NCBI GenBank assembly: GCA_964016885.1
Contig: OZ024743.1
Coordinates: 145,576,001 to 145,640,000, forward strand
Direction of reading: 5' to 3'
Length of the DNA: 64,000 nucleotides
From: Eledone cirrhosa
Lineage: Eukaryota
The stretch's first letter is position 1. The number at the start of each line of letters is the position of its first letter. Below are positions 1 through 64,000 of the stretch, one piece after another. A program made the position numbers and the translations under genes. Under the pieces are notes generated by a model, which was not told where the DNA came from, did no database searches, and saw nothing but the letters and a program-made list of their open reading frames with translations.

Positions 1-13148: not shown

Positions 13149-13336
13149 GGTGGATTGGCAGTATCAGTAGAGGGTCGGACGCCATGCTTTGACGCATAGA
13201 GTTACGGCCCTTGCCATTCTAAGTTCAAATCCCGCCGAGGTTAACTTTGCCTTTCATCCTTACGGGGTCGATAAAATAAAGTACCAGTAATACACTGGTT
13301 GATTGCTGGCCTTGTGCCAAAAGTAGAAACAATTAT
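13149..13336 (+). mobile_element. tRNA-derived SINE (Meta-domain-like), full length
   Basis: TGGCAGTATCAGT A-box-like and GTTCAAATCCC B-box; GCCTTTCATCCTTACGGGGTCGATAAAAT core; about 20 related copies or fragments in the window. Confidence 0.85.
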
Positions 13337-13662
13337 ATGTATGTACCTGCAACTGCTGATGGAGTTGTAGGAAAACCATAGAGACATTTTAAACTTGGCG
13401 GAACCCATCCTGTCTCCAGATCTGAACACACTCGATTTCTTCCAGAGGAGAAAGAGTGTGATTGAGAAGAATTGAGAAAGAGATATAGAGGAAGAATCGA
13501 CCCCAGTACTCAAACAGTACTTTTTCACTGACCTCGAAAGGATGGACGGCAACGTTAACCTTTACGGGTTTTGAACTCAGAGGGCAGAAAGCCGGAACGA
13601 ATACCGCAAAGTATCGTATCCGACATTCTTATAACTCTGCCAATTCGCCGACTATGCCAGTG

Positions 13663-13984
13663 CAGACCTGTCAACTCTCACCATTGGACGGGGAGATCTC
13701 CCACCCACTTTGGGGTGGGTGAGAGGTTGCTTCTCTTGTGAAAATAGGTATAGCTTTCATTATGTAAAATATCTGAGTTCAAATCCCGCCGAGGTTAACT
13801 TTGCCTTTCATGCTTACGGGGTCGATAAAATAAAGTACCACTAATACACTGGGTAATTGCTGGCCTTGTGCCTAACGTAGAAACAATTATGTAAAATATC
13901 CCCATTTTGTCTCATTTCTCCCCGTTTGGGGGCACTTTTTTTCATGGTACTCCTCATTTGGGTATTTAGAAGTTGACAGGTCCA
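13663..13984. mobile_element. MITE with CAGACCTGTCAACT TIRs and 6-bp TSD, carrying a nested SINE
   Basis: TSD CCAGTG on both sides; nested SINE ~13774-13885 flanked by a 15-bp duplication ATTATGTAAAATATC. Confidence 0.88.
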
Positions 13985-14896
13985 CCAGTGTTAGAACATT
14001 ATTTATCTTTTAGATTGGCACAAAACTACAGATTTGGGGAAAGCTATAGTCAATCAGGTCCATCCTGTACTCGACATGTACTATATTTTATTGACCTCGG
14101 AATGAAGAAATTATTTAGCAAATGATATTGGTTTCTCTTTAACTATGACAGAAATAGTGATATTTTATGAGGGTAGGTATAGGAAATGTGAAATATATAT
14201 TATCCAAACGTTATTAGCGGTGTAATGAAAATTAAATGGTTTCTACAAAGGATTGAAACCGTAGTACACTTTTCACTAGCCGAAATCATATCTCTACTTC
14301 TAAGAATACATTCGATTGTAAAATATCAATTTCTATCACAGTAACCGGGCAATAAATTTGAGGTGAAAGCATAGTCGATAACTCTGAACACCAGTACTTG
14401 AATTGGACTTGGACTTTCGACCCCGAAAAGATGAAAGGTCAAATCGACCAGCAACAGGATTTGAACTCAGAGTGGAACACCACGTAACTTAATGCCGCTT
14501 AAATTGTAAATTAATAGTCCATCATCTTAGCAAGGTAGAGTGGTGGAATCTTGGCAGTTTCCGTGTTTTCTTGTAAATACTTTCTCATTGACGAGGGAGA
14601 AAAAAACTGAATACTATGTCAATGGGTATTTCAGATATGTCTGACAAAGATATGCGGAGGTGAACTGTTTATGGATGTTTGTTTTTAATTCTGGAAACTT
14701 GTACTGCGTAATCAGCAGTAATACATCACTACACAGTGTGGTATCACTTATATTGCATCACACCAAAGAGAACAGCTTCAGTCTTCTCCAGCAATTCCAG
14801 AATTGTTTCGTCAGAGTTAAGTAGTTTGCCATATGTATATAAATTACACCACCCCAAAATAACTAATAAGCCTATCTTTATTCACAAATAAATGAT

Positions 14897-15320
14897 AATG
14901 GTTTCTACTATAGGTACAAGGCCAGCATTTGGGGGACGTGCATTACTGGTACTTTATTTTATCGACCCTGTAACGATGAAAGGCAAAAATAACCTCGGAA
15001 GGATTTGAACTCAGAACGTAAAGAGCCACAACTTCATACCACAAAGCATGTTGGCCGGCGCTCTACCGATACTGCCAATCCACCACTCTTATCACACTTA
15101 TAATGGTTTCTGATTAGGCACAAGGCCAGTAATTTGGAGGGAGGGGAAAGTCGATTAAATCGAACCCTGTGCGTGATTATTACTTTATTTTATCAACCCT
15201 GTAAGGATGAATGGCAAAGCTAACCTCGGCGGGATTTGAACTCAGAATGTAAAGGGCCGTAACTTCAAGTCACAAAGCATGTTGGCCGACGCTCTACCAA
15301 TACTGCCAATCCACCACCCT
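14897..15320 (-). mobile_element. two tandem tRNA-derived SINE copies
   Basis: reverse-complement matches to 13149-13336. Confidence 0.8.
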
Positions 15321-15723
15321 TATCACGCTTATAATGATAACGATAATAGCCGTAATCAACCTTATAATGCTTAATGTGGTGACAGAGTAATTTATACGAA
15401 GCATTGTAAAATAGCGTCAGTCTTATATTTAGAAAGCTACTACAATGCAAATTGGAAATATACGACTGCAAAAGTAAAACAAGAACAACGGATAAGAATT
15501 TTACTTTATATTACAATATTTCGTCTTTAAAAAGCCTTTAGTAAAAGAAAATGGAGATTGAGCATATATCTAATCTGTTGGGGTATACGGAGATGCGGGA
15601 ATTGCGACATGCGTAGGTTGTTGTTCTATTAATCAATTAGCATCGCGCAACACTTGTCTATAGTTGATGGTGGAACTAAATAGGATTTAATTTTTTTAAA
15701 TCGCATTGTAGTGGTTTCTAAAA

Positions 15724-15784
<61 letters not shown>

Positions 15785-15954
15785 TATAGATAGGTAAATA
15801 TACACGGGTGTGTATGATTGTGTATAGAAGATTATATTAATAAGAGGAATTCCAACTTTGTCTGATTTACTCGTTTTATTTACAATCCTTTAAAATATAT
15901 ATAATGGTATTATAATGAAATAGTATGATAGAATATTAAATTCTAAGTGTTAAT

Positions 15955-15993
15955 TGAACAAGTACTTTCATGCTTTCGCAATCTTCAGGTTCA
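15955..15993 (-). ncRNA. type I hammerhead ribozyme, family D (element ~15800-16030)
   Basis: ribozyme identical to 8615-8653 while the flanks have diverged; lies between (TA)n tracts. Confidence 0.88.
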
Positions 15994-16300
15994 TGATATG
16001 TGGTGACAGTCGAGTTTGCAATTTTCAATATATATATATATATATTAGGTGTAGGATTATCCAAGATGTAGTAATGGTTCTGCTCTGAGGAAACAGTGGT
16101 CACAGCATTGGATATTTGAGTTCTGCAAGTACTTGTGAATTTGCACGTAGCATAACTAGGCTGCAGTACCACCGTGGAAACACTTGTAAGCACACGGAAT
16201 AAATTACCTGTTTATGATGTCTACCTGTTATTATTCATTCTTTATATATATATATATATATACATACATATATATACACATATTATATATAGATATTATA

Positions 16301-16382
<82 letters not shown>

Positions 16383-17054
16383 GTGATATATATATATTAT
16401 CATACACTGACATATATGAGAAGCAAAATTAAACAGAGCCGCTAGGAAAATATCACATTATGTATTATTGTGTTACACATCATTATACCATACAATATCA
16501 TGTTACACAATAGAACTTGTTTGATGGGGAGCGATAATCATCTTGTCATTTTATGTTATAATCAAAAATCGGTCTTTTGGTCGATTTAATCTAAACACTC
16601 AATGGCAAGACGCCCTAAGTAAATGAGACATTTGAAATACATATATGAAATGTTGTAAGTGAAGTAATTAATAATATTAAGTGGGGATGAAAATATTTAT
16701 TTCAGGGTAAAAAGAATCGATTATAAACCCAACACTCTCGCTAAAGATTTATTATACACAATATAAATGATAGTTTTATTACATGCGATATAATAACAAT
16801 GCTGTTATATGCAATCTAAAAGACAGTTTTCTTATATGAAAAAACACTTATTATTTACATATAATCAAAAGGATAATAACTGAGTGATAAAAACTAAATG
16901 AAAGCTTTCGGTATTTAATACTGATAATAACTGAAGACCACAGGCGTAACATTAACACTGTATAAAAAATATATATGCGTATTTATACATACATACCTAA
17001 ATACATACATATATACACATACATACACACACACACACAATAAAATACATACAT

Positions 17055-17465
17055 AGTGGCTGCCAACTCGTTTTCGAGTACGGCTACTACTTTATATCCA
17101 TGTAGGAGAACCCCTACCGATGCGATGAACGAGTGTGACCTTTTAGTCCAGCCAGCGACTTGAAAACTCTGGTACAAACACTACACTTGTGACAATTATT
17201 GACACATAGTGCTGGGATCTTGGTACCATGTGACAACAAGTGCAGAGAGATCTCCAGATATAAAGCAATGCCTGTGCCGTGAAGCTTTTATAGTGAGCAA
17301 AGGCACTGCACAAAGCCAGTCCCACTCTCTTAACCAAGATGATATTTACCAAAAAGAAGAACAAGTCAACATCATTGGATACCATCAAGGTTGCAGGTGT
17401 TATATCAGAGTTTTCTTTCTTCTAGAATTCTGCCTTGACAATGGCTAAGGGGTCATCTCTCCCGA
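17055..17465 (-). mobile_element. (ATGT)n-tailed retroposon copy
   Basis: matches 3223-3626 and 22241-22818. Confidence 0.75.
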
Positions 17466-17634
17466 CATACATACATACATACATACATACATACATACAT
17501 ACATACATACATACATACATACATACATACATGCATGCATGCATGCATGCATGCATACATACATACATACATACATACATACATACATACATACATACAT
17601 ACATACATACATACATACATACATACATACATAC

Positions 17635-18318
17635 ACTGCAATCCAAGAACAGGAGACTAACACGAAATACCTGATCCACAAAAGAGATAGGGGTGCAGGC
17701 AAAACACCTAGATGTGATAACAAGTGCAGACTCTGCAGAACTAACATCGAGGATATCACCCATGTCATCAGCAGCTGTCCAAAGATGTCATCGCGGTACT
17801 ATCTACCTATGAGGCATGATGTAGTGGCCAAAACACTGTTCAATGCAGTTCGTAGAAAAAATAGCCTCGATAATAAACACATTAAAAGCTACAGCAATGT
17901 GGAAGACATCCATGTACATAATATGAAAGAGTACTGGTGGAATGTTCCAGTAAAAACCCCAATAAAATGCAGGCATAACAGACCAGATATTATGATATGG
18001 GACAGGGAGAAGAAAGCATGCACAGTAGTGGAAATTAGCTGCCCAGCAGATGCCAATATAATATCAAAGATTAGTGAAAAGGAGAATATTTATGCAGAAC
18101 TGATGAGAAATCTGCAGATACTCCACCCTGATTACACCTTCAGATGTATGCCTGTGATTATTGGGTCACTGGGGTATGTTAGTAACTGTCTCAATACAAA
18201 TCTTGAGAAGCTAGGCTTCACAGGAACAGAAAGAACACAACTAGTTAGGAAATTACAAGTACAATCCATTAATGGAACAGTAAAAATATGTAAAACATTC
18301 CAAAAATGTTGCATCTAA
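17635..18318 (+). mobile_element. 5'-truncated R4/Dong-like non-LTR retrotransposon (CCHC knuckle plus restriction-like endonuclease), subfamily 1
   Basis: AIQEQE, CRLC..EDITHVISSC, RHD, RPDIMIWD..VVEISCP..K..Y; begins directly after (CATA)n. Confidence 0.9.
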
Positions 18319-18630
18319 TAACTGCATATACACATGTACAGATACAAAGCATGCACACATACAACTCAAAACATACACATCCACACATACAATAACATCC
18401 ATATCTATACATATATATCTACCTAGTTGATGTTGTGTAAATTCCAATGAGAGAGTCTTGTGTCTATGTTAGAAACCGACTCTCTCTCTATATTGGTAAA
18501 ACTTTGTGAAATTATAAAACCAGAAGAACATACATACATACATACATACATACATACATACATACATACATACATACATACATACATACATACATACATA
18601 CATACATACATACATACATACATACATACA

Positions 18631-19240
18631 TTGCCAGCTGCGAAAGAATGTCATCTAGCTACTACCTCCCCATGAGACACGATGGGATAGCTAGAACCAT
18701 CTGGAACGCACTTCGGAAAGCAAAATTAACAACAAACGAGGAAGAATATATTGAGACAGATGGCACTAAGGAATACTGGTGGAACCTGAAAATAAAAACT
18801 GCCACCAAATTAAAGCACAACCGGCCTGATATTGTTGTTTGGGACCACACATTGAAAACGTGTTCTGTTGTGGAGATCAGCTGCCCACTTGATGTAAACG
18901 TTGTCAGAAAAATACAGGAGGAGGACATCTACGGACCATTGATAAGGAGTTTACAAATTCAGTATCCAAGATACACCTTTAGCTTCATACCCATCATTAT
19001 TGGAGCTACGGGTTATATACCAACCCGCTTGGACCAAAGTATGACTGAACTTGGATTTGCGGACAAAGAGCGCAGCTCCCTAATTCATAGTCTACAAATG
19101 GCTGCGATAGCTGGCACCTTCAAAATTTGCAAAACATTCTTGCGATTCAAGGGATGACAATTTCTTTTCTTTTACAACCTTGTCACCAGGAAGGTGGCCG
19201 GTCAAAAAAAATATACTCGAAATTAAGAGAAAGAGATAAC
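18631..19240 (+). mobile_element. 5'-truncated R4/Dong-like RLE retrotransposon, subfamily 2
   Basis: RHD, RPDIVVWD, VVEISCP; (CATA)n on both sides. Confidence 0.9.
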
Positions 19241-19662
19241 GTACATACATACATACATAGATACATACATATGCGTATATTTTTGCTGTTTAGCCACAGA
19301 TCAACCTTGATCGATTAGATCTTTGATCAAAGGCATTCGGGTTGTCACTATTTTCTCTTTTTTCCAAGCATAGAGTGACCATGACCATATCATTTATGGT
19401 GCTATTTTATAAGATGGTAGAAGTGGTTTGCGTAACATTTCACTGCTATTCCTAACCAGTTGTGCGGACTCATAGAAGCTCATGTTGAAAATAACAGCCA
19501 ATATTCTTCTGTGCCATTCTACTAACAAGAATCACATCTTTTCGTTTCAAGCTAACAAGGCCACCATTTGCTCTCAAACAAAGTGCACCAGAACTAGCAC
19601 TTTTGCTCCTTAAACTCTTCAGCCTCATTCTCTCTCTCTCTCTTCCTCCCCCTCTCTCTCAT

Positions 19663-19730
<68 letters not shown>

Positions 19731-19733
<3 letters not shown>

Positions 19734-19792
19734 CGGTGCCCCAGCATGGCCTCAGCCGGATGGCTGAAACAGGTAAAAGAGAAAGTAAAAGA

Positions 19793-19795
<3 letters not shown>
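19731..19795 (+). mobile_element. isolated CR1-type LINE 3' tail inside (TA)n
   Basis: GGGCGGTGCCCCAGCATGGCCTCAGCCGGATGGCTGAAACAGGTAAAA matches the LINE end at ~11225-11280. Confidence 0.75.
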
Positions 19796-19879
<84 letters not shown>

Positions 19880-19963
19880 TATATATATATACACACACAA
19901 ACACACACACATATATATATATGTGTATATATAACCCATGCAAGCATGGAAAAGCGGACGTTA

Positions 19964-20059
<96 letters not shown>

Positions 20060-20237
20060 AAAAAGAGATGAAATCGAAAATGCAACTGAAGTCTTATTTT
20101 TAAAAATAAATATATATATTTTTTTTTTTAAATAAGACTTCAGTTGCATTTTCGATTTCATCTCTTTTTCTTTATACTTTCACTCGTGTAGGACACCTCG
20201 GTTATTTTTCATTCTGTAAAAAAAACCTCACTTTCTA

Positions 20238-20375
<138 letters not shown>

Positions 20376-20598
20376 ACATATATCGATCCTTAGAGGCATT
20401 TTACAGTGTATGCCGTTTTCCAGAAGAGCAAATCTTCTGGTCATACTAGCGATTACTATATATATATATATAACGAAGGAAATGTGGTAAGGAACCAGGT
20501 GGACCATAACGCACCAAAGTCCAGAATTAGCCGTCGAAACGGCTTGAGCTCAGCTGTCGGGGTCTTACTGGTTCCTATATATATATATATATATATAT

Positions 20599-20680
<82 letters not shown>

Positions 20681-20797
20681 ATAATAATAAATTTGAAGAC
20701 TAAAATCCAAAGAGAGCTCGATAAGGATAAATATATATCAAATATATAAGAACCGTAGAGCAGCGATTCTTTGCTTAAACTTTAATCTGTTATTTTA

Positions 20798-20843
<46 letters not shown>

Positions 20844-21354
20844 TTTGGTCAAACTAACTACAACTAGCTCAAGCTTCACCACCATACCATCCTATATACT
20901 TAAATATACTATTCTACATACTTTTTCTCAGCAGGTCTTCAAAGAAAAAGAACACTTCGACTTAACAACAAAACATTATGAACACATTGTTCAATGTAGT
21001 CTGAAATGTGGTATCACCAAAGAATACTGAGAGCTGTTTGATCAGAGCTATCATGAAGATAAGCAACAACAAAGGACGAACATACATACATACAAGATGA
21101 TGGCTGCAACCCGATTTCGAGTAATGCCATGCTGAAGCATAAGCATCACGGATGTGGCTTTTTAGTGCTGCTAAGGACTTGCCTAAGGCCAGCAATACCA
21201 TGCATTGCAAAGATGTCATATATCAAGCAATGTATGTGCTTTAAGCTTTGCATATACATACATACGTACATACATACATACATACATACATACATACATA
21301 CATACATACATACATACATACATACATACATACATACATACATACATACATACA

Positions 21355-22230
21355 GACAGACTAAAAATATTGACCAATTTACAGAAAAAGTTGTGCATGG
21401 ATACTTGAGACGTAAAACACAGACCATAGAGGGGATAAACCACTCAAAAAGCCTGGCATGAAGTTCCGACAAGTTTATGACATCACACCTTGAGGGATAT
21501 CTCTATGCAATACAGGAACAAGAACTCCCTACCAAATATCTGCTACACAAAAGTGGAGGGCCATCAGCTGACAATAAATGTAGGCTATGTAAAACAAAGA
21601 TCGAGGATGTAAGCCACATTGTTGCCAGCTGCGAAAGAATGTCATCTCGCTACTACCTTCCCATGAGACACGATGGGATAGCTAGAACCATCTGGAACGC
21701 ACTTCGGAAAACAAAATTAACAACAAACGAGGAAGAATATATTGAGACAGATGGCACTAAGGAATACTGGTGGAACCTGAAAATAAAAACTGCCACCAAA
21801 TTAAAGCACAACCGGCCTGATATTGTAGTTTGGGACCATACATTGAAAACGTGTTCTGTTGTGGAGATCAGCTGCCCACTTGATGTAAACGTTATGAGAA
21901 AAATACAGGAGAAGGAGGACATCTACGGACCATTGATGAGGAGTTTGCAAATCCAGTATCCAAGATACACCTTTAGCTTCATACCCATCATTATTGGAAC
22001 TACGGCTTATATACCAACCCGTTTGGACCAAAGTAGGACTGAACTTGGATTTGCGGTCAAAGAGCGCAGCTCCCTAATTCATAGTCTACAAATGGCTGCG
22101 ATAGTTAGCACCTTCAAAATTTGCAAAACATTCTTGCGATTCAAGGGATGACAATTTCTTTTCTTTTACAACCTTGCCACCAGGAAGGTGGCCGGTCAAA
22201 AAATATACTCGAAATTAAGAGAAAGAGATA
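21355..22230 (+). mobile_element. 5'-truncated R4/Dong-like RLE retrotransposon, subfamily 2 (longest copy)
   Basis: VHG motif, AIQEQE, CRLC..H...C, RHD, RPD..E; ORF 21477-22151; (CATA)n at both ends. Confidence 0.92.
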
Positions 22231-22240
22231 ACATACATAC

Positions 22241-22818
22241 ATGGTGGCTGCCAACTCGTTTTCGAGTATGGCCACTACTTTATATCCATGTAGGAGAAAC
22301 CCTACCGATGCGTTGAACGAGTGTGATTTTTAGTCCAGCCAGCGACTTGAAAACTCTGGTACAAACACTACACTTGTGACAATTATTGACACATAGTGCT
22401 GGGCCCATGGTACCATGTCACGACAAGTGCAGAGAGATCTCCAGATATAAAGCAATGTCTGTGCCGTGAAGCTTTTATAGTGAGCAAAGGCACTGCACAA
22501 AGCCAGTCCCACTCTCTTAACCAAGATGATATTTACCAAAAAGAAGAACAAGTCAACATCATTGGATACCATCAGGGTTGCAGGTGTTATATCAGAGTTT
22601 TCCTTCTCCTAGAATTCTGCCTTGACAAAGGCTAAGGGGTCATCTCTCCCGGTGATTTTGGATGGCCATTGACTCTTAAGAGCTCCTTTGCCCTTTGACA
22701 GGTTTTGTTTTTAGTCCTGCAGGATGTCCAAAGTCACCCTCCTCACCAAGAAACCTTGGTGGGGTTGCCAGTTTAGTCGCCAACGACTCGACCATGAGAT
22801 AGGTTGTACTGGGATACC
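22241..22818 (-). mobile_element. (ATGT)n-tailed retroposon, longest copy (~580 bp)
   Basis: extends the 3223 and 17055 copies by about 170 bp at the 5' end; (CATA)n on both sides. Confidence 0.75.
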
Positions 22819-22885
22819 TACATACATACATACATACATACATACATACATACATACATACATACATACATACATACATACATAC

Positions 22886-23232
22886 ATGTAAACGTTGTCA
22901 GAAAAATATAGGAGAAGGAGGAATTCTACGGACCATTGATGAGAAGTTTACAAATCCAGTATCCTAGATACACCTTTAGCTTCATACCCATCATTATTGA
23001 AGCTACGGGTTATATACCAACCCGCTTGGACCAAAGTATGACCGAACTTGGATTTGCGCACAAAGAGCGCAACTCCCTAATTCATAGTCTACAAATGGCT
23101 GCGATAGCTGGCACCTTCAAAATTTGCAAAACATTCTTGCAATTCAAGGGATGACAATTTCTTATCTTTTACAATCTTGCCACCAGGAAGGTGGCCGGTC
23201 AAAAAAAATACTCGAAATTAAGAGAAAGAGAT
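22886..23232 (+). mobile_element. short 3' fragment of R4/Dong-like element, subfamily 2
   Basis: matches ~21885-22230; same 3' end, followed by (CATA)n. Confidence 0.9.
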
Positions 23233-26072
23233 TACATACATACATACTGATGTTTAATATTAGCTAACAAAATAAAAATTTTAGCGGTGTAGTCGATTAA
23301 ATCGCCCCCAATATTTTAATTGGGTCTTATTATAGAAAGTTAAATTCGGAGTCGACCCCGGCAAACTCATATTGTAAGATATAAACAAATGTTAAGAAGG
23401 CAATTAGCGTTTATCATTTGAATTAAGATTTATTAGCGAGACTTAACATTCCGTTTAAGCTTTTATGTCCTCAAAATTGAAATTCCCATCTATTAAATTT
23501 AGCTGTGACTTAGGTTTGTGTTTATGTAATGAATGACGTATGCAGATTTTTTTATTTATTGAAATTTACTTTGTATTTGGAGGAGAAAAACAAAATTCTA
23601 ACAAAAATTGTTAAAGATTTTCAAATACAAGAGCAACTAATTCCAAGAAATCTAAAATCATTTTTTTAATGATTTGGGAGGAAATCTGGGCATTTCAAAT
23701 CATAACTACGGACATATTTCTGTTATATTAGACATCGTGAAAAATGCATGGTTTTTCAAACCTGCTAGACCAAAGAGCATAAATATCTACTAGTGGAAAA
23801 GGAGTTACGAACGATTTGGATCACTGCCTTAGATTGCTTTTGAGAAATCTGCAGTGAAAATTATCTCTAGCTTAGAAACTTCGGTTGCACTTTCCCCATA
23901 TTCAATCCACAACTAAAACCAGTTGTGTTAGCTCAAACGTTTGTAAAAACCATTTGATTTGATTCTTAGTAGTGCCTAACTGCTTTATTTGAATTACATC
24001 TAACTGATGTTATGTTATATTTTCAAACATTATTATACAGCAAATCGGTAATAACTGAATTATATAACATCAACAGTCTTTAAATTCTGGGGGTGGGGGT
24101 CAGCTCACATATTACAACTAGTTCCATATAATGCACATGTAACACATTTGTAATTCAATCTTCTATGTCATTAACATTCCATCCTACACTACCGTTTAGA
24201 AAGAGTTTTTTTTATCTCCCTTTGGTGATAGATTCACCCTTTGCTTATACGATTTACAGCAGTTCAGGTCTTTCTTAAAATAGAAAGAAAATGTGAACAG
24301 AAAATTATCGAAAATGCATGTATGTATGTATGGGATAATGCTCTCTGGCGTGAAGAACACCAAGTGCAAGCCGCGTCGGGATCCCAGCAGACAGAATCAA
24401 GAAAACGTTGCACCAGCGGATGGCGAAAGACATACTTTGAAATAGCCATTCCAGCGCGCGGGTCTCACACCTGCGAGGGGTCAAGACCGTATTTAAATAT
24501 ACAGTTCCAAGTAATGTGTTAATTAGAACAGACTATAGCTATGAAGTTATAATCTTCCCCATCTATGTGGTATTTGAATATTTTGCTTTCATAGTATGCA
24601 TCCTCTGTAGTGTATAGAGGAAGTATGCAGCTTGTTATATCGGTTCGTTGTCTGTTGTGTTTTGTAAGGAAGGGCTTTAAGTTCTAACATAATCCATGAG
24701 GATTCCCTTGTACTATTTATAAGTTAATGACATGTTCTAAAGTAAAACTATTATGCTCTGTTAGTGATAATACATGTAGAATCGAGAGTTTACAACTTAC
24801 TTAGAAATATTTCACAAACTATAAAATGCAACAAATCCTGGCAATATTCAATGCCTGGAAGCAGCAAATGGGAAATCTGTTGGCCCTTGTCTATTTTCAG
24901 GTGTTTATTTGGTATTTCAAATATAAAACGAATTAGAACATTTCAAAAATCGATTTTTTTTTTTAAATATTTATTTTCAGAATTAAGAACATTATTAATC
25001 AATTAGAACATTTGGATGTTTCTATACCCATCACATTAATTAGAGCTATTTTCAGAGAGAAATGTTTATCCTGCATGGAATGGCTTCACTCTGTGGAAAT
25101 TTAAGTCTTCTTTAACGAAGATCGGCCAACATTCAATTTGTCATTTAACAAATCTCGAATAAAACACGCCATTATCTCCACCTTCCTTTCAGTTTCTTAG
25201 TTAACCCGGCCATACGTATATTCAAGACCATAGTTATCTTGAATAAATCTTTTGTTTTGTTTTGTTGCTGTTGTTGTTTTAATTAGATGTGATTTTAGTA
25301 ACAAGATTAGAAAGTTTCCTAACATTGATAACAGAATGAATTTAATTACTTTTTTTAAAGTCTGTATATGTATTCTTTCTTTTTTTAAACTGTCTTTTTT
25401 TTTCTGTTTCAAAAGAAACCTTTGAACATTTTTTTTCGTTTGTATATATTTGTATTTATTATATGTTTAATGTAATCATTATATGACGAAAGTAAAATAT
25501 TTGTAAATACAAATGTCGGCTGGGAAGAATTGTGGTAGAAATCAAATAGATCTATATCAACAGTTAATTACATAGAAGGGAATTACGTATTACTTATATT
25601 TGAAAGCTAGAAGCAAAGTACAATCATTAAATTAACTTCGTTGACTTGTTTTACCACGAGATTGGTGATCTAAAAAAAAAAATGCAAACAAAAATGCAAA
25701 AAAAAAAATGATAGCATCAGAGATTGAAATAAATTAAAAATATATGTTCTGTACAAGTATAAGTGTATGACTGTGTATGTGGGCGCGCACGCACGTGTTT
25801 GTATTGTAAAAGTTTATAAATGTGTAAATATATGTACACACGCATATGTACACACGCATACAATAAATAGGAGAAGTTGTAACTATTTCGAAAAAAATGC
25901 CTTGTGGTCAAATGGTTGATGCTAGAGATAATATCAAATATTGTGGTATTATTTCTTATATTGCCTTGCAAAGTAATTGTTTAGAACAAATATAATTGAA
26001 AATAGAGTATTCAAAGAATTTAGGCGAGATTTATCACTTGCCTTCATAGATTAATTTGTTAGATTTTAATTT

Positions 26073-26430
26073 AATAATTGTTTCTACTTTTGGCACAAGG
26101 CCAGCATTACTGGTATTTATTTTATCGACCCCGTAAGGATGAAAGGCAAAGTTAACCTCGGCGGGATTTGAACTCAGATCATACAGGGAGGTAACTCTAT
26201 GCTTCAAAGCATGGCGATACTGCCTTTTAATTTAATTTAATAATTGTTTCTACTTTAGGCACAGGGCCAGCAATTACCCAGTGCATTACTGGTACTTTAT
26301 TTTATCGACCCCGTAAGGATGAAAGGTAAAGTCAACCTCGGCGGGATTTGAACTCAGATCGTAAAGGGACGTAACTATGGTGGAAAGCATGGCGTCCGAC
26401 CCTCTACCGATACTGCCAATCCACCACCCT
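26073..26430 (-). mobile_element. two tandem tRNA-derived SINE copies
   Basis: reverse-complement matches to 13149-13336. Confidence 0.85.
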
Positions 26431-26974
26431 TTAATTTAATTTAATTTAATAATAAAGACTAAATGATTTCCTTTTTTCTATTTCTTGATTTTAATAATCT
26501 GTTGTGAATGTAAGAACATCTGCAGTGAATAAAGAGAAGAGAAGAAAAATAAATATGAACGATTTAATGTGTAAGGGGTTGGGGGGGGGGGGGGTAAAGA
26601 AGAAAAATGTTATTACTCCTAATACATGTTAGTAGATGAAGGAAAGGATGTCACTTCCGTCTTGAAAAAGTTAGTTGTACTGTATGTTTATGCGAATGTG
26701 TGAAAGTTCGTGGGAAAGAGTGGAGGTACTAACTTATCTAACACACACACAAACACACGCACATCTTTTTAGACTGGAGAAATAGAGGTAACTGGGTGCG
26801 GTCGATATAGTTGATAATCAGATTAGAGTTTTCCAGCATTTAAAAAAGAAAATGTAGGATGAGAAGGAATTTTTATATCGTGTGTTCACAAATAGAGTTC
26901 TTTGGAGGAAGAATTAGATAGTGTTTTGATTATGCTTATCATTTCAGAGACTGAAACGTTATTGTTTAGTCTCG

Positions 26975-27170
26975 GTGGATTGGCAGTGGATTGGCAGTAT
27001 CGGTAGAGAGTCGGACGCCATGCTTTCCAGCATAGTTACGTCCCTTTACGATCTGAGTTCAAATCCCGCCGAGGTTGACTTTGCCTTTCATCCTTACGGG
27101 GTCGATAAAATAAAGTACCAGTAATGCACTGGGTAATTGCTGGCCTTGTGCCTAAAGTAGAAACAGTTAT
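26975..27170 (+). mobile_element. tRNA-derived SINE with TSD
   Basis: GTTATTGTTTAGTCTC is present on both sides. Confidence 0.88.
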
Positions 27171-27331
27171 TGTTTAGTCTCAAGTTAACTCTGGTCAATC
27201 AAACTTATGATTAATCTTGTTTCAGCCATGACCATCACATTTTTAAATATATTTTCTGACTCGCCTTTTTTAAAGATGTAGAATGAAGGAGATTTATTTG
27301 CTACTAGGTTTAGCATACATATATACATACA

Positions 27332-27700
27332 TGATGGCTGCCCCCTCGTTATCGAGTATGGCCATTGCACGATACACCATTATTTATTAATTAATTCTAT
27401 CGTGCAATGCCTGTGCTTGAAGATATTTTTTAAAGTGAGGAAAGACTGTGCACTGAGCCAATCCCACTCTCTGAGCGACAGTAGCTATAACCTGAAAAGA
27501 AGAAAAGATCAACATCATCGGTAACTACTGAGCCGCAGGTTTTATATCGGAGTTATCCCAGTTTCCTGAGTTGCCTTCTCCTAGAAGAATGCCCTGACAA
27601 AAGCTAGGGGTCCTTCACTCCCAGTGGTTTAACCGCGCGGTAGATGTATATATACATATTTACACACTTTCGGATGGCCGTTGACTCTTATGAGTTCTTC
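27332..27700 (-). mobile_element. diverged relative of the (ATGT)n-tailed retroposon
   Basis: ATGGCTGCCCCCTCGTTATCGAGTATGGCCA, GCAATGCCTGTG and GGATGGCCGTTGACTCTTA blocks are shared. Confidence 0.65.
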
Positions 27701-28292
27701 CACACACACACACACATACATACATACATACATACATACATACATACATACATACATACATACATACATACATACATACATACATACATACAAACATGGC
27801 AAAAATAATCTACACAATTATATCTAATTTCGAAAATCAGAATAAACGACTAAAGAGTATATTACTCGAAAGATCCATTAATATTAATTTATAACAAAAT
27901 AAAATGTGCTAACAAGATAGACATTCATGAATTACGAAAAACAAGAAACACTTCTGACCCTCCCAATACTTTACCTTATATATCAATACACAACACAAGA
28001 AATACAGTAGCATATAATATCCACCAGAATATTGAATTATTGATGGAAGACCCAAGAGTGAAAAAAGCACTCGAAATACACAAAATAAATAAAATTAAAG
28101 TATAACCAAAGTCCTCTAAAATTACTTACCAGAGCCAAATTTCGCACTAAAAATACAACCCCAACTGTTCTAACTGCAGATTCTGCATTAATCTTATTGC
28201 ATGTTCACCATATGAATTTAAAGCAGGACAAGCATTTGTCATTGAAAGAGGCATTTCAACTTTGTATCAATTTGCATTAATTTAAGTTATTA

Positions 28293-28450
28293 CAGACCTG
28301 CCAATCCCCAAAAGACGGGGAGAAATGAGGCAAAATGAGGGAGATTTTACATAACGAAAGCTATACCCATTTTCACAAGAAAAGACATCTCTCACCCACC
28401 CCAAAGTGGGTGGGAGATCTCCCCGTCGGCGGGGAGAGTTGACAAGTATG
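28293..28450. mobile_element. 6-bp-TSD MITE copy
   Basis: CAGACCTGCCAA...TTGACAAGTATG; TSD TTATTA. Confidence 0.82.
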
Positions 28451-28949
28451 TTATTAAATAATATCGGTTGAATGAAAGGTAAAGTTGATCCCAAAAGTAA
28501 GAAGGTAAAAGGAAAAGAAATAAATACTAAAATGGATGTAGTCTGGCTTCTTGAATCGTCGATATATTAACAGAATAACATTTCGCTATTCATACAGACT
28601 CATATAAATACAAACACTCGCACTTATACACACTTATATCCTATAAAAAAAAAAAAAAGAAAGAGAGCTTCTGTGTTGTAGTTGTTTGACATGTTGGAAT
28701 TAACAGCCAAATCTCCCTCAAATCACACCTCAAAAATGGAAGAACGCTTCATATTATGTAGACTCAGCCCCACAGCTGAAAACAAAAAGTCAGAGTGGCT
28801 TTTCATCATAACTTTGCTCAATGAGAGTTGACCTAGGACTAAAGAACAGCATCAATGATTTCATGTACATGCGCGCGCATCACAACCACGCACCAGGCTT
28901 CTTCGTATTCTTTTATATGTGTAATACGGCTGATGCTGTGTGTTAACCT

Positions 28950-29090
28950 CTGGAGTTGTGTGGCCATGACCTTTACTTTCTAAAATTGTCTGACCATGGT
29001 CTTAAATTTCTGGTGTTGTCTGAACATGGTCTTAATTTTCTAATATTGTCTGACCATGATCTGACTTTCTGGTGTTGTTTTATCATGGAC
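28950..29090. repeat. 30-bp minisatellite, about 4.5 diverged units
   Basis: TTGTCTGACCATGGTCTTAA(A/T)TTTCT-like unit every 30 bp. Confidence 0.75.
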
Positions 29091-29661
29091 TTATCATTCG
29101 ATAAAAACAAAACAAAGTCAATACTTACAATAATGTCTAACTAGTTAAATTAAGAAACAACGAATATGAGCTCAATATTCATGTCTGGTAATCCAATATC
29201 TTATCCACCCAACTATTGCATGTTTCTATAGGATATGGAATTATACACATCAATATAATATTACATTCACTTTCGTCGTTGGGAAATGTTTAGCATTCCA
29301 GACTTTGGCGAGGCTTGTTTCTCTCTCTACAGTCCGTCACACTGGTATTTCTCATATTTATTTCACTCTAATTACATTGTTAAGTTTGGGTTAACAGAGT
29401 TAATGCAGGAGACATTATAAGCTAAGCAGAAAAGATTGTGTGGTTGGGAAAAAAAACAATACTAGGCAATGATTAATGTTATTTTTTATTATTTCGGCAA
29501 ATACGAGTGACAACTTTGGTTGTTTTGAATTTGTTCAAGAGCACAGTATAGATTTCAATCTATTTGCCGAAGTATTGATAGAAGAACTATAAGTAAATAC
29601 TTACGAATGTACATACATACATGCATACATACATACACACACACTCAGACACACACACTGA

Positions 29662-29755
<94 letters not shown>

Positions 29756-29839
29756 GAAAAATTGAACAGGGACAGAACAGAGAGGCAGTACAATAAATGT
29801 TTATTAAATTCACGCTCAGGAGAGTGGGGGTAGGTGGGG

Positions 29840-29875
29840 GACGACGTTTCGGGCATAAGCCCTTCTTCAGGTGAG
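29840..29875 (-). ncRNA. hammerhead-like core with unpaired stem I (probably inactive)
   Basis: minus strand CTGAAGA-aGGGCttatGCCC-GAAA-CGTCG-TC; the flanks do not pair directly. Confidence 0.55.
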
Positions 29876-30673
29876 AAGTGTGTGGGAACAGAGTTCAAAA
29901 GGTGTGTAGGGGAGTGGTGGAGAGACATATAGCGAAAGGAAACGGTGCGAATGAAAAATTAACAAATATATATATATATACATTGGATGGTTAATGCACT
30001 ACAAAACAATTAAACTCATATTTATTGAAAACTGAAATTTCAATAATACTACTCTGAACATCACCTTTCACATCGTCAAATATTAGTGAAAATTGCTAAT
30101 GAATATCTAAACACATATACACATACATATATATAGATCAATGCCTATGAGATTAATGCCAAACCTAAGTATCTGCAGCTCAATATCTGCGAGAATGGAA
30201 CTAAGATTCTGGTCCATCCAAATGCTTGCAAAAGAATAAACACTGCAAGAGTCAATCAAAGATTAAGTGAGGGTAGTAAAGCGGTGTCTTGGATATGCAG
30301 CAGAAAAAGTAGTAACAAGACACAAAACCTGGATTTATCGACTCAACTGGGTTGTTGATTCAAAAAAGGGCCTCTAAGAGGTGATTTGATATGCTAGAAA
30401 TAGCAATCAGATCTCCCGAAAACAATACCTTAAAAACAATGTAGTTCTACATACCTCAAAAAAAGCAGGGTGATCACGGCTGCATTAACTTTGATCATCG
30501 ATCTACTAAATCAGGATAGAACTGGAGCTAAACAACAACAGCAACAACTTGCTTGTTGTGAATGCGTAAATCCTGCCAAAATCATCTGCAATATAGATAA
30601 AGGTTTCATAAAGTTTAGCATGATGGAAAATTGTAAATGGATCGCTCTCTCTCTCTCTCTCACTCTCTCTCTG

Positions 30674-30709
<36 letters not shown>

Positions 30710-31012
30710 CTAACTTTTAAATTCCATCTGTGATAACATTTTACACGTTTTTATTGTATGTAAACTTCCCCCCTTTGTATTTGTCCCCTTCTTTTGTGCC
30801 CCTGTGGCTAATAAAGAAATATAAAAAAAAAAAAAATATATCTATCTATCCATCTATTTATTTAACTATCTCTATCTCTATATGTGAGGTGGTGGATGTG
30901 TGTACGTGTGTGTGTGTTCAGCGTTAAGAGGTACACTACAATATAACTGATTCGTGTGCACTCACAAAGTAATTCACAAACAGTAAGTACACCCACACAA
31001 ACATATAAATAC

Positions 31013-31089
31013 CAGGGTGTCCCAAAAAATGTATACACACTTCAATAGCATTCTAATCAAAGTGTGTAGACATTTTGGGGGACACCCTG
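31013..31089. mobile_element. Tc1/mariner-type MITE
   Basis: CAGGGTGTCCCAAAAAATGT...ACATTTTGGGGGACACCCTG terminal inverted repeats next to TA. Confidence 0.75.
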
Positions 31090-31230
31090 TATATACATAT
31101 ATTTGAAAATTGAATTAGAAGCTTTTTTTTTACTACAGAAAATAGTCGATATTTTAGTAAAAAAAAAAAACAATACCGCGAAAAAAGGTTCTAATTCAAT
31201 TTTCAAATTTCACTCACCGTCTTCTAAACA

Positions 31231-31268
<38 letters not shown>

Positions 31269-31270
31269 TG

Positions 31271-31311
<41 letters not shown>

Positions 31312-31365
31312 ACACACACACACACACATACTCGCACGTACGTACCTTTGTATGTATGTACGTAT

Positions 31366-31445
31366 ATGAACTGAGGAGAGTCAACGGCCATCCAATAAAG
31401 ATTTCTTTTTCTGTGTGTGTGGAGCGAGAGACTCCTAGTCTTCAT
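31366..31445 (+). pseudogene. hammerhead ribozyme lacking the GAAA core segment
   Basis: ATGAA-CTGAGGA-GAGTC...GACTC-[no GAAA]-CTAG-TC-TTCAT. Confidence 0.6.
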
Positions 31446-31479
31446 TAAGACTTCCCTCTAGGAGAAGGTTACTCTGATA

Positions 31480-32196
31480 TAAACATCGTGTATGACGTTT
31501 GAACATTCGAAATTACGAGGCACTGAGGAAATAAATTTATTGATGTAAGATGCTCAAAAGCAGAAAGTAGCTGCAATTACAGTTAGTTGCTATAAAATAG
31601 CTTATAATAATCGGGTAAAGACTCCTTAGAGACAGAAAAAGATGCTGTTAGTGACTGCTACTGAGAATTGAACTCCATATTTCTCAGTTATCAGCTGCGT
31701 ACTCTCACCATTTAGCTAAGGGACTTCTTACTACATCCTACTGTTTAAATTGAGGAATCAAACAGATTTTGTGTGAAACGCGAACTTTCGAACTTACGAA
31801 GGGCCGAGGAAATAAATCTATAAAAGATATAAGATGCTCAAGCGCAGAAAATAACTGTAAATACAGTTGCTATAAAATAGCTCTCGGCTGACGGTAATTT
31901 CCTCAGTGCTTCGTAAATCCAAATGTTCAAGTTCCACACACGATGTTTATTTACATTTTCAAAAGCTGTTTGATTCAGCTCCTTAATTTAAATACTAGGG
32001 TGTTTTAAGAAGTCCCTTAGTTCGATGGTGAGAATACTCAGTTGGTATCTTAAAAATACGGAGTTCGATTCTTCGTAGCGACCGCTATCAACATCGTTTT
32101 CCGTCTCTAGGGGTGTTTACCAGATTTTTATAAGCTATTTTAGAGAAGCTGACTGTAACCACAGTTATTTTCTGCGCTTAAGCATCCTACATCTTC

Positions 32197-32200
<4 letters not shown>
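31480..32200. repeat. old ~290-bp repeat with an internal tRNA-like module, in tandem then inverted arrangement
   Basis: tRNA-like units at 31652-31725(-) and 32011-32084(+); related inverted pair at ~52995-53280. Confidence 0.65.
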
Positions 32201-32271
<71 letters not shown>

Positions 32272-32273
32272 TT

Positions 32274-32327
<54 letters not shown>

Positions 32328-32493
32328 TTACACACATATATATATATATATATATATACATACATCTATATATATATATTTATATATATATATATATATA
32401 CATATATACACATATACACATATATATATATATATACACACACACATACATATATATACATATACACACACACACACACATATATATACATAT

Positions 32494-32563
<70 letters not shown>

Positions 32564-32709
32564 CACGTAGATAGATAGATGAGTGCGTAGGCAGGGATAA
32601 CGCATTAATCAATAAAACTCTAGCAGGTTACCCTCGAGTTATCGACATTTGTGAGTCTTCTAAAAGGTTCTTGTTTTTCAGAAAAGAATAGCCGAAGACT
32701 TTAAATATC

Positions 32710-32824
<115 letters not shown>

Positions 32825-32997
32825 CTACCAATATTAATGCGTGGCTGTCTCGGTGACTGTCAGTATGTGTCGTATTATCATTCTAATTTAGTTTATATGT
32901 AGAGGTGAAATTGAAAGTGAAACAAACACTTCAATACGTTCAATACTTGATGAAACGGGGGGGAAGTTATTATTTCGAGATGATAAGGTAAACTGCT

Positions 32998-33060
<63 letters not shown>

Positions 33061-33120
33061 ACGTGTGTTGAAACCGAAATTGTTATATATATCTATATAT
33101 CTATTTACACACGCACACAC

Positions 33121-33247
<127 letters not shown>

Positions 33248-33426
33248 AAAAGAGTCAGGACCCCAACGGGTGAGCTCCGGCGTTTCGACAGCTAGATCCG
33301 AACTCTTCCTATTACCCACTCTACTACCCTAAATATTGAGTACTCTGGTATATTTCGTCACTATATATATATATATATACTAACCTAAATATTGAGTACT
33401 CTGGTGCGTTGTTATATATATATATG

Positions 33427-33579
<153 letters not shown>

Positions 33580-33620
33580 CGAAACATAAGTCAATTGCAT
33601 GAACTCATAACCCTTTATTT

Positions 33621-33676
33621 ACTGCTATATATATTTCGATGATAGCCATTGAATGGCTATGACCTCATCAGGCAGT
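33621..33676 (-). ncRNA. type I hammerhead ribozyme, family C
   Basis: minus strand ACTGC-CTGATGA-GGTcATAGCCAT tca ATGGCTATcATC-GAAA-TATATA-TA-GCAGT. Confidence 0.9.
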
Positions 33677-33739
33677 TAGTCAGTTCTTAGATATGCCAGC
33701 TCTGTGTTTATAGTGTTGATGGTATCAGAGCCTTGGGAC

Positions 33740-33773
<34 letters not shown>

Positions 33774-33775
33774 AT

Positions 33776-34152
<377 letters not shown>

Positions 34153-34554
34153 TTCGTTTCTGAATTTGTTTAGAAAAGATTCTTTATCTGAAAACGTGTG
34201 TTGAAACCGAAATTGTTATACTTTGGTGCGTGTGTTTCTTATTGGCAACATGACCCTCCCAAAGTATAACAATATATATATATTACTCCCCCAAATGGCT
34301 TACTAAATACACAAGTGATTTCCTCCTGTAAAAAGAATGTTTTTCCGTTTCTTTGTATTATTCTACCTTCCGATGAGGATAGTCCCAAGTGTTAGGACTC
34401 TTTACTTACTATATCAAGCGGCGAACTAATATATATGTATATCATTTTCTTTTATTGTGCTCTCGTTTTTTTTTTTCTTTGTTGAATTTTCGCATATTAT
34501 ATATGTATATATCTAGACAAAAATACATAGCCTCTATAATTTTCGGCAGAGGTC

Positions 34555-34616
34555 GGGGAGTACGTTGCTCTGAGGAACACCAACAGTGTGAAACAGAATC
34601 TGTCAGCTTCTCTCCC
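34555..34616 (+). ncRNA. type I hammerhead ribozyme, family N
   Basis: GGGGAG.tacgtt.GCT-CTGAGGA-ACACcaacaGTGT-GAAA-CAGAaTCTG-TC-AGC.tt.CTCTCCC. Confidence 0.88.
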
Positions 34617-35048
34617 TTCCTTTGCCGAAAAAAGAAGTAAGTAGTCACTACTTTAAAATGATAGCGCAAGGTCTTCAAAATGTTTATATTACCAAATACA
34701 CTATACATACATTCATATATATATATATATGTGTATATATATATATAATGTATAATAAACAATACAATATAATTACCTCATTACCAGAGGTTTCCCGAAT
34801 AAGACGAATACGAAAAGCGTCCTCATTCGTTCGTCGGACAAGGCAATTACAAGGCAATATATATATATAATCACTGCCTCCTCGATGTCACGTGATTGAT
34901 TCTTTTTGAATTTGCCACGGACATGGAGGCAGTGATTTTCTCAATGGCTTGGAATCCAGTCCACGCTTCGCTATTTCCATTCCACTGAATTATTTTTTTA
35001 ATAAGTTTCCAGTGTCTTCGCTATGCCTGGAGACCTATACGGAAAAAG

Positions 35049-35131
35049 ACTTTCCTGATGACGGAATGATTTTCCATATGATTCTTCGGAAAATATATTT
35101 ACTCCATTCCAGAAACAAATTAGTTGGAAGT
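35049..35131 (+). ncRNA. type I hammerhead ribozyme, family F (enlarged domain II)
   Basis: ACTTTC-CTGATGA-cGGAATG[ATTTTCC..GGAAAAT]CATTCCa-GAAA-CAAATTAG-TT-GGAAGT; one T>A change in stem III. Confidence 0.8.
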
Positions 35132-35573
35132 GATTTTTTAGTAAGTAAGTTAATTTTATAATTTTCTTATTTTACGTCTCTCATATTATTGTTCTGCAAC
35201 CCCATGCATTGAACCACATTGTTAATAAGACAAAACCTATATATTTGCTAGCATTGATATGCATCTGTGTGTATATAAATGTTACTAGATATAAATTCCT
35301 TATAATTATCTCCAATTCATTTGTCGAGCAATATTTGGCCATGACTGCTACTATGGTAGTAAGCTGGCCGCTGTCTTAATAACCACTCGCTTTCCACTGA
35401 TTGACCTCGATGTCACGTGATTGATTCTTTTTGAATTTGCCACGGACGTGGAGGCAGTGATTTTCTCAATGGCTTGGAATCCAGTCCACGCTTCGCTATT
35501 TCCATTCCACTGAATTATTTTTTTAATAAGTTTCCAGTGTCCTCGCTATGCCTGGAGACCTATACGGAAAAAG

Positions 35574-35656
35574 ACTTTCCTGATGACGGAATGATTTTCC
35601 ATATGATTCTTCGGAAAATATATTTACTCCATTCCAGAAACTAATTAGTTGGAAGT
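35574..35656 (+). ncRNA. type I hammerhead ribozyme, family F
   Basis: as above with intact palindromic stem III CTAATTAG. Confidence 0.87.
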
Positions 35657-36098
35657 GATTTTTTAGTAAGTAAGTTAATTTTATAATTTTCTTATTTTAC
35701 GTCTCTCATATTATTGTTCTGCAACCCCATGCATTGAACCACATTGTTAATAAGACAAAACCTATATATTTGCTAGCATTGATATGCATTTGTGTGTATA
35801 TAAATGTTACTAGATATAAATTCCTTATAATTATCTCCAATTCATTTGTCGAGCAATATTTGGCCATGACTGCTACTATGGTAGTAAGCTGGCCGCTGTC
35901 TTAATAACCACTCGCTTTCCACTGATTGACCTCGATGTCACGTGATTGATTCTTTTTGAATTTGCCACGGACGTGGAGGCAGTGATTTTCTCAATGGCTT
36001 GGAATCCAGTCCACGCTTCGCTATTTCCATTCCACTGAATTATTTTTTTAATAAGTTTCCAGTGTCCTCGCTATGCCTGGAGACCTATACGGAAAAAG

Positions 36099-36181
36099 AC
36101 TTTCCTGATGACGGAATGATTTTCCATATGATTCTTCGGAAAATATATTTACTCCATTCCAGAAACTAATTAGTTGGAAGT
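36099..36181 (+). ncRNA. type I hammerhead ribozyme, family F
   Basis: same as 35574-35656. Confidence 0.87.
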
Positions 36182-36347
36182 GATTTTTTAGTAAGTAAGT
36201 TAATTTTATAATTTTCTTATTTTACGTCTCTCATATTATTGTTCTGCAACCCCATGCATTGAACCACATTGTTAATAAGACAAAACCTATATATTTGCTA
36301 GCATTGATATGCATCTGTGTGTATATAAATGTTACTAGATATAAATT

Positions 36348-36415
<68 letters not shown>

Positions 36416-36454
36416 ATGTGTTATAAATATATGTGTGCGTGCTGTGTGTGTGTG

Positions 36455-36455
<1 letters not shown>

Positions 36456-36513
<58 letters not shown>

Positions 36514-37525
36514 GTTTAACGTCCATCTTCCACGCTAGCATGAGTTTGGACAGGAATTTTCCCACTTGAGGCAAGATTGGTTGTCTTGCTCGTATAGGAC
36601 TTTCTGGCGGGTTTTCTACGGCTGGATGCCCTTCCTAACACCAACCACGTTTACAGTGTGGACTGGGAGGTTTTTACCGTGCTACCTACACGGCCACCTT
36701 ACAGCGTGGACTGTGTGTTTTTTTTTTTGTCGTGACACCTACACAACCTCATTTATTTTGGACTGGATGTTGTGGTACCAACATAACTTTACATTGGAAG
36801 GGGTGGTGTGGATGGGGTGGGGGTAGTGGGACGGGGGTGTATTTTTGTTAGAGGTGCCCACTGACTGTAGGTTTCGCTTTGTACTTAGGCAAGGCGGGTC
36901 TTCTGTATTACTGTGTAGCGCCAAAGATCTCGGTCCAGTGACATTGTCTTGGAGAGGTGTAAGTGTGTGAGGTCGGAATTTATCAAGTCATCCCAGGTTT
37001 TTCTGGGTCTGCCTACTCCGTGGCTACCGTCTATTTTTATCGCCCTGCACTTTTTTATACAGCTGACGTCTTTCATGCGCATCACGTAACCATACCAACG
37101 TAGTCTTCTCTCGAGTAAACAGCATCTGATCCCTCTTATTCCTAATTTCTCCCTTAGTTCGTTTATGCTTTGCCCTTCACGTATATTACTATTACACATC
37201 CAGCGGAGCATGCAAGCTTCGTTCCTCTCCAGTCTGCGTATATCCTCTGCACACAATGCCCAGGTCTCACTGCCATGTAACATCGCTGTTCGTATGCAGG
37301 CATCATACAATCTGCCTCTCATTTTTAGAGAGAACCCTTTAGCGGCCAATAGTGGTATAAGCTCTCTGAACTTTTTCCATCTCATTCGGACTCTAGCTAC
37401 AGTACTTTCAGAGCACCCTCCACCACTGCTGATTTTGTCACCCAGGTAACGGAAGGTGTGCACTATTTCTATAGAACCATCTGTGCAATGGAATGAGCTA
37501 GTATTCTGTGGGCACTTGCTGCTAC
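36456..37525 (-). mobile_element. 5'-truncated RTE-clade LINE with (GAT)n tail
   Basis: ORF 36885-37604: FRYLG, ARVR..WKKF, LHGSETW, LRWYGYVMRM, GRPRKTW; 3' end GGACGTTAAAC(GAT)n; second 3' fragment at 48369-48520. Confidence 0.9.
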
Positions 37526-37738
37526 TTATTGGGTGTGTGTGTATATAATCATGCTTATATACATATATGTACGTTCGTATGTATTCACATACATCCACAC
37601 TCAATTTATTAGCATGAATCCAATGAAGCTACCCACCTGGTTGCGTGTCACTTGAATCAACTATTAATTAATCTATTGCTTTGTCACAAGTTACAACTAG
37701 TCTAGCTGTTTTAACAACAATAACTAATCTATCATTGG

Positions 37739-37795
<57 letters not shown>

Positions 37796-38394
37796 GGGTC
37801 ACTTCAACCCAACGAGAGAGAGCTATTTCATTGTCTCTCAAAGTTTTAGAAACACTAGTTAAACCTAACTCAAACTTCACCTTGCCATCCTAGAAATATA
37901 TATATATGTACTGGTGTGCACGGTGTTATAATATGTCTGGAAAGTAAACAAGATAATCAAGCCTTTAATGCATTTAAAACGATGGAATAGTTGTCACGGA
38001 GAAACAGAAGAAACAGAGAATGCGACGATTCTGTTAGAACCTGACACTAAAATGGTTGGAAATGTAAAAGCATCCCAGCAAAATATTCATAATATACAAA
38101 ACCTCAACTTATAAACCCAGAAACTGACATACACAGATCCGACATTTATTCGACTAACAAGGAAGACCAGTAACATCGTCATTATATCTCGCCATGTCCA
38201 CCCCTCCACACATATTACGACCAACATACGAAAACCTAAAGTAAAATACACTACAATAAATAAAACAGAAAACATTAAATATAATACAGCAAATTTAAAT
38301 ATACTGTTATGTTACATTAACGGCCTAAAAAACACCGTTATTAATTTAATTAAAGTTCATTATCACATTGCCTCAATACAAAAAAGAATACTAT

Positions 38395-38586
38395 TAGACC
38401 TTCCAAACTCTAAAAACTCAAACGGGGAGTACCATAAAAAGTGCCCCAAAACGCGAAGAAATTATGCAAAATGGGGATATTTTACATTATGAAAGCTATA
38501 CACATTTTCACAAGAGAAGACATCTTTCACCCACCCCGAAGTGGGTGGGAGAACTTCCCGTCGGACGGGGAGAGTTGACAGGTCTG
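38395..38586. mobile_element. 6-bp-TSD MITE copy
   Basis: AGACCTTCCAA...GTTGACAGGTCTG; imperfect TSD ACTATT/GCTATT. Confidence 0.78.
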
Positions 38587-38775
38587 GCTATTAACTTAGA
38601 ATACGAAACCTCCAATTCCAACACTTTAGGACTACACTAATATGTATATGTACAAATGTGTGGATTAATGAATGGGTGGCAAATATCCATATCAGAGATG
38701 TACAGACCATATAACTTACAAAAGATCAGTACATAGCATCCAATATATAGATATCACAAACGACTTTCGAAAAAT

Positions 38776-38954
38776 AATAATTGTTTCTACTTTTGGCACA
38801 AGGCCAGCAATTACCCAGTGTATTACTGGTACTTTATTTTATCGACCCCATAAGGATGAAAGGCAAAGTTAACCTCGGCGGGATTTGAACTCAGAATGGC
38901 AAGGGCCGTAACTCTATGCGTCACAGCAAGGCGTCCGACCCTCTACCGATACTG
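38776..38954 (-). mobile_element. tRNA-derived SINE
   Basis: near-identical to 13149-13336. Confidence 0.88.
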
Positions 38955-39221
38955 AATGAATGACAACTCATGAGAAATACAAGAATTCAAAACATAAACA
39001 AGCAACGTGATACACATTAGGATAATAAACATATACATACCACTGCGTACCTCACCAACCAATCTATCAAATTACCCAGCTTCAACACTCAACATAATAA
39101 TACCGCACACGCAGAAGAGAAGTTATAAGCAACACCTCCACAATATTCATAGTACACGTGGAAGAAATAGCAAAGCATACAAAATGGCACGTAAACACAC
39201 TTAAAGTACTCACAGATACCA

Positions 39222-39331
39222 CATTCAGCCAACAGAAAGAGACAACAATGTTATACAAATGTAGTATATCCATCATAATTTAGGCCAATACTTTTAAAAA
39301 ACATTGATTCATAACAAACAACAAACAGTGC

Positions 39332-39426
<95 letters not shown>

Positions 39427-39487
39427 AACTGTATCCCTTCATGTTGAGGTAGTGTTTCATTTTTCATGTTTTTGTTTCACTGTATAG

Positions 39488-39548
<61 letters not shown>

Positions 39549-39657
39549 GCACTGTTTGTTGTTTGTTATGAATCATTGTTTTTTAAAAGTATTGGCCTAA
39601 ATTATGATGGATATACTACATTTGTATAACATTGTTGTCTCTTTCTGTTGGCTGAAT
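39222..39657. repeat. inverted duplication (~115-bp arms) around (TA)n tracts
   Basis: CATTCAGCCAACAG...AGTGCATTTA versus TAAATGCACT...CTGTTGGCTGAATG. Confidence 0.9.
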
Positions 39658-39789
39658 GTTTGACCTGTGCGTAATTCTTTTCTTTCGCACGCTTGGTCAG
39701 GCTGGTTCGCCTTTTTTCTCTCTCTCGTCTACGATTTCACAGAACTTATGTTCACCGAATTCACGGACTGGACTCCTTCTTCCTCCCGT

Positions 39790-40084
39790 TAGACCTGTAC
39801 GGAATTCCTTCCTTGCTCACATTCCAACCAGGTTTGATGGTCTGTATTCTCTCTCGTTCACGATTTCACCGAACTTATATTCATGGAAATTTGGGACTTG
39901 ACTCGTTCTTCCTCACTTTTCGTTGCTTCACCATCTTTGTTTGTTTGCACTCTCGCTGTCCCCTTTATTTACGTGTCCCAACGACTTTTTTTAGCCGTTG
40001 CTCGCACCAACCGGAGGTATATGGTCTTTAAAGCGATGAAATACCAATGATGGTTGGAAGATCACTGATGAAGAACTAACTTTA

Positions 40085-40090
<6 letters not shown>
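39790..40090 (+). repeat. dispersed (TA)n-bounded repeat, paralogous to 48655-48945
   Basis: AGACCTGT..AATTCCTTCCTTGCTCACATT...CACTGATGAAG shared. Confidence 0.75.
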
Positions 40091-40147
<57 letters not shown>

Positions 40148-40600
40148 ATAATGTATCACCTATACAGTAAAACAAAAATATGAAAAATGAAACACTACCA
40201 TAACATGCAAGTTTGTTGTTGCAACAAGCTTCATCCCTCACACCCCTTCCAAACAGTCAGACACATTATAGAAAACCCCAGAACACTACTACAATACCAT
40301 CTTTAAAAAAAGTATGTTACTACTTAACCTAGCTAAACATTTAAAAAAAAACGCATTCAAAGCTGCATTCAAAGTTGACCCGAAACACTATACTAGGATA
40401 GATACAATCAATAGTAAGTGCAGAATACCAACAACTGTCCCTCACAGTTTCCAGTTTGGACTACACGTAGTCGGTCATGCTACTTTTCAGAATTGCACGC
40501 TACTTAATTTTCAATTAGAGCTACTTGCTACTTTTGAGGCTACTTAAAAATATTTTAGGCCTACAACCCACAACTTTTCTATTTTATCCAGAAAGGTATA

Positions 40601-40786
40601 TTAATTGTTTCTACTTTTGGCACAAGGCCAGCAATTATCCCAGTGCATTACTGGTACTTTATTTTATCGATCCCGTAGGGATGAAAGGTAAAATTAACCT
40701 TGGCGGGATTTGAACTCAGATCATAAACGGCCGTAACTCTTTGCTGCAAAGCATGGCGTCCGACCCTCTACCGATACTGCCAATCC
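40601..40786 (-). mobile_element. tRNA-derived SINE
   Basis: matches the family. Confidence 0.85.
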
Positions 40787-54897: not shown

Positions 54898-55801
54898 TGT
54901 AATCACCGTATGTATACTAATAGTGATATAAATTTTCATTACGTATTTAAGTTCGAAAGCTAATTTAATTTAAATGAAATACCTATCTTAATGCAACTTG
55001 TGTAGATATCTATATAAAATAAAAGCAATGTTTTCAACATAATACTTGGAAATTTTACGTCTTCGTAACTGAAATTAATTCATTAATAAAATATTACATT
55101 TATTATATAACTTTCACTTTACTACACTACTTTTTCTAAGTTCTACTCAAAGATATCTATTATTTAATTTAAATTCAATATTTATTTTAATACACATTTT
55201 GCAGACAACTTTTTGTATGTGTGGTGGGAAGTTAAAGCAGTTTATTTAACTTCGTAATATTTGGAATGTTTTACTAAAATTTTTTATTAAATTTTTTAAT
55301 AAAATATTTTACTAACATTTTTTACAAATTTTTTTTAGTTTAAATTTCATTGAATACTGTCTTTGTTTTGAGATTTTGTATTCCTAAGTTCATAAACCGT
55401 TACAATAATTCATATAATCATATTCCCCACACAAACACACACTTCTTTTCGTCCAACTTTCATCCTATATTTGTTATTGTCCAATTATTTCACTACCCTT
55501 TGATCATATTTTGAATACAAAACTACTCCGGATATTTCAATTATTCTTATTTTCTTTTGTTTTCTATCTTTATTGATAATGCTACTCCACCCTTTATAAC
55601 TTTGCATCCTACAGTTGGTACTTTTAACACGACAATATCTATTCTTCTAGTATAGTTTGAAAATCGCGGATTTGGCGAAACTGTCATAAAATAAATATTT
55701 AACACATATTGTGCTCTTAATTCGGTGAATGTTTTTGCTTTATACCTAAACATAAACCTCATCTGTTTTAATATATATATATATTTGTGTGTGTGTGTGT
55801 G

Positions 55802-55885
<84 letters not shown>

Positions 55886-56056
55886 CAGAGACAGAAAAGC
55901 AGTCAACACAGTAAAATGAAAAATATATTAGTTTAACGCTTGTTATAGTAGGAAAAGAGTCTTTACCTTTCATTAGAAGATAACATGAGAAATAAAAGAT
56001 AAAATAGAAAGATTGAGAGTGAGAGGGAGAAAAAGCACGTGTGTTCAGTCAGCAAT

Positions 56057-56171
<115 letters not shown>

Positions 56172-56634
56172 TATATTATATTATATTATATTATATTATA
56201 TTATATTATATTATATTATATTATATTATATTATGTGTGTGTATATATATGATTAGTTTTTTCGTTGATTTGGTACTGTGTGGCTAGGTTTGCCTGCCGC
56301 AATTTTCAATTTGTCAAGCTGTCTAAACGTATGTTATTACTCATTACTCTAAGGCCGACAACCTTATCGAGTGCTTTGCTGCATATTCCTAATTGTAGGT
56401 CGTTAGCTTGGCCACAGCCAAAGCTTCGAGTTTACTAAGCTTCCACTTGTATATATATATGTGTACATTGAAGTTTCTAAATTTTCGGTATATATATATA
56501 TATATATATGAAGACAAACATAGAATATTCGAAAATATTCTGTATGTTTATAATAAACATTTTGAAGACCCAATCGCTATAGAATAGAATACGTCACGTA
56601 TTACAATTTGAGATTCTCGATAAAAGTAAGGGAA

Positions 56635-56677
56635 GTAATCTACGCGTTTCATTCTTGTTAAAAATCTTCAGGATTAC
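56635..56677 (-). ncRNA. type I hammerhead ribozyme, family A variant
   Basis: GTAATC-CTGAAGA-tTTTTaacaAGAAt-GAAA-CGCG-TA-GATTAC. Confidence 0.87.
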
Positions 56678-57094
56678 ATATCCAATACTTTTATCGAGAA
56701 CGACACAGCTAGAGACTTATAGAATACTTAGCTGTGTACAGGAACTGGTTTGATAGAGCGGTAGCCGGTCCGGCAGAAATTAGAATTTGGATTTAATGCT
56801 CTGAAATAGCGATATATATGTGAAGACAAACAGAATATTCGAAAATATTCTGTATGTTTATAATAAACATTTTGAAGACCCAATCGCTATAGAATAGAAT
56901 ACGTCACGTATTACAATTTGAGATTCTCGATAAAAGTAAGGTTTGTCTTCACATATATATCGCTATTTCAGAGCATTAAATCCAAATTCTAATTTCTGCC
57001 GGACCGGCTACCGCTCTATCAAACCAGTTCCTGTACACAGCTAAGTATTCTATAAGTCTCTAGCTGTGTCGTTCTCGATAAAAGTATTGGATAT

Positions 57095-57137
57095 GTAATC
57101 CTGAAGATTTCTAACAAGAATGAAACGCGTAGATTAC
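57095..57137 (+). ncRNA. type I hammerhead ribozyme, family A variant
   Basis: GTAATC-CTGAAGA-tTTCTaacaAGAAt-GAAA-CGCG-TA-GATTAC. Confidence 0.92.
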
Positions 57138-57294
57138 TTCCCTTACTTTTATCGAGAATCTCAAATTGTAATACGTGACGTATTCTATTCTATAGCGATT
57201 GGGTCTTCAAAATGTTTATTATAAACATACAGAATATTTTCGAATATTCTATGTTTGTCTTCACATATATATCGCTATTTCAGAGCATTAAATC

Positions 57295-57339
<45 letters not shown>

Positions 57340-57385
57340 GAAATGACAGGAGGCTGGATTTGTGTAAATCCTTGAAAGGTTTATT

Positions 57386-57443
57386 ATACTATGATCATTT
57401 CAATGACCGGGTTCCGTATGAATCCGGTGATATCATCAGGTAT
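57386..57443 (-). ncRNA. type I hammerhead ribozyme, family I
   Basis: ATAC-CTGATGA-tATcACCGGaTTCatacgGAAcCCGGTcATt-GAAA-TGATCA-TA-GTAT. Confidence 0.88.
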
Positions 57444-57562
57444 TCGAAATATAATACGTGAATGTAATAGATAAAATCCATGGGGCTGAAAATCGAGGAC
57501 CCGAGGGCGACCGCTATTCTGTTCCTTCAACCTCAGCCGGTCGCCTTACGTTGAGTACTCTC

Positions 57563-57628
57563 TATATTATTGCATTACGATTGACCATACGGAATAGACC
57601 AGCTCTATACAGTGGTGAACCTCAAACC

Positions 57629-57692
<64 letters not shown>

Positions 57693-57748
57693 GGTTTGAG
57701 GTTCACCACTGTATAGAGCTGGTCTATTCCGTATGGTCAATCGTAATG

Positions 57749-57758
<10 letters not shown>
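57563..57758. repeat. perfect palindrome (~70-bp arms) centred on (TA)n
   Basis: ...GAACCTCAAACCTGAA (TA)n TTCAGGTTTGAGGTTC... Confidence 0.92.
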
Positions 57759-57801
<43 letters not shown>

Positions 57802-58250
57802 TATATGCTTAGAGAGAATTCATCTATCTACGTACTGCAACTATTCATACCAATTCTCCTCCTTCTTAAGATTATTTTCTTTATTAGTATTTTTACTATC
57901 TATTCTTCTATACGCACGCTTACAGCCCCACCCTCTCCTGTTTCAGCAAACATTCAGACACACTGCACGCCTCTGCCTCTTTATATCTTATACCTTATAT
58001 CTTGAGTGTGTGTGTGTGTATATATATAATATAGTAGAATAATCGAGTATCGAAAAATCGGCGCACGAGTTCACGATAAACAAAATTCGAAATGAGCGGC
58101 AGAGGGCTCAATAATTCAGATAAATCAGAGCTATAACTATCGTTAAAATACCGTCACACATAGAACAAGTCCATAATCAACCATACGACCGAAAAATTGC
58201 GATCTGGAAGATTCGGGACACTCAGATAAAAAATCAATAAATCAATAAAT

Positions 58251-58290
<40 letters not shown>

Positions 58291-58452
58291 GTTATTCCGG
58301 GTTGAATCGGAGGTAACGACAGTAAGTAAGGTACTCAATACATAGCAGAGTATAAAAGTTTTAATATAGATGACATTTTACAGGACTAGAACTGTTTCAT
58401 TCTTTAGAAATCATGAAACAGTTCTAGTCCTGTAGAATATCATCTATATTAA

Positions 58453-58488
<36 letters not shown>

Positions 58489-58503
58489 CAAATAAAATCA
58501 GTT

Positions 58504-58640
58504 TAGTGTTTCTGAAGAGGACGGCCGATTGAACAGGGATTTCGTCACTAGAAATATGTACCAACTTAACCAATACCATACTAATCCATACATACATCTC
58601 CATTGATTAATCGACCCCCTGAAACGATCGTAAAACATTG
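58504..58640 (+). ncRNA. type I hammerhead ribozyme, family J, with ~100-nt domain II
   Basis: TAGTGTTT-CTGAAGA-GG..GGcCGATTGA[..]TTAATCGaCC.CCct-GAAA-CGATCG-TA-AAACATTG. Confidence 0.78.
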
Positions 58641-58885
58641 AACTAACTATCTACCTACACCTCACTTCTGTTCTTTTTTATTCTTCTATGCACAAACATA
58701 TATATATGTGTGTGTGTGTGTGTGAATAGAAGAATAAACAAAAACAGAAGTCAGGTGTAGGTAGATAGTTAGTTCATTGTTTTACGATCGTTTCAGGGGG
58801 TCGATTAGTCAATGGAGATCTATGTATGGATTAGTATGGTAGTGGTTAAGTTGCTACCTATTTCTAAACTGATTTTATTTGCTAG

Positions 58886-58989
<104 letters not shown>

Positions 58990-59120
58990 TCAAGATATAA
59001 GGATCTGTTAATATGCAGATTTGACTGATCAGTCAGTCTGCTAATATGCAAATCAGGCTGATCAGTCACTGTATATTCTAGAAAATATCATATTTTCACT
59101 AACTCTGACAGTTGACAGGT

Positions 59121-59183
59121 AAACAGTATACGGTACTGATGAAGGGTAATAACCCAGAAACATTAGTGTCTGGCGTTCTGTTT
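59121..59183 (+). ncRNA. type I hammerhead ribozyme, family K
   Basis: AAACAG.tata.CGgTA-CTGATGA-aGGGTaataACCCa-GAAA-CATtaGTG-TC-TGgCG.tt.CTGTTT. Confidence 0.85.
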
Positions 59184-59450
59184 ATATGCCAACACAAGTG
59201 CAAGAATGACGGGGGGTCATTCTACTCTCAGGGCTTAAAGTGGCTGTTTGTATAATTGCAAACGAATCGAATATTATTATTGTAGAAACAATTATTAATA
59301 TTCGAAAAACTCAGATATACGTTTCTTATATTCAGCCATGTAGATCGATAAAACTATTTGTTAGTTATATATAGGGATTGTAACATCCAGTTACTGTAGG
59401 TTCACCAGAGTGAGCACTCGATGCGTATTTTCCAGTAAGTATAGAGATGT

Positions 59451-59490
<40 letters not shown>

Positions 59491-59519
59491 ATCAAAAGAT
59501 GGTTAAAGGAGTTCCATGT

Positions 59520-59588
59520 ATTTTATTATGCGCATTTCAAAAACAAACATCATCATGCAATAATATTTGTGTTTTCATCAGATAAAAC
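59520..59588 (-). ncRNA. type I hammerhead ribozyme, family B variant
   Basis: GTTTTAT-CTGATGA-aaacACAAATATTATT gcat GATGATGTTTGTtttt-GAAA-TGCGCA-TA-ATAAAAT. Confidence 0.9.
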
Positions 59589-59800
59589 AGGAGAACATGA
59601 TATGAAGGCTAAAAAACACTTGTGGATAGTGCAGTTTTAAATCAACATATGAAAAGTGGTTTTAGATTGATGTGTGATATTGGGAAAAATATTTTATTTA
59701 GAGAGGGGGGGGGGGCATACTCCAGTCCTACAAACTGTAGAGTGCTTCTTATCCGATATCTGCATTGCTTTATTGTACTACAATAAAACTCACCTCCTAC

Positions 59801-59849
<49 letters not shown>

Positions 59850-60065
59850 CCAATATAAGCTTGTCTTTATTGACTTATATCGAGACAGACAAATTGTATT
59901 CACTTTAATTAGTTTATTTCATTAATAGCTAACTTTGTCTGTTGCAATGCAAACACGTTTCGTGTTTATCATATATTTTAATGTATTTAACTGCTCGGAA
60001 ATGCCCCTTTTCTTGGAGCTTGATTATTGTAAACGACTGAGAGTTTATTCTCAAAATATAATATA

Positions 60066-60129
<64 letters not shown>

Positions 60130-60814
60130 CTGAAAATTTAGAAGCTCCAACGTATTTTTTTTTTTTTTTCTATGAAAAATAGTCTAACAAATTGGACATA
60201 AAAGCCCAGGGACGGGAAAACGCTGTGTATATACACATAACTTCGTGCATAAAATGCCAGCACGAAAACTCTACAAAGAAGTAATTACCTACCTTCCTTC
60301 CATCCATCCATCAACACACACAGACGCATACTCACACACATACACACATACATACACATACACACAGACGCACTCACACACATACACACATACACACATA
60401 CACACACGACACCACATTTACCTTCCTTCCGTCCCTCAACACACAACACAAACACAACACACATACATGCACATACATACAGAAATCAATTATATTCATG
60501 CTGAGCTGGAGAAAACAATATTCTATCGATTCGTGAGTTCAATCTGTACAGACAAAACAGGCTTAGACTGTATAAATGCGTCCATTTAAAAGCAATAGAA
60601 TCATTGATACATGCAAGGTTTTGGTATGAACTAGTTAAGTTCTCTCTTCACGGAACAAATGGCAATATCTCACACTTTGTAAAATAATCAATTGTATAGA
60701 TTGTTCTCTTCTCTACGATAATTGCTTGATCATGATATGAACTAAGAGAAACACGCTTTTCTCCCGGTTTATGTAATATATATATTATCTTGTTTTGTTG
60801 TTTTTTTCTTTGTT

Positions 60815-60886
<72 letters not shown>

Positions 60887-61683
60887 ATATATATATATTA
60901 CGACTACATTGTTCAATGTGTCCTTTGTTCATTTGTGATAGGATGTGATTTGGGGGAAATTTAACTGCAGTTTCTAACAGGTCAAGTGATTGCACACAAC
61001 CTTCCTTCGTTTAAGGAAAGTATAATTGGCTGTTGTTGCTTAGCTCCAGTTCAAGGCTGATTGAACCGACCTGTTATTGTAATAGGCAATCCAGTCGTGA
61101 CCATCTTGTATCTTTGTATATCAGGAACTGCATTACTCACTATATCTTTTATTTAGGAGGGAGGGAGATTTGATTGCTATTTACAGTTGGTCGAGCCCCC
61201 CTGTAGATGTTCTCTTACATTAGGCAACAAAGATTTTGTTGTCTTATATGTGAGACTTGGGGTAGTAGAGTATGGTTATATTATAAAGAGTCGGGACTCG
61301 ACGGCTGAGCTCTTGCAGTTTCAACACGGAACTGCCTACGCTGTTAGTGCCTGGAACTAGCTGTTGAAACGGCAAGAGCTCAGCTGTCGGGTCCCGACTC
61401 TTTATAATATAACCATACTCTACTACCCCAATTATCGAGTATTCTGTTTTGTTATGGTTTAACCAGTTTCAAACTGATTCTATACATGATGGTAGATTGC
61501 TGTTGGAACCTCCAGTAGGATTGTTCTAGTATATAACACTCTAGAAATATCTTATAGAAGAAGCTTCTTATATGTTGAATGACTAATTATTTTATATGAC
61601 TTATGTATATCTTAGAACTATAATTAATATAGATTCTAATGTAGTGCACACGTAGCTATTGTTTTGAAATAATTTGATTTGTT

Positions 61684-61838
<155 letters not shown>

Positions 61839-62332
61839 TTAATTTTGTGTCAAAATTTTGAGTCGGTTTCAATGATGGATGTACCGGTTCTACGAGTAAC
61901 AGAACAGCCTACGCTGTTAGTGTATATTGGCTGTGTACTCCATAGACAAATGTACTCTTAACGTAATATTCAAAGAACCAATGAAGTACCTTATATGTAA
62001 TCACTTGATCCACTAGAGAAAGCAGTCAAATTTCCCTCATATTACACCCACCATCTTAAAAAAAGGAGATATTGGATAATGCAGTCTCAGCTGCACTGAG
62101 TCTAAGGGGAAAAGAGCAGATGGAATGCTTTTCATCCTTGCTCTACTCGACCAGTACTGACCTGGGCTAAACAACAACATCCCACTCAGGCAGAATTAGT
62201 GGGACAGCCTAACCAAGACGATCCTTTCAAATACTGGTACGGTCCATTCAACAAGCTTCCATAGTTTCTGTCATCCTGGTGTTACACCCAAGGCTTGCTT
62301 CAATATATGTACGCAGGTTGACTAGTGTACAC

Positions 62333-62527
62333 CAGACCTACCAACTTCTAAAATCCCAAACGGGGAGTACTATGAAAAAGAATGCCTCAAAACGAGGAAA
62401 AATGAGGAAAAATGGGGAGATGTTACATAATGAAAGCTATACCCATTTTCACAAGAGAAGGCATCTCTCATCCATCCCAAAGTGGGTGGAAAATCTCCCC
62501 GTCGAACAAGGAGAGTTGACAGGTCTG
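62333..62527. mobile_element. 6-bp-TSD MITE copy
   Basis: CAGACCTACCAACT...AGTTGACAGGTCTG; TSD GTACAC. Confidence 0.88.
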
Positions 62528-62790
62528 GTACACACATACATACACACATAAACACAAAACAGATACAACCACACATATAAACAAACCTTACACACCACAC
62601 ACCAGACACACTACACACACTACACACACCACACACACACACCACACCACACACCACACCACACACCATCACCATCACCACTACCATCACCACCACCACA
62701 CCAACACACATACACACAAATATTCTCATGTCTTTTTTGCACCCACAGTAATAACATCAAAGCGTGCCATTTATTATTGTCATTAATGAA

Positions 62791-63100
62791 GATAATTGTT
62801 TCTACGTTAGGCACAAGGCCAGCAATTACCCAGTGTATTACTGGTACTTATTTTATCGACCCCGTAAGGATGAAAGGCAAAGTTAACCTCGGCGGGATTT
62901 GAACTCAGAATGGCAAATGAAGATAATACAAGGCGATGGATTGGCAGAATCGTTGGAGTGTCGAACAAATATTTTGCAGTATTTGTTCTGGCTCTTTACC
63001 TTTTGAGTTCAAATGCCGCCAAGGTCAACTTCGCCTTTCATCCTTTCGGGGTCGATAAAATAAAGTACTAGTCGAATAGTGGGGTCTATTTAATCAACTC
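62791..63100. mobile_element. two tRNA-derived SINE copies in opposite orientation
   Basis: 62791-62915(-) and ~62930-63100(+) match the family core. Confidence 0.8.
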
Positions 63101-63457
63101 CACCCCCACCCTACAAAAAAATATGTTTACCTTATATATAAATCATTAATAAGGATAATAGTTTGGTTGTTTTTTACACCCCAGATAAAGCTGATCTATG
63201 ATCAAAGCCGTTGCAGCCATAACCGTCTCGTATTTGATATCAATGTCTAATTTATCAATGTCCAGTCGATTCTCCTTTATTTAAAACAACAGTGTGTAAT
63301 TTGGCTGATGATTTGGATGTTGTTTCTGTCAAGTCGGATGACTGCTTAAAGCGGGTTTGCCAGATCGGTTTCGTAAAAATGTTGGAAAAGTCTGCGGATT
63401 GTTAGAAAGTAGCCCAAAATGAAAATTTTGCAAATAAATTATATATACATGTGTGAA

Positions 63458-63675
63458 GGCGTGTGGCTGAGTGGTTAGAGAATTGGATTCGCAATCGTAA
63501 GGTTGTGAGTTCGATTCCTGGACCAGGCGATACGTTATGTCCTTGAGCAAGATACTTTATTTCAAGTTGCTCCTTCTACCTGCAGTTGCGACCGATAGAT
63601 AGTATTAGCAATTGGAAAGACCAACGGAAACATTGTTCCCTCGGTCCGATTTGACGAAAGTCGATCGTTCCTTTA
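63458..63675 (+). mobile_element. second tRNA-derived SINE family
   Basis: A-box TGGCTGAGTGG, B-box GAGTTCGATTCC; paralogue of 51530-51756. Confidence 0.85.
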
Positions 63676-63689
63676 CATGTGTGTTAGAG

Positions 63690-63882
63690 CAGACATGTCA
63701 AACTGAGGGTCCCCCGAGGGTCACATGGGTCACATATGTGTTGTCTGAGGGCCACACATGACAACTAATTGCTCACATTACAACTAACCTTTTTTATTTT
63801 ATATTACGAAGATAAAGCATGCTCGCGCTGTAAAAACGGGCCACAGGTGTGCTTGTAAAGGGCCGCATGTCTGACATGCTTG
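63690..63882. mobile_element. hAT (Charlie-like) MITE
   Basis: CAGACATGTCAAAC...GTCTGACATGCTTG TIRs; 8-bp TSD TGTTAGAG/TGTTAGAT. Confidence 0.8.
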
Positions 63883-64000
63883 TGTTAGATGGTACATGTA
63901 TGTGTGTTTTTAAGGATTGCTGTAGGTCGGTTCTAATTTACGTACTTCATAATTTAATTGTTTCTACTTTTTTGGCACAAGGCCAGCAATTATCCCAGTA

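Follow-up and report, generated by a model that had tools for sequence, protein, structure and literature searches.

A high-copy 525-bp retrozyme-type element with a predicted internal-loop pseudoknot in its hammerhead ribozyme and Penelope-like insertion ends

The 64,000-nt window of Eledone cirrhosa DNA analysed here holds, at 34880-36354 (+), a tandem array of 525-bp units carrying hammerhead ribozyme (HHR) motifs with a 50-nt domain II, and the locus raises the question of whether such a motif is a genuine RNA structure and, if so, what kind of element carries it and how this element spreads. The motif of this family (family A) is a genuine RNA structure under selection, and its element belongs to a known class. 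On balance we consider it probable that the array arose by recent insertion of a retrozyme-type element that is non-coding and present in high copy: its HHR, predicted to be pseudoknotted, would cut as a dimer, and the circularised RNA would be copied into (TA)n by the enzymes of a Penelope-like element (PLE).

The array comprises 2.8 copies, is 5'-truncated and ends at the fixed 3' end of its family in (TA)n, which lies directly beyond 36354; within it, 943 of 948 positions are identical at a period of 525. An inverted short piece of the unit (34866-34879, -) lies at the 5' junction beside (TA)n. The first-pass annotation had proposed a hammerhead-type motif in a retrozyme-like array, and this was borne out by three cores, with CUGAUGA starting at 35055, 35580 and 36105; the distance to GAAA, put there at about 50 nt, is exactly 50 nt in all three. 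GAAA is followed in each copy by a 10-nt self-complementary segment and then GUU, the flanks pair as stem I, and cuts are predicted after GUU at 35125, 35650 and 36175. The three HHRs, all on the plus strand, occupy 35023-35157, 35548-35682 and 36073-36207; in copy 1, a stem III mismatch at 35117 disrupts the palindrome. Copy 2 has its core at 35580-35586 and 35637-35640, stem Ia at 35574-35579/35651-35656, stem Ib at 35558-35562/35667-35671, the self-complementary stem III segment ACUAAUUAGU at 35640-35649 and its predicted cut at 35650/35651. The unit exhibits the core CUGANGA, GAAA and NUH in type I order, with three helices around it.

Features of a non-LTR retrozyme are likewise present: the tandem units each carry a type I HHR, the cut-to-cut monomer (35651-36175, +), a predicted 525-nt RNA circle, has a GC content of 35% and hence below 45%, and its longest ATG frame of 53 aa marks it as non-coding. 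As a circle, this monomer has a predicted fold of -128 kcal/mol versus -97 +/- 6 kcal/mol for 40 shuffles (z about -5). The monomer length had been singled out as unusual, a view that the published ranges do not support: 525 nt lies above the range of 170-400 nt (PMC7229834), yet within that of 51-972 bp (10.64898/2026.07.22.740005), and the window itself carries 470-bp HHR arrays. A splice-donor-like GTAAGT, GTAAAT or GTAATT sits directly 3' of stem I in families A-D (35666-35675 in the window), and no acceptor was found; introns are known from PLE terminal repeats. A scan for bacterial promoters gave chance level.

Domain II of copy 2 (35587-35636, +) consists of a C.A base, a 6-bp basal helix (GGAAUG/CAUUCC, 35588-35593/35630-35635), an internal loop and a distal hairpin with a UUCG loop. 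It had been described as a basal helix plus an inner hairpin, of which the helix stands; the energy-folded hairpin of UUUUCC with a GGAAAA inside domain II is not the conserved one, as across subfamilies the conserved distal hairpin sits further in and UUUUCC forms a strand of the internal loop. The covariation that the enlarged domain II was expected to display across copies was found in the basal helix and the distal hairpin. In an alignment of 54 copies, hand-chosen from 219 distinct ones to span the subfamilies, 95.2% of the cells of the named structure are paired, compared to 31-53% in slid controls; nine pairs are changed on both sides, with two compensatory columns in the basal helix and six in the distal hairpin. 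Since stems I and III barely vary, the covariation supports mainly stem II. For family B (17 rows), 94.6% of cells are paired. The relative on the minus strand of the window (50142-50420, core at 50399), which is a lone, truncated member of a sister subfamily and shares about 70% identity with the 525-bp unit, does carry the reported G-C to C-G swap in its basal helix (GCAAUG/CAUUGC) together with a distal hairpin that differs from that of the array.

At the base of stem II, family A has C.A at 10.1/11.1 and not G10.1-C11.1, a pair that most HHRs share and that is strongly, though not strictly, conserved: with neither base fixed in the search pattern, the first 100 matches have C in 99 cases and A in all, and an invariant G-C lies directly beyond. 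Family C and one subfamily of family B combine the canonical pair with this long arm. A U.U at this position has been reported in an HHR (PMC3088659), and the literature passages compared contain no test of C.A. In case of the window copies, domain II is predicted to prefer, by 2.6 kcal/mol, an alternative hairpin that hides L2, the pyrimidine 5' strand of the domain II internal loop; this strand is free in the predicted fold of seven out of nine representatives, and the window copy may hence fold less well than its family, because its own changes shift the domain II minimum. Folding of single HHR sequences was uninformative (z -0.4 to -1.7), and RNAalifold paired the core wrongly with stem III.

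In stem I, an internal loop has a 5' strand (L1) complementary to L2, and the two loops, which both lie 5-7 bp from the core, are predicted to pair in a pseudoknot of 5-7 bp; in copy 2 the partners would be GGAAAA at 35566-35571 (L1) and UUUUCC at 35595-35600 (L2), both on the plus strand. Within family A the L1/L2 sequences are GAGAA/UUCUC in most subfamilies and GAAAA/UUUUC or GGAAA/UUUUC in the clade of the window. In the 54-row alignment 97.4% of the cells in these columns are paired, with one G-C to A-U change, and a matching L2 was present in 25 of 26 copies picked for a changed L1. The A-U change maps to a single, weakly supported branch (60/75) of a tree built without the L1/L2 columns and is therefore counted once within family A; a test for a second independent origin did not show one.

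Other families extend this comparison. A pattern for other stem III loops gave 1,223 matches versus 32 in controls, and 94 of the first 100 belong to family B, with L1/L2 GGAAAA/UUUUCC and monomers of 485 and 525-527 nt; the window carries one such copy (46688-47172, +; HHR 46945-47076) of like architecture, with a U.U stem II base, the L1/L2 pair of its family and the stem III sequence ACUGUACAGU, and a model built from the family A alignment scored this distant copy at 31 bits. A descriptor scan of 328 stored sequences provided families C (AAAGA/UCUUU) and D (UGAGU/ACUCA and GAGCU/AGCUC), with three copies each. A Watson-Crick L1/L2 run of 5-6 bp is present in 10 of 11 representatives, which stand for four families, and is matched by 0-2.3% of background (upstream) windows; the test windows were set after the pairing had been seen. 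Family E fails this test, and the pseudoknot claim leaves out families E, F2 and F3. The latter two have a domain II of about 60 nt (F2, L132-L159) and about 38 nt (F3, L149 and L163-L165), with bases left unpaired where stem II begins and an unclear L1-L2 pairing. The occurrence of the predicted pseudoknot in four families with differing complementary sequences supports the pairing.

The stem III loops AAUU, GUAC and GAUC are self-complementary in every case, with the palindrome kept in 91 of the 94 listed family B copies. Stem III hairpins are predicted at +1.5 kcal/mol and two-copy duplexes at -9 to -13.6 kcal/mol (-9.0 kcal/mol for the window segment), and folding under constraint favours the double hammerhead over two singles by 4.9 kcal/mol. 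The hammerhead fold lies above the free minimum by 9.6 kcal/mol for a single copy and by 16-21 kcal/mol for two copies, the pseudoknot being left out of these energies. A palindromic stem III points to dimer cleavage, and the RNA is likely to cut best as a two-copy dimer. Eight of nine dimers of Xenopus retrozymes were without in vitro cleavage (10.64898/2026.07.22.740005), and in tested natural HHRs stem I-II pseudoknots raise activity, which compensatory mutations restore (PMC3088659).

How widespread the architecture is was assessed by pattern searches of the 3.0-Gb genome. CTGATGA-N30-60-GAAACTAATTAGTT gave 9,073 matches and its reversed control none, which excludes chance for the motif; allowing a non-U at the free position 7 added 1,630 matches, again with none in the reversed control, and this is the sole core change seen at the level of families. 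With the core left free, 6,229 matches were obtained, of which the first 100 contain 81 intact cores (counted by eye), the remainder having scattered single core changes. By pattern matches the genome thus contains over ten thousand related copies. The matches listed are the first 100 of each search and lie nearly all on contig C1; copies of the 525-bp unit are dispersed over many chromosomes, and among stored loci we found 75 distinct cut-to-cut monomers of 507-571 nt, joined head to tail at full length. Two tandem copies on contig C1 of this genome (G000, 65582252 and 65582793) have the same G8 core change, which could have arisen by copying of one dead-core template or by gene conversion. 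A search of metagenome contigs gave no match.

No Rfam hammerhead reaches the gathering threshold in the window, none appears over the array at E<=10, and none was present among the 150 matches listed of 203 at four loci. The prediction that standard HHR models would miss such variants therefore stands as far as Rfam is concerned, whilst its attribution to domain II holds only in part, because the compact HHRs of the window (18.5 of 52 bits) also score below gathering, though they are less completely missed. Five compact HHRs with ACUAGU stem III lie in an inverted array of 470-bp units at 44133-46645 and give HH9 matches below threshold only. The window further contains a 310-bp tandem array with relatives (1-1418, 56671, 57101) whose compact type I HHR has a U.U stem II base and ACGCGU stem III, with an inverted array of the same family at locus L166, and single HHR motifs of other families at 8648 and 15988 (-) and at 2368 (-). 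Beyond what the first-pass annotation had described are the L1-L2 pseudoknot, the C.A stem II base, the palindromic stem III, the Penelope-like ends and the copy number.

The ends were scored at 20 loci of the subfamily of the window (1,727 candidates). Of 34 internal 3' ends, 33 lie either 61 or 179 nt past the cut site, two positions 118 nt apart; in the array, the "tail" between them corresponds to 35711-35829 (+), and its limits are the inferred start sites of reverse transcription. The 5' ends vary, the flanks are (TA)n and the copies are partial tandems, mostly of one to three units; 13 of the 20 loci are inverted, 12 of these with one arm at each end. In family B, the two 3' ends are separated by about 110 nt. 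A 5' truncation of variable extent, together with partial tandems, inverted 5' copies and a pair of fixed 3' ends, characterises a non-autonomous PLE, and these features match published PLE insertions, which are truncated and inverted and in the case of Hydra and Naiad PLEs target (TA)n (Craig 2021, 10.1101/2021.04.23.441226), as well as the two internal reverse transcriptase (RT) starts that bound a 30-40 bp tail downstream of the HHR in the Poseidon PLE of the anole (PMC11167929). As the copies extend backwards over one to three cut sites, their template must have been circular or uncut.

In a small sample of 30 GIY-YIG loci and 30 Hydra-like RT loci, together with the HHR loci, no homology of the unit to the terminal repeat of an autonomous PLE was found. 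The GIY-YIG search, the Hydra-like RT search and a model scan of 72 loci revealed this HHR only as separate insertions. Four candidate linkages between HHR and ORF (L166, L167, L129 and L309) were rejected, since (TA)n separates the two in each, and spacings of 2.8 kb and 5.5 kb proved to be duplications containing other elements. The Hydra-like RT has no relative in viral contigs. The putative Hydra-like and Neptune-like identities of nearby ORFs follow in part motifs from Craig 2021. In one Hydra-like PLE family, 12 nt of the 3' region match the motif located where the first fixed end of family A lies (L129 1410-1422, L225 and L011), which may be chance. Within the window, a fragment of a PLE GIY-YIG endonuclease region lies at 27793-28258, and a near-perfect inverted repeat at 49890-50085, also present in L143 and L166, belongs to another (TA)n-flanked element.

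With a pseudoknot and a dimer fold inferred for the 525-bp element, a route of mobilisation can be proposed from the literature. L1-L2 pairing would hold stems I and II together, the two-copy dimer would cut after GUU to release a 525-nt RNA and the host tRNA ligase would circularise it; the RT of a PLE would then prime internally at two sites, located 61 and 179 nt beyond the cut, and PLE enzymes would copy the circular, or an uncut multimeric, template back into (TA)n repeats. The closest competitor accepts that the fold is selected and holds that cleavage is slow or protein-dependent, with the PLE RT copying uncut multimers and the long arm acting as a protein-binding or folding element. 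We regard this as possible, at about one chance in four. In the anole PLE, HHR mutants insert normally, uncut RNA is inserted, and the HHR cuts only with protein, with no RNA ends at the cut site (PMC11167929); PLE HHRs show low in vitro activity (PMC4209133), and here the C.A stem II base and an active fold above the free minimum point the same way, with the short arrays explicable by uncut transcripts. Such a role sits less well with the retention of the core, the stem III palindrome and the L1/L2 pairing across families of otherwise little similarity, with the predicted folding of the unit as a strongly self-paired circle, and with the cleavage and circle formation observed in those invertebrate retrozymes that have been tested to date (PMC7229834).

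The L1-L2 pairing might instead restrain cleavage, as in the plant satellite RNA ribozyme of Miller and Silver 1991, although we deem this unlikely. That ribozyme is of type III and is reported to combine an enlarged stem II, a loop 1-loop 2 pseudoknot that attenuates cleavage and double-hammerhead cleavage, and reportedly Song in 1999 found the double hammerhead to be needed. A long stem II, loop pairing and a dimer-type stem III are combined here too, and a review sentence states that loop contacts control the satellite RNA ribozyme (PMC6155905); however, the activating effect of stem I-II pseudoknots in tested natural HHRs (PMC3088659) argues in the opposite direction, as does the distance of both loops from the core, which is the usual place of activating contacts (PMC7936874). 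We hold it very improbable that the repeat lacks independent mobility, being either a locally expanded satellite or a terminal repeat that belongs to an autonomous PLE. Retrozymes do derive from PLE terminal repeats (10.64898/2026.07.22.740005), and our sample consists of about 330 stored loci, but the head-to-tail joins of the 75 monomers are of full length, no copy examined enters an ORF, the nearby Hydra-like ORFs are set off by (TA)n and the copies are found on many chromosomes.

In the features compared, the element fits both non-LTR retrozymes and non-autonomous PLEs. It shares with animal non-LTR retrozymes (Cervera and de la Pena 2020, PMC7229834; Li et al. 2026, 10.64898/2026.07.22.740005) the tandem, non-coding, low-GC units with type I HHR, the palindromic helix III, a highly self-paired monomer, thousands of copies and the presence in molluscs. 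In contrast, those elements have a 4-bp stem II with a short loop where the present one has a 50-nt domain II with internal loop and distal hairpin, their L1-L2 contact is usually non-canonical whereas Watson-Crick pairing is predicted here, and the monomers of 485-571 nt and the two fixed PLE-like 3' ends set the present element apart, such ends being undescribed in the excerpts on retrozymes. In common with the HHRs of PLE terminal repeats (Cervera and de la Pena 2014, PMC4209133) are a helix II that exceeds the usual length (6-8 bp), an unpaired base after A9, the palindromic helix III and the dimer fold; in those HHRs helix III is minimal or absent and loop 1 is ill-defined, whereas here helix III comprises 10 nt, a defined stem I internal loop is predicted to pair with domain II and an extra A precedes GAAA. 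The Poseidon PLE of Anolis (Frangieh 2024, PMC11167929) starts reverse transcription at two internal sites bounding a tail, as inferred here, and it and the Hydra/Naiad PLEs likewise give truncated or inverted insertions in AT-rich or (TA)n targets; unlike the present element, they encode RT and endonuclease, and the tail is 30-40 bp there but about 110-118 bp here.

Loop pairing between stems I and II is in itself no novelty: Watson-Crick pairing of this kind has been reported for all three HHR types (Perreault 2011, PMC3088659), and it also occurs in the HHRs of HDV-like circular RNAs, where long stems carry an internal loop 1 (PMC7936874), and in the human C10 HHR. In the passages compared on these pseudoknotted HHRs, however, a terminal loop or tail pairs with a loop, and in CChMVd (-) the internal loop 2 pairs with hairpin loop 1 (PMC2632901), whilst here both partners would be internal loops, each closed by another helix. 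HHR pseudoknots are already known, and the monomer length lies within published ranges; an architecture with an internal-loop-to-internal-loop pseudoknot in a non-LTR retrozyme or non-autonomous PLE was not found described. The titles, abstracts and main-text passages compared, mostly from open-access papers, contained neither a type I HHR in which two internal loops pair nor cephalopod retrozymes; the supplements of PMC4209133, PMC7229834, PMC3088659, Craig 2021 and 10.64898/2026.07.22.740005 may hold similar motifs.

The element adds to the hammerhead repertoire an architecture in which an internal loop-internal loop pseudoknot, a long capped stem II and a dimer-type stem III are combined, and as Rfam misses this architecture, which has over 12,000 pattern matches in a single genome, counts of animal ribozymes and retrozymes may be underestimates. 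Its families are natural compensatory variants that bear on whether loop pairing acts as an activator or a restraint of cleavage. Through the pair of fixed 3' ends, the insertion of retrozymes is linked with internal priming as demonstrated in one Penelope-like element, and by this link the choice between a circular and an uncut template becomes testable in the 525-nt unit. A bolder and rather doubtful interpretation is that of a distinct HHR subclass with kissing internal loops, in which the distal hairpin is a regulatory handle and the ribozyme remains inactive until engaged by another copy or by the protein of the partner retrotransposon. If this were true, it would be a natural switchable hammerhead that times circle formation, with more than 12,000 copies in at least four families, and the switchable subclass would probably be present in many genomes, where compact descriptors have missed it.

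Follow-up and report, generated by a model that had tools for sequence, protein, structure and literature searches.

A putative new retrozyme family of Eledone cirrhosa whose insertions bear the footprint of Penelope-like elements at both ends

A new family of repeats in the genome of Eledone cirrhosa, here called family A, is classed by its structure as a putative non-LTR retrozyme, and its insertions bear the footprint of Penelope-like elements (PLEs) at both ends. Family A is a protein-free, high-copy repeat of 310-312 nt with a predicted type I hammerhead, which lies in (TA)n as two head-to-head arms ending ~35 nt apart. It is likely copied by the reverse transcriptase (RT)-endonuclease of a PLE from what is likely a circular RNA, a reading to which we give a probability of about 0.7. 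The window referred to below is the whole stretch of 64,000 nucleotides that was analysed (positions 145,576,001 to 145,640,000 of contig OZ024743.1, assembly GCA_964016885.1), and plain coordinates are positions within it.

The insertion at 56508-57298 consists of two inverted arms placed head to head between (TA)n runs and is not a simple tandem array; these arms were absent from the original prediction for this locus. The features of this insertion and of a second one at the start of the window, assigned from the sequence, are as follows.

56490..56508, (TA)n target, left flank
56509..56942, minus strand, left arm, which runs leftward through 1.4 units (312-nt family A monomer) and stops, tailless, at site X (locus L009)
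56613..56701, minus strand, left-arm copy of the predicted type I hammerhead
56942..57298, plus strand, right arm, which runs rightward through 1.15 units and stops at site Y, carrying the tail
57071..57159, plus strand, predicted type I hammerhead of the right arm
57085 with 57145, plus strand, compensated pair: U-A here, C-G in the array at 1-1410
57264..57298, plus strand, tail between end sites X and Y: 35 nt, terminal on the right arm only
57299..57337, (TA)n target, right flank
1..1410, plus strand, X-ended right arm of the second family A insertion, in 310-nt units (locus L097)

The arms of 56508-57298 overlap by 1 nt at the head-to-head junction. Two differences separate them: the left arm lacks 2 nt in its inner unit and has a C-to-U change in stem II. 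In the left arm the compensated pair is 56687 with 56627 on the minus strand. The array at 1-1410 has an inverted Y-ended partner arm of 5.4 units lying upstream of the window. Identity between the two insertions is 93-96%, their units being separated by 16 substitutions and a 2-nt insertion, and no stop-to-stop frame of at least 130 aa overlaps either of them. Elsewhere in the window there are near-perfect inverted repeats at 1502-1696, from 1775, at 26239-27171 and at 49355-49872, the first two of which sit in (TA)n; these are possibly short two-armed insertions of other families. Broken frames at 17449-22151, 36885-37628 and 10748-11209 resemble what we take to be the C-terminal parts of LINE-type retrotransposon proteins.

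The hammerhead core pattern has 18,795 matches in the 3.0 Gb genome and the reversed pattern has 0. As in the definition of a non-LTR retrozyme unit, family A forms tandem units (~170-400 nt by that definition), each with a type I hammerhead, at many dispersed loci. Arms were mapped at 76 of these loci, comprising the 40 closest to the 56508-57298 unit, the first 17 on contig 1 together with the array that opens the window, and 18 that two subfamily searches supplied; 61 are two-armed, 14 are one-armed and 1 is complex. The outer ends lie at two fixed sites ~35 nt apart, X at phase ~132 after the cleavage site and Y at ~166-168, scored in windows of phases 129-142 and 160-176 respectively that were both set after the data had been seen. 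The two-armed loci follow a strict rule: 54 combine an X end with a Y end, X+X and Y+Y are both absent, and 7 pair Y with some other end (one of these is masked, and two resemble X ends whose alignment ran on into TA); 119 of the 129 X or Y ends lead into TA-rich DNA. The 101 inner ends at the first 58 loci are instead uniform across the unit (p 0.16 and 0.25), with inner phases that differ between the arms at most loci, and alignments of the two arms share 1-6 bases at 25 of the 41 simple junctions. Arms reach lengths of up to ~20 units. Target duplications were readable only at 2-3 non-TA loci, and those read by eye at L007 and L152 are ~9-12 nt long.

Both arms of a locus mostly carry one haplotype. 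At L163/L164 all 36 of 36 full units are identical across both arms, and loci differ from one another by fixed variants; one array, L003/L168, is mosaic. Public contigs from four sequencing runs, of unstated kind and possibly from the source sample, hold family A at very high depth with the same variants and show its presence only, and one 342-nt contig among them closes on itself, which fits a tandem array or a circle equally.

The original prediction had proposed independent insertions from a circular or concatemeric template, entered at different phases of the monomer. The mapped ends, the inner-end phases and the locus haplotypes support independent insertions from such a template. Entry at different phases holds for the inner (5') ends, which are random, and fails for the outer (3') ends, which occupy two fixed sites; the left arm at 56509 and the array at 1-1410 both end at X. 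Fixed termini had been named as the outcome that would speak against a circular template. They are found at one end of each arm, where they likely mark the start of reverse transcription, and as such they do not contradict a circular template.

The same anatomy is familiar from PLEs, whose hallmarks include a 5'-truncated inverted copy at the 5' end and a 30-40 bp tail on one end (10.1101/2021.04.23.441226), together with a preference for (TA)n and 8-10 bp target duplications (10.1101/2021.04.23.441226; PMC3846280). Family A has a head-to-head inverted 5'-truncated copy at 61 of 76 loci, a one-sided tail of ~35 nt in the strict X+Y pattern, and a microsatellite target with a short duplication, and in these respects it is like the endonuclease-bearing PLEs described in those two papers. 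It differs from them in lacking an ORF, no RT-GIY-YIG frame being found in the family A element, in that both arms are multimers of the 310-nt unit, and in that its hammerhead is canonical and not minimal. The family A element acts like a passenger of PLEs and is not itself a PLE, and its mobilisation by PLEs is well supported by the anatomy of the insertions. The in vitro work of Frangieh et al. 2024 on the PLE Poseidon PAc offers a close biochemical parallel (PMC11167929): the purified protein, a predicted dimer, cuts and extends both strands of an AT-rich target from a pair of neighbouring internal start sites, one at each limit of the tail, and hammerhead cleavage is not required for insertion. 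The parallel breaks down in one respect, since PAc, supplied with linear RNA, starts alike on both strands, whereas each family A insertion carries one X and one Y end.

Candidates for the mobilising protein are present in the genome. From 10,595 GIY-YIG candidates 150 were scored, and some belong to frames, the longest of 938 aa, that also encode an RT and a cysteine linker, the GIY-YIG being C-terminal; by the definition given in 10.1101/2021.04.23.441226 these RT-GIY-YIG PLEs appear to be Neptune/Nematis-like. Inspected by eye, they have an inverted arm, (TA)n flanks and one-sided tails of ~38, 39 and 65 nt. Non-autonomous Chlamys derivatives of PLEs are also reported to form multi-copy insertions (10.1101/2021.04.23.441226; PMC3846280); for family A, no sequence link to an autonomous partner was found among the 70 PLE loci compared (from the 150 scored), none of which shares family A sequence save for independent family C insertions (see below). 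The best tail resemblance to family A, that of the PLE at L132, was rejected, its shuffle p being 0.07 and its rank among 423 junctions lying under the 90th percentile. Hammerhead-like motifs lie downstream of the endonuclease in two PLE families, one represented by L205, L214 and L218 and the other by L142 and L204, and the motif of the former shares with family A a U-U at the base of stem II.

The predicted hammerhead at 57071-57159 has a stem I of 16-bp distal and 6-bp proximal segments, core segments at 57101-57107 and 57122-57125, a stem II with the U-U at its base, and a stem III of 2 bp within a 6-nt palindrome, with cleavage predicted after 57131. Judged by its letters it agrees with the type I class in its core (CUGANGA, GAAA, NUH), its three helices and its open stem I, and an Rfam scan gave no match at the gathering score. 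All 100 shuffled versions of the unit fold less well than the unit itself (z -3.67). In a predicted co-fold of two units the stem III palindromes pair, a prediction that says nothing on activity; a short palindromic stem III and cleavage as dimers are reported for animal hammerheads (PMC4209133).

The differences between the two insertions that the original prediction had listed are all present. Relative to 1-1410, distal stem I carries a C-G to U-A double change, a G-U of proximal stem I becomes A-U, the core changes only at its variable position (position 7, U to A) and loop II AACG becomes AACA. From these the compensatory changes had been taken to validate the fold, a claim of which the fold survives on family-level data and the argument from the lone double change does not. 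When 16 substitutions are placed randomly, at least one double compensatory change arises with probability 0.072 if any position counts and 0.025 if only the hammerhead helices do. Two copies thus give borderline evidence, and the compensatory change taken alone is ordinary. The compensated pair is C-G at 51 loci and U-A at 22, with no intermediate among these 73 loci, and the switch is one historical event. Across 32 distinct family A sequences this switch is the sole two-sided change among 38 pairs, a count that 494 of 500 shuffles reach, and 97.0% of cells are paired compared with 96.3% in shuffled data.

Variants fixed in all copies of a locus (the template-borne ones) were compared with single-unit variants at 73 of the 76 loci; L098, L040 and L049 were left out because their alignments ran past the junction. 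In the hammerhead helices the pair is kept by 7 of 7 locus-fixed variants (six events, the double change being counted twice) against 1 of 13 single-unit variants (Fisher p 1e-4), and over the whole unit by 12 of 16 against 21 of 64 (p 0.004). Most pair-keeping variants are G-U wobbles. The 11 core positions show no locus-fixed change and three single-unit changes across the 73 loci.

Several patterns among the variants are recorded here in their own right. The commonest locus-fixed change is A-to-G (10 of 35, against 7 of 98 single-unit changes), and 7 of these 10 lie in helices; the excess may reflect either a selective advantage of G-U pairs or editing of the template from A to I, which are inseparable here, and the polarity is uncertain. 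One-base insertions two bases past the predicted cleavage site occur on several backgrounds (L081, L090, L163, L166, L167 and L169), as do other variants in family A, and could be either errors at the ligation junction or products of recombination between templates. Phase 276 varies among the units of the single arrays L003/L168 and L099 (G/A 2/8 and G/T 3/5), although it is not significant as a mutation hotspot by locus count alone (~0.14 corrected), and an identical 2-nt deletion at phases 119-120 is seen in L003 and in the window near 56830. Such recurrent variation at phases 276 and 119-120 could be repeated misreading of one template base.

Three further families have a related organization. 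Family B, with a different 470-nt unit that carries its own predicted type I hammerhead, is represented in the window, and the copies of family D lie near PLEs at other loci.

44133..46645, family B insertion: 470-nt hammerhead unit, two-armed layout, tail of 62 nt
44133-45654, minus strand, family B minus arm
45660-46645, plus strand, family B plus arm
L135:4480-4678, L137:1100-1235, L140:6985-7135 and 7909-8119, family D copies

The 62-nt tail of family B is near the ~65-nt tail of one young PLE family (L130, L137 and L140), and tail length may pair passengers with their partners. Family D insertions are short, two-armed and set in (TA)n, and they carry a hammerhead whose core is near that of family A and a tail of ~68 nt; the hammerhead was considered as a part of the adjoining PLEs and this was rejected, the copies being separate short insertions.

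Family C is an older sister of family A with a unit of ~316 nt and identical X and Y ends (L091:3380-3740, L101:2440-2870 and L170-L199). The two families are identical at 207 of 322 aligned bases (64%), rising to 76% in a 95-nt region around X-Y that is a candidate RT-binding element. For the comparison 20 of 30 family C copies were aligned manually, with the core and the conserved ends of the stems as reference points; the other ten were skipped for want of an anchor. Among 24 hammerhead pairs compared with family A there are 9 two-sided changes, 2 one-sided changes, 10 that are the same and 3 unpaired in one family, and pairing is retained in 11 of 13 changed pairs (p 0.0006-0.017 according to the transition bias assumed, for hammerhead pairs only). 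The core is conserved across families A, B and C and the helices differ. The helices are kept by covariation, weakly so within family A alone, and the family-level data lend support to the predicted hammerhead fold.

Long near-perfect inverted repeats beside (TA)n, such as those at family A insertions, are prone to sequencing and assembly fold-back artefacts, and the inverted arms might be suspected of this origin. We regard it as very improbable, since the arms of 56508-57298 differ at two places and start at unequal phases, and fold-back reads make neither the X+Y rule nor target duplications; the deep public contigs with the same variants point the same way, with the reservation that they are not independent if they derive from the source sample. 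There is also little to recommend a repeat propagated at the DNA level, satellite or MITE-like, with an incidental hammerhead and a compensated pair produced by palindrome correction in DNA. The distal stem is indeed a near-perfect inverted repeat and the compensated pair lacks an intermediate, but G-U wobbles, which make up most pair-keeping variants, pair only in RNA and worsen a DNA palindrome, the core is kept in three families while their helices diverge, and random inner with fixed outer ends fit reverse transcription. Fold-back self-priming that copies the first arm, as proposed for rotifer PLEs (PMC3846280), would account for the common haplotype of the arms and for the 10-67 nt alignment overlaps at a few junctions. 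It does not account for the 9 of 51 simple X+Y loci, including 56508-57298 and the window-start array, in which neither arm fits within the other, for the longer arm being X in 25 loci and Y in 26, or for the mostly unequal inner phases. Fold-back copying is contradicted as the sole route, and it is a poor candidate overall.

The nature of the template is a closer question. The same PLE machinery and two priming sites could act on an uncleaved linear multimer, or on linear monomers joined by template jumps, with the arrays later homogenised or lengthened in DNA. The arms span many cleavage sites, as an uncleaved multimer would, and unprocessed RNA was the main PLE substrate in vitro (PMC11167929). 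A locus-private variant test for a single-molecule template failed, its two candidates being rejected as private and recognized as subfamily markers with 815 and 805 genomic matches, so that homogeneous source arrays can also yield homogeneous daughters. Against a linear template, many subfamily variants are fixed in every unit and in both arms of arrays of up to 36 units, which needs a monomer bottleneck: a new variant starts in one unit, and its fixation across an array therefore needs a monomer step followed by re-multimerisation. Copying of linear arms alone should, moreover, shorten arrays across generations. We consider a linear template unlikely on balance. A circle is the simplest template giving both the monomer step and re-multimerisation, and it is likely the one used.

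The reading that we prefer, copying of circular RNA by a PLE protein, would proceed as follows. Family A arrays would be transcribed and would self-cleave, perhaps as dimers via the stem III palindrome, and be ligated to monomer circles. A PLE protein, probably a dimer, would bind the region around X-Y and cut both (TA)n strands; one 3' end would prime at Y and the other at X, each copy circling for a random length, and the two cDNAs would join head to head, often where they have a few bases in common. Amplification would be confined to templates that fold functionally, and template-borne variants would as a result keep the helices. Priming by one dimer at two sites is likely, as is the circular form of the template. 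The most specific version, in which a single Penelope-type dimer would hold a single ribozyme-made RNA circle and start synthesis on both cut strands at the two fixed sites, with each active site copying by rolling circle, is tentative, and we would place it slightly short of even odds.

Family A is like the animal non-LTR retrozymes of Cervera and de la Pena 2020 (PMC7229834) in that its tandem units are short and poor in GC, each contain a single type I hammerhead, encode no protein, occur in thousands of copies and have a highly self-paired RNA; axolotl HHR_Amex2 is described there with a U-U mismatch at the same place in stem II. That paper describes tandem repeats and proposes LINEs or PLEs as mobilisers, whereas a family A insertion is a pair of inverted multimer arms whose outer ends are fixed. 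Expression and circular RNAs were demonstrated there; for family A both are postulated. Li, Clavereau and Pollet 2026 (10.64898/2026.07.22.740005) reach the same conclusion on retrozyme origin and mobiliser from co-occurrence and pLTR similarity in Xenopus, and favour local tandem amplification; the evidence from family A is instead the shape of the insertions, which suggests that multimers are made at insertion. No description of inverted arms, tails or fixed ends of retrozyme insertions was found in the literature searched, including these two papers, whose supplements could bear on the point, and the words "ribozyme" and "retrozyme" are absent from the main text of a recent octopus repeat annotation (PMC13282606).

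The mobiliser and the circular RNA template of animal retrozymes have been a hypothesis since 2020. Family A bears on it, and on the way in which PLEs come by their inverted repeats and one-sided tail, in that a 310-nt non-coding passenger displays the full PLE footprint in thousands of young copies, and the strict X+Y rule, together with arms that are not copies of each other, constrains the mechanism. Its unit, in which a 95-nt region surrounding the start sites is conserved, could also serve as a minimal and well-defined RNA substrate in vitro for RT-GIY-YIG proteins of the same genome. If one dimer does hold one circle, every insertion would preserve the sequence of one circular RNA molecule, down to bases that had been misread or edited, and retrozyme multimers, PLE inverted repeats and the one-sided tail would be explained by one model.
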